This document shows, piece after piece, positions 1-45,032 of a DNA stretch of 45,032 bases. The notes under the pieces are model-generated. The model searched no databases, had not been told where the DNA came from, and saw only the letters and a program-made list of their open reading frames with translations. The position numbers were made by a program, and so were the translations under genes. The DNA lies in the NCBI GenBank assembly GCA_045644005.1, contig JAZRGF010000119.1, positions 1 to 45,032 on the forward strand, in the 5' to 3' direction. Each line of letters starts with the position of its first letter. The stretch's first letter is position 1. Source of the stretch: Bacteroidaceae bacterium. Lineage in GTDB: Bacteria; Bacteroidota; Bacteroidia; Bacteroidales; Bacteroidaceae.

Positions 1-1
1 T

Positions 2-442
2 CATGATGAAATGGGATTTTTAGAAAATTTTAAGATAGATGGTAAACTCCTAATGAATATAATAGACAACAACGAGTCAATAAAAATTACTAAAAAGGTT
101 GTTAAATCCTACATTGGATATGACGATAATGGTTATCCTTATAATTGTAAATATCAACCCAACAAAGAAAAATACGGAATTTTATTTGATGGGTACAAGA
201 ATAAGGCCGAAGGAGTCCTTTTCTATGATTTTGGAGTTCAGAACTATGATGTGAGTTTTAAGTATAAGGGAAAGGATTATTATTTGTTGACAGAACCTGA
301 TCATGTGGCTGTGTGCGATGACCATTTCACAGAGGAGTACGAGATTTATACAGATGCCATGGACTTGATTGAAAATTTTAAAATTGACGGTAGGCCTTTG
401 ATTGACCTGATGGACGAAATAGAGGAGATTGACCCTGAGTGA
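2..442 (+). CDS. hypothetical protein made of tandem ~115-aa modules; reading frame is open to the window edge, so probably 5'-truncated
   Basis: ORF track gives 11..442, but codons 2-10 (HDE) are in frame with no stop. Its first 20 aa (MGFLENFKIDGKLLMNIIDN) resemble its own C-terminus (MDLIENFKIDGRPLIDLMDE). This implies a preceding module is fused to this one. The region is AT-rich relative to the rest of the window. Confidence 0.5.
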   Translation, partial: HDEMGFLENFKIDGKLLMNIIDNNESIKITKKVVKSYIGYDDNGYPYNCKYQPNKEKYGILFDGYKNKAEGVLFYDFGVQNYDVSFKYKGKDYYLLTEPDHVAVCDDHFTEEYEIYTDAMDLIENFKIDGRPLIDLMDEIEEIDPE

Positions 443-462
443 TAACCAATAATTTCCATAAA

Positions 463-751
463 ATGAATAAACCATATATTATATACGACGAAAAAGGAGA
501 CCCAATAAATGGAAAATACCCACCAAACAAGGAGATGTATGGTGAGGAATTCGGTGCTTACAAGAGTGAGGCAGAAAAGATCTTGTTTCACGAGTTTGCA
601 GTAATGTCATCAGATTTATAATAATACATTTTATAGCGTTAATAAGGAGGCGGATTCAATAACGGTTTCTTGGAATGCATTTTTGCCTGACTCTAAAGTC
701 GTATATAATGAAGAAGAATATCGAGTGAAATATACAAACTCTAAGAAATGA
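463..751 (+). pseudogene. frameshifted or truncated paralog of the preceding module
   Basis: ATG at 463 is in frame with ORF 439..621. MNKPYIIYDEKGDPINGKYPPNKEMYGEEFGAYKSEAEKILFHEFAV aligns at about 50% identity with VKSYIGYDDNGYPYNCKYQPNKEKYGILFDGYKNKAEGVLFYDFGV of ORF1. After the TAA at 619-621 the similarity continues in the +1 frame (605-751): YNNTF...NEEEYRVKYTN versus YDVSF...TEEYEIYTD. Confidence 0.45.
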
Positions 752-768
752 ACAGAGATTATAATAAT

Positions 769-800
769 CAACGAAGGTGACCTGCAAGTCACCTTCGTTG
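769..800. terminator. bidirectional hairpin terminator
   Basis: Perfect 13-bp stem CAACGAAGGTGAC / GTCACCTTCGTTG with loop CTGCAA, lying between convergent genes. Confidence 0.6.
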
Positions 801-811
801 ATTATTTGTCA

Positions 812-2995
812 TTACCACCACTTTGCGGGGGTGTCGCTCATCTCAATTGTGAGCGTGCCGCCTGCAGCAATGTCGCTGTGCTCAATGTATGGCAGGCTGT
901 GTGGCTTGCCGTTGAGTTTTATGCTCTTGATGTAGATGTTTTTGTCGCTGTTATTGATTGTTTCGATAATGAACTTACCGCCTTTGACGGTGAGTTCGGC
1001 GCGGTCAACGGTGGGCGAACCGAACCAGTAACGTGCGCCGGCAGGCTCAACCTGGTAGAATCCGAGTGCCGACATCAGGTACCATGCCGACATCTGTCCC
1101 ATATCCTCGTTGCCCGAGAGACCGTCGAAATTGTTGCGGTACTGTGTTGCCATCACCTCGCGCACGCGCTCTGCTGTCTTCTGTGGCTCGCCAAGCATTG
1201 TATAAAGGTAAAGGATGTGGTGGCTTGGCTCGTTGCCGTGGGCGAACTGGCCAATCATGCCCGAGATGTCGGGCGATGCGTCGCCGTCAACTGTCGATGG
1301 TGCAAGGAACAGTGAGTCAAGGCGTGCAATGCATGCCTCCTTGCTGCCGAACATCTGTGCATAGTTGTCAATGTCATGGGGTACCAACCATGTGTACTGC
1401 CAAGCATTGCCCTCACAGTAGTCGTTGGCACGGTGAGCCGAGAAGTAGGGGTTGAACGGTGTGCGGAACTTGCCCTCTTCGTCTACACCGCGAATGAAAC
1501 CTGTCTCCTTGTCGAAGAATGTGCGGTAGCTGTGGCTCATCTTGGTGAAGTGCTCATAGTCGGCCTCTTTGCCAAGCGCCTTTGCTGCGTTGGCTGCTGC
1601 CGCATCGGCAATGGCATACTCCATGTCAAAGGCAACGGCCTCACTGAAGATGTCGCATGGGATGTAACCATGCTTCAGGCGGTGCTCCTTTCCGCGCTCC
1701 TCAACGGCTGCGGTCTGCTTGATGGCAGCGAATGCCGCTTCGTGGTCAAAGCCCTCTATGCCCTTTACAATGGCGTCGGCAACAACGGGTATGCCCGGGT
1801 CGCCCACCATGCAGTCGGTCTCATTGCCCCAAAGATGCCATACCGGGAGGTCGCCCTGCTTGTCGCAGATGTCGACCATTGTGGCAACGAACTCGCCGGC
1901 CTTCGCCGGGTTGATGATTGTCATCAGCGGCTGCTTTGCGCGGTATGTGTCCCAGAGCGAGAAACATGTGTAGCGTGGCTTGTCGCTGTTGTATACCTGG
2001 TCATCGGCACCGCGGTAGTCACCGTTGACGTCGCTGAAGAGCATTGGAGCAATAGTCGCGTGGTACATTGCAGTGTAGAAGATTTTCTTCTGCTCCGGGT
2101 CTTTGATATTTACCTTTATGCGTGAGAGTTCGTTCTCCCAAGCCTCGACAGCTGCTGCCTGAACGGCTGCGAAATCCCAACCGGGTAGCTCGCTTTCAAG
2201 AGCAAGCTTTGCGCCGTCGATGCTCACGGGAGAGATTGCCACCTTGAGCATAACCTCCTCGCCGGCTGCTGTTGTGAACGAGGCACGGCCGTACATGTTC
2301 TCATACCCATTCAGTTCAAAGCTGTCGAAAGGCTTTGCGAACTCTGCTGCAAAGTAGATGCGCTGGTTCTTTGCCCAGCCCTTTGAGTAGCGGTAACCCA
2401 CAACGCGGTTGTTGCCCTCGGCCTGCATGAATGTCTCGGTGCTCTTGTCCCAGCAGCCGCCGTTCTCAAGGTCAATGATAATGGCAGCCTCATGGCTCTC
2501 GGGGAAAGTGTAGCGGTGCAATCCCACGCGTGCTGTTGCAGTCAGTTCGGCCTTGATACCGTAACGCATGAGGGGTACGCTGTAGTAGCCAGGCTTCACA
2601 ATCTCGTTTGTGCGCTCGGCCATTGACCACATGCCGCTGTATGGGTTGTCAATGGTTCCGCGCTCATACAGTACTTCGCCGGTTACCGGCATCACGGTAA
2701 CATCAAAGAGGTCGCCGATACCTGTTCCGCTCAAGTGCGTGTGCGAGAAACCTATCACCGACGCCTCGTCCTGGTGGTAGCCCGAGCACCAGTCCCATGT
2801 CTGGTTGATGCTGGTAGGGCCCAACTGCACCATACCGAAAGGTACGCTTGCACCCACGAATACGTGACCGTGTCCGCCGCTACCGATGAGCGGGTTCACA
2901 TAGTCGGTCAATCTCTCCTGCTGCTCTGCAGGCTGCTGTGCACATGCTGCAAATAGCAGCGCAAGTGCCATTATGCTGTTCTTCATTATCTTCAT
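812..2995 (-). CDS. GH92 family alpha-mannosidase, secreted or lipoprotein
   Basis: 727 aa. Signal peptide MKNSIMALALLFAAC. GH92 hallmarks include NPLIGSGGHGHVFVGASVPFGMVQLGP and GFSHTHLSGTGIGD; the length is typical of the family. Its ATG overlaps the upstream gene's stop (ATGA at 2992-2995). Confidence 0.9.
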   Translation of the reverse strand: MKIMKNSIMALALLFAACAQQPAEQQERLTDYVNPLIGSGGHGHVFVGASVPFGMVQLGPTSINQTWDWCSGYHQDEASVIGFSHTHLSGTGIGDLFDVTVMPVTGEVLYERGTIDNPYSGMWSMAERTNEIVKPGYYSVPLMRYGIKAELTATARVGLHRYTFPESHEAAIIIDLENGGCWDKSTETFMQAEGNNRVVGYRYSKGWAKNQRIYFAAEFAKPFDSFELNGYENMYGRASFTTAAGEEVMLKVAISPVSIDGAKLALESELPGWDFAAVQAAAVEAWENELSRIKVNIKDPEQKKIFYTAMYHATIAPMLFSDVNGDYRGADDQVYNSDKPRYTCFSLWDTYRAKQPLMTIINPAKAGEFVATMVDICDKQGDLPVWHLWGNETDCMVGDPGIPVVADAIVKGIEGFDHEAAFAAIKQTAAVEERGKEHRLKHGYIPCDIFSEAVAFDMEYAIADAAAANAAKALGKEADYEHFTKMSHSYRTFFDKETGFIRGVDEEGKFRTPFNPYFSAHRANDYCEGNAWQYTWLVPHDIDNYAQMFGSKEACIARLDSLFLAPSTVDGDASPDISGMIGQFAHGNEPSHHILYLYTMLGEPQKTAERVREVMATQYRNNFDGLSGNEDMGQMSAWYLMSALGFYQVEPAGARYWFGSPTVDRAELTVKGGKFIIETINNSDKNIYIKSIKLNGKPHSLPYIEHSDIAAGGTLTIEMSDTPAKWW

Positions 2996-5238
2996 TTTGC
3001 CTCTTTTTTAAGTGTGAGCTTTATGTTTGCGTTGTCTGTCAACTGCTTGTGTGTTATGCGGTAGCCGCTTGGCTTGCCACTGACCTCAATCTTGTCAATA
3101 TAGTGGCAATCGGCAGTGGGGCGGTCGCACTCAATTGTAATCTTCTCGTTAGGGGTGTTTATGAGTACCTTGTCGAACACCGGTGTTGTGATGGTGTATG
3201 TGGGTTCGCCGGGGCAGTCGGGGTAGACACCCATCATTGAGAACACTGCCCATGCCGACATTGTGCCTGTGTCGTCGTTGCCTGGGATGCCGTCGGGCGC
3301 ATTCTTGTAGTGGTTGTCGAGGATGTTCTTCACCTCCTTCTGTGTGCGCCACTCCTCGCCCTTTATGCGGCTGAAAAGGTAGGCATATACGATGTCGGGC
3401 TCGTTAGCGGGGTCATAGTGACCGTTGTCGAACACACCCTGCAGGCTGTTGACGAAGTCCTTCTTGCCACCCATGAGCTTTGTCAGGCCGCCCAAGTCAT
3501 GCGGTACGGCAAATGTGTAGCACCATGCCGATGCCTCGTGGGAGCCGGGCACGTTCTCGAAGTTCTTGCCTGTGGCAGGGTCAAAGTCGCCAAGGAACTT
3601 GCCCTCCTTTGTGAGCGGGCGCAGTGTGCCGTGCTCCTTGCAGAAGTAGCGGCGGTAGCTCTGCGAGCGCTTGATGAACTCCTTTGCGCGTGCCTTGTTG
3701 CCAAGTGAGTCGGCAAGCTGTGCAATGGCATAGTCGGCCGAGCAGTATTCAAGGGCATGTGACACGAGGTTGTCGCCCGCGAGGTCATTGGAGAAGTACC
3801 ACAATGGGATATATCCATCTTTTACATAAGGGTCGATGTCGGGGCGTATGAGGTTGTTCTTGCCCTCGGTGGTTGCCGACTTGAGCATTGCCTCACAGGC
3901 TGTCTCGATGTCAAAGTCGCGCAAGCCCTTTATCCAGCTGTCGGCAATGACAATGGCTGCGGGGTCGCCTTCCATTGTGAATGTCTCGCGGCCGAAAAGT
4001 TCCCAACGTGGCAGCCATCCCCAATCCTCGTACATTCCAACCATTGTGCGCAGCATGTCCATCTGGCGCTCGGGGTATACAAGTGTGAGCAACTGGTGCA
4101 GGTTACGGTATGTGTCCCACAAAGAGAACACAGTGTAACGTGTGTGGTCACTCTTTCCTGTCTCGCCATTCTCCATCTTGGGGTATTCGCCGTTTACATC
4201 GCTGATGATGCTTGGATGGATGAGCGCGTGGTAAAGGGCTGTGTAGAAGATTGTCTGCTGGTCTTTTGTGCCACCCTCTATGCTTATGCGGCCCAGGTCG
4301 TTGTTCCACTGCTCTACAGCCTGTGCATGGACTGCGTCAAACTCCTTGCCCTGCTGCTCGGCATTGAGGTTCTCTCTCGCATTTTCAATTGAAACGAAAG
4401 AGACTCCCATCTGCACGGTAATCTGTTCTCCCTCGGCAAGGTTGTCATAGCAGAAACGGTAGCCGATGTTGTCGCCGGCAACCTCGCGGTAGTAGTTCTC
4501 GTAGAGCTTGTATGTGCCGTCATCGGGGGTCCACTCGGCCTCTACACCGGTGAGTTGTGGCTGGAACTTCCACGCACCTTCGCTTGTGGGGACTTTTGAC
4601 ACGCGCATAACAAAATATACGGGGAATACAGCTTGTGTGGTGTAGCAGAACGTGCCAAGTAGTTTGAATCCCTCTACCTCGGTGTTGCTCACACGGCGCA
4701 CCATTGCACCACATTCGTTCGATAATCCTTGTCCCAGGTTCAGTATGATGTTACCCTTGCCTGCAGGGAAGGTGTAGCGTTCGCACGACGAGCGTGTAGT
4801 AGCTGTCACCTCGGTCTTTATGCCGTACTTGGTCAACAGGTTGCTGTAGTAACCCGGTGAGGCCTTTTCGCCGGTGTATTCCGAGCCGTAGCTGCAATAG
4901 TTCACATCAAGCTCGCCGCTTGTGCGCATAACCAGGAGCTACGATGCCTCGGGACACCCCACGCCGCTCAGGGCAACATGGGCATAGCCGGTGAAGAATT
5001 TGTTGTTGTACTCATAGGGTGCCGACCACCAGCGCTGGTCCTTGTCAAAGACATTGAGGTCCGAACCCATTACGTTGAACGGGACAACCGACATCATGCC
5101 GTTTGGAGTGACAGCACCGGGGTTGGTGGTACCGAAATTGGTTGTTCCAATGAATGGGTTCACCAAGTCGGCAGGTTTCTGCGCCGCCACTGCAAAAGGG
5201 GCAAGCAGCAACAGCAGTGATATTAATCTCTTTATCAT
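2992..5238 (-). pseudogene. GH92 family alpha-mannosidase interrupted by one in-frame TAG (4939-4941)
   Basis: ORFs 4939..5238 (99 aa, signal peptide plus NPFIGTTNFGTTNPGAVTPNGMMSVVPF...SGVGCPEAS) and 2992..4929 (645 aa) are in the same frame. They read ...GVGCPEAS-TAG-LLV-MRTSGEL... The joined length of about 748 aa matches full-length GH92. Confidence 0.85.
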
Positions 5239-5243
5239 AACGC

Positions 5244-6350
5244 TTATGCCTGTTTCTTGTCAAGTTCGCTGAGTGCAAAAGCGTAAGCGCCAACCGATAC
5301 GGCCTTGCTTGCACCGAGCTTTGAAATTGCTATGCCCACTCGTTTCTGGCAGTCGTAGTCTACGTATCTGTCCTCTCCGTAAACCTTCACTTTTTTGGTT
5401 TCGCCCTTTGCAAAAAGCTCGAATTCATCGGTATTTTCCAGGTCATAGACCTTCATCTGTACAAGGTTTACCTCGTCGCCGCCAAGAGTGCGTAGCTTTG
5501 AACGCATCTCCTCAAGCAAAGCTGGCATAATCCAACGGCTTGCAGCTGAAACGCCGCCACCAATAACTACGAGGCCGTCAATGATGGTCACGGCTGTGGA
5601 GATTGCAGCACCGGCGACGCGTCCCAGTGATGCGAAAGCCTCCTTTGCTGCAGCCTGGTTGCCCTCGCGTGTGCCGTCGGCAATCTCGCATATGTCCTTT
5701 GGAGTGAGGCCGTGGTCGGGGTTACCGCTCTGTTCGCCATATACGCGGCAAACGGCACGTATTGCAACACCGTCCTCCACAATCACATCGGGCATATCCC
5801 TGTGGCGCAGACAGAATGTCTCAACACATGAGTTGTCACCACGGTTAAGGTTATTGTCTATGACCACACCAATGCCGAATCCGGTGCCAAGGGTGTAACC
5901 GATGAGGTTCTTGTACTGCTTGGTAGAGCCAAGCTCCTTCAGACGGCTGTTGATCTCGGGCAACATGCCGCAGAGTGCCTCGCCATAGGCAAAGAGATCG
6001 CCGTCGTTGTTGATGAACACGGGCACGCCGAACTTGCTCTCGAGGAACGCGCCAAGTGCCACACCGTCGCGGAACGATGGGAAGTTGGGCAGGTAGCCGC
6101 CGATGATGCCGTTAGGATAGTCGGCCGGGCCGGGGAATGCGAAACTGATGGCAACAGGTTTTTCCTCCAGCTTGTCGAATACCTGTTGGAAACCGTTGAC
6201 CATGTTCTGCAAACAGAGGTCAAGGTCGTGTGACTGTGCCGGAACCGATACCGGGTCAATGATGAACTCGCCGGCTCTCATGGCACCGAAAACGAAATTA
6301 GTGCCACCGGCGTCCAGTGTGGCTACAATGCGGTTGTCTTTCTTGTACAT
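5244..6350 (-). CDS. ROK/ASKHA-superfamily sugar kinase (possible hexose or mannose kinase)
   Basis: 368 aa. N-terminal phosphate-1 motif ATLDAGGTNFVFGA and glycine-rich TLGTGFGIGVVIDNN. Lies 5 nt upstream of GH92 in the same operon. Confidence 0.6.
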   Translation of the reverse strand: MYKKDNRIVATLDAGGTNFVFGAMRAGEFIIDPVSVPAQSHDLDLCLQNMVNGFQQVFDKLEEKPVAISFAFPGPADYPNGIIGGYLPNFPSFRDGVALGAFLESKFGVPVFINNDGDLFAYGEALCGMLPEINSRLKELGSTKQYKNLIGYTLGTGFGIGVVIDNNLNRGDNSCVETFCLRHRDMPDVIVEDGVAIRAVCRVYGEQSGNPDHGLTPKDICEIADGTREGNQAAAKEAFASLGRVAGAAISTAVTIIDGLVVIGGGVSAASRWIMPALLEEMRSKLRTLGGDEVNLVQMKVYDLENTDEFELFAKGETKKVKVYGEDRYVDYDCQKRVGIAISKLGASKAVSVGAYAFALSELDKKQA

Positions 6351-6419
6351 AGTTATAAGTTTTTATTTTTCTGTTATTGCTTTTGAGTATTCCTTGATTA
6401 TCTCTATTGTAGTGGTGTC

Positions 6420-7667
6420 TCAATCAGAAACCGAGTACCATCCCTGTGGCTCGTGAGGGGGGTCGCTAAGGTAGTCGTCGCCGGCCTGCCATACAAGGTC
6501 GCGTGGACGGCCGCTACCACCCCAGCCCCAGAAATTACAGCCGGCAATGGGGTTGCCTTGCTCCAAGCTGTTCTTCACCTGCTCAAAGATGTAGCGGTAG
6601 AAGGTGTCGCGGCTCTCGGTAGTGGGCTCTGTGCCCGAAATGTTGTCCTTGCGTGAGTAACCGAACTCCTCAATGACAAGCGGCTTGTTCAGCCTTTTTG
6701 CAAGCTCAATGTGCTCGGCAATGTACTTGCCGCTCTCAATGCAGGCGTTCTCAATGCCGCTGTCGGGGTTCGAGCGTGGAGCCCAGCCCCAGTTCACCGG
6801 CCATATGTGTATGGTCAGGTAGTCGATATTCTCGTCGGCATGGATCTTCTCGCACAGTTCCATGTCAACCTCGCAGCCTATGTAACCCTCGCTGCCGGTG
6901 GATACCAAGTGGTTGGGGTCAATGCTCTTTATGAGTGCTGCGGCCTCTGAAATCCATTGCGCGAATGCGGCCTTGTTGTCCTTTGCAAAGGGGCGCGGCT
7001 CGTTGCAGAGCTGCCATGCCATGATTGCAGGCTCGTCCTTGTACTGGCGGCCGGTGATGCTGTTCTTGCGCGAAATAATGGCTCTTATGTAGTCATAATA
7101 CATACCAATGGCTTTTGGTTCGCGCGAGAAGTTGGCGCAATACTCTACATACTTGTTGTAGCCCCCATCTTCATTGGTGTTGGGGGAGTCGCCATAGCCG
7201 CACTCCTTGAGGTAGAAACCGTAGCCTCCGCTCCAGTCCCAGGCGTTGTTCAGGTAGATGACTGCATCCATGCCGCGTTTGTCAAGCTCGGCTATAACAA
7301 AGTCCAGTCCTTGGAGAATTGTGTCATTGAGCACTCCCGGTGCTGTCTGCAGGTATGGCTTTGCCGGGTTGGCAAGTGCACTGCCGGCGTCGGGGCCTGT
7401 GAGAATCCTGAGGTTGGTGACACCAATCTCATTCAGGTGGTCAAGCTCGCGGCACAGCCGTTCTCTGTTGCCGCCTTCGCCCTCGGAACCAAGAACCGAG
7501 GCGTACCACATGTTTGTACCAATGTAGTGATAGGGCTTGCCGTCCTTTATCAACTCCACACCATTCCTGGTGATAACCTGTCTGTCAGTGTCCGTTGCAG
7601 TGCTGCAACCCGAAATCATTGCTGCCGCCATAACGAGCAGAGAGCATATTGTTTTCCGTGTTCTCAT
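6420..7667 (-). CDS. GH5 family glycoside hydrolase (beta-mannanase/cellulase-like) lipoprotein
   Basis: Start placed at MRTRKTICSLLVMAAAMISGC (lipobox; ATG at 7667). Acid/base motif WQLCNEPR and nucleophile motif PLVIEEFG are typical of GH5. Confidence 0.8.
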   Translation of the reverse strand: MRTRKTICSLLVMAAAMISGCSTATDTDRQVITRNGVELIKDGKPYHYIGTNMWYASVLGSEGEGGNRERLCRELDHLNEIGVTNLRILTGPDAGSALANPAKPYLQTAPGVLNDTILQGLDFVIAELDKRGMDAVIYLNNAWDWSGGYGFYLKECGYGDSPNTNEDGGYNKYVEYCANFSREPKAIGMYYDYIRAIISRKNSITGRQYKDEPAIMAWQLCNEPRPFAKDNKAAFAQWISEAAALIKSIDPNHLVSTGSEGYIGCEVDMELCEKIHADENIDYLTIHIWPVNWGWAPRSNPDSGIENACIESGKYIAEHIELAKRLNKPLVIEEFGYSRKDNISGTEPTTESRDTFYRYIFEQVKNSLEQGNPIAGCNFWGWGGSGRPRDLVWQAGDDYLSDPPHEPQGWYSVSD

Positions 7668-7811
7668 GGTAGAATTTGCGATATAATTGCGAAGATAGCA
7701 AAATGAATCAAATAACATCTGCTTTTTGTGCAGAGAATGAGGTTTTAATTCTATAATGTGTGAATTTTGTATTTTTTCTGCCGGCGATTGCCTTTTTGAC
7801 CACAATTTGTA

Positions 7812-7819
7812 TATCTTTG
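7812..7819 (+). promoter_or_regulatory. Bacteroidota -7 promoter box (TAnnTTTG)
   Basis: TATCTTTG about 100 nt upstream of the slyD ATG. Confidence 0.35.
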
Positions 7820-7917
7820 CTATTTGATAACATAAAATGTCAAATGTGCCTGTTGTGATTAGGGCATGGTGCATTACGGTAAAATTGAAGGCAAAACATT
7901 AAAATTCAATAAATATT

Positions 7918-8496
7918 ATGGGAAACGAAAACAAATATCTACGTGTGGCATACACCCTTTTGTCACACCGTAACGGTGAGTGTGAAGAGGTTGAAAAGAC
8001 AACCCGTGAGCAACCTTTTGCATTCTTGACAGGCGTTGGTTATACGCTCGATGCATTCGAGGAGAACCTCAAGGATTTGAAGAAAGGCGATGAGTTTGAC
8101 TTTACAATTCCATTTGCCGACGCTTATGGCGAGTATGACCCCGACCATGTCCAGGATTTTGACCGCGAGGTGTTTACCATTGACGGCAAGTTCGACTCTG
8201 CTCACATATACGAGGGCAATGTGGTTGAGATGATGCGCGCCGACGGTTCTCCAATCCTTGGTACAGTGAAGGAGGTGACTCCTTTGAAAGTGGTGATGGA
8301 TTTCAACCATCCGCTTGCGGGTTGCGACCTTCAGTTCATTGGTAATGTGGTTGAGGCTCGTCCTGCAAAGGAGCCGGAACTGAAGAAATTCTATGACTCG
8401 TTGAAGGCCTCTTGCAGTTGCGGAGGCGGTTGCAGCGGCTGCAATGGTGGTAGCTGTGGCGGCGACGGCGGTTGCGAGGGTGGTTGTTGTCATTAA
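7918..8496 (+). CDS. slyD: FKBP-type peptidyl-prolyl isomerase, SlyD-like, with a Cys/Gly-rich metal-binding tail
   Basis: 192 aa. SlyD-like FKBP and insert-in-flap core (GDEFDFTIPFADAYGEYD, MDFNHPLAG). C-terminal tail is CSCGGGCSGCNGGSCGGDGGCEGGCCH. Confidence 0.8.
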   Translation: MGNENKYLRVAYTLLSHRNGECEEVEKTTREQPFAFLTGVGYTLDAFEENLKDLKKGDEFDFTIPFADAYGEYDPDHVQDFDREVFTIDGKFDSAHIYEGNVVEMMRADGSPILGTVKEVTPLKVVMDFNHPLAGCDLQFIGNVVEARPAKEPELKKFYDSLKASCSCGGGCSGCNGGSCGGDGGCEGGCCH

Positions 8497-8508
8497 GAAA
8501 CAGGATCC

Positions 8509-9591
8509 ATGAATAGTATTGGCAATCTTTTGCGGCTTACCACGTTCGGTGAGTCGCATGGAGTGGCTATCGGCGGTGTGCTTGACGGCTATCCGGCGGG
8601 TGTGCTCATTGACGAGGAGTTTGTCCGTAGTGAGATGAAACGACGCCGCCCCGGGCAGAGCGCGATTACGACATCGCGTAACGAGGCCGACGAGGTGCAG
8701 TTCCTCTCCGGCATTTTCGAAGGGCGTTCAACAGGTGCGCCCATAGCCTTTACTATCATGAACAGCAATAACCGCAGTGCCGATTACGAAAATCTGCGCG
8801 AGGCTTTCCGTCCATCGCACGCCGATTATGTGTATGACTGCAAATACGGTGTGCGTGACCATCGCGGTGGCGGGCGCTCTTCGGCGCGTGAAACGGCTGT
8901 CAGGGTCTGTGCCGGCGCTTTGGCAAAATTGGCCTTGAAGCAATTGGGCATTGATGTGGTAGCTTACACTTCGCAGGTAGGCGAAATTGCTCTCAATGAT
9001 GGATATGCGGCATATGACCTGTCGCTTGTCGAGAGTAATGCAGTGCGCTGCCCCGATGCGGAGACTGCTGCAATAATGGAACGGCTGATACTTGATGTGA
9101 AACGCGAGGGTGATACAATCGGTGGAGTAGTGACATGTGTCGTGAAGGGTGTTCCTGTGGGCTTGGGCGAGCCGTTGTATTCCAAACTTTCGGCATCGTT
9201 GGCTTCGGCAATGATGTCAATAAATGCAGCCAAGGGATTCGACTATGGAAACGGTTTTGCTGCCGCAACGGGGCGAGGTTCATGGCAGAATGATATTTTC
9301 TACAACGATGGCGGCGCCATTGCAACCCGCACCAATAACAGCGGTGGCATACAGGGCGGAATCTCAAACGGTAATGACATCTATTTCAGGGTTGCTTTCA
9401 AGCCGGTGGCTACATTATTGATGGAGCAGCCTACCGTTACAAAGGGCGGCGAGGAGACGGTGTTGCTCGCACATGGCCGTCACGACCCTTGTGTCGTGCC
9501 GCGTGCCGTGCCTGTAGTAGAGGCTATGGCGGCTTTGGTTGTGCTCGACCACTATCTGCTCGACAGGGCTGCGCGTGGGTTGTTCAATTGA
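8509..9591 (+). CDS. aroC: chorismate synthase
   Basis: 360 aa. [40 protein letters not shown] and [18 protein letters not shown] are classic AroC motifs. Confidence 0.95.
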
Positions 9592-9618
9592 ATGGTATTG
9601 TGAAAAACAGATATTCAT

Positions 9619-12342
9619 ATGGAAAAAAAAGTGCATGAGAAGATGCATGCAAATGAAAAAGCAGCGCATAATGGTGCGCATGCCGGCAAAGGAGAAATGG
9701 GGAAGGGTGCCGGGCCTCTTGGCGCGGTGAGTGCGGTGCTCAATGGGCTACCTTCAATACTTACGGGAAACCTGTTTGCGGTGCTCTTCTTTGTGGCGGT
9801 ATGGGCGTTGCTCGTTTTCTGCGAGCCGGCGCTTCTGTTCCGTGTCAACGAGCTCTCGGTATTCTTGTATGACAATCTTTTCTATGAGGAGTTGATGTCG
9901 TTGCCGGCAGGTATACTCTATTATGTTGCCAGCTGGTTCGTGCAGTTCTTTTATATGCCGCTGTTGGGAGCTACGATATATGTGGGGCTTCTGGCCTTTG
10001 TCTATTGGCTTACATACAGGGTGTTCGATATTTCCCCAAGGCGCAGGCTGCTGGCGATGTTGCCTGTGGTAGCTCTCCTTGCAACGAATACCGAACTTGG
10101 ATATTGGATTTTCTATGTAAAGATTCCCGGTTATTATTATGTTGCGTTGTTAGGAGTGCTGTTCTCTCTTTTGGCGGCTTGGGTGGTGAAGATTGCCCAT
10201 TTCTCTCTGAAACCGTTCCTCATTGCCGCTTGGGTTGCATTTGCCTATCCTTGTTTGGGAGTCTATGCTATTGTATCGGGTGTAGTCATGGGCATTCACG
10301 CTCTTTGTAGTGCCATAGGTGGCAGGCAAGGCGTGCTTGGGGGTGTTGTCTCCTCGTTGACGCTGGCCGTGGCTGCCGCGGCAGCCTATCTTGTGCCTGC
10401 ATACTATTATGGACGCTACACAACTGTGCCTCTTGAGGAGATGCATATGGCGGCATTGCCTTCCTCGCAGTGGAAAAGCGAGCATGTGCCCGACAAAGAG
10501 TATAAGGAAGAGGTGATGTCCGTTATTGCCGATGTCAATGGCCGCGTGGGTTATCCTGTGGCCAAGGTACTGACAAAGTTCAGGATAAACATAGACGGCA
10601 GTTTCTCGCAGAAGGCGATAAAGAATGCCAAGGATGAGTTGTATGCAAGTGGCGACATTAACCGCCCTGTGAGTGGGAAGATCTATGCGCTTCTTTTTGT
10701 TGGCAAGGATGGACGTGAGTTCTACATAAATGAGGTGGGGGAAGGTGTTGCGCTCGTCGAAAGGGTGAACGGAGTGCCTGTTCCCAAGTCAGGGCATTTT
10801 GAGTGTGTTCAGGATAAAAAGCTCAAAGATGTAGTGATGTTCAAGACTTCGGGTGGCAGATATCTTGTATGGCGTAAACAGCAGCTCGAGGGTGAAGAAA
10901 GATTTTCTGTCGGGTTGTCATCGTCGCCCGATGGGCACAATGCATATTGTACAGTCCTGAAGATGAAAAAGGAGGGTGCTGTGCAGGTGTCCGACGAGTC
11001 TGAACTGTTCGGGCTGGTGAATATGATGGTGTTTGATGGCAAGATACAGCCCGATGGCCGTTATGAACAGCTGTGCGTGCCAACCCTGGCCGGCGGGGAG
11101 ATTATAGGTCTTTCGGCTGCTGTGTTTGACGATGCACGTACATCGGCATTGCGTATTGAGGAGGTCGGGTTCAAGCCATTGCCCTTCTCGCTTGAAATCC
11201 AGGAACGGTCAAGGTGGTATGACGTCGAGGCCAACTGGCTGCCGTTCTGGCTGTTGCTGTTGTCGTTTGTGCTTCTTGCAATCATGTCGCTTGTACCGCA
11301 AAATTGTCAGTGCTGCAAGGCCGGTGCTTGGCACGGTATCCTGTGGCTGTTTGCTGCAATATTGCTTGCGGGTCTATGCCGTTTGTTCTGGTACGACAAC
11401 GATAATTTCAGAATAGAGAACAAACAGAACTGGGCGATGTGGAACGAGGAGTGGGAGACGGTTGTCTCTTTGGCTCAAGATGCGGTGATACCGACCCGCC
11501 AGATTGTCATGAACAAGAATGTTGCTCTGTTGAAACTAGGGCGCTCAGGCGCAGAAATGTTCTCTTACCCCGAGGGTAGTGCCGATATTGAAGCTTCGAT
11601 ACCGGTGCGCTTGGCGCAGACTGGCGGCAAGATGGCCTATTATCAATATGGCAAGTTTAATTTCTGCTACCGTTGGTGTGTTGAGGATGCTGTGGAGTAT
11701 GGTTGGAGAATCGAGTATCTGAAGCACGCGGTGCGTTCAATGCTCTTGGCAGGTGAACATCGTCTTGCCGAGAGGTATATCAATATTTTGAAACAGACTT
11801 TGTTCTATTCTGATTGGGCCTGTGAAATGGAGACATATATTAATGACCCAGAGTCTTTACTCCGCAACAGGGAATTCTTTATGCCTTTGAATATGACTTG
11901 TTACAATGATTTCCTGGATGTGGACGAGTCATACGTGGAGGCATACCTGACAAAGAATCTGACGAATGCGACAGGTAAGATGTCGCGCGTCTATGTCGAG
12001 GCAGCATTGGCGTCTGCCCTCACACGCAAGGATGCAAAGTCATTCTGGTTCTTCCTGAACTATTATGTCAATGAACTCAAGGCAAGTTCTTTGCCAAGGT
12101 ACTATCAGGAGGCAGTTGTGCTTTTCATGAATGTGGACAAAGGCCGTACCGTCCAGGTGCCAAAGGCCTTCCTTGACAACTTTATATCTGTGGGTACGAA
12201 TACCAGGATGACAAGGTTCATGCAACTTGTCTCAAGGCATAAGGGGATGAGCGAAGAGGAGATGGCACCGTTTTTCAAAGATGAGTTCGGCGACTCTTAT
12301 TTCTACTTCTATTTCTTTGTGCGTAATATAAAAACCAATTGA
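9619..12342 (+). CDS. polytopic inner-membrane protein, DUF6057-like, with a large soluble insertion and a C-terminal soluble domain
   Basis: 907 aa. About 8 hydrophobic helices lie between residues 40 and 280, including LPAGILYYVASWFVQFFYMPLLGATIY, which I recall as DUF6057-like. A soluble stretch of about 250 aa follows, then 2 more helices (WLPFWLLLLSFVLLAIMSLV, ILWLFAAILLAGLCRLFW) and a tail of about 300 aa. Confidence 0.55.
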   Translation: MEKKVHEKMHANEKAAHNGAHAGKGEMGKGAGPLGAVSAVLNGLPSILTGNLFAVLFFVAVWALLVFCEPALLFRVNELSVFLYDNLFYEELMSLPAGILYYVASWFVQFFYMPLLGATIYVGLLAFVYWLTYRVFDISPRRRLLAMLPVVALLATNTELGYWIFYVKIPGYYYVALLGVLFSLLAAWVVKIAHFSLKPFLIAAWVAFAYPCLGVYAIVSGVVMGIHALCSAIGGRQGVLGGVVSSLTLAVAAAAAYLVPAYYYGRYTTVPLEEMHMAALPSSQWKSEHVPDKEYKEEVMSVIADVNGRVGYPVAKVLTKFRINIDGSFSQKAIKNAKDELYASGDINRPVSGKIYALLFVGKDGREFYINEVGEGVALVERVNGVPVPKSGHFECVQDKKLKDVVMFKTSGGRYLVWRKQQLEGEERFSVGLSSSPDGHNAYCTVLKMKKEGAVQVSDESELFGLVNMMVFDGKIQPDGRYEQLCVPTLAGGEIIGLSAAVFDDARTSALRIEEVGFKPLPFSLEIQERSRWYDVEANWLPFWLLLLSFVLLAIMSLVPQNCQCCKAGAWHGILWLFAAILLAGLCRLFWYDNDNFRIENKQNWAMWNEEWETVVSLAQDAVIPTRQIVMNKNVALLKLGRSGAEMFSYPEGSADIEASIPVRLAQTGGKMAYYQYGKFNFCYRWCVEDAVEYGWRIEYLKHAVRSMLLAGEHRLAERYINILKQTLFYSDWACEMETYINDPESLLRNREFFMPLNMTCYNDFLDVDESYVEAYLTKNLTNATGKMSRVYVEAALASALTRKDAKSFWFFLNYYVNELKASSLPRYYQEAVVLFMNVDKGRTVQVPKAFLDNFISVGTNTRMTRFMQLVSRHKGMSEEEMAPFFKDEFGDSYFYFYFFVRNIKTN

Positions 12343-12358
12343 TTCAAAGGTGATTGTC

Positions 12359-13867
12359 ATGAAAAATATAACGAGATGTACACTGCTTGCCGCATTGCTT
12401 GCATGTGCGGCATGTACCCCGGATGTGCCGGCTGTTCCAACGGTATTTGATGCCCTTGATACGAAGCCGGCAATATACCCCGATTATGCCGATGTGGTGG
12501 TGCCCTGCAATATTGCTCCACTTGTGTTCGGCGTTGTGGATGAGGCCGATGACTATGTGACGCGTTTCACGGCGGGAGATGAGGAGCTTGTCTGTGGCGG
12601 CCGCGAGGTCTCGCCGGCTATGGCTGAATGGCGTGCGCTGATGGAGAGCGCTGCCGGTGCCCGTGTGAGCGTGGAGGTCTATGCCGGCAGTGACGGCAAA
12701 TGGAAAAAGTATGCCCCCTTCTCGGTGGGTGTGTCGGCCGACACTGTCGACAGGTATATATCCTACAGGTTGATACCTCCCTCTTATGTGGCCTATGAGA
12801 AATTGACGATTTCGCAACGTGACCTCACCACATTTGACGAGACGGTCATATATAACAACAAACTTGTCTCCTCTGAGCCCGATGGTCAATGTATAAATTG
12901 CCATGCCTACAAGAATCACAGGACCGACAATATGCAGTTTCATGTACGCCAGTACCTTGGCGGAACGATATTTGTGCATAATGGTGAACTCAAGAAGGTG
13001 AACCTCAAGACCGACTCCACAATATCGGCCGGAGTATATCCTTTCTTCAACCCGCGATATGATGTCGTGGCCTATTCGGTGAACAATACCGGACAGGTTT
13101 TCCATACCAAGGAACCTAACAAGGTCGAGGTGCAGGACCAGGCGAGCGATGTCATTGTCTATGATCCTGTGAAGGAAGTGGTGGCTCACGTTGCCAATGA
13201 CCCCGACTGTCTTGAGGTGTTCCCGGCATGGTCGCCCGATGGGGAGATGCTCTATTACTGTTCGGCATACTTCCCAAAACGTAATGACGTGCCTCATGTG
13301 GAGAATATGATCCGCAACTACAAGGATGTCAAGTATGACATTCTGCGCCGTCCGTGGAATCCCGTGACGGGTGAGTTCGGCGCCGTCGATACGGTATTTG
13401 CAGCGTCGGCACTGGGAAAGAGTGCAACGTTTCCGCGTGTCTCTCCATGTGGCCGATATCTGCTCTTTGCGTTGGCCGAGTATGGCTGTTTCCACATTTG
13501 GCACCATGATGCCGACCTCTACTTGATGGATTTGCAGAGCGGTGATTGCCAACCTCTTGAGAATGCGAATTCAGACTTCCCCGAGAGCTACCACTCCTGG
13601 AGCAGTACCGGCAGGTGGATTCTCTTTGCCAGCCGTCGTGACGACACGAACTACAGTCGCTTGTATATGGCTCATATGAACGGTGACGGAACTTGTGACA
13701 AGGCATTCCTCCTGCCGCAGGCCGAGAGTGAATATTATGACTTTTTCGACCGTTCCTACAATGTTCCCGAGTTTATGATAGAACCCGTCCGATTTACTCC
13801 GTATGAGTTCCTCGAGGTGGTGAAAGGCGACGCTGTAAATGTTAAATATTCGTCTGCTATCAGGTGA
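12359..13867 (+). CDS. lipoprotein with a CXXCH heme-c-type motif and TolB/PD40-like beta-propeller repeats
   Basis: ATG at 12359 (the track's 12350 is a GTG). Lipobox LLAALLACAAC. DGQCINCHAYKNH carries CXXCH. PD40-like repeats include PAWSPDGEMLYYCS, FPRVSPCGRYLLFA and SWSSTGRWILFASRRDD. The gap to the upstream gene is 16 nt. Confidence 0.6.
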   Translation: MKNITRCTLLAALLACAACTPDVPAVPTVFDALDTKPAIYPDYADVVVPCNIAPLVFGVVDEADDYVTRFTAGDEELVCGGREVSPAMAEWRALMESAAGARVSVEVYAGSDGKWKKYAPFSVGVSADTVDRYISYRLIPPSYVAYEKLTISQRDLTTFDETVIYNNKLVSSEPDGQCINCHAYKNHRTDNMQFHVRQYLGGTIFVHNGELKKVNLKTDSTISAGVYPFFNPRYDVVAYSVNNTGQVFHTKEPNKVEVQDQASDVIVYDPVKEVVAHVANDPDCLEVFPAWSPDGEMLYYCSAYFPKRNDVPHVENMIRNYKDVKYDILRRPWNPVTGEFGAVDTVFAASALGKSATFPRVSPCGRYLLFALAEYGCFHIWHHDADLYLMDLQSGDCQPLENANSDFPESYHSWSSTGRWILFASRRDDTNYSRLYMAHMNGDGTCDKAFLLPQAESEYYDFFDRSYNVPEFMIEPVRFTPYEFLEVVKGDAVNVKYSSAIR

Positions 13868-13908
13868 TTTTTTAATAAATGTTTGTTAAAAACCTTAAAA
13901 AGGCGATT

Positions 13909-13955
13909 CTTCCATTTTTTTGCATTTGTTGCAAAGGAATGGAAGTTTTTTTTTT
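13909..13955 (+). terminator. rho-independent terminator
   Basis: CTTCCATT..(TTTGCA-TTTGT-TGCAAA)..AATGGAAG followed by a T10 run. Confidence 0.65.
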
Positions 13956-14026
13956 ATTCTGTGTTAAAAAACAGTTTTGTGCCTGAAAAAAAAGGACTAT
14001 TTGTGCGAAAATCTATTTAAAATTCT

Positions 14027-14034
14027 TATTTTTG
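14027..14034 (+). promoter_or_regulatory. Bacteroidota -7 promoter box for the PUL-like operon
   Basis: TATTTTTG in a long AT-rich intergenic region, about 80 nt upstream of the ATG at 14115. Confidence 0.4.
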
Positions 14035-14114
14035 CACGTTAACTATGGGGTAATTGTGCCTCAACGTGAAATGTTTAAAAAAAACAAAAAATAATAATTA
14101 ATAAATTTGTAGTT

Positions 14115-17100
14115 ATGTTTAAACACCGTTTGACAAAATTTGGCATCTCGTCGTTCATTGCGATGTTCATGCTTTTTATCGGTGGTTCACTGCAGTCATG
14201 TAAGGATTGGCTCGATGTTTATCCTTATGACGATCCCGGTGATCCCGAGTGGTTGGGTTCAAGTGTTTATGATTTCCTCAAAGAGGGAACCCCAAATCAC
14301 ACTTATAGCCACTTCGTTGCACTTATCGACAGCCTGGGTGAGGCGGAGACGCTCTCGTACACAGGTAGCAAGACATTGTTTGTGGCCGATGACGAGGCTT
14401 TTGAACGCTTCTTCAGCAATAACGATTGGGTCTCTCGCAATGGTGACAGCTGTGTAAATAGTGTCAGCGAAATGACAAAGGCTCAGATGAAGACCATTCT
14501 CTACAACTCAATGCTTGACAATGCGATGTTGCTTGACATGCTTTCAAGCACAAGCTCGGATGAGGTTATGGAGGGAACCTGTCTGCGTCGTCTCTCTTCT
14601 GCAGCTGTCATTGATACAATCCCCTTGATTGATGACTCAAACTGGCCTGCATACAACCACTATTGGGATGTAATCCGTGGAAAGGACAGAACAGACGGTA
14701 TACGTCTTGCCATGGATGGCACAAATGTGATGTTGGTGCACTTCCTTAACGATTATTTGAAAAAACAAAACATTAAAGCGTCGGATATCGCGTTCCTTTT
14801 CAAAAAGAAAGGAAACGCAGTAAAGACCTTTACCGATGGTGATGCGTTTATCTATGGAAACAAGATCGTTTCAAACGATGTGAATACAGGTTCTTACTCC
14901 GATGATACATTGACTATCATATGTAAGAACGGTTATCTCTATCGTATGGATTCGCTTCTCATTCCGCCAATGAGTATGGCCGGTGAGATTCGCAAACACC
15001 CCGATACCAGAATCTTCAGTCATATGCTTGACCGTTTCTGTGTGCCCGAGTATAGCAAGGAGCTGTCCGATAAATACTTGGCTAAATATAAGGTGAATGA
15101 GAAAATCTACAGATTGCGCTACTTCACATCTGAATATACAGCACACGATTCGTTGACCAAAGCAAAGGTGACTCTTGAGGAGAGCGAGTTGCTGAACTAC
15201 GATCCGGGCAACAACAGCTTGAAGGAGAAGGACGGTGTTGCGTCTGATATGGCGGCCATGTTTGTTCCTACGGACGAGGCAATGTATGAGTATTTCAGCC
15301 CCGAAGGTGCGGGATACTTCCTCTTGACAAACTTTGCTCCCGATGTGAAAGTGACCGATTACAAGAGCCTGATGAGTGCGCTTGACAGCGTTCCTCAAAC
15401 AAATATCGCTCTTATAATCAACAACCTGATGAAACTCTCTTTCAAAGAGGCGGTGTTGAGCAATTTCAACAAGATTATGGATGATGCCAACGAGCCAATG
15501 GGCATCGATTCTACGCATGTGGACGAATGCGTTGTTGCAAACAACGGTGTTATATATATATTGAACAAGGCATTTGGCCCTGCTACATATGAATCGGTCT
15601 ACGGTCCTACAACCGTGCTCAACAATATGACAATCATTAAAACCGTCATTGAACAGTTGCGCTATGACTACTATCTGCTTGCAATGGATGCCCGCTATAC
15701 ATTCATTGTTCCCGAAGATGGACACTTCCTGTATTACGATCCGCTGACAGTGACAGCCGATAAAGCCAAGCTCTATTCTTTCCACTATGACACTAACATG
15801 CCAAAACAGAATGGAGCCAAGAAGTTCTGGGCCAATGTATACCAGTTTGACCCTGCAACTTATGAGATTGTCGATACATTGACCGAAGAGAGTTGGCCGG
15901 TTCCTGTCGAGAAGGAACAGAAACCATTTAACGGTATAGCCCAATTTGCTGCAAACCGCATGGAAGACCTGATGGAATACCTTATTATAGTACACGATGC
16001 CGGCGAGGATATTTTCACTTCTCACAACAAGTATTTCATGACAAAGGGATATGGAACAATCAAGGTCGATAAAAGCAATCATGATGCGGTAAAGTTCTAT
16101 GGCGGTGAGCAACTTGAGAATGGTACCTATGTTGTATCTTCAACAACAAGTCCCCAGAAGAACGGTGTGACATTCAGTACAGTGCCCGGTCAGGAGAATA
16201 CTCCAACACGTCTGTATACATCCATCCCTACCCCTCCTACAAGGTCGGTGTATGATAACATGAAGATGCATCCTCAGTTCTCGGGCTTCTTCAATTTGTG
16301 CTATCCGGGTGAGGATTATGCGTCAAACGACTCAGCAGTCTCTACATTGAGGAAAGTCTTCAAGATAAAGACTGCCAACAGCCAAAAGGAGTTGTATGAC
16401 TCGGCAAAGCAGTACTCAATCTTCTATACACAGACATTGAATCCGTCAAAGCCGAAAGAAAAGGGACGTATTACTGACTATACAAAGAATATTGTGCCGT
16501 TCTTCAATATCTATCACTATACTGTATACGCACCATCCAATGATGCTATAAATGAGGTTATTGATCTTGGTCTTCCTACTTGGGAGCAGGTGGATACCGT
16601 TGTCAACACGGGACGAAACTTGAAGGCTGCCTCAATGTTGCGCTCTATCATAGAATTCGCGAAGTATCACTTCCAGGATAATTCTGTTTATGTTGATAAT
16701 GAAATTGCTGCGAAAAAATATACTTCGGCAGTGATTAATCCAAAGACAAACAGATTCTATGAGCTGCAGGTGCAGCAGGATGGCAACACCTTTACCGTTA
16801 AGGGCGAAGTCGGTGATCCAAGACGCGTTATCTTGACCACCGATGATAGAGAGAACAAGGATTGGAATATCATGTGCCGTGATAACGTGTACACGTCTAA
16901 AACAACCGGCATGGATGCCGAATTGGAACTCTACTCTTCATCTTCATTTGCAGTATTGCAGCCAATCGACGGCGCGCTCTTGAACGAGAACATGTTTGGT
17001 TACGATGGTCGCTTCAAACGTTTTGCCGACAATGGTGCTACAGTTGACATAATGTATGTCGATGGTACCGGTAACACCACAATTGATGGTGTGGATTACT

Positions 17101-17498
17101 ACCTTGTTGCAAATGTGGGAAATGTCCAGGTTACAGGTATTGAAGGTATTGAGGCCGATGAAGCCCTTCAGGAGACACACAGGGTTGCTTATCTTATGAC
17201 TCCTATTGATGAAACAGAGGCCGGTCACGAGTGGCCTTATACACGCGAGAAACTTTTGGAAGAAAAAGTCAGTGTGAATGGTAAATGGGAATACCTGCCT
17301 ATACTCGTTTCTGATGAGGGATTCCAGATTAAGGAAGTCGAGACTAAAAGCTCGGGCAAGGTTGTGAAATCATATGTATATAAGACCACCGAGAAAAACG
17401 GTATTATATATAAGGTGAAATTGGATTGCAACGCCGAAATCAAGGAAGAGGTTCCGGTTGGCAAGGTCACTCCCGAAGAAGGCGGTGAGAACAACTGA
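14115..17498 (+). CDS. surface lipoprotein with about four fasciclin (FAS1)-like domains
   Basis: 1127 aa. Lipobox GGSLQSC. Repeated FAS1 H1-type motifs: TLFVADDEAFERFF, AMFVPTDEAMYEYF, YTFIVPEDGHF, YTVYAPSNDAINEV. H2-type motifs: KNGYLYRMDSLLIPP, NNGVIYILNKAF. Confidence 0.7.
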   Translation: MFKHRLTKFGISSFIAMFMLFIGGSLQSCKDWLDVYPYDDPGDPEWLGSSVYDFLKEGTPNHTYSHFVALIDSLGEAETLSYTGSKTLFVADDEAFERFFSNNDWVSRNGDSCVNSVSEMTKAQMKTILYNSMLDNAMLLDMLSSTSSDEVMEGTCLRRLSSAAVIDTIPLIDDSNWPAYNHYWDVIRGKDRTDGIRLAMDGTNVMLVHFLNDYLKKQNIKASDIAFLFKKKGNAVKTFTDGDAFIYGNKIVSNDVNTGSYSDDTLTIICKNGYLYRMDSLLIPPMSMAGEIRKHPDTRIFSHMLDRFCVPEYSKELSDKYLAKYKVNEKIYRLRYFTSEYTAHDSLTKAKVTLEESELLNYDPGNNSLKEKDGVASDMAAMFVPTDEAMYEYFSPEGAGYFLLTNFAPDVKVTDYKSLMSALDSVPQTNIALIINNLMKLSFKEAVLSNFNKIMDDANEPMGIDSTHVDECVVANNGVIYILNKAFGPATYESVYGPTTVLNNMTIIKTVIEQLRYDYYLLAMDARYTFIVPEDGHFLYYDPLTVTADKAKLYSFHYDTNMPKQNGAKKFWANVYQFDPATYEIVDTLTEESWPVPVEKEQKPFNGIAQFAANRMEDLMEYLIIVHDAGEDIFTSHNKYFMTKGYGTIKVDKSNHDAVKFYGGEQLENGTYVVSSTTSPQKNGVTFSTVPGQENTPTRLYTSIPTPPTRSVYDNMKMHPQFSGFFNLCYPGEDYASNDSAVSTLRKVFKIKTANSQKELYDSAKQYSIFYTQTLNPSKPKEKGRITDYTKNIVPFFNIYHYTVYAPSNDAINEVIDLGLPTWEQVDTVVNTGRNLKAASMLRSIIEFAKYHFQDNSVYVDNEIAAKKYTSAVINPKTNRFYELQVQQDGNTFTVKGEVGDPRRVILTTDDRENKDWNIMCRDNVYTSKTTGMDAELELYSSSSFAVLQPIDGALLNENMFGYDGRFKRFADNGATVDIMYVDGTGNTTIDGVDYYLVANVGNVQVTGIEGIEADEALQETHRVAYLMTPIDETEAGHEWPYTREKLLEEKVSVNGKWEYLPILVSDEGFQIKEVETKSSGKVVKSYVYKTTEKNGIIYKVKLDCNAEIKEEVPVGKVTPEEGGENN

Positions 17499-17526
17499 TT
17501 GGTGATGTAGAAAAAACATAATAGCT

Positions 17527-20500
17527 ATGATAAAAATAAAGCATTTATTTCTGCTCGTGCTTCTCTGCTTTATAAGCAGCAGTGTATTTGCACAAAAGGG
17601 TGCGAGAATTTCGGGTACGATTACAAGTGATGCCGAAGGTCCGCTGATTATGGTGAACATCACCGAGCGCGACCCAAGCAATCGTATCATCGAGGCTTGT
17701 GTGACCGACTTCGAGGGTAACTTCTCAATGGTGGTAAAGAATACAAGCAATGTTCTTGAGATTTCATATGTGGGTTACAAAACACAGCGTGTCGAAATTG
17801 GCAGCCGCACCGTCTTCAATATCAAGATGGTTGAGGACAACATGCTCGAGACTGTCGATATCGTTGCTGAATCCCGTTCACGTTCGGGTGGTCTTGATAT
17901 TCTTGACCGCGAGATGACCCATGCGACACAGAAGATTAGCATGGACGACATGGACGGTCTTTCATTTGCGTCGGTCGATGAGGCTCTTCAGGGACAGATT
18001 GCCGGTCTTGACGTCGTTTTCAACTCTGGTGACGTAGGTTCTGGTACACAGATGCGTCTTCGTGGTAACTCGACACTTGGCGGTGATGCAACCCCACTTA
18101 TCGTGGTGGATGACAACATCTTCGAGGTAGACGAGGGTACAAATATCCGTGAGGATGCTACTGCCGAGAACTTCGCCGAGCTTCTCATGATCAATACCGA
18201 GGATATTGCCGAGATTGAGGTGTTGAAGGATGCTGCCTCATGTGCAGTGTATGGTTCGCGTGGTGCCAACGGTGTCATCAAAATCAAGACAAGACGTGGT
18301 AAGCGTGGTCCGGCCCGCGTAAACTTCTCGTACAAGTTCAAGGACAAATGGACTCCAACCGGTTACAACTTGCTTAATGGTGATGACTACACCATGCTTA
18401 TCAAGCAGGCTCTTTTCAATATGAACCACAAAACCGAGGAGGTGAACATCGATGAGCTCAACTATGACAAGAATTTCTCCGAGTACGAGAACTTCAACAA
18501 CAACACAGATTGGGTAGATGCCATTTCAAAGCACGGTTATAGAAATGAGTACAACCTCAATATCAGTGGTGGTGGTGAGAAGGCTACTTTCCGTATTTCA
18601 GGAGCTTATTCAAACGAGAACGGACAGGTGCTTGGTCAGGACCTTAACAGCTTCACAGCACGTTTGGCACTTGACTATTATGTATCGGCACGTATCAAGG
18701 TTATCGCAGACTTCGCTTTCTCATATACAAAGCAGAGACGTAATGCCGAGAGCCTGCTCTACAATGCTTTGCTCATGATGCCTAATATGAGTATCTATAG
18801 TCAGGATTCACTTGGTAACAATACAGATGCCTACTATTCAATGCTGAAGTATGCAACCCCCAACGTCTTGCAGAGTGCAATGCAAGGCCGCAGGAACCCG
18901 CTTGCTGTTGGTGAACTGGCACAGTACCACACCGAGAACTACAGTATCAACCCGATGATTACCTTCGAGTACAACCTGCTTGGTCTTGAGGATAATGAAA
19001 CACAGTTGAAGTATCGCGGTATGGTGAACCTGAATGCCTCTACATATACAGGTTCCAAGTACATGCCTGCAGCCTTGTATACATCGGAGTGGTATGACCA
19101 GAGTAAGAATAGCTCAAATGCCGATGATAGCAAGAGCCTTGGCTTTACAACACGTCATCAGTTGATTTTCACTCCATACCTGGGAAATAAGGATCACTAT
19201 ATGACAATGAACGGACAGTTCGAGCTGTCTACCGGTAGTGGTAACTCGCAGTACTCAACAGCCCTCCATTTGCCTACTGGCAACATCAGCAGTTCTACTG
19301 TAGGTGCGATGCTTACCTCTTCGGGTACGGGTAAGTGGCAGAGCCGCAATGTAAGTTTTGTGTTCGATGCGCACTACTCGTACAAATCGAAATACTCTTT
19401 GCGTCTTGCTGTCCGTGGTGAGGGTAATACCGCAATGGGTGATGATAGAAAATGGGCGGCTTTCCCATCAATCTCGGCACGTTGGAACATTATCGACGAG
19501 TCTTGGATGGAGTGGGCAAAACCTTACTTGAGCATGTTCTCGTTGCGTCCTGGTTTTGGTATTGGTGGACACGCTCCGGGCTCTAATGCTACATTCAATA
19601 CCTACTCTGCTACAGGTCTAAACTACTTGGGTATGGCCGGTTTTGATATGGATGGTATCCGCCTGACCGATTTGCGCCGTTCAAATCTCCGTGAGTTGAA
19701 TATCGGTTCAGACTTCGGTTTCTTCAAGGATTTCTTTACCGGTGCATTCAACTTCTATCATAATACAACCCGTGACAACATCATTCAGGGTTATCGTATT
19801 CCTTCTTCTGCCGGTGTTATTGATAAGAACTCGGGCACATATGCGTTGGCATACAAGAATTCAGGTACCGTACGAAATTATGGTTGGGAGCTTAACATGA
19901 ACCTCAATAACATTAAGTTGGCAAAGGATTTCTCAATGTCATTGTACTTTAATATAGGTAATAACTACAACGAGATTCTTGAACTTGAGGAGGCATATCT
20001 TGATGCGAAGAACCCCGACTATACTTCTCCTGTAAACAGTCAATACCTCTCTCGCATACAGATAGGTAACCCAAGCGGTGCAATCTACGGTTTCCGCTAT
20101 AAGGGTGTCTATCGTTACAGCTACAAGAACTGGGAGAAGGCTCTTGCCGAGGAAGAGGCCGGACGCAACGGTACCTGTCCTATTGTTCGCGATGCCGATG
20201 GCAACGTTGTCTATGATGCCAGCGGAAAGCCAAAGAAGCTTGTCCTTTTCTATGACAATGAGAAAGGAACAAACAAATATGTGTTCAAGGGCGGTGATGC
20301 TATCTATGAAGACATCAACCATGACGGTACAATCAACCAGCTCGATATCGTCTACCTGGGTAACTCCAACCCTGCAGCTCAGGGTGGTTTCGGTTTGACA
20401 TTCCGTTACAAGAAATGGTCATTGAGAACATCTTTCACATACCGTTGGAATGTTGATGTCGTGAACAGCTCACGCATGTCATTTGAGAACATGGCAACGT

Positions 20501-20865
20501 TTGACAACCAGAGTGTTGCCGTTAACTGGCGTTGGCGTAAGGATGGCGACGTGACAGAGATTCCTCGTGCGGTGTACAACTCTAGTAACGCGTACAACTA
20601 TTTGGGTAGCGACCGTTATGTCGAGGATGCATCATATGTACGTCTTTCATATCTGCAGTTGTCATACTCATTCAAGCCCGAATGGTTGAAGAAGATTGGC
20701 GTGAAGAACCTTAACCTCTATGCATCGGCCGACAACCTGTTCTTGTTGACAAAGTATACAGGTCTTGACCCTGAGGTGGCAAACGGTGGTGAGGGTATTG
20801 CATACGATAATTCAAAGACCCCACGTCCACGCTCGTATACAATTTCATTGTCTCTTGGTTTCTAA
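17527..20865 (+). CDS. SusC/RagA-family TonB-dependent outer-membrane transporter (pair 1)
   Basis: 1112 aa. Has a signal peptide and an N-terminal carboxypeptidase-regulatory-like domain (ISGTITSDAEGPLIMVNI...GNFSM). Plug motifs include AASCAVYGSRGANGVIKIKTRRG. The C-terminal beta-barrel ends ...SLSLGF. Confidence 0.95.
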   Translation: MIKIKHLFLLVLLCFISSSVFAQKGARISGTITSDAEGPLIMVNITERDPSNRIIEACVTDFEGNFSMVVKNTSNVLEISYVGYKTQRVEIGSRTVFNIKMVEDNMLETVDIVAESRSRSGGLDILDREMTHATQKISMDDMDGLSFASVDEALQGQIAGLDVVFNSGDVGSGTQMRLRGNSTLGGDATPLIVVDDNIFEVDEGTNIREDATAENFAELLMINTEDIAEIEVLKDAASCAVYGSRGANGVIKIKTRRGKRGPARVNFSYKFKDKWTPTGYNLLNGDDYTMLIKQALFNMNHKTEEVNIDELNYDKNFSEYENFNNNTDWVDAISKHGYRNEYNLNISGGGEKATFRISGAYSNENGQVLGQDLNSFTARLALDYYVSARIKVIADFAFSYTKQRRNAESLLYNALLMMPNMSIYSQDSLGNNTDAYYSMLKYATPNVLQSAMQGRRNPLAVGELAQYHTENYSINPMITFEYNLLGLEDNETQLKYRGMVNLNASTYTGSKYMPAALYTSEWYDQSKNSSNADDSKSLGFTTRHQLIFTPYLGNKDHYMTMNGQFELSTGSGNSQYSTALHLPTGNISSSTVGAMLTSSGTGKWQSRNVSFVFDAHYSYKSKYSLRLAVRGEGNTAMGDDRKWAAFPSISARWNIIDESWMEWAKPYLSMFSLRPGFGIGGHAPGSNATFNTYSATGLNYLGMAGFDMDGIRLTDLRRSNLRELNIGSDFGFFKDFFTGAFNFYHNTTRDNIIQGYRIPSSAGVIDKNSGTYALAYKNSGTVRNYGWELNMNLNNIKLAKDFSMSLYFNIGNNYNEILELEEAYLDAKNPDYTSPVNSQYLSRIQIGNPSGAIYGFRYKGVYRYSYKNWEKALAEEEAGRNGTCPIVRDADGNVVYDASGKPKKLVLFYDNEKGTNKYVFKGGDAIYEDINHDGTINQLDIVYLGNSNPAAQGGFGLTFRYKKWSLRTSFTYRWNVDVVNSSRMSFENMATFDNQSVAVNWRWRKDGDVTEIPRAVYNSSNAYNYLGSDRYVEDASYVRLSYLQLSYSFKPEWLKKIGVKNLNLYASADNLFLLTKYTGLDPEVANGGEGIAYDNSKTPRPRSYTISLSLGF

Positions 20866-20877
20866 AAGTTTACAAAT

Positions 20878-22608
20878 ATGAAAATAGTATCAAAAATATA
20901 TAGTAAAGTTCTCCTTGCAGCGGTTGTTGCTGTCGGTGCCATGATGAGTTCATGTACCGATTACCTGACAATTATCCCTGCCGATAAGGTTGTCGAGGAG
21001 AACTTCTGGCAGACAAAAGACCAGGTCAACGGTATGCTTGCAACAAGTTATATCAAACTGTTCAGCACCGATGCTGTAAGAAAGGCGATAATCTGGGGTG
21101 AGGTACGTTCGGACGATATGAGTTACCCATCGTCTTCGGATTACAATCCAGAAGTCAAGGATATCATTGAGGCTGAAGTTGACTATAAAAACAGTTATTG
21201 CAACTGGGGAGTTTATTACGAGGCAATAAGCAGCGCCAATCTTGTGCTTGAGTGTGCGGGTAAGGCAAGGCAGACCGACCCCGATTTTACCGAGGGCGAT
21301 TCTATTATAGTATCGGGTGAGATGTATGCAATGCGTGCTCTTTGCCACTTCTATCTTGTACGTACTTTCCGCGACATTCCATTGGCAACAAGATCGGCCA
21401 AGAATGATGCCGATATGCCGGATTATGTTCAGGTACATCCGCTCGAGGCGCTGGACCACATTATGGCGGATCTTGACAAAGCTCAGGATATGGTTATGAA
21501 GTCAGGTGCATACACTGACCCGGCCAAGAACCTTGGACGCATTAGCCGCAACGCTGTATTGGCGATAAAGGCCGATGTGAACTTGTGGCGTGCTGCATTT
21601 GCAAAATATTATGAGGATGACACAGAACGTGTCAAGCCGGGTGACGTACAGAGATACTATGACGAGTGCGTGCAGAACTGTCAGGAGCTCCTGGATGATA
21701 TGGACGCAACCATTGAAAAGGAGAACGAGGGTAATCAGTTGGCCGAGACCTATCCCTACAATCTCATTCCCAACCGTGGCGATGATTTGAAGTCAAGCCT
21801 CAAGAGTACCGCTTATGACGAAATCTTCGGTTCAGGAAAGAACTCTTCGGAATCCATATTTGAACTACAGATTTCTAGTGACAATACCTCGCGCGACGAG
21901 ACAAAGGGTGCTCTTGCTGTCTATGGAACAGATAATGACCCGAATCTGGTGGCAGCTTCTAAAAAGTTTATTAAAGATTACTACGCAAAGGATGACCTCC
22001 GTGCCTATTCTTTTACAAACCTCAATAATTTCGAAGATTTGGATAAAGAGGAGACTGTTCTGTGTGTTACAAAATACGTGGCGAAGAAATCTCCTGCCGC
22101 CAAGGAAAAAGACTACCGCAAGAGCGGTGAATGGGATGCCAATTGGATTGTTTATCGTCGCACCGATGTGATGTTGATGATGGCAGAGGCTATGGTAACA
22201 CGTGAAAACGCTACCTCTGATGATATGCAGGAGGCATTCAACATTGTACATGCAATCAACACCCGCTCAAGGTGTGATTCTACCGCTATTGAGGAGAACG
22301 AATTGAAATTCGAGGACTATCCAACTGCCAAGGATATGCAGGAGCTTGTACGCGATGAGCGTGCCCGTGAGCTTGCGTTCGAGGGCAAGCGCTGGTATGA
22401 CCTTGTGCGTCTGGCATTGATGGAGAAGTCGACAGCCTCTGTAAAGTTTGTTGCCGATAAGCTCAAGAGTGGTGGTGTGGTAAAGATCAAGATGGCCAAT
22501 ATCGATTGTCTGTTCTTGCCAATTTTCCATGAGGAGTTGCGCTACAATAAGAATTTGAAGCAGAACCCCGAATACGATGACGATGATTCATTGACTGAGT
22601 TGAATTGA
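20878..22608 (+). CDS. SusD/RagB-family outer-membrane lipoprotein (pair 1)
   Basis: 576 aa. Lipobox GAMMSSC. SusD-like motifs MRALCHFYLVRTFRDIP and ERARELAFEGKRWYDLVR. Lies 12 nt after SusC. Confidence 0.9.
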   Translation: MKIVSKIYSKVLLAAVVAVGAMMSSCTDYLTIIPADKVVEENFWQTKDQVNGMLATSYIKLFSTDAVRKAIIWGEVRSDDMSYPSSSDYNPEVKDIIEAEVDYKNSYCNWGVYYEAISSANLVLECAGKARQTDPDFTEGDSIIVSGEMYAMRALCHFYLVRTFRDIPLATRSAKNDADMPDYVQVHPLEALDHIMADLDKAQDMVMKSGAYTDPAKNLGRISRNAVLAIKADVNLWRAAFAKYYEDDTERVKPGDVQRYYDECVQNCQELLDDMDATIEKENEGNQLAETYPYNLIPNRGDDLKSSLKSTAYDEIFGSGKNSSESIFELQISSDNTSRDETKGALAVYGTDNDPNLVAASKKFIKDYYAKDDLRAYSFTNLNNFEDLDKEETVLCVTKYVAKKSPAAKEKDYRKSGEWDANWIVYRRTDVMLMMAEAMVTRENATSDDMQEAFNIVHAINTRSRCDSTAIEENELKFEDYPTAKDMQELVRDERARELAFEGKRWYDLVRLALMEKSTASVKFVADKLKSGGVVKIKMANIDCLFLPIFHEELRYNKNLKQNPEYDDDDSLTELN

Positions 22609-22689
22609 TAAACGCAGGGCAGCGCAGAAGCTGATGAAACCGTGTGGAGAAAGCTGTCCCGTAATAAAAAACAAAAACATATACATAAT

Positions 22690-24435
22690 ATGAATAAGAT
22701 CATTAAACATAAAATTCTTGCCGGAGTTATGTTGCTTGGCTCTATGCTTGCAGGCTCTTCTTGTGAGGACGTTGTGGGTATAAATGTGACTCCCGAAACT
22801 CCGTTTGCAGACAAGACATTATACGAGGTTATTGTGAATGACCCCGAATTGTCCGACTTTGTTGAGATTCTCAATGCCTGTGGCGCAGAGTGTGCCGATT
22901 CGTTGTTCAACCAGTCAAGAGTCTACACCGTGTGGGCTCCGGTGAATGATGAGGTTTTCTTCAATAAGGACTCCATACTGGATCGTATAGCTGCCGGCTA
23001 CCGTGAAGACGTGTTCCTTACATTTGTCAAGCAGCACATTGCCAACCACGTTGTTGCTGCCAACGGAGCGCTCGATAGCGTAAACAAGGTGATGGTGCTC
23101 AATGGAAAGAAACCTGTCTTTACAGGTAATTACAAGGATGGGTTCACATTCTCTGGTATTGAACTCAAGGAGAAGAATATCCGCGCAAAGAATGGCATCC
23201 TTCACAAGATTGCAACTCCCTCCGAGTATAACTACAGCATTTGGGAGTATCTCAAGGTTGCTGAGAATGTAGATTCTGTAGCACAGTACCTCTATTCATA
23301 TAATGTCACCAAGTTCAACGAGGGCCAAAGTATAAAAGGTCCTATGGTAGATGGTGAGCAGACATTCCTTGACTCGGTATTCACTACAACCAACTCTTGG
23401 CTTGATAATGGCGGCGTAGGCCTTATTGATTCAGAGGACTCTACATACATCGTTTATGTCCCAAGCAATGCAATGTGGGAGAGGGAGGTTGCAAAGGCCG
23501 ACTCGTGCTATGCCTATGATATGAATAAAAAAATGACAGATGCCGAGAAGTATGAGCGTGACTCATTGCGCAAACGCTATCCACGTTATCACAACCTTAA
23601 GTTCATGACATACAGTGTCAATGAGCAGAGACATGTCAATAGCAGTGACTCAATGAAGCCTGCTCACGATGAAGGCGATAAAAAGCTTTTTGCAAAGGCC
23701 GATTTGGATGCCAATGTGGTATATAAGAAGGAACTCTCAAACGGTATTTTCAAGGTTGTGGATTCTATGCCATACAAGCATACCGACCTGTGGCACGATA
23801 CCATCTTTGTCGAGGGTGAGAACGAGAACATGTGGAACTATGGAAGCGACCAGGATGCAGCGGTTGGAACCAAATCTGCATTCGAGAACGAAATCAACCA
23901 GAAGGATTCTGCACTTATCGGTGCAAAGGTATCGGGCAGCTATTATATGAACTTTGGAAAAGAGAGTGGTAAGCCCACTGCAAAGTACAAGATACCAAAA
24001 GTGCTTTCTGCACAGTATTATGTCGCCGCCATATTTGTTCCCGCGAACATTACCTCTGCGACCATGGATTCTGCTGAAATAAAGTACGGCAAATATAGCT
24101 TTACCATAAAGCAGCAGGTATATAATGAGAATGGTATTCTCAAGAGCGTCGATCTTTTCAAAAACGGAACAAATAAAGGATTTATTGTAAACAGATTCGG
24201 TATGGATACCCTGTATCTTACTGTCGATGACAGCAGGGATGGCGAGAGAGTTATTATCAAACCGAATTGCTGCGAGTTCTACGGCAATGGCTACGATGCA
24301 AGCGAATATAGCGTGACATTGGATATACAATCCCAGAATCCTACTAGTGCCGAGAAAACGAAATACGGCGACTTTGGCAAGTCTATCCGTTTGGACAAGA
24401 TTATGCTTATTCCTGTACCCGAAACTGAAGAATAG
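22690..24435 (+). CDS. surface lipoprotein with two FAS1-like domains and a C-terminal domain of unknown function
   Basis: Start at MNKIIKHKILAGVMLLGSMLAGSSC (lipobox). FAS1 motifs: YTVWAPVNDEVF...AKNGILHKIATP and YIVYVPSNAMWE...LSNGIFKVVDSMP. Confidence 0.7.
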   Translation: MNKIIKHKILAGVMLLGSMLAGSSCEDVVGINVTPETPFADKTLYEVIVNDPELSDFVEILNACGAECADSLFNQSRVYTVWAPVNDEVFFNKDSILDRIAAGYREDVFLTFVKQHIANHVVAANGALDSVNKVMVLNGKKPVFTGNYKDGFTFSGIELKEKNIRAKNGILHKIATPSEYNYSIWEYLKVAENVDSVAQYLYSYNVTKFNEGQSIKGPMVDGEQTFLDSVFTTTNSWLDNGGVGLIDSEDSTYIVYVPSNAMWEREVAKADSCYAYDMNKKMTDAEKYERDSLRKRYPRYHNLKFMTYSVNEQRHVNSSDSMKPAHDEGDKKLFAKADLDANVVYKKELSNGIFKVVDSMPYKHTDLWHDTIFVEGENENMWNYGSDQDAAVGTKSAFENEINQKDSALIGAKVSGSYYMNFGKESGKPTAKYKIPKVLSAQYYVAAIFVPANITSATMDSAEIKYGKYSFTIKQQVYNENGILKSVDLFKNGTNKGFIVNRFGMDTLYLTVDDSRDGERVIIKPNCCEFYGNGYDASEYSVTLDIQSQNPTSAEKTKYGDFGKSIRLDKIMLIPVPETEE

Positions 24436-24443
24436 TTTGTAAG

Positions 24444-27400
24444 ATGAAAAAAAGAAAATCAACTATGTATATGCGACAATTATTGCAATTAACAGTGGCA
24501 TTGATATTTTTGATGCCATCAGCGGCTTTAGCATCGGAAACGGTGTCTGAAGGTACTGTAGCAGACAATCCCGTTAAGGTAGAGAAAAACAGTCCTGCTG
24601 CAGATGTGCGCACAGTGACCGGTACGGTATACGATGCGGCCACCAACCAGCCAATGGCCGGTGTACGTGTCCAGGCAACAGGCCACAAGAGAATCACTAC
24701 AATGACCAATGCCGAGGGTAAGTATAAATTGAATATCCCTTCTCATGTGACACTCTTGACATTCAGTACCACTGATTATCTGCTTGTTCAGAAACCCGTC
24801 GGCAAAAGGGACATAATTAACGTACGTCTTCACTCCGATGATTTTCAGGAAAATTACAGCGATGATATCGTTGTCACTGCCGAGAGGGGCTTTGATGAGG
24901 ATATAACAACTGCAATTACTATTGAATCTGATATACAGAACCAGTTGGGTGCCGATGTTCGCACTGTGAACCGTTCGGGAACCATGGGTATGGGTGCTGC
25001 CATGTTCATCCGCGGTATCAACTCACTTAATGCCAACGCACAGCCATTGGTTGTTGTGGACGGTGTTATCTGGGACCTGCAGGAGGGTAATGAGGCTATC
25101 CACATGGGTGCATACAACAATGTCCTGTCGGCTATTGATGTCAATGACATACGCAGCGTCAAGGTGTTGAAGAATGGCGCAGCCATATACGGTGCACGTG
25201 CTGCAAACGGTGTCATCATAATCAATACCAAGCGAGGCGAGAGCATGGCGACACGCATTACAGCGAACCTCTTTGCCAACGTGACACTTGAACCCGAAAC
25301 ACCGCGTATGCTCTCGGGCGAAGAGTATCGCCTCTATGCCAACGACATCATTGGTACCATGAATGTGAATCCAAACCGCGACATTGAATTCCTCCGCTCG
25401 GACAAGCCTGTGTATACAAATGGTAAACTCACAAGCGGTTTCCTGTATTATGACAAGTATCATAACAATACTGACTGGAACGAAGTCGTTTATCGCGAGG
25501 CTGTATCGCAGAACTATAAGATTAATGTAGAGGGTGGTGATGATGTTGCCATGTACAACTTCTCATTCGGCTACACATTGGGTAACTCGCCAATCAAGGG
25601 CAATGACTTCAACCGTCTTAACGTACGCTTGAACTCTGATATCGTGCTTACTGATGATTTGAAGACACGTATTGATATCTCTTATGCCCGCGTTGGACGT
25701 GAGCTGCTTGATGACGGTATGCGTGAAGATGCAACATCTTTCCCATTGACATCTCTTGGAGCACTTGCAACTGTCAAGTCTCCATTCCTCAGCCCCTATC
25801 GTTATTCATCTCTCGGTGAAATCAGTGCCATTATTGATGTTGCCGATGATTTTGCATACGGTGTATCAAAAGCAGCGGGCATTGCTAACCCTAACAACTC
25901 ATTGTATAACCCGCTCTCTATTCTTGACAAGGCTTCGGATCCTCACAAGAACGAGTTGGAGTATACAAATATGGGTATTACTGTTGCTCCTGAGTATAAA
26001 TTGGGCGATTTCACAATCTCCGAGACGTTCAACTACTCTTTGTATCGTGTGAGTGAGAAGTACTATCTACCTTATCCAGCTGCGGCCGATAACAAGCAGT
26101 ATTACTTCTATGTGAACTCACTCAATGGTAGCATAGGTAACTATATCGCATCATACTTTGGCAAGGAGGCTGCACTCTCAAGTGATACACGTGTTGCATG
26201 GGCAAAGGTGTTCGGCGCTCATAGTGTAGATGCCTTTGGAGGTTTCCGTTATACGAACTTCAATTTGGACTCAAATGCCATCAGCGGCGCGAACTCAGGT
26301 TCCGATATCCAGTTCAACACAGCCAAAGAGCACATTGAGAGTGACGGCGAAAAGAATGTGTGGTCAAACATGGCATGGTACCTCTCGGCCGATTATGCTT
26401 ACAGAACACGTTACTTCTTGCAGTTGGCCGCTTCGCTTGAGACATCTTCACGTTTCGGTGGCAGAGCCGACAATGCCTTGCGAATGCTGGGCGTGGCATG
26501 GGGCTTCTTCCCATCGGTGCAGGCCGCGTGGTTTGTTTCTTCAGAGCCTTGGTTCAATGTGAAGGGAATCAATGCCCTCAAGTTGCGTGCCGGTTTTGAC
26601 GTTACCGGTAACGATGCCATCGACTACCTTGCAGCACGCAGCTATCTGCAGTCTGTCAAGTTCTCTGACAAATATATGGGTCTGCAGCTTGGTAACGTGG
26701 AGAATGATGGTGTGAAATGGGAGAGCACAGCACGCTTCAATGTGGGTGTTGATGCTATGTTCCTTGAGAACCGTCTTGCGCTTTCGTTCGACTGGTACAG
26801 GTCAAAGACAAGAGACCTCCTGGTGCAGAAGCAGTATCAGTTCGTTACCGGTATGGGCACATATTGGGCTAATGGCGGTGAACTCCAGAATATGGGTGTT
26901 GAGGCAACGCTTAATGCCAAGCTTGTAAATGACAGGAACTTCCAGTGGGAGCTGGGCGCATCTTTGGGTCACTATAAAAACAAGGTGACAGCGCTTGACG
27001 AGGCGCTTGCCCCCGTATCGGTTTATGGTGCCGAGGTCGCTACAATGGTTGGCCAGCCTGTAGGTGTTTTCTGGGGCTACAAGACCGACGGTGTCATCGC
27101 TTCTTCGGCCGATGCTGCAGAGTATGGCCTTTATCAGCGCGATGCTACCGGTGCAAAGCAGTATTTCAAGGCCGGCGACATGAAGTTCGTTGACGTGAAC
27201 CCGGGTTCGGCCCCTGGCTGCATCGATGAGAATGACAAGACCGTTATCGGTAACCCCAACCCCGATATCTATGGTAATATCTTTACAAGACTTGCTTATA
27301 AGGGTCTTTCACTTGATGTAAACTTCAACTATTCTGTTGGTAATGATGTCTACAACTACTACCGCCAGCAGCTTGAGAGTGGTTCGTCATTCTATAACCA

Positions 27401-27749
27401 GACAACAGCAATGCTCAACCGCTGGACTGTGGACGGACAGGTAACCGACATTCCTTCAGTCGCTTATGGCGACCCTGTAGGCAACTCGCGTTTCTCTGAC
27501 CGTTGGATAGAGGATGGTTCATATCTGCGTCTCAAGAGCGTAAGGTTGTCATATGAGATTCCTGTTACAGCCAACTGGCTTCAGGGACTTACTGTTTGGG
27601 GTGCTGCAGAAAACCTCTACACCCTGACCAAGTATAAGGGTAGCGATCCCGAGTTCTCGGTAAGCAATAATGTCCTTTATCAGGGTGTCGATGCCGGCTT
27701 GTTGCCACAGTCACGCAGTTTCCACGTTGGTGTTAAGGTAAATCTCTAA
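24444..27749 (+). CDS. SusC/RagA-family TonB-dependent outer-membrane transporter (pair 2)
   Basis: 1101 aa. Carboxypeptidase-regulatory-like domain (VTGTVYDAATNQPMAGVRVQATG...AEGKYKL). Plug motif GAAIYGARAANGVIIINTKRG. The C-terminal barrel ends FHVGVKVNL. Confidence 0.95.
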   Translation: MKKRKSTMYMRQLLQLTVALIFLMPSAALASETVSEGTVADNPVKVEKNSPAADVRTVTGTVYDAATNQPMAGVRVQATGHKRITTMTNAEGKYKLNIPSHVTLLTFSTTDYLLVQKPVGKRDIINVRLHSDDFQENYSDDIVVTAERGFDEDITTAITIESDIQNQLGADVRTVNRSGTMGMGAAMFIRGINSLNANAQPLVVVDGVIWDLQEGNEAIHMGAYNNVLSAIDVNDIRSVKVLKNGAAIYGARAANGVIIINTKRGESMATRITANLFANVTLEPETPRMLSGEEYRLYANDIIGTMNVNPNRDIEFLRSDKPVYTNGKLTSGFLYYDKYHNNTDWNEVVYREAVSQNYKINVEGGDDVAMYNFSFGYTLGNSPIKGNDFNRLNVRLNSDIVLTDDLKTRIDISYARVGRELLDDGMREDATSFPLTSLGALATVKSPFLSPYRYSSLGEISAIIDVADDFAYGVSKAAGIANPNNSLYNPLSILDKASDPHKNELEYTNMGITVAPEYKLGDFTISETFNYSLYRVSEKYYLPYPAAADNKQYYFYVNSLNGSIGNYIASYFGKEAALSSDTRVAWAKVFGAHSVDAFGGFRYTNFNLDSNAISGANSGSDIQFNTAKEHIESDGEKNVWSNMAWYLSADYAYRTRYFLQLAASLETSSRFGGRADNALRMLGVAWGFFPSVQAAWFVSSEPWFNVKGINALKLRAGFDVTGNDAIDYLAARSYLQSVKFSDKYMGLQLGNVENDGVKWESTARFNVGVDAMFLENRLALSFDWYRSKTRDLLVQKQYQFVTGMGTYWANGGELQNMGVEATLNAKLVNDRNFQWELGASLGHYKNKVTALDEALAPVSVYGAEVATMVGQPVGVFWGYKTDGVIASSADAAEYGLYQRDATGAKQYFKAGDMKFVDVNPGSAPGCIDENDKTVIGNPNPDIYGNIFTRLAYKGLSLDVNFNYSVGNDVYNYYRQQLESGSSFYNQTTAMLNRWTVDGQVTDIPSVAYGDPVGNSRFSDRWIEDGSYLRLKSVRLSYEIPVTANWLQGLTVWGAAENLYTLTKYKGSDPEFSVSNNVLYQGVDAGLLPQSRSFHVGVKVNL

Positions 27750-27805
27750 TGAATGACAAACCTTTGTTAATGAATATTTATCAAGGTGCGAAAAAAGATA
27801 AAACA

Positions 27806-29869
27806 ATGAAAAAGAAACTTATTTATACAATAGCATTCCTACTTGGCGGAACCTTTATGTTCAGTTCCTGCGATGATATGTTGAATGTTGACTCAAACCG
27901 TGTGGAGTATGAGTTCGATGACTGGACACTCAATGACTCTGTATTCTCGGTTCTTGGTATTCTTAAAGGTGTGCAGAATGTTGCTGACCGTCAGGTTCTC
28001 ATCAATGAGCTGCGTGCCGACCTTGTGACTGTCAATGAGTCAAAGGCCGTTGTTGATGTACAGGAGTTGAGCCGTTCGGAGTTCAACCTTGGCAGCAACA
28101 AGTATCTTGACGTAAAGGATTATTATGCAATCATCAACAACTGTAACATATATCTTGCACGTGTAGATACTACACTTGAGAAGAACGGTGTGAGACTGAT
28201 GCTCCCCGAGTATGTTGCCGTAAAGAGTGTACGTGCATGGACATATCTCCAGCTTGCAATCAACTACAACAATGTACCTTACTTCACTGAGCCAATCCTT
28301 ACTCACAGTGCTGCCGAGGAGGTTATGAACACCCCAATGCTCACACGTAATGATATTCTGAACAGGCTCATTGAAGATATCCTCCCATATGAGAACCCTA
28401 CTACATATCCAATGCCTGCATGGGATACCGATGGTAAGGTGCTCAAGTTCGGTAGTGACACAGATGGTACCGATGTAGAGACAAAACAGCTTTTTGTGCC
28501 AATACGCATGTTGTTGGGTGAGCTCTATCTTTGGAAGGGTGACTACAAGAAAGCCGCACAGTATTTCTACTCTCAGATTGTAGGTGCCGGTACATCAAAG
28601 AAGTATACCGATGCAGGCTTCCAGGCTGCATATAGTAAAGAGAATGGCGAGGGATACAACAACAACTTCATCAAGATGTTTGCCTCAAAGAGCTATGGCG
28701 AGACCAGCACAAACTTCTTCACAATCATCCCATTCTCAAATACAGACCTTGGTGGAACAACATCATCCGCTCTTGCATCTGTCTTCTCTCCACAGTCGCA
28801 GGTAGGTGCTGCGCAGGTTGAAGCCTCTGCCGGTTTACGCTCTTTGGCGGGTCGTCAGGTCTATTCATATATTGAGGAAGCCGACAAAAAGAACAAGGCT
28901 GTCTCTCCCCAGTATAGCCATAAATACAAGTATAAGGGCGATCTCCGCATCAAGGCTACAACCTATTCACAGCATGGTACCGGTGATGACAAGAACGAGT
29001 ACAAGAATATCATTGCCAAGTTCAACTACGATGAGGGTTCGTGGAATATTGATGGTGCCTTCACACCGCGTGTAAAGACAACATTCCTCATTCTTCAGCG
29101 TAAAGAACATGCATACTTGCGTCTTGCCGAGGCGTTGGTAGGTTTGGCGCGTGGTGACAATGAGACACGATATGAAGGTGCAATGGAACTTGCCATGAAC
29201 ATCCTCAAGGTAGGTCCAAAGGCAAATTACCGTCTCTTGAAGAACCCTGTGTATGCCGACAGTGTACTGCTCAATTCAAAGGGTGATACAATATTTGAGT
29301 ACACATACGAGGCTGGCGTGAAGAAAGACAGCGTGGCAAGAAAGGATAGATATGTTGCCTCTTTCACAGATGAAATTGTATACGATTTTACTGACGACCT
29401 GTTCCAGAGCAACATAGGTATTCACTCACGTGGTTCGGGCTTCAGCGAGCGCAACGCATACTATGCGTTGAACGATACATGTATCGCACGCTATTTGGGC
29501 CGTACAGTGGTTGAAGATGATGTTGAGAAAATCTTGGGCGATATCAGCTACCAGGATTCACTCAATTACATTGCTGACCTCGTTATCGATGAGCTTGCTC
29601 TTGAGTTTGCTTGGGAGGGTACACGTTTTGGAGACCTCATCCGCTTTGCCGAGGCTGCAAAGAAAGATGGAGATCCCAAGTATTATGATATTCTTGCCAA
29701 GCGCGTTGCCGGTCGTGCATTGGAGAACAGTGTGACATACCGTAGCGAAGGCTTCCAGAAGGATGCCAAGCTCTATGATGATATGTCAAATGAGGAAAAT
29801 TGGTACTTGCCGTTGCCTGCTGGCGTTGTTGACCCGGTAAATCCCGCGGATGTAGCCAAAGGTAAATGA
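27806..29869 (+). CDS. SusD/RagB-family outer-membrane lipoprotein (pair 2, long form)
   Basis: Start at MKKKLIYTIAFLLGGTFMFSSC (lipobox). SusD-like features: VRAWTYLQLAINYNNVPYF, ELALEFAWEGTRFGDLIRF. About 687 aa. Confidence 0.85.
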   Translation: MKKKLIYTIAFLLGGTFMFSSCDDMLNVDSNRVEYEFDDWTLNDSVFSVLGILKGVQNVADRQVLINELRADLVTVNESKAVVDVQELSRSEFNLGSNKYLDVKDYYAIINNCNIYLARVDTTLEKNGVRLMLPEYVAVKSVRAWTYLQLAINYNNVPYFTEPILTHSAAEEVMNTPMLTRNDILNRLIEDILPYENPTTYPMPAWDTDGKVLKFGSDTDGTDVETKQLFVPIRMLLGELYLWKGDYKKAAQYFYSQIVGAGTSKKYTDAGFQAAYSKENGEGYNNNFIKMFASKSYGETSTNFFTIIPFSNTDLGGTTSSALASVFSPQSQVGAAQVEASAGLRSLAGRQVYSYIEEADKKNKAVSPQYSHKYKYKGDLRIKATTYSQHGTGDDKNEYKNIIAKFNYDEGSWNIDGAFTPRVKTTFLILQRKEHAYLRLAEALVGLARGDNETRYEGAMELAMNILKVGPKANYRLLKNPVYADSVLLNSKGDTIFEYTYEAGVKKDSVARKDRYVASFTDEIVYDFTDDLFQSNIGIHSRGSGFSERNAYYALNDTCIARYLGRTVVEDDVEKILGDISYQDSLNYIADLVIDELALEFAWEGTRFGDLIRFAEAAKKDGDPKYYDILAKRVAGRALENSVTYRSEGFQKDAKLYDDMSNEENWYLPLPAGVVDPVNPADVAKGK

Positions 29870-29891
29870 CCATACGATAGATAAACCATTG

Positions 29892-29925
29892 CAGACCGGG
29901 GCTAGTGCCCCGGTCTGTTCTTTTA
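29892..29925 (+). terminator. rho-independent terminator of the PUL-like operon
   Basis: CAGACCGGGG-CTAGTG-CCCCGGTCTG followed by TTCTTTT. Confidence 0.7.
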
Positions 29926-29939
29926 AAACGTATATTGTC

Positions 29940-30641
29940 ATGAAAAAGATTGTAATCCTGTCTGGTGCCGGAATGAGTGTAGAGAGCGGCCTTGGCACCT
30001 TCCGTGGTGGCGGTGGCCTGTGGGACGAGTACCCTGTTGAAAAGGTAGCAACTCCCGAGGGATATGCCTCCAACCCACAACTCGTCCTTGACTTCTATAA
30101 CAAACGCCGCCGTGAGCTGCTTACCGTGCAGCCCAATGAGGGCCACAGGCTTGTGGCATCCCTTGAAGAACGCTTCAATGTTACCGTTGTTACACAGAAC
30201 GTCGACAACCTTCACGAGCGTGCCGGCTCAACCAATGTCATCCACCTGCATGGCGAACTCATGAAGGCCTGTTCCTCGCGCCAACCGCAGAATCTTGACT
30301 ATGTTTGCATCCTGCCGTCACCCGATAGCGACCTGCACCTTGGCGACCTCGCAGCCGATGGCTCACAGCTGCGCCCTTTCATCGTGTGGTTCGGTGAGGC
30401 TGTACCACGCATGGAAGATGCTGTAGCTGCACTCGGAGATATCGATGCTTTTGTCATCATTGGCACTTCGCTCAATGTCTATCCTGCTGCAGGGTTGCTC
30501 AATTACGTGCCATACGGCGTTCCTGTCTATCTCATTGACCCCAATGATGTGCATGTTACAAGGCGTGATGTTATAGACAACAGGAAAGGAGCACCAGAGG
30601 GAATGCGTACACTAATTGAAGAACATCTTGATAAAATATGA
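29940..30641 (+). CDS. Sir2-family NAD-dependent protein deacylase
   Basis: Start at MKKIVILSGAGMSVESGLGTFRG. The track's longer ORF would run through the terminator. QNVDNLHERAG and the catalytic HLHGEL are present. The canonical CxxC...CxxC zinc tetrad is absent. Confidence 0.9.
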   Translation: MKKIVILSGAGMSVESGLGTFRGGGGLWDEYPVEKVATPEGYASNPQLVLDFYNKRRRELLTVQPNEGHRLVASLEERFNVTVVTQNVDNLHERAGSTNVIHLHGELMKACSSRQPQNLDYVCILPSPDSDLHLGDLAADGSQLRPFIVWFGEAVPRMEDAVAALGDIDAFVIIGTSLNVYPAAGLLNYVPYGVPVYLIDPNDVHVTRRDVIDNRKGAPEGMRTLIEEHLDKI

Positions 30642-30701
30642 AATGATTGCAATATTAAAATAATTTAACAATATAGGTTATTGCTTTTTAATTAAATGTG
30701 T

Positions 30702-30709
30702 TAAATTTG
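30702..30709 (+). promoter_or_regulatory. Bacteroidota -7 promoter box
   Basis: TAAATTTG about 90 nt upstream of the rubredoxin ATG. Confidence 0.35.
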
Positions 30710-30800
30710 CATTGGAAACAAACAAGGCATGAACTTTGACAAACTCCATGCATGAACAAATGTTTCCCAAGGATTGTTTAATTTTAAAATCAAGATAGTT

Positions 30801-30962
30801 ATGAAAAAGTATATCTGTACAGTATGTCAGTGGGTCTATGACCCCGAGATTGGCGATCCCGAGCAGGGAATTGAGCCTGGTGTAGCATTCGAGAATCTCC
30901 CCGACGACTATGTCTGCCCACTCTGCGGCGTAGGAAAGGATGAGTTAGAGGTAGAGGAGTAA
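30801..30962 (+). CDS. rubredoxin
   Basis: 53 aa: [20 protein letters not shown]...[13 protein letters not shown]. Two CxxC pairs with the classic spacing. Confidence 0.95.
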
Positions 30963-31030
30963 TACGAATTCTAACTGAAACACGCCTATTAATTGAGTAT
31001 ACGCTTCCATGCGTTGACATTGCAATAATG

Positions 31031-31070
31031 ACAAGAATAGGGTTCCGGTGCACCGGAACCCTATTCTTGT
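31031..31070 (+). terminator. perfect 20+20-nt palindrome, a likely terminator; left bracket of the cassette
   Basis: ACAAGAATAGGGTTCCGGTG / CACCGGAACCCTATTCTTGT. Confidence 0.6.
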
Positions 31071-31141
31071 TACTACTCCCCTGATTCCTTTACCAGGTTA
31101 CTTCTTACTAGTCACTCCTGTCTCCCTTCTTTTCTTGAGCT

Positions 31142-31195
31142 TACAAGGCTTGTAAAGAGTCTACAAGGCTTGTAAACTCATTGATGCAACATCAA
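31142..31195. promoter_or_regulatory. operator-like palindromes: 2x TACAAG-G-CTTGTA spaced 20 bp, plus TTGATG-CAA-CATCAA
   Basis: TACAAGGCTTGTAAA occurs at 31142-31156 and again at 31162-31176. TTGATGCAACATCAA is at 31181-31195. All lie just upstream of the -7 box. Confidence 0.4.
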
Positions 31196-31202
31196 TCATA
31201 CA

Positions 31203-31210
31203 TAACTTTG
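31203..31210 (+). promoter_or_regulatory. Bacteroidota -7 promoter box of the cassette
   Basis: TAACTTTG 32 nt upstream of the ATG at 31242. Confidence 0.45.
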
Positions 31211-31241
31211 CACCATAAGTTGAACATTAAATAATAAAGTT

Positions 31242-31682
31242 ATGGGAAAATTATCAGACATTGTTAGAAATCCGGGTGTAGTAAGTCAGTATGTTCGTGG
31301 TATGGTCAGTGCAAAACGTGACACGAAGAATTGCTATAATCTTACCTTTGTAAAAGAAGCAAATGGCGGATGGTACATCGATTTGCCTAATTGGAAAGGT
31401 TCACATGCGAATCTTGCGATGGTGGCAGGTTCCGATTTGTTGCTCGACCATCTCCACAGAGAAAACAACAAAGTAGAAGTTGAGGTTGTTAAATCGGACA
31501 TTCCGTTGGATGATATGGACGGATATTTTGTGTGTGAGCAGCTTGAGATGTCAATGTTCGGGGGAGCGACATATAATGTATGTGGATTAGAGGGTTTTGA
31601 CAGGCCAATTTGGATTTGCCCTGTAACACTCTTCGTGCTTGGGGAATATCCTAAATATATATATATTTGTCAAACGAAATAA
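31242..31682 (+). CDS. hypothetical 146-aa protein, a conserved-looking small family of unknown function
   Basis: Clean ORF in the AT-rich cassette. Motifs GGWYIDLPNWKGSHANLAMVAGSDLLLD and PIWICPVTLFVLGEYPKYIYI. No signal peptide, TM helix or catalytic motif that I recognise. Confidence 0.6.
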   Translation: MGKLSDIVRNPGVVSQYVRGMVSAKRDTKNCYNLTFVKEANGGWYIDLPNWKGSHANLAMVAGSDLLLDHLHRENNKVEVEVVKSDIPLDDMDGYFVCEQLEMSMFGGATYNVCGLEGFDRPIWICPVTLFVLGEYPKYIYICQTK

Positions 31683-31692
31683 AACTGCAACT

Positions 31693-32697
31693 ATGATTTT
31701 GAATTATGGAATTCCAATTGGAGTAAGCAAGTTGCCATACCAACCTGCTATAGACGAGATATTGTATGTTGAAGGGAATCACACCATTAAAATAGAAAGG
31801 TGGAAGGTTGAGTATTACAAAGAGCTAATCAATAATTCATTAAGAAGTCCTGAACAATATGCGGAGGGCTATTTCTCTCTTATCATCGATATGTTGAATA
31901 ACCCATCTTTATGGACCGGTTTTACTACAGAGCAGCAACAGGCAATGAGAACAGAAATGATTGATAGCTTTGATTTTGCCACTTGTTCACTTTCTCGAAA
32001 AAAGTTTCTTCCTTCTTTATTCGTATATCATTCAAAGGTAGGGAATTGCAAATACAGGTTCCAACAATTTGTTATTGGCAATAATGGGTTGCTGCAGACT
32101 TTGGACGATGTTATTGCTTATATGGATTTTAGAGATAAGTCTTATGGAATAGATTTTGAGTCGCAATCAAAATTCCCGAGCGAAAGAGATGGCATTGTTG
32201 AGCAAATGCAGAATTGTGCCCGGAAATTGCTTGAAATAGGAATGGATAGAAATGAAATTATCGAAAACTTATTCAATAGCAAGCCAATGCAAAAGATGAA
32301 AGTTCTAAAAAATGGTGATATCTTATTGCAGGGAACAGAATATGGAGAAGCGAATATAAATCTACCGCCATTGGATAAGGCCATCTATTTATTGTTTCTT
32401 CGCCATCCCGAGGGTATCAATTTCAGCTATCTGCCCGATTATAGGGAGGAGCTTATGGAGATATACAGGAAACTGATGAAATATCGCACAACAGATTCTA
32501 TGTTGAAGAGTGTCGAGGATGTCACAGATCCGACAAAGAACTCCATCAATGAAAAATGCGCGCGCATCCGTCGTGCTTTTGTCGATGCCTTGGGACGTTA
32601 TCTGGCCTTCTCATATTACATTACAGGAAACAGAGGTGAGGCTAAGAAGATTGTTCTGGACAGACGTTATGTCAGTTGGGAAACAGAAGATGAATAA
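31693..32697 (+). CDS. hypothetical 334-aa protein with an HTH-like C-terminal module
   Basis: ATG at 31693, 10 nt after the previous stop. The C-terminal segment LPPLDKAIYLLFLRHPEGINFSYLPDYREELMEIYRKL...NSINEKCARIRRAF has the feel of a LuxR/sigma-region-4-type helix-turn-helix. The N-terminal 230 aa have no motif I recognise. Confidence 0.6.
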   Translation: MILNYGIPIGVSKLPYQPAIDEILYVEGNHTIKIERWKVEYYKELINNSLRSPEQYAEGYFSLIIDMLNNPSLWTGFTTEQQQAMRTEMIDSFDFATCSLSRKKFLPSLFVYHSKVGNCKYRFQQFVIGNNGLLQTLDDVIAYMDFRDKSYGIDFESQSKFPSERDGIVEQMQNCARKLLEIGMDRNEIIENLFNSKPMQKMKVLKNGDILLQGTEYGEANINLPPLDKAIYLLFLRHPEGINFSYLPDYREELMEIYRKLMKYRTTDSMLKSVEDVTDPTKNSINEKCARIRRAFVDALGRYLAFSYYITGNRGEAKKIVLDRRYVSWETEDE

Positions 32698-32700
32698 TAT

Positions 32701-32740
32701 AACATTAAAGAGAGTTCCGGCCGGAACTCTCTTTAATGTT
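32701..32740. terminator. perfect 20+20-nt palindrome, a bidirectional terminator; right bracket of the cassette
   Basis: AACATTAAAGAGAGTTCCGG / CCGGAACTCTCTTTAATGTT. Lies between convergent genes and overlaps the ygiQ stop codon by 2 nt. Confidence 0.6.
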
Positions 32741-34595
32741 ATATCCCTAATTTCTTTACCAGGTCATTCCTGCCCATCCTGCGCAGCAGTTGTGCTATCT
32801 GCTTGCGCTCCTCGGGCTTGTACCAGAAGAAGAACCTCCTCTGCGCCTCCTTGTCCTTCATTGAGCGTGCAACGTACACATTCTCTCCCGTTTCGGGGTT
32901 TATGCCGGTGTAGTACATTTCAGTGGCCATTGTCATTGGCGTGGGGGTGAAGTCCTGCACCTGCTCCAGGTGGAAATTCAGCTGTCTGGTCTCTGCTGCA
33001 AGCTCGGCCATCGCCTCAACCGTGCTGCCGGGGTGGCTGCTGATGAAGTAGGGGATTATCTGCTGCTTGAGGTTATACCTGCTGTTGATGCGGTCGAATA
33101 TGCGTTTGAAGTCATGGAACTGCTTGAACGACGGCTTGCGCATTAGCTTTAGCACTGCGTCGTTAGTGTGCTCGGGAGCCACCTTCAAACGGCCGCTGAC
33201 GTGATTACGTATCAGTCCCTCGGTGTATCTGTCTGTCCCCTCGTCGCGCTGTTTGTCGCCCGTTCTATGGAGCAGCATGTCATATCTCACGCCACTGCCA
33301 ATGAAGCTCTTCTTTATGCAGGGCAGTGCATCGACCTTCTTGTACAGCTCGAGCAGTGCGCTATGGTCGATATTCATGTTGGGGCAAATTTTCGGCTGTA
33401 TACACGACGGGCGTGAGCACTTGGCGCACAGGTCGCTGTTCTTGCCCTTCATCATGTACATGTTGGCCGATGGGCCTCCAAGGTCACTGAGGTAGCCCTT
33501 GAAATCGTCCATCGCAGCAATCTCCTTTATCTCGCGCAGAATGCTCTCCTGGCTGCGGTTTACAATGAACTTGCCCTGGTGGGCCGATATGGTGCAGAAG
33601 GCACAGCCTCCGAAACAGCCACGGTGTATGTTCACCGAGTGCTTTATCATGTCATATGCCGGTATGCGCTTGCCGTTGTACTTGGGGTGGGGCAGGCGTG
33701 TGTAAGGCAGGTCAAAGCTGTGGTCGAGCTGCTCGGTTGTCATTGTGGGGAACGGCGGGTTAATTACCACCACACCCTCGTCATACTCCTGCATCAGTCT
33801 CTTTGCACTCACCTTGTTCGACTCCTTCTCAATCGCAAGGAAGTTCGCGGCCTGCTTTGCCTTCTCCTTCAGACACACTGCATGGGGCGCAAGAAGCTTG
33901 TCCTGTGACTCGTCAATGGTAATGTCGCTCTTGCGTGCAAGGTATCCGGTCTGGCGTATCTCCTTGGTTATCTCGCGTGCCACATCGGCTGTCATGTGCC
34001 CGGCACCGCTCTCCTGCAGCTTTGCCTGCATAGCCTTGCACAGCGCGGTCATGGGCTGTTCGCCCATGCCATATACAAGCACGTCGGCCTTGCTGTCGAC
34101 AAGAATGCTCTTCATCAGGCGGTCCTGCCAATAGTCGTAGTGCGTGAAGCGGCGCATTGATGCCTCAATGCCGCCAATGACAACAGGGGCGTCGGGGTAG
34201 AGTTTCTTGAGTATGTTCGAATATACCGTTGTCGCATATTCGGGGCGCATGCTGTGCTTGCCGTTGGGCGAGTAGGCGTCCTCGCTGCGGAATCGTTTGG
34301 CTGCGGTGTATTTGTTGACCATTGAGTCCATGCAACCGGCCGATATTCCAAAGAACAGGCGGGGACGTCCCATCTTCTTGAAGTCGCGCAGGTCGTCCTG
34401 CCAGTTTGGCTGCGGAACAATGGCCACGCGCAACCCTTCAGCCTCCAGCAGACGGCAGATGACAGCCGCGCCGAACGATGGGTGGTCGACATACGCATCA
34501 CCGCTGAACATTACAACGTCCAGCTCATCCCATCCGCGCAGTTCGGCCTCCTTGCGGGTGGTGGGCAGCCAATCGGTAATCTTTCTGTTACTCAT
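32739..34595 (-). CDS. ygiQ: YgiQ-family (UPF0313) radical SAM protein
   Basis: Start at MSNRKITDWLPTTRKEAELRGWDELDVVMFSGDAYVDHPSFG, a typical YgiQ N-terminus. Radical-SAM cluster motif is CFGGCAFC. Confidence 0.9.
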   Translation of the reverse strand: MSNRKITDWLPTTRKEAELRGWDELDVVMFSGDAYVDHPSFGAAVICRLLEAEGLRVAIVPQPNWQDDLRDFKKMGRPRLFFGISAGCMDSMVNKYTAAKRFRSEDAYSPNGKHSMRPEYATTVYSNILKKLYPDAPVVIGGIEASMRRFTHYDYWQDRLMKSILVDSKADVLVYGMGEQPMTALCKAMQAKLQESGAGHMTADVAREITKEIRQTGYLARKSDITIDESQDKLLAPHAVCLKEKAKQAANFLAIEKESNKVSAKRLMQEYDEGVVVINPPFPTMTTEQLDHSFDLPYTRLPHPKYNGKRIPAYDMIKHSVNIHRGCFGGCAFCTISAHQGKFIVNRSQESILREIKEIAAMDDFKGYLSDLGGPSANMYMMKGKNSDLCAKCSRPSCIQPKICPNMNIDHSALLELYKKVDALPCIKKSFIGSGVRYDMLLHRTGDKQRDEGTDRYTEGLIRNHVSGRLKVAPEHTNDAVLKLMRKPSFKQFHDFKRIFDRINSRYNLKQQIIPYFISSHPGSTVEAMAELAAETRQLNFHLEQVQDFTPTPMTMATEMYYTGINPETGENVYVARSMKDKEAQRRFFFWYKPEERKQIAQLLRRMGRNDLVKKLGI

Positions 34596-34902
34596 TTGTC
34601 TCTGTTGCTTCCTCTGCTGCTGCCATCCACTCGGTGTAGTGCTTGATGAGGTTCTTGAGTCCAAGAGCCTTCATGTCCTCGTGGTAAAGGATTGGACAGA
34701 TGTCGAGCAGCTCCTTCGATGCCATTGTTTGTGATGCAATGAGCGAGCGCACTGTGAGGCGCAGTTTGTTAAGTGATTCCTCGTCAATGACACCTGTGCT
34801 GTTGGCAATTCTGTCGAGCAGTGAATATTTTTTGATTATCTGCAGTTGTTCTTCGGTTACCTCTATGGTTCTTGTACCCGATGCGTTTGCGTTGATTTTC
34901 AT
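34588..34902 (-). CDS. hypothetical small acidic protein (104 aa), translationally coupled to ygiQ
   Basis: Start chosen at MKINANASG (ATG at 34902). The longer track ORF would translate the intergenic repeat copies. Its stop overlaps the ygiQ ATG by 8 nt (ATGAGTAA). Confidence 0.45.
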   Translation of the reverse strand: MKINANASGTRTIEVTEEQLQIIKKYSLLDRIANSTGVIDEESLNKLRLTVRSLIASQTMASKELLDICPILYHEDMKALGLKNLIKHYTEWMAAAEEATETNE

Positions 34903-34948
34903 ATTATTGTATGTTTTAGTCTGTTCTATCTGTTTTGGCGATTCATTC

Positions 34949-35025
34949 AGATACTTCGCTTCGCTCAGTATGACAGCTACGCGGTTTTTGTCTGTTTTAG
35001 ACACTTCGCTTTGCTCAGTATGACA
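34949..35025 (+). repeat. two direct copies, 50-nt period, of a short intergenic repeat family (...TCGCTTYGCTCAGTATGACA)
   Basis: AGATACTTCGCTTCGCTCAGTATGACA (34949-34975) versus AGACACTTCGCTTTGCTCAGTATGACA (34999-35025); 25 of 27 positions are identical. Confidence 0.7.
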
Positions 35026-35027
35026 TA

Positions 35028-35459
35028 TCAGTCGTTGATGGTCACTTTTATTGTGCGTGTGCCGTCATTGCTCTCGGTGATGTCCACTCTGATGTGCTCC
35101 TCGGGCAGCAGCTCCTCAATGAGTTCCGGCCACTCAATGAAGCAGTAGGCGTTGCTGTAGAAGTATTCCTCGTAGCCCATGTTGTAGACCTCGGTGAGGG
35201 ATTTTATGCGGTAGAAGTCGAAGTGGAATATTGTGTTTGCTTCCCTGTCCTCGTACTCGTTCACAATGGCAAATGTGGGCGAGTTGATGGTGTCCTCTAC
35301 ACCAAGCTCCTCGCACAGGCTCTTTATGAATGTGGTCTTGCCAGTGCCCATCTTGCCATAGAAGGCAAAGATGTTACCCTTCTGCAAAAAGCCTGTGAAC
35401 CACTTTGCTGCTGCGGGGTACTCCTCGAGGCAGTGTATTGTAAATGTCTGTTCGCTCAT
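35028..35459 (-). CDS. tsaE: tRNA t6A37 biosynthesis ATPase TsaE
   Basis: 143 aa. Walker A FYGKMGTGKTTFIK, SPTFAIVNEY and HFDFYRI. Confidence 0.9.
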   Translation of the reverse strand: MSEQTFTIHCLEEYPAAAKWFTGFLQKGNIFAFYGKMGTGKTTFIKSLCEELGVEDTINSPTFAIVNEYEDREANTIFHFDFYRIKSLTEVYNMGYEEYFYSNAYCFIEWPELIEELLPEEHIRVDITESNDGTRTIKVTIND

Positions 35460-37015
35460 TATTGTCGGTTGTTTTTAGGTTTCATTGTAATGAATGGCAC
35501 CAGCATCTCCTCCATTGATATGCCGCCGTGCTGGAACGTGTCCTTGTAGTACGACACGTAGTAGTTGTAGTTGTTGGGGTAGGCAAAGAACTTGTTGCCT
35601 GTGGCAAAAATGTAGCTGGTGCTTATGTTGGGCTGTGGCAGGAATGCCTTGGCCGGGTTCTTTATCTCAAAAACATCCTTGCCGCTGTAGTTGAGCGCCT
35701 TGCCCAGCTTGTAGCGCAGGTTGGTGTTGGTATTCTTGTCACCTATCACTTTAGTGGGGGTGTCTACCTGTATGCTGCCGTGGTCGGTTGTGATCACGAC
35801 GGTATATTGGCTCTCGGCAAGGTAGTCGAACAGCTTCTTTATTGCCGAGTGGCGTATCCACGACTGTGTGATGGAGCGGTATGCCGCCTCATTGGCTGCC
35901 AGCTCGCGCACCATCATGGACTCTGTGCGTGCGTGCGAGAGCATGTCGATGAAGTTCACCACAAGCACGTTGATGTCGTTCTTTGCCAGGCTGTGTATAT
36001 TGTCGATGTACTTCTCTGCTGCTGCCGATGTGAGTACCTTGCCATAGGAGTAGCTATCCTTGCGGCGGTAGCGTGCAATCTGTGTGCCAATGAGTGCCTC
36101 CTCGTTGAGGTTCTTGCCCTCTTCCTCCTCCTCGTCAACCCACAGTTGCGGGAACATCTCCTTTATCTGGCTTGGCATTAGGCCGGCGAAAATTGCGTTG
36201 CGGGCATACTGTGTTGCCGTGGGCAGGATGGTGGTGTATAGCTCCTCCTCAATGGTGAAGCTGCCGCCAATCTCCTTTGCCAGCATGCGCCACTGGTCGT
36301 AGCGGAAGTTGTCCATGATAATCATGAACACCTTCTCGCCCTTGTCGACAAGCGGGAATATGCGCTCGCGGAACAGGTCGTGGCTCATGAGCGGGCGCTC
36401 CTGGCGGTCGGCCGCCATCCACTCCATGTAGTTGTTCTTCACAAAGCGTGCATAGATGCTGTTGGCCTCCTCCTTCTGGGACTTGAGCATGTCGTGCATC
36501 TGTGTGTCGGCCTCCTCAAGTTGCAGCTCCCAATAGACAATCTTGCGGTATATCTCCATCCACTCCTCGGTGGTGCGCGCATCGCTTATCTGCATCGACA
36601 GTTTGCCGAAGTTCTGCTGGTAGGCAGTGTTGGCCTTCTCTGCCACAATCTCCTTGCGGTGAATGTTCTTCTTCAGTGTAAGGAGAATCTGGTTGGGGTT
36701 CACGGGCTTTATGAGGTAGTCGGCAATCTTTGAACCTATGGCCTGCTCCATGATGTCCTCCTCCTCGCTCTTTGTGACCATGACAACAGGTGTCTGCGGG
36801 TGCATCTCCTTTATCATGTTCAATGTCTCAAGGCCGGTGAGTCCGGGCATGTTCTCATCGAGCAGTACAAGGTCAAATGCCTCCCTGGTGCAGGCATCAA
36901 TGGCATCGGGGCCGTTGGTCACGGTTGTGACCTCGTACCCTTTGCCCTGCAGGAATATTATGTGGGCCTTGAGCAGTTCAATCTCATCGTCGGCCCATAG
37001 TAAACGGTATGCCAT
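35459..37015 (-). CDS. porX: PorX-type response regulator (receiver domain plus PglZ/alkaline-phosphatase-superfamily domain) of the T9SS
   Basis: Start at MAYRLLWADDEIELLKAHIIFL. The receiver domain carries DLVLLDENMPGLTG. The long C-terminal PglZ-like domain has TDHGSIQV. Its stop overlaps the tsaE ATG (TAATG). Confidence 0.85.
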   Translation of the reverse strand: MAYRLLWADDEIELLKAHIIFLQGKGYEVTTVTNGPDAIDACTREAFDLVLLDENMPGLTGLETLNMIKEMHPQTPVVMVTKSEEEDIMEQAIGSKIADYLIKPVNPNQILLTLKKNIHRKEIVAEKANTAYQQNFGKLSMQISDARTTEEWMEIYRKIVYWELQLEEADTQMHDMLKSQKEEANSIYARFVKNNYMEWMAADRQERPLMSHDLFRERIFPLVDKGEKVFMIIMDNFRYDQWRMLAKEIGGSFTIEEELYTTILPTATQYARNAIFAGLMPSQIKEMFPQLWVDEEEEEGKNLNEEALIGTQIARYRRKDSYSYGKVLTSAAAEKYIDNIHSLAKNDINVLVVNFIDMLSHARTESMMVRELAANEAAYRSITQSWIRHSAIKKLFDYLAESQYTVVITTDHGSIQVDTPTKVIGDKNTNTNLRYKLGKALNYSGKDVFEIKNPAKAFLPQPNISTSYIFATGNKFFAYPNNYNYYVSYYKDTFQHGGISMEEMLVPFITMKPKNNRQ

Positions 37016-37036
37016 ATATGTCTGTTTTTCGCATTC

Positions 37037-37114
37037 TGTCATTTCGAACAAATGTGAGAAATCTCAAAAAGTATGGCCTAAGATTTCTCGTCGCTTTGCT
37101 CTGTCGAAATGACA
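37037..37114. repeat. composite inverted repeat built from two copies of the AGATTTCTC-N-TCGAAATGACA element
   Basis: TGTCATTTCGA-ACAAATGT-GAGAAATCT (37037-37064), a 16-nt spacer, then AGATTTCTC-GTCGCTTTGCTCTG-TCGAAATGACA (37081-37114). Lies between the porW stop and the porX start. Confidence 0.7.
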
Positions 37115-37140
37115 AAACCGTTCGGTTGACTGTTGTTTTT

Positions 37141-39975
37141 TTATTCTTCATTCTCTACATCGTCGCCATAGTCGGGCTCGTCGAGCGTGTAGCCGTCGAT
37201 TTCAACCTCCGGTATGGCAAGGAAGTTCTTTTCGTAGAACTCGGTGTAGTCGTCAAAAGTATAGTACTGTAATAACAAATCGAGATTGCTCTTTGATATT
37301 ACAAATGTGTTTATTCCCTCGAGCAGCTTTGCTGTACCGGCGTTGCTGAACAGGCGCTTGCGGTACAGGAAGGCCTCGTCGAAATTGAGGAACTCCTTAA
37401 CCTCGAGCAGTGTCACCTCGGCCAGCTTCTCGAACGTCATGTCAAAGCTCCTCACCATGTAGCGCGAGAAGTTGTAGCGTGCCATCTCAAAGAGCAGTCT
37501 CTTCTCATCGAGTGAGCCGTTGGGGAACGCCAGGACAAAGTAGTAGGGCTCGTTCCTTGCCGTGCCGAACTGCGGTATGCTGTCCTCGCCGTGGCGTATG
37601 GTGCCGTCGGCTTTGCGGTCCCAGATGGATGTCGATATGCCGCTGTGCAACAGCCTGCCCTCCTTGATGCCGGTGCTTATCTCGGCCGCCATCTGGCTTA
37701 TGCTGTCGGCCGAGTAGGTGCTTGTCAACAGCTCAAGTGTCTCAAGTGCCTCTTCCTGGCGTCCGCTGTAGAGCTTTGCCATTGCGTCAATGAACATGAA
37801 ACGTGCGCGGTGGTTGCCCTGCGGGTATTTCTCGGCACTGTAGAGGTTGCCTGCGATGACAGAGTCATACTCCTCGTTGGTGTAGTGGGTGTATGCCTTT
37901 ACGTATATCGAATCCTCCTTGTGGCGGCGTGTTGCTGCGTTCTCAAAGAAATCGGGCTCTTGTATGCGCTTGGTCATTGTGCTGTCGGGGTATCCGGCAA
38001 TGAGCAGGTTCTTGTAGAAGGCCGCCTTTTCGGGCTCGTCCCAGCGCGAGCAGGCAAGGAACAGCTGGTAGTATGTGTCGGCAAGCCTCTCGAATTCGGG
38101 ATAGTCATTTACAACGCGCTCAAGGTATGAGAGTGTGAGGCGCTTGTCGCTGACATCGTCCTTAAACCTTACGCCAGCCTCAAAGAGTGCGTCGCTCAGG
38201 GCCTTGTGGGCCGCGGCTTTTTTCTCCTCAGTCTCGGGAATCTGTTGTATGTAGTATTCGCGTGTCGTGGGGTCGGTCGACAGCTCTGCCACCTCGGTCT
38301 CAGGCTCTGCTTCATCGGCTACCAGTGTGCTGTCGCTCAAGGTGGGTTCCCCGTCAATGCCAAGGCTGTCGGTGAGGGTGCTGTCCATGGCAACCCCGTC
38401 GCTCATGAGTGACGATATGGTGTTGCTGAAACGCCAATAGTCCTTCAGTTCCCTGTCGCCCCACTTCTCCTTGAAGGAACGTATGCCCTGTGCCACAATC
38501 TGTGGGTTGTAGAAATACCACAGTTGCTTGTCGCTCTGGTTGTCGACGGTCATTGCGGCATTGTTGCCGGCCTGGTCGAGCTCGCTGCCGCCACCGTTCT
38601 CGCGTTCAAGCTTCTTCTCTTCCTTCTTCTTCAGCTCCTCCAGTCGCTTGGCCTCCTCAATGAGGCTGTCGAGTATCGGGTTCAGCTCCTCGGGGGGGAG
38701 GGTTGCCCAATGGAGCAGCTCGTCCTGCTTCTCCACAATGTCTGTGTATTGCACAAGTCCGGCAAGCGCTTCGCTGCGGAATTTTATCTCGTCGTAGTGC
38801 TTGTTTTCCTCGCCCAACATAGACAATGCCTTGCTGTAGTTGTCGTGGGCTTTTGAGAATTTCTCCCTCTTCCAATACAGCTTTGCAAGTGACAGATGGA
38901 GCATGCCGGTGCCATAACCGCTTGTGGCTCCCAGTGCAACACCTGTCTCATATGCCTTTATGGCCTCGGTGGTGTCCTGCATGCTCAGGTGGATGTTGCC
39001 TATGGCGTAGTATATCTGTGCCTGATAGTCGGTATTCTTGTCCGATCTTGCCATGCGTTTGAGTTTTCGCAAGGTCTTCTTGTGGTTCTCGTTTGTTGCC
39101 GTCTCGGTCTGGCGTATGCGGGCATTGAACTCGAACTCATAGGGTGGGCTCAGGGCAATTGTCCTTCCAAAGCTCTTGTAGGCCTCGGCATTATTGCCGG
39201 CTTCGGCATACAGCTGTCCCAGGAGGTAGTGCTCGCGTGCCTTGTCGAGCGGTGTCTGCCCCTTGCGCTTCAATCCTGCCTTTATGTGGGGAATGGCCTC
39301 CTCGCTACGCTGTTGCTTTAGCAGCAGGTTGGCCTTGGCTACGGCATACTCCTTGTGTAGGGTCTCGGGCACGGTGTCGCGCTGCACTCGCTGCAGCCAC
39401 TCCGCGGCTCCGTATAGTCACTCAAGTTCGGCGTAACATTTTGCCAGGCCAATGGGTGCCTGCGCAACAATGGCAGGGTTATTCTCGTAGAGCCTGGATA
39501 TGTATATGAATGTGCTGGCGGCCTCGGTGAACTCGCCCTTCTGGAACTGTGAATTTGCCATCAGGAACCACGCTTTCCACAGGAAGGGGTTGAACTCCTT
39601 TTGCGAGTAGAAGAGTTTCTTCTTCTGCGACAGTTTCTTGCCTGTAGGCTTCTTGGGGCGTCTCTTTATCGAGTGGTTCTTTATTGCCTTCTGCGATTTC
39701 TCAATGGCCCTGTCATAGTTGGCAGCACCGCTCTTCTGTGTGTTCTTGTCGCTGATGATGAGCAACGGCAGCTGCTCGAGGTAGTTGTCCTTGTGCCCGG
39801 TCTTCTGCGCCTTCAATGCCTGGTTGTATGCCACGTTGCCGTTGTAGTACGTGTTGTAACGGGCAGTAAAGGCGTGGTACATACGCGTAGAGGCGTTGTT
39901 CACCTTTCTGCCGGCGCATCCGCAAAGGCTGGCGATTATGAGTGCCGATATTATGTAGGGTGTAATTCTGCGCAC
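37141..39975 (-). pseudogene. porW: PorW/SprE-type T9SS TPR lipoprotein interrupted by one in-frame TGA (39418-39420)
   Basis: ORFs 39418..39975 (lipobox IIASLCGC; RMYHAFTARYNTYYNGNVAY, typical of SprE/PorW) and 37141..39387 are in the same frame. They read ...AKCYAELE-TGA-LYGAAEWLQRVQRD... with no other stop. Joined length is about 944 aa with TPR-like repeats. Confidence 0.75.
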
Positions 39976-39993
39976 GATTCAGCTCTCTTGGTC

Positions 39994-40374
39994 TTATTGC
40001 AACATCAGTAGGATCTCTTCCCTTATTTCGGTTGGCAGCTCAATGCCGCGTGTCTCAATGCAGTGAGCCCAGTTCTCTACCTCCTCCTCGCGCATGGTGT
40101 AGAGCACTTGGCGGAACTCCTCAATGTCGGTCTCGCTGTACTCCTCGGGCTTCTTTCCCTTGAAACGGTCCAGCTCTTCATCGTCAAAATAGAGGTTTGC
40201 CGTGTCATACCCCTTCTCGCAGTTGCTGTGCTTGCCACAGCATACACCGTTCTCGCCATCGTGGTGGTCATGGTTCTCTGCTACGGGAGCCCCGTTGCCG
40301 TAAATTCTGCGCAGTGCGTACATGCCGCCTGCAAGCACTGCGAATATAATTGCTACTATAATTGTTCCGGACAT
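39994..40374 (-). CDS. hypothetical membrane-anchored protein with a His/Cys-rich linker
   Basis: 126 aa. N-terminal helix IIVAIIFAVLAGGMYAL, then ENHDHHDGENGVCCGKHSNCEKG, then an acidic C-terminal domain. Lies 18 nt upstream of porW on the same strand. Confidence 0.5.
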   Translation of the reverse strand: MSGTIIVAIIFAVLAGGMYALRRIYGNGAPVAENHDHHDGENGVCCGKHSNCEKGYDTANLYFDDEELDRFKGKKPEEYSETDIEEFRQVLYTMREEEVENWAHCIETRGIELPTEIREEILLMLQ

Positions 40375-40426
40375 CTCTTTATGTTTGTTTTAAAACTACG
40401 TTTTAGTGCCGTTTGCACCATTGTTA

Positions 40427-40434
40427 CAAAGTTA
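40427..40434 (-). promoter_or_regulatory. Bacteroidota -7 promoter box for the minus-strand operon
   Basis: TAACTTTG on the minus strand, about 53 nt upstream of the ATG at 40374. Confidence 0.35.
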
Positions 40435-40607
40435 TTGAAATAAATTGAGGTTTTATAATTATGGCAAGATATTTTTATAACAATTAACGTGGGGCTGTGT
40501 GTGGCAACCTGTTTGAGGTTCTTTTTTCTTCTTTGACAAAATGTAAAACAGCCTTTTTTGCGTCTGGATTGAAAAAATATTGTTTTTGAATAAAAAAAAG
40601 TGCCTTT

Positions 40608-40615
40608 TATGTTTG
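40608..40615 (+). promoter_or_regulatory. Bacteroidota -7 promoter box
   Basis: TATGTTTG about 108 nt upstream of the ATG at 40723. Confidence 0.35.
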
Positions 40616-40722
40616 CGGTACGAATATTAATTGTATCTTCGCCCGGCTCAACATTGCAAAGTGTATAAAAAGGCAATGTGGCAAAATGACAGAAAATCAT
40701 ATAATAATATAAAATTAAGAAA

Positions 40723-41307
40723 ATGGACAAATTCAGCTACGGCCTTGGTATGGGTATAGGCCAGAATCTACTTTCAATGGGTGTCAATAATATGAACATC
40801 GAGGACTTTGTGAAGGCTCTCAAGGATGTGCTCAGTGGTGCAAAGACCGAGATGTCGCACTCCGAGGCACAGCAGGTTGTGAACGAGCACTTCCGCAAGC
40901 TGGCCGAGGCTGCTTATGAGCAGAACAAGGCAAGCAGCGAGGCTTTCCTTGCCGAGAATGCAAAGAAGGAGGGCGTTACCGTGTTGCCAAGCGGTTTACA
41001 GTACGAGGTGATTGCTGCCGGTAGCGGCAAGAAACCATCGGCTACCGACCGTGTGCAGTGTCACTACGAGGGTACACTCATTGACGGTACTGTCTTCGAC
41101 AGCTCAATCAAGCGTGGCGAGCCGGCAGTGTTTGGCGTCAACCAGGTTATCAAGGGCTGGGTAGAGGCGCTCCAGTTGATGCAGGAGGGTGCCAAATGGC
41201 GTCTTTACATTCCTTATGATATGGCATACGGCGAGCACGGTGCGGGTGAGATGATCCCACCATACAGTGCTCTTGTATTTGATGTTGAGCTTATCAAGGT
41301 TCTCTAA
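40723..41307 (+). CDS. FKBP-type peptidyl-prolyl cis-trans isomerase (Mip/FkpA-like; no obvious signal peptide)
   Basis: 194 aa. GLQYEVIAAGSGKKPSATDRVQCHYEGTLIDGTVFDSS...VIKGWVEALQLMQEGAKWRLYIPYDMAYG...PPYSALVFDVELI. Confidence 0.9.
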   Translation: MDKFSYGLGMGIGQNLLSMGVNNMNIEDFVKALKDVLSGAKTEMSHSEAQQVVNEHFRKLAEAAYEQNKASSEAFLAENAKKEGVTVLPSGLQYEVIAAGSGKKPSATDRVQCHYEGTLIDGTVFDSSIKRGEPAVFGVNQVIKGWVEALQLMQEGAKWRLYIPYDMAYGEHGAGEMIPPYSALVFDVELIKVL

Positions 41308-41316
41308 ACAGTTGCG

Positions 41317-42207
41317 ATGAAAACAGGAAAAACCGCTCTTTTGGCAATTGTTGCCGCACTGGCACTCTATCTGCTTGTGGGCTTGTGCTTTGTGCCTCGT
41401 ACCAAGCCACAGGACGCTGCCGAGTACACAAGTACGAATAGTGGCGCTGCTGTCGGCAGCAGAATGCAACTTGCCAATGAACAGGACTCCATGGCATATG
41501 CCGTGAGTATGATGGTTGCCGGTGATATGCCCTTTGCAATGGAGGAAATGGGGATAACACCTGAGACACTTGATGACTTTGTCAAGGGACTGTGCGATGC
41601 CTTCCCTGCCGATGAATCCCCTGCAGCCGTAGCCTATGCACACGGCGTTGTGGTTGGAGCATCGGCTATGGAAATGCTTGACGAGGCAAACAAGGTCATT
41701 TACCAGGGTGACAGCACCCGTCGTGTCGATGCGCGCATTTTCCTTGAAGGCCTGAAGGCTATTGCCTATGGCGATGTTTCCACAATGAGTGTTGGGCAGG
41801 CCAGTGACTACTACTATAGCCATGTATTCCGCCAACCTAGCGAGGAGTTCATGAAAAAGAACAGCACGCGCGGTGGTGTGGAGACACTCCCCGGTGGCGT
41901 ACAGGTGAAGATTGAAAGCGCCGGAACCGGCGAAGTGCCTGCACCCAAGGACAAGGTGGGCTACATATACAAGGCGTCATTCATCAACGGCAAGGTTGCC
42001 GAGAGCTCGCGTGGCGAGGTCGTGGAGGAGGTGGTGGCAGCCATGATTCCCGGTCTCTACGATGCATTCACCCGCCTCCCCGTGGGTACAAAATGCAAAC
42101 TATATCTCCCATGGCAAAAGGCATATGGTGCAATGGGAAGCAACAGGGTTCCGCCATACAGCGCACTGGTCTATGATGTTGAGATAGTGAGAATCATCAA
42201 GAGGTAA
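41317..42207 (+). CDS. membrane-anchored or secreted FKBP-type peptidyl-prolyl isomerase
   Basis: 296 aa. N-terminal hydrophobic anchor ALLAIVAALALYLLVGLCFV. C-terminal FKBP domain: GVQVKIESAGTG...IPGLYDAFTRLPVGTKCKLYLPWQKAYG...PPYSALVYDVEIV. Confidence 0.8.
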   Translation: MKTGKTALLAIVAALALYLLVGLCFVPRTKPQDAAEYTSTNSGAAVGSRMQLANEQDSMAYAVSMMVAGDMPFAMEEMGITPETLDDFVKGLCDAFPADESPAAVAYAHGVVVGASAMEMLDEANKVIYQGDSTRRVDARIFLEGLKAIAYGDVSTMSVGQASDYYYSHVFRQPSEEFMKKNSTRGGVETLPGGVQVKIESAGTGEVPAPKDKVGYIYKASFINGKVAESSRGEVVEEVVAAMIPGLYDAFTRLPVGTKCKLYLPWQKAYGAMGSNRVPPYSALVYDVEIVRIIKR

Positions 42208-42257
42208 AACCGTAATTCCAAAGAAATTCAAATAACAACTTATAACTGATCATTAGT

Positions 42258-42725
42258 ATGAAAAACATGGAATGCAAGGTCGATGCGCTCGACCTCAAAA
42301 TATTGAGCATCATTTCAAAGGATGCCAGAATTCCTTTCCGTAATGTTGCCGAATTGTGCGGAGTATCGCGTGCCGCAATCCACCTGCGTGTGCAGCATCT
42401 TGTGGATATGGGTGTAATTTCAGGCTCAAGTTACGAGATTGACGTGCGCCGTCTGGGTTACAATACATGTACATACATCGGTATACGTCTTGAGCGCGGT
42501 TCAATGTACAAGGAAGTGGTGGAGCGTCTGCGCGAGATTCCCGAGGTGGTGGAGTGCTGTTATACTACAGGTCCATACTCAATCCTTGTCAAGATGTATT
42601 CACATGACAATGAACACCTCATGCAGTTGCTCAACGGCCGTGTGCAGGAAATACCAGGCGTTGTGAGCACCGAAACTATGATTGTGCTTGCCCACAGCAT
42701 CAAGCGCAACATGCCAATGGAATAA
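42258..42725 (+). CDS. Lrp/AsnC-family transcriptional regulator
   Basis: 155 aa. HTH: LDLKILSIISKDARIPFRNVAELCGVSRAAIHLRVQHLVDMGVI. The C-terminal RAM/ACT-like domain follows. Confidence 0.9.
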   Translation: MKNMECKVDALDLKILSIISKDARIPFRNVAELCGVSRAAIHLRVQHLVDMGVISGSSYEIDVRRLGYNTCTYIGIRLERGSMYKEVVERLREIPEVVECCYTTGPYSILVKMYSHDNEHLMQLLNGRVQEIPGVVSTETMIVLAHSIKRNMPME

Positions 42726-42749
42726 TAGAAAGGTTTTTATATAGAACTG

Positions 42750-42787
42750 ACACCCGTGTTTTTTTATTAAGTGCGGGTGTTTTTTTA
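42750..42787 (+). terminator. rho-independent terminator
   Basis: ACACCCG...CGGGTGT followed by T7; a T-run also sits in the loop. Confidence 0.5.
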
Positions 42788-42800
42788 TTTTAAGGATATT

Positions 42801-44561
42801 ATGTCTGAAGATAGATTTGATGTCTGTGGCGAATTCCGTGCCTTGCATGGCCACTATCCGCTTTTTAGCCGTCGTCCGGTAATAGGTATCACAGCCAATT
42901 TCTCCAAAGGCAAGGTTATGCTTCTCGAGGCTTATTACCGCTCGGTGCTTGCGGCCGGTGGCGTTCCGTTGCTCATTCCGCCATACCCCGAGCGTGAGGC
43001 GTTGATAGAGACGCTCTCGCACATCGATGCGCTGCTGCCCACCGGCGGTGCCGATATCGACCCGCGTTACATGGGCGAGGAACCCGATTACTCGCTTTTG
43101 CACAACATAAACCAACCCCGTGACGAACAGGAACTGCTGTTGGCACAACTGGCCGATGCACGCTCGTTGCCAATTTTGGGAATATGCCGTGGCGTGCAGA
43201 CCATCGCAGCCGCGCTGGGAGGCTCGGTGCATCAGGATATATATGCAGCCTTGGGCACGCAGCTGTTAAATCATGACCAAGATCCTGTGGAGCGCCACGT
43301 GGCAACACATGATGTGTCTATTGTAGCCGGTAGCAGGCTGTCTGGTATTTTTGGTAAGGAGCAACTTGCGGTGAATACCTTCCATCATCAGGCTGTCAGC
43401 CGTGTGCCGGTGGGCTTTGAGGTTGTTGCCACATCTCCCGATGGTGTCATTGAGGGCATCGAGGCCACTGATGGCCGCAGTATAATTGGCGTGCAGTGGC
43501 ATCCCGAATCCTTTATCATGAACGGCGATGACAGCATGATGCCCCTCTTCCGTTGGCTCGTGGATGAGGCTGCGCTCTACCGCCATGTTACCGAACTGCA
43601 TGAACGCATGCTTACCATAGATTCGCATTGCGATACTCCTATGCTCTCCCATACAGGATACCGTTTTGACAGACGCGACGATGTGGCGCTTGTCGACCTA
43701 CATAAGATGACCGAGGGCCTGCTCGATGCCACTACAATGGTGGCATATATCCCGCAGGGGGCACGTGATGACGAGTCGTTGAAACAGGCAACCGAAAAGG
43801 CCGATGCCCTGCTTTCTTGGGTGGAGGCCGGTGTTGCCGACAACGCGGCGCATATGGCGCTGTGCTGTACTCCCGATGAACTTTACAGGGCAAAAGCACA
43901 GGGCAAACGCACCATTATGCTCGGCGTTGAAAACGGATATGCCATAGGGCGCGACTTGTCGAACATAGAGCGCCTGCGCAAGAGGGGAGTGGTGTATATG
44001 ACACTTTGCCACAATGGCGACAATGATATCTGCGACTCGGCACGCGGTAACGCCGAACATGGCGGCCTCAGCGCATTCGGGCGCGAGGTGGTGCGCGAAA
44101 TGAACCGTGTGGGAATGATGGTCGACCTCTCCCATGCCGCCGAAAGCACCTTCTGGCAAGTACTTGGGCGCAGCCAAAAGCCTGTTGTCTGTTCACACTC
44201 ATCCTGCCGTGCGCTTTGCGACCACCCGCGTAACCTCACCGATGAACAGATGCGCGCATTGGCCGCAAAGGGCGGCGTGGTTCAGGTGACAATGTATAGC
44301 GGCTTCCTGCGCAAGGAGGGCGAGGCTACGCTCGACGATTTCATTGCCCATCTGCAGCACGCAATAGAGGTTGCAGGCATTGACCACGTGGGCATTGGGA
44401 CCGACTTTGACGGCGACGGCAAGGTCATCGGCTGCTCCTCGGCATCGCAGTTGCGCAACATAACACGCGAACTCCTTCGCCGCGGCTTCAGCGCTGCCGA
44501 CATTGAGAAAATCTGGGGCGGCAACTGGCTGCGTGTAATGCGCCAGGTGCAGCAGGTGTAA
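42801..44561 (+). CDS. fusion protein: peptidase C26 (gamma-glutamyl hydrolase / class-I amidotransferase-like) plus peptidase M19 (membrane/renal-type dipeptidase)
   Basis: Start at MSEDRF (ATG at 42801). N-terminal half: PILGICRGVQ (nucleophile Cys) and GVQWHPE. C-terminal half: IDSHCDTP, GVENGYAIG, MMVDLSHAAE, VCSHSS, GIGTDFDG. Confidence 0.85.
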   Translation: MSEDRFDVCGEFRALHGHYPLFSRRPVIGITANFSKGKVMLLEAYYRSVLAAGGVPLLIPPYPEREALIETLSHIDALLPTGGADIDPRYMGEEPDYSLLHNINQPRDEQELLLAQLADARSLPILGICRGVQTIAAALGGSVHQDIYAALGTQLLNHDQDPVERHVATHDVSIVAGSRLSGIFGKEQLAVNTFHHQAVSRVPVGFEVVATSPDGVIEGIEATDGRSIIGVQWHPESFIMNGDDSMMPLFRWLVDEAALYRHVTELHERMLTIDSHCDTPMLSHTGYRFDRRDDVALVDLHKMTEGLLDATTMVAYIPQGARDDESLKQATEKADALLSWVEAGVADNAAHMALCCTPDELYRAKAQGKRTIMLGVENGYAIGRDLSNIERLRKRGVVYMTLCHNGDNDICDSARGNAEHGGLSAFGREVVREMNRVGMMVDLSHAAESTFWQVLGRSQKPVVCSHSSCRALCDHPRNLTDEQMRALAAKGGVVQVTMYSGFLRKEGEATLDDFIAHLQHAIEVAGIDHVGIGTDFDGDGKVIGCSSASQLRNITRELLRRGFSAADIEKIWGGNWLRVMRQVQQV

Positions 44562-44614
44562 ATGGGAATAACCTAATGTATAAACCTTGTGTGAGGAGTT
44601 TATAAGGTTATTTG

Positions 44615-44642
44615 AGATATCTCACATGCGTTCGATATGACA
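44615..44642 (+). repeat. single copy of the AGATNTCTC-N8-TCGANATGACA repeat family
   Basis: AGATATCTC-ACATGCGT-TCGATATGACA. It matches the minus-strand reading of 37037-37064 (AGATTTCTC-ACATTTGT-TCGAAATGACA) at 24 of 28 positions. Confidence 0.6.
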
Positions 44643-44646
44643 TATA

Positions 44647-44681
44647 CGACAATAGGCAGCCCGACGGGCTGCCTATTGTCG
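44647..44681. terminator. bidirectional hairpin terminator
   Basis: Perfect 16-bp stem CGACAATAGGCAGCCC-GAC-GGGCTGCCTATTGTCG between convergent genes. Confidence 0.7.
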
Positions 44682-44701
44682 TAATATGTGGTATCGTTCT
44701 T

Positions 44702-45032
44702 TTACTTTACGATGTTCATCTCGTCGATGAGGCGTTTGCAACCGCCGAACTTGTCGATTACGAAGAGTACGTAGCGGATATCGACGTTGATACAACGCTG
44801 CAGGTTGTCGTCGAAGTTGATGTCACCGCTGAGTGACTCCCAGTTGCCGTCGAATGCAAGACCAATGAGCTCGCCGCGTGCGTTGAGTACGCCGCTACCG
44901 CTGTTTCCGCCGGTGATGTCGTTGGTTGTGAGGAATGCAACGGGCATCTCACCATTTGGCAATGCATACTGGCCGAAGTCCTTGGCCTCGTAGAGCTCTT
45001 TCAAACGTGCGGGCACCACGAACTCGCTGCTT
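44702..45032 (-). CDS. S46-family dipeptidyl-peptidase (DPP7/DPP11-like), C-terminal part; continues beyond the window
   Basis: [36 protein letters not shown] carries the catalytic-Ser motif GGNSGS typical of S46. The ORF is open at the window end. Confidence 0.85.

Follow-up and report, generated by a model that had tools for sequence, protein, structure and literature searches.

A recombinase-less two-gene islet at the 3′ end of ygiQ in Bacteroidaceae, bracketed by terminator hairpins and a decayed gene-end copy: a probable CIME-like insertion

We analyzed a 45,032-nt stretch of DNA (the window) from Bacteroidaceae bacterium GCA_045644005.1 (contig JAZRGF010000119.1, positions 1-45,032, forward strand) together with 80 related Bacteroidaceae ygiQ loci, fetched from 345 candidate loci. 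A compact two-gene cassette lies between the rubredoxin gene and ygiQ, with the following features:

30801..30962, + strand: rubredoxin gene (Pfam PF00301, E = 3e-22), the conserved left neighbour
31026..31075 (perfect core 31031-31070), no strand: left hairpin, the resident bidirectional rubredoxin/ygiQ terminator, now parted from ygiQ
31071..31136, - strand (sense): relic, a decayed and non-coding copy of the ygiQ 3′ end, best kept at 31079-31105
31137..31176, + strand: two operator-like tandem units of 20 nt
31203..31210, + strand: promoter -7 box TAACTTTG, a consensus match read directly from the sequence
31242..31682, + strand: DUF6717 gene, 146 aa (PF20475, E = 4e-27)
31693..32697, + strand: ORF2, 334 aa, with a novel N-terminal domain and a predicted C-terminal OmpR/PhoB-like winged-helix domain
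32697..32744, no strand: right hairpin (hairpin B), a perfect 24+24 palindrome and cassette-borne terminator
32739..34664, - strand: intact ygiQ (radical SAM; TIGR03904, E = 4e-234; PF08497)
32739-32825, - strand: final ~85 nt of ygiQ, which an alignment of 3′ ends identifies as the relic's intact counterpart

The cassette interior is compositionally distinct from ygiQ, with a GC content of 38.6% versus 55.1% and a GC3 of 0.38-0.40 versus 0.72, in agreement with the AT-rich interior described in the initial annotation. The Bacteroidetes -7 promoter consensus is TAnnTTTG; TAACTTTG fits it, lies 32 nt ahead of the DUF6717 start codon and is kept as ATAACTTTGCA in all cassette homologues, bearing out the earlier proposal that the cassette has its own promoter box. 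Each unit at 31137-31176 holds the palindrome (T)TACAAGGCTTGTAA(A), the two units being 90% identical, and a single GCAAGCCTTGTAAAG is conserved upstream of DUF6717 genes at ygiQ-unrelated loci (L082, L083, L160, L163-168, L193). The operator-like palindromes noticed earlier are the cassette's own conserved cis-element, not a derivative of ygiQ.

Both cassette genes are under purifying selection, with dN/dS values of 0.13-0.28 for DUF6717 and 0.13-0.16 for ORF2. The AlphaFold2 model of DUF6717 (pLDDT 78) returned no match in a structural search. ORF2, which is always paired with DUF6717, has 1176 unnamed homologues and no match in Pfam, NCBIfam or PADLOC; the top Foldseek matches of its model (pLDDT 90) are the DNA-binding domains of AdeR and OmpR (probability 0.99 and 0.77; TM-score on target 0.60 and 0.50; E-values weak). 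This OmpR/PhoB-like winged helix suggests that ORF2 is probably a DNA-binding regulator, which probably binds the TACAAGGCTTGTA repeats. We take the cargo to be functional and self-regulated, and DUF6717 and the new winged-helix protein form a widespread, co-inherited gene pair.

The two perfect 40-nt palindromes reported initially are both present. The left one (31031-31070, 20+20) extends to 25+25 at 92% complementarity (31026-31075), and the right one (32701-32740) is longer than first described, remaining perfect to 24+24 (32697-32744). Folded as RNA, the two hairpins reach -31 to -38 kcal/mol (the left one -34 to -38 kcal/mol); relative to shuffled sequences, their z-scores are -8 to -10.7. 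The 45-kb window holds only three palindromes of this class, and an Rfam search gave no match. Hairpin B overlaps two stop codons, that of ORF2 and that of ygiQ.

The motif beside the left hairpin genuinely derives from the ygiQ 3′ end, as a decayed copy of its last ~65 bases. Positions 31079-31105 and 32745-32771 match without gaps at 22/27, and the exact 11-mer CTTTACCAGGT occurs in both copies, at 31088 and 32754, as the initial annotation had stated; its assignment of the right copy to the last ygiQ codons (...RRMGRNDLVKKLGI-stop) is likewise correct. Its argument from the rarity of the 11-mer carries little weight alone, since at least two hits occur in 11/100 shuffles when one mismatch is allowed. 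The decisive evidence is an empirical null in which the ygiQ 27-mer of the window was compared with 2.1 million positions on both strands of the window and the 80 related loci. True ygiQ ends aside, only position 31079 of the window and the homologous relic of L021 reach at least 20/27; both score 22, whereas the background maximum is 19. Per-locus gapped searches gave E = 0.009 for the window relic and E = 2e-9 for that of L021, which is better preserved: it agrees with the ygiQ end of L021 at 40/51 positions, and a gapped alignment extends to ygiQ sequence ...CGCTCCTCGGGCTT. The window relic continues with indels to about 31136; the weaker continuation first read between 31111-31126 and 32764-32779 is out of register.

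Comparison of related loci revealed empty sites, in which a single hairpin separates rubredoxin from the ygiQ stop. About 45/80 related genomes have this arrangement, with rubredoxin ~50-250 bp from the ygiQ stop, and those read base by base (e.g., L002, L004, L005, L006, L010, L016 and L077) carry one hairpin and no cassette. None of the empty sites read keeps both palindrome-motif copies, and the hairpin-plus-motif is specific to the ygiQ locus: in 1.83 Mb of fetched DNA, each of the 19 occurrences of the core GGTYYCGG..CCGRRACC lies either at the ygiQ terminator or next to a relic. The left hairpin of the window is homologous to the single, resident hairpin that L006 and L002 have at their empty sites. 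Wherever a hairpin abuts the relic, it is the one found in relatives that share the neighbour but lack the cassette (L001/L169, L064/L081). Hairpin B, by comparison, travels with the cassette: it also lies 3′ of the cassette, differing by 1-2 changes in the loop, in L081, L182 and L183, and in L169 as a compensated variant, so the cassette does bring its own terminator, as had been proposed.

The cassette adjoins the ygiQ stop in three left-hand contexts: rubredoxin (the window), an 819-aa gene (L081, L182 and L183, with a deleted version in L021) and hpf (L169-L178, L190, L191, L194 and L195). Nucleotide identity between the window and L021 is 92-93.5% in the cassette region, 81.5-82.7% in ygiQ and 69% across sir2-rubredoxin. 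Against L081 the cassette genes are 97.5% identical and ygiQ 91.3%, and the high-identity tract ends at the ygiQ stop or at most about 100 nt into ygiQ; against L169 the values are 82.9% and 90.9%. This incongruence with host genes indicates that the cassette moves horizontally between genomes. The same-species pair L169 (filled) and L001 (empty) has flanks 96.8-98.5% identical and differs by a 1630-nt insert, with the last ~30 nt of ygiQ matched on both sides. The intact L169 ygiQ 3′ end equals that of its empty conspecific L001, apparently the lineage's own sequence.

The relic travels with the cassette as well. The window and L021 relics have the common derived bases CCTGATTCC, where the genuine ygiQ end has CCTAATTTC, and the join of relic to cassette is conserved between L021 and L081, all this despite differing host backgrounds. 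Most of the relic is absent from L081, whose cassette is 97.5% identical to that of the window, and the relic is therefore dispensable. Its signals are nevertheless mixed: the window has CCTGATTCC in common with L021 but a 9-nt junction deletion with L169, and the L169 relic resembles the genuine 3′ ends of sister lineages (CCAAATCATTCC..ATCCGTCG in L003; TAACCTC in L008).

The same scar of hairpin plus ygiQ relic surrounds other cargo in related gut bacteria: an AAA_14/DUF4143 ATPase in L011 (E = 2e-8), a kinase island in L064 (E = 1.6e-7) and a different cargo in L067 (E = 1e-4). Altogether, relics arose independently beside at least four unrelated cargos, that of L011 being closest to its own ygiQ end. 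Hairpin plus relic also recurs between units in L064, L081 and L011, with no conserved core and no attC-like asymmetry found. L064 and L081 suggest arrays of up to three units, the newest possibly being the one that adjoins ygiQ. By these comparisons, the ygiQ end is a recurrent gene-insertion hotspot where such units accumulate.

No dedicated mobility gene was found at the locus. As the initial annotation stated, no integrase or transposase is present: the cassette holds only DUF6717 and ORF2, neither with a recombinase domain. The 45-kb window contains no integrase, transposase or recombinase domain, and phmmer with an Xer-like query found nothing there; representative cargo proteins scanned likewise lack a recombinase. 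None of the 80 related ygiQ loci (of 345 candidates) showed an integrase-bearing insert, a parental ICE or IME at the site, or an integrase that targets ygiQ. The only tyrosine recombinase seen is a XerC/D-like gene adjoining hpf in L001/L003/L169, part of a conserved core gene block. Viral contigs scanned with a ygiQ-end 20-mer gave chance hits only, and neither a circular form nor a hairpin-B-to-relic junction was observed.

With moderate confidence, we favour the interpretation that the cassette is a recombinase-less, att-flanked islet, similar to streptococcal CIMEs, that entered by Campbell-type insertion at the junction of the ygiQ stop and the terminator hairpin. The inserted unit would begin with the ygiQ 3′ relic and end with hairpin B, with the promoter, the operator, the DUF6717 gene and the gene of the winged-helix regulator in between. 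If its ends were joined in a circle, hairpin B followed by the relic would mimic the chromosomal target, in which a terminator hairpin precedes the ygiQ 3′ end. Recombination of mimic with target would then leave intact ygiQ abutting the cassette hairpin on the near side, with the relic and the resident hairpin together on the far side. The circular intermediate and the recombination agent are both inferred, and for the agent several possibilities arise. A tyrosine-type recombinase acting in trans is a tentative candidate; relic and intact copy have no constant exact core across events, and their longest shared blocks lie at different offsets, a poor fit to a fixed crossover site. Host homologous or short-homology recombination is possible but somewhat less likely; with an identity to the intact copy of no more than 73-89%, the relics are a poor RecA substrate. 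Another agent altogether takes up the remaining probability.

Other explanations of the duplicated gene end were weighed against this one. The initial annotation had read the locus as an integration footprint in which the element supplied the intact 3′ end and displaced the original. Its insertion scar at the ygiQ 3′ end stands, given the empty sites and the locus-specific motif. Its more specific form, that integration took place within ygiQ, ~65-85 nt short of the stop, and that the element, by analogy with e14 and phage 21 at icd, brought a surrogate 3′ end and terminator, leaving the left copy as the displaced native end, we consider unlikely. It predicts exactly the topology seen, with the resident hairpin on the left, and the resemblance of the L169 relic to the L003 and L008 ends means that this relic could be an older native end and the present L169/L001 end an import. 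The relic, however, came with the cassette, as the derived substitutions of the window and L021 and the L021/L081 junction show in differing hosts. Moreover, the high-identity tract between the window and L081 does not run farther into ygiQ, and the intact L169 end is that of cassette-less L001.

Equally to be considered is an origin with no dedicated mobility, in which one illegitimate event or tandem duplication made the relic, and homologous recombination in the flanking core genes accounts for spread and loss. The lack of a recombinase in the window and scanned cargos fits this account, as does the mosaicism of ygiQ between lineages (79-100% identity per 100 nt). The 819-aa cargo, 98.3-98.5% identical between L064 and L081 where ygiQ is 89.7% identical, and a relic-to-cassette junction that apparently formed once, point the same way. 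We nevertheless regard it as improbable: high-identity tracts stop at unit ends (hairpin or relic), not inside flanking core genes; the same cassette stands beside three different left neighbours, so that no left homology arm is shared; and the unrelated cargos derived their relics independently. Far less credible still is a chance likeness of ordinary terminators, or a dispersed REP- or MITE-like repeat present twice. The weak significance of the 11-mer count would be compatible with coincidence, but 22/27 exceeds the null maximum, all hairpin cores are tied to the ygiQ terminator or a relic, the empty sites read hold one copy, and Rfam has no match. A REP/MITE-type dispersed repeat is effectively refuted, the window having two motif copies and the hairpin core being confined to the ygiQ locus.

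The CIME-like interpretation offers a base-by-base view of how small accessory operons may enter, and move between, uncultured gut Bacteroidaceae without a mobility gene of their own. Its signature, a spare terminator plus a decayed gene-end copy, is searchable and could find "silent" islets at other conserved genes. Should a recombinase acting in trans drive the insertions, the ygiQ stop would offer a natural landing pad of use in engineering these organisms. A bolder proposal, to which we give little credence, is that terminator hairpin plus ygiQ 3′ mimic form a genuine attC/attI-like recombination site, recognised by a recombinase encoded elsewhere in the genome. If so, the ygiQ stop would serve as a platform dedicated to gene capture, on which cassettes with their own promoters are stacked in Bacteroidaceae of the ruminant gut. 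Such an integron-like system, with its recombinase unlinked, would be of a kind not described so far.

Integration hotspots between conserved core genes are a general concept of comparative genomics, and the interval from rubredoxin or hpf to ygiQ resembles them in its variable accessory content across species. Units at the ygiQ site differ in having a defined scar (terminator plus gene-end copy) and sharp boundaries, which points to a specific insertion geometry over simple flank-mediated exchange. Integration at a gene 3′ end with duplication of that end is known from e14 and phage 21 at icd in E. coli and from tRNA- and tmRNA-targeting islands. There, as here, a truncated second copy brackets the insert and the gene stays intact. 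Those elements encode their own integrase and supply the functional 3′ end; the ygiQ islet has no integrase, and its decayed ygiQ copy appears to travel with the cargo.

The low-GC, largely co-oriented cargo arrays, the conserved intergenic motif (here palindrome plus ygiQ relic) and the capture of new genes at one fixed site recall integrons and the rAID systems of Bacteroidales. Integrons and rAID systems alike are defined by an adjacent tyrosine recombinase (for rAID, PMC12247911), which was not found in the 45-kb window or the scanned cargos. Furthermore, the ygiQ-site hairpins are perfect, terminator-shaped palindromes whereas attC sites are imperfect, and the cassette carries a regulator pair where rAID cargo consists of immunity genes.

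Streptococcal CIMEs are the closest parallel. These elements of 1.2-13 kb are flanked by direct repeats from the 3′ end of a conserved gene, carry cargo without integrase, relaxase or conjugation genes, and accrete in tandem at the 3′ ends of fda, rpsI, rpmG and tRNA-Lys, with the most decayed units farthest from the target (PMC7563491). The ygiQ islet likewise has att-type repeats from the target 3′ end, imperfect at 22/27, lacks integrase, relaxase, coupling-protein and T4SS genes, and is one of a set of small cargo-bearing elements that appear to form tandem arrays beside the target gene. CIMEs as a class are deletion derivatives of an ICE or IME at the same site and are mobilised in cis once an incoming ICE or IME has accreted; no such integrase-bearing relative was seen among the 80 ygiQ loci or in the representative cargo proteins scanned. 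The repeats at ygiQ also include the whole terminator hairpin and are long (30-85 nt), decayed and without a constant core, and the host is an uncultured Bacteroidaceae. Collectively, the ygiQ islet appears to resemble known CIME-type elements, from which its ygiQ target and whole-hairpin repeats set it apart.

The cassette between rubredoxin and ygiQ comprises a DUF6717 gene and a second gene, ORF2, with a promoter of its own, and a decayed, non-coding copy of the ygiQ 3′ end (hereafter the relic) lies beside its left hairpin. GC content is 38.6% in the cassette interior versus 55.1% in ygiQ, and GC3 is 0.38-0.40 versus 0.72. The region is organized as follows.

27749-29869, + strand: susD-like gene
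29937-30641, + strand: sir2
30801-30962, + strand: rubredoxin
31026-31075: left hairpin (perfect over 31031-31070)
31071-31136, − sense: relic motif region
31137-31176, + strand: two tandem 20-nt units with TACAAGGCTTGTAAA
31203-31210, + strand: TAACTTTG box
31242-31682, + strand: DUF6717 gene
31693-32697, + strand: ORF2
32697-32744: right hairpin (hairpin B), perfect 24+24
32739-34664, − strand: ygiQ

The left and right hairpins have stabilities of −31 to −38 kcal/mol (z-scores −8 to −10.7), and an Rfam search of the region returned no match. Three palindromes of this class occur in the 45-kb window, these two included; the third long perfect one (19+19 nt, 1-nt loop) lies at 44645-44683.

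The duplication of a palindrome plus ygiQ-end motif, claimed in the initial annotation, was confirmed. Positions 31079-31105 match 32745-32771, the 27-mer of last ygiQ codons after the right hairpin, at 22/27 positions, including an exact 11-mer. Because the 11-mer count is weak evidence alone (at least two matches in 11% of shuffles, one mismatch allowed), we performed an empirical scan with the ygiQ 27-mer over 2.1 million positions, covering both strands of the window and 80 related loci. True ygiQ ends aside, just two sites reached at least 20/27, the relic in the window and its homologue in the related locus L021, each scoring 22 against a background maximum of 19. The L021 relic further agrees with the ygiQ end of its own locus at 40/51 positions (background maximum 30), and per-locus gapped searches (blastn-short) yielded E = 2e-9 for the L021 relic and E = 0.009 for that of the window. 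An nhmmer profile built from the terminal 72 nt of ygiQ found the relic of locus L011, missed that of the window and gave the L021 relic E = 22; being too insensitive for short decayed copies, it was replaced by the ungapped scans and per-locus blastn-short. The operator repeats (31134-31176), suggested as part of the relic by 71% identity to 32802-32822 in a repeat search, were excluded from it, since DUF6717 genes at ygiQ-unrelated loci are also preceded by this conserved element. A 35-nt stretch of similarity on the left side of the L021 relic, considered as an extended duplication, is the 5′ end of an 819-aa cargo gene of the type found in locus L064. Weak ygiQ-3′-like matches (best E = 1e-5) occur at L019 1709-1752 and at the same place in L013, L014, L020, L021 and L034, constantly ~6.2 kb upstream of the ygiQ stop.

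The 80 related loci, drawn from 345 ygiQ hits, come from uncultured Bacteroidaceae, mostly of ruminant guts. The ygiQ and rubredoxin stops lie just 50-250 bp apart in about 45 of the 80, and the empty sites inspected base by base carry one hairpin, abutting the ygiQ stop, as the initial annotation had predicted for relatives without the cassette. The left hairpin of the window is a clear homologue of the hairpins at the closest empty sites, L006 (ACAAGAAATAGGGTCTCGG..CCGAAACCCTATTTCTTGT, then TATATCCC) and the similar L002. Hairpins with the core GGTYYCGG..CCGRRACC number 19 in 1.83 Mb of fetched DNA, and all 19 lie either at the terminator of ygiQ or next to one of its relics, indicating a locus-specific unit. 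These results run against both counter-readings raised at the outset, namely that cassette-less relatives carry both copies and that the motif is a generic dispersed repeat. The spacer between rubredoxin and hairpin at empty sites L002, L004, L005, L006 and L077 is filled with GAAA-rich short repeats (e.g., AAATCTGAAATCTGAAATCTGAAAGGTTAAAG).

Sequence comparison indicates that the cassette forms a discrete, horizontally moving unit. Identities to the window come from per-segment blastn of L021, L169 and L081, with an additional region-wide blastn of L021. In L021, the cassette is 92.3% identical over 31080-32684 (two genes, 93.5%) versus 81.5-82.7% for ygiQ and 69% for sir2-rubredoxin. The corresponding values for cassette genes and ygiQ are 82.9% and 90.9% in L169, and 97.5% and 91.3% in L081, where the high-identity tract stops around the ygiQ stop. 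The cassette abuts this stop in three left-hand contexts: rubredoxin (window), the 819-aa gene (L081, L182 and L183, with L021 a deleted version) and hpf (L169-L178, L190, L191, L194 and L195). The hairpin abutting the relic, where present, is the one found in relatives that lack the cassette but share the left neighbour (L001 with L169; L064 with L081), and hairpin B lies 3′ of ORF2 in the window, L081, L182 and L183, with a compensated variant in L169. The conspecific loci L169 and L001 have flanks 96.8-98.5% identical and differ by a 1630-nt insert that has matches to the final ~30 nt of ygiQ on either side.

Several further arrangements were observed around this site. L001 and L003, considered as large insertions, hold no island but show broken synteny of the core genome (hpf, xerC, mdh, kdtA, gltX); in L001, L003, L169-L178, L191 and L194 the break falls exactly at the ygiQ 3′ end, and gltX-kdtA-mdh-rpsU-xerC-hpf replaces susD-sir2-rubredoxin downstream of ygiQ. 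L021 contains an extra ~2 kb between ygiQ and ORF2 (7893-9950) with three small ORFs (102, 109 and 123 aa) lacking Pfam matches, and hairpin B is absent there. Within ygiQ itself, identity between the window (32739-34664) and L081 (3964-5945) ranges from 79 to 100% per 100 nt, a mosaicism that suggests frequent recombination inside the gene. In the 919-nt metagenome contig L193 (positions 1-440), the cassette promoter is of the L169 type, has one operator copy, lacks a ygiQ relic and immediately follows the 3′ end of a further gene of the DUF6717 family; the cassette lineage is thus also present away from ygiQ, and L193 could represent a donor locus.

The relic itself appears to travel with the cassette. 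The relics of the window and of L021 both carry CCTGATTCC in place of the CCTAATTTC of genuine ends; a junction of CGCTCCTGGAGCTT with ACAAGG is common to L021 and L081, where genuine ygiQ has CGCTCCTCGGGCTT followed by GTACCAG; and a 9-nt shorter junction is common to the window and L169. Most of the relic is missing in L081 despite 97.5% cassette identity to the window, and it is therefore dispensable and decaying. The L169 relic resembles genuine ygiQ ends of other lineages (L003, L008), and the intact L169 end equals that of L001. Given these mixed signals, we designate neither copy as original, and the earlier proposal that the element supplied a surrogate, intact ygiQ 3′ end is not supported.

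The ygiQ end is a general hotspot, with other cargos bearing the same ygiQ-type hairpin plus relic at their far side: an AAA_14/DUF4143 ATPase in L011 (relic E = 2e-8), a Ser/Thr kinase, an Lcl_C lipoprotein and an 819-aa protein in L064 (E = 1.6e-7), and 0.75 kb with no ORF of at least 90 aa in L067 (E = 1e-4). L064 reads rubredoxin, hairpin, relic, three-or-four-gene block, hairpin, 819-aa gene, hairpin, ygiQ, and in L081 the DUF6717 cassette is added between the L064-type last hairpin and ygiQ. Together, the two loci suggest accretion of up to three units, the newest probably adjoining ygiQ. Their 819-aa cargos are 98.3-98.5% identical versus 89.7% for their ygiQ genes.

DUF6717 and ORF2 are always adjacent, also at ygiQ-unrelated loci, where they head longer operons, and motif GCAAGCCTTGTAAAG with box ATAACTTTGCA is kept upstream at all of these loci; the box fits the Bacteroides −7 consensus, TAnnTTTG. 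The DUF6717 product matches PF20475 (E = 4e-27), and its structure model has no Foldseek match in the PDB. ORF2 has 1176 unnamed homologues and no match in PADLOC, NCBIfam or Pfam. Its confident model (pLDDT 90) best resembles OmpR/PhoB-type winged-helix DNA-binding domains (AdeR, probability 0.99; OmpR, 0.77; E-values weak), which fit its C-terminal part. For the two genes, dN/dS is 0.13-0.28 in the two more diverged comparisons (with L169 and L021). We infer a self-regulated two-gene module. Exact-protein look-up of the window rubredoxin and ORF2 found no identical entry on record, and our literature search found no paper mentioning DUF6717. At metagenome loci L107, L108, L110 and L122, tandem genes carry 2-4 occurrences of the ORF2-family C-terminal, winged-helix-like domain. 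In L166-L168, ~45 nt that look like a tRNA T-arm plus 3′ half precede the DUF6717 start by ~200-260 nt; neither ARAGORN nor Rfam recognizes a tRNA fragment there.

In order, the site consists of the resident hairpin, the relic-cargo-hairpin B unit and the intact ygiQ end. The joined ends of a circular unit (hairpin B, then relic) would mimic the chromosomal site (hairpin, then ygiQ end), and a single reciprocal exchange between the two would generate this arrangement. A trans-acting site-specific recombinase is one candidate agent, favoured by a boundary that stays at the hairpin/stop-codon junction across the three contexts, and by the poor identity of the relics. Against it, no recombinase was detected in the cassette by Pfam, NCBIfam or PADLOC, in the whole window by phmmer with an Xer-like query, or in the representative cargo proteins scanned at other loci, and no constant core is common to relic and intact copy across events. 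Host homologous or short-homology recombination is a possible agent as well. The xerC beside hpf belongs to a conserved core block. Reading the hairpin ends as integron or IS91 sites was rejected: compared by eye with the GTTRRRY and CTTG/GTTC motifs, they are inconsistent across loci. A viral-contig scan with a ygiQ-end 20-mer gave chance matches only.

Collectively, the initial interpretation proved largely right: an insertion scar at the ygiQ end, marked by hairpin and relic and matched by empty sites, left by an islet that encodes no detectable recombinase. Our literature search found no paper linking ygiQ to an integration site. The arrangement differs from rAID and integron arrays, whose definition includes a recombinase next to the array (PMC12247911). 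Among described systems, it most closely resembles the streptococcal CIME, where units accrete in tandem at gene 3′ ends and decay is most advanced in those most distant from the target gene (PMC7563491).
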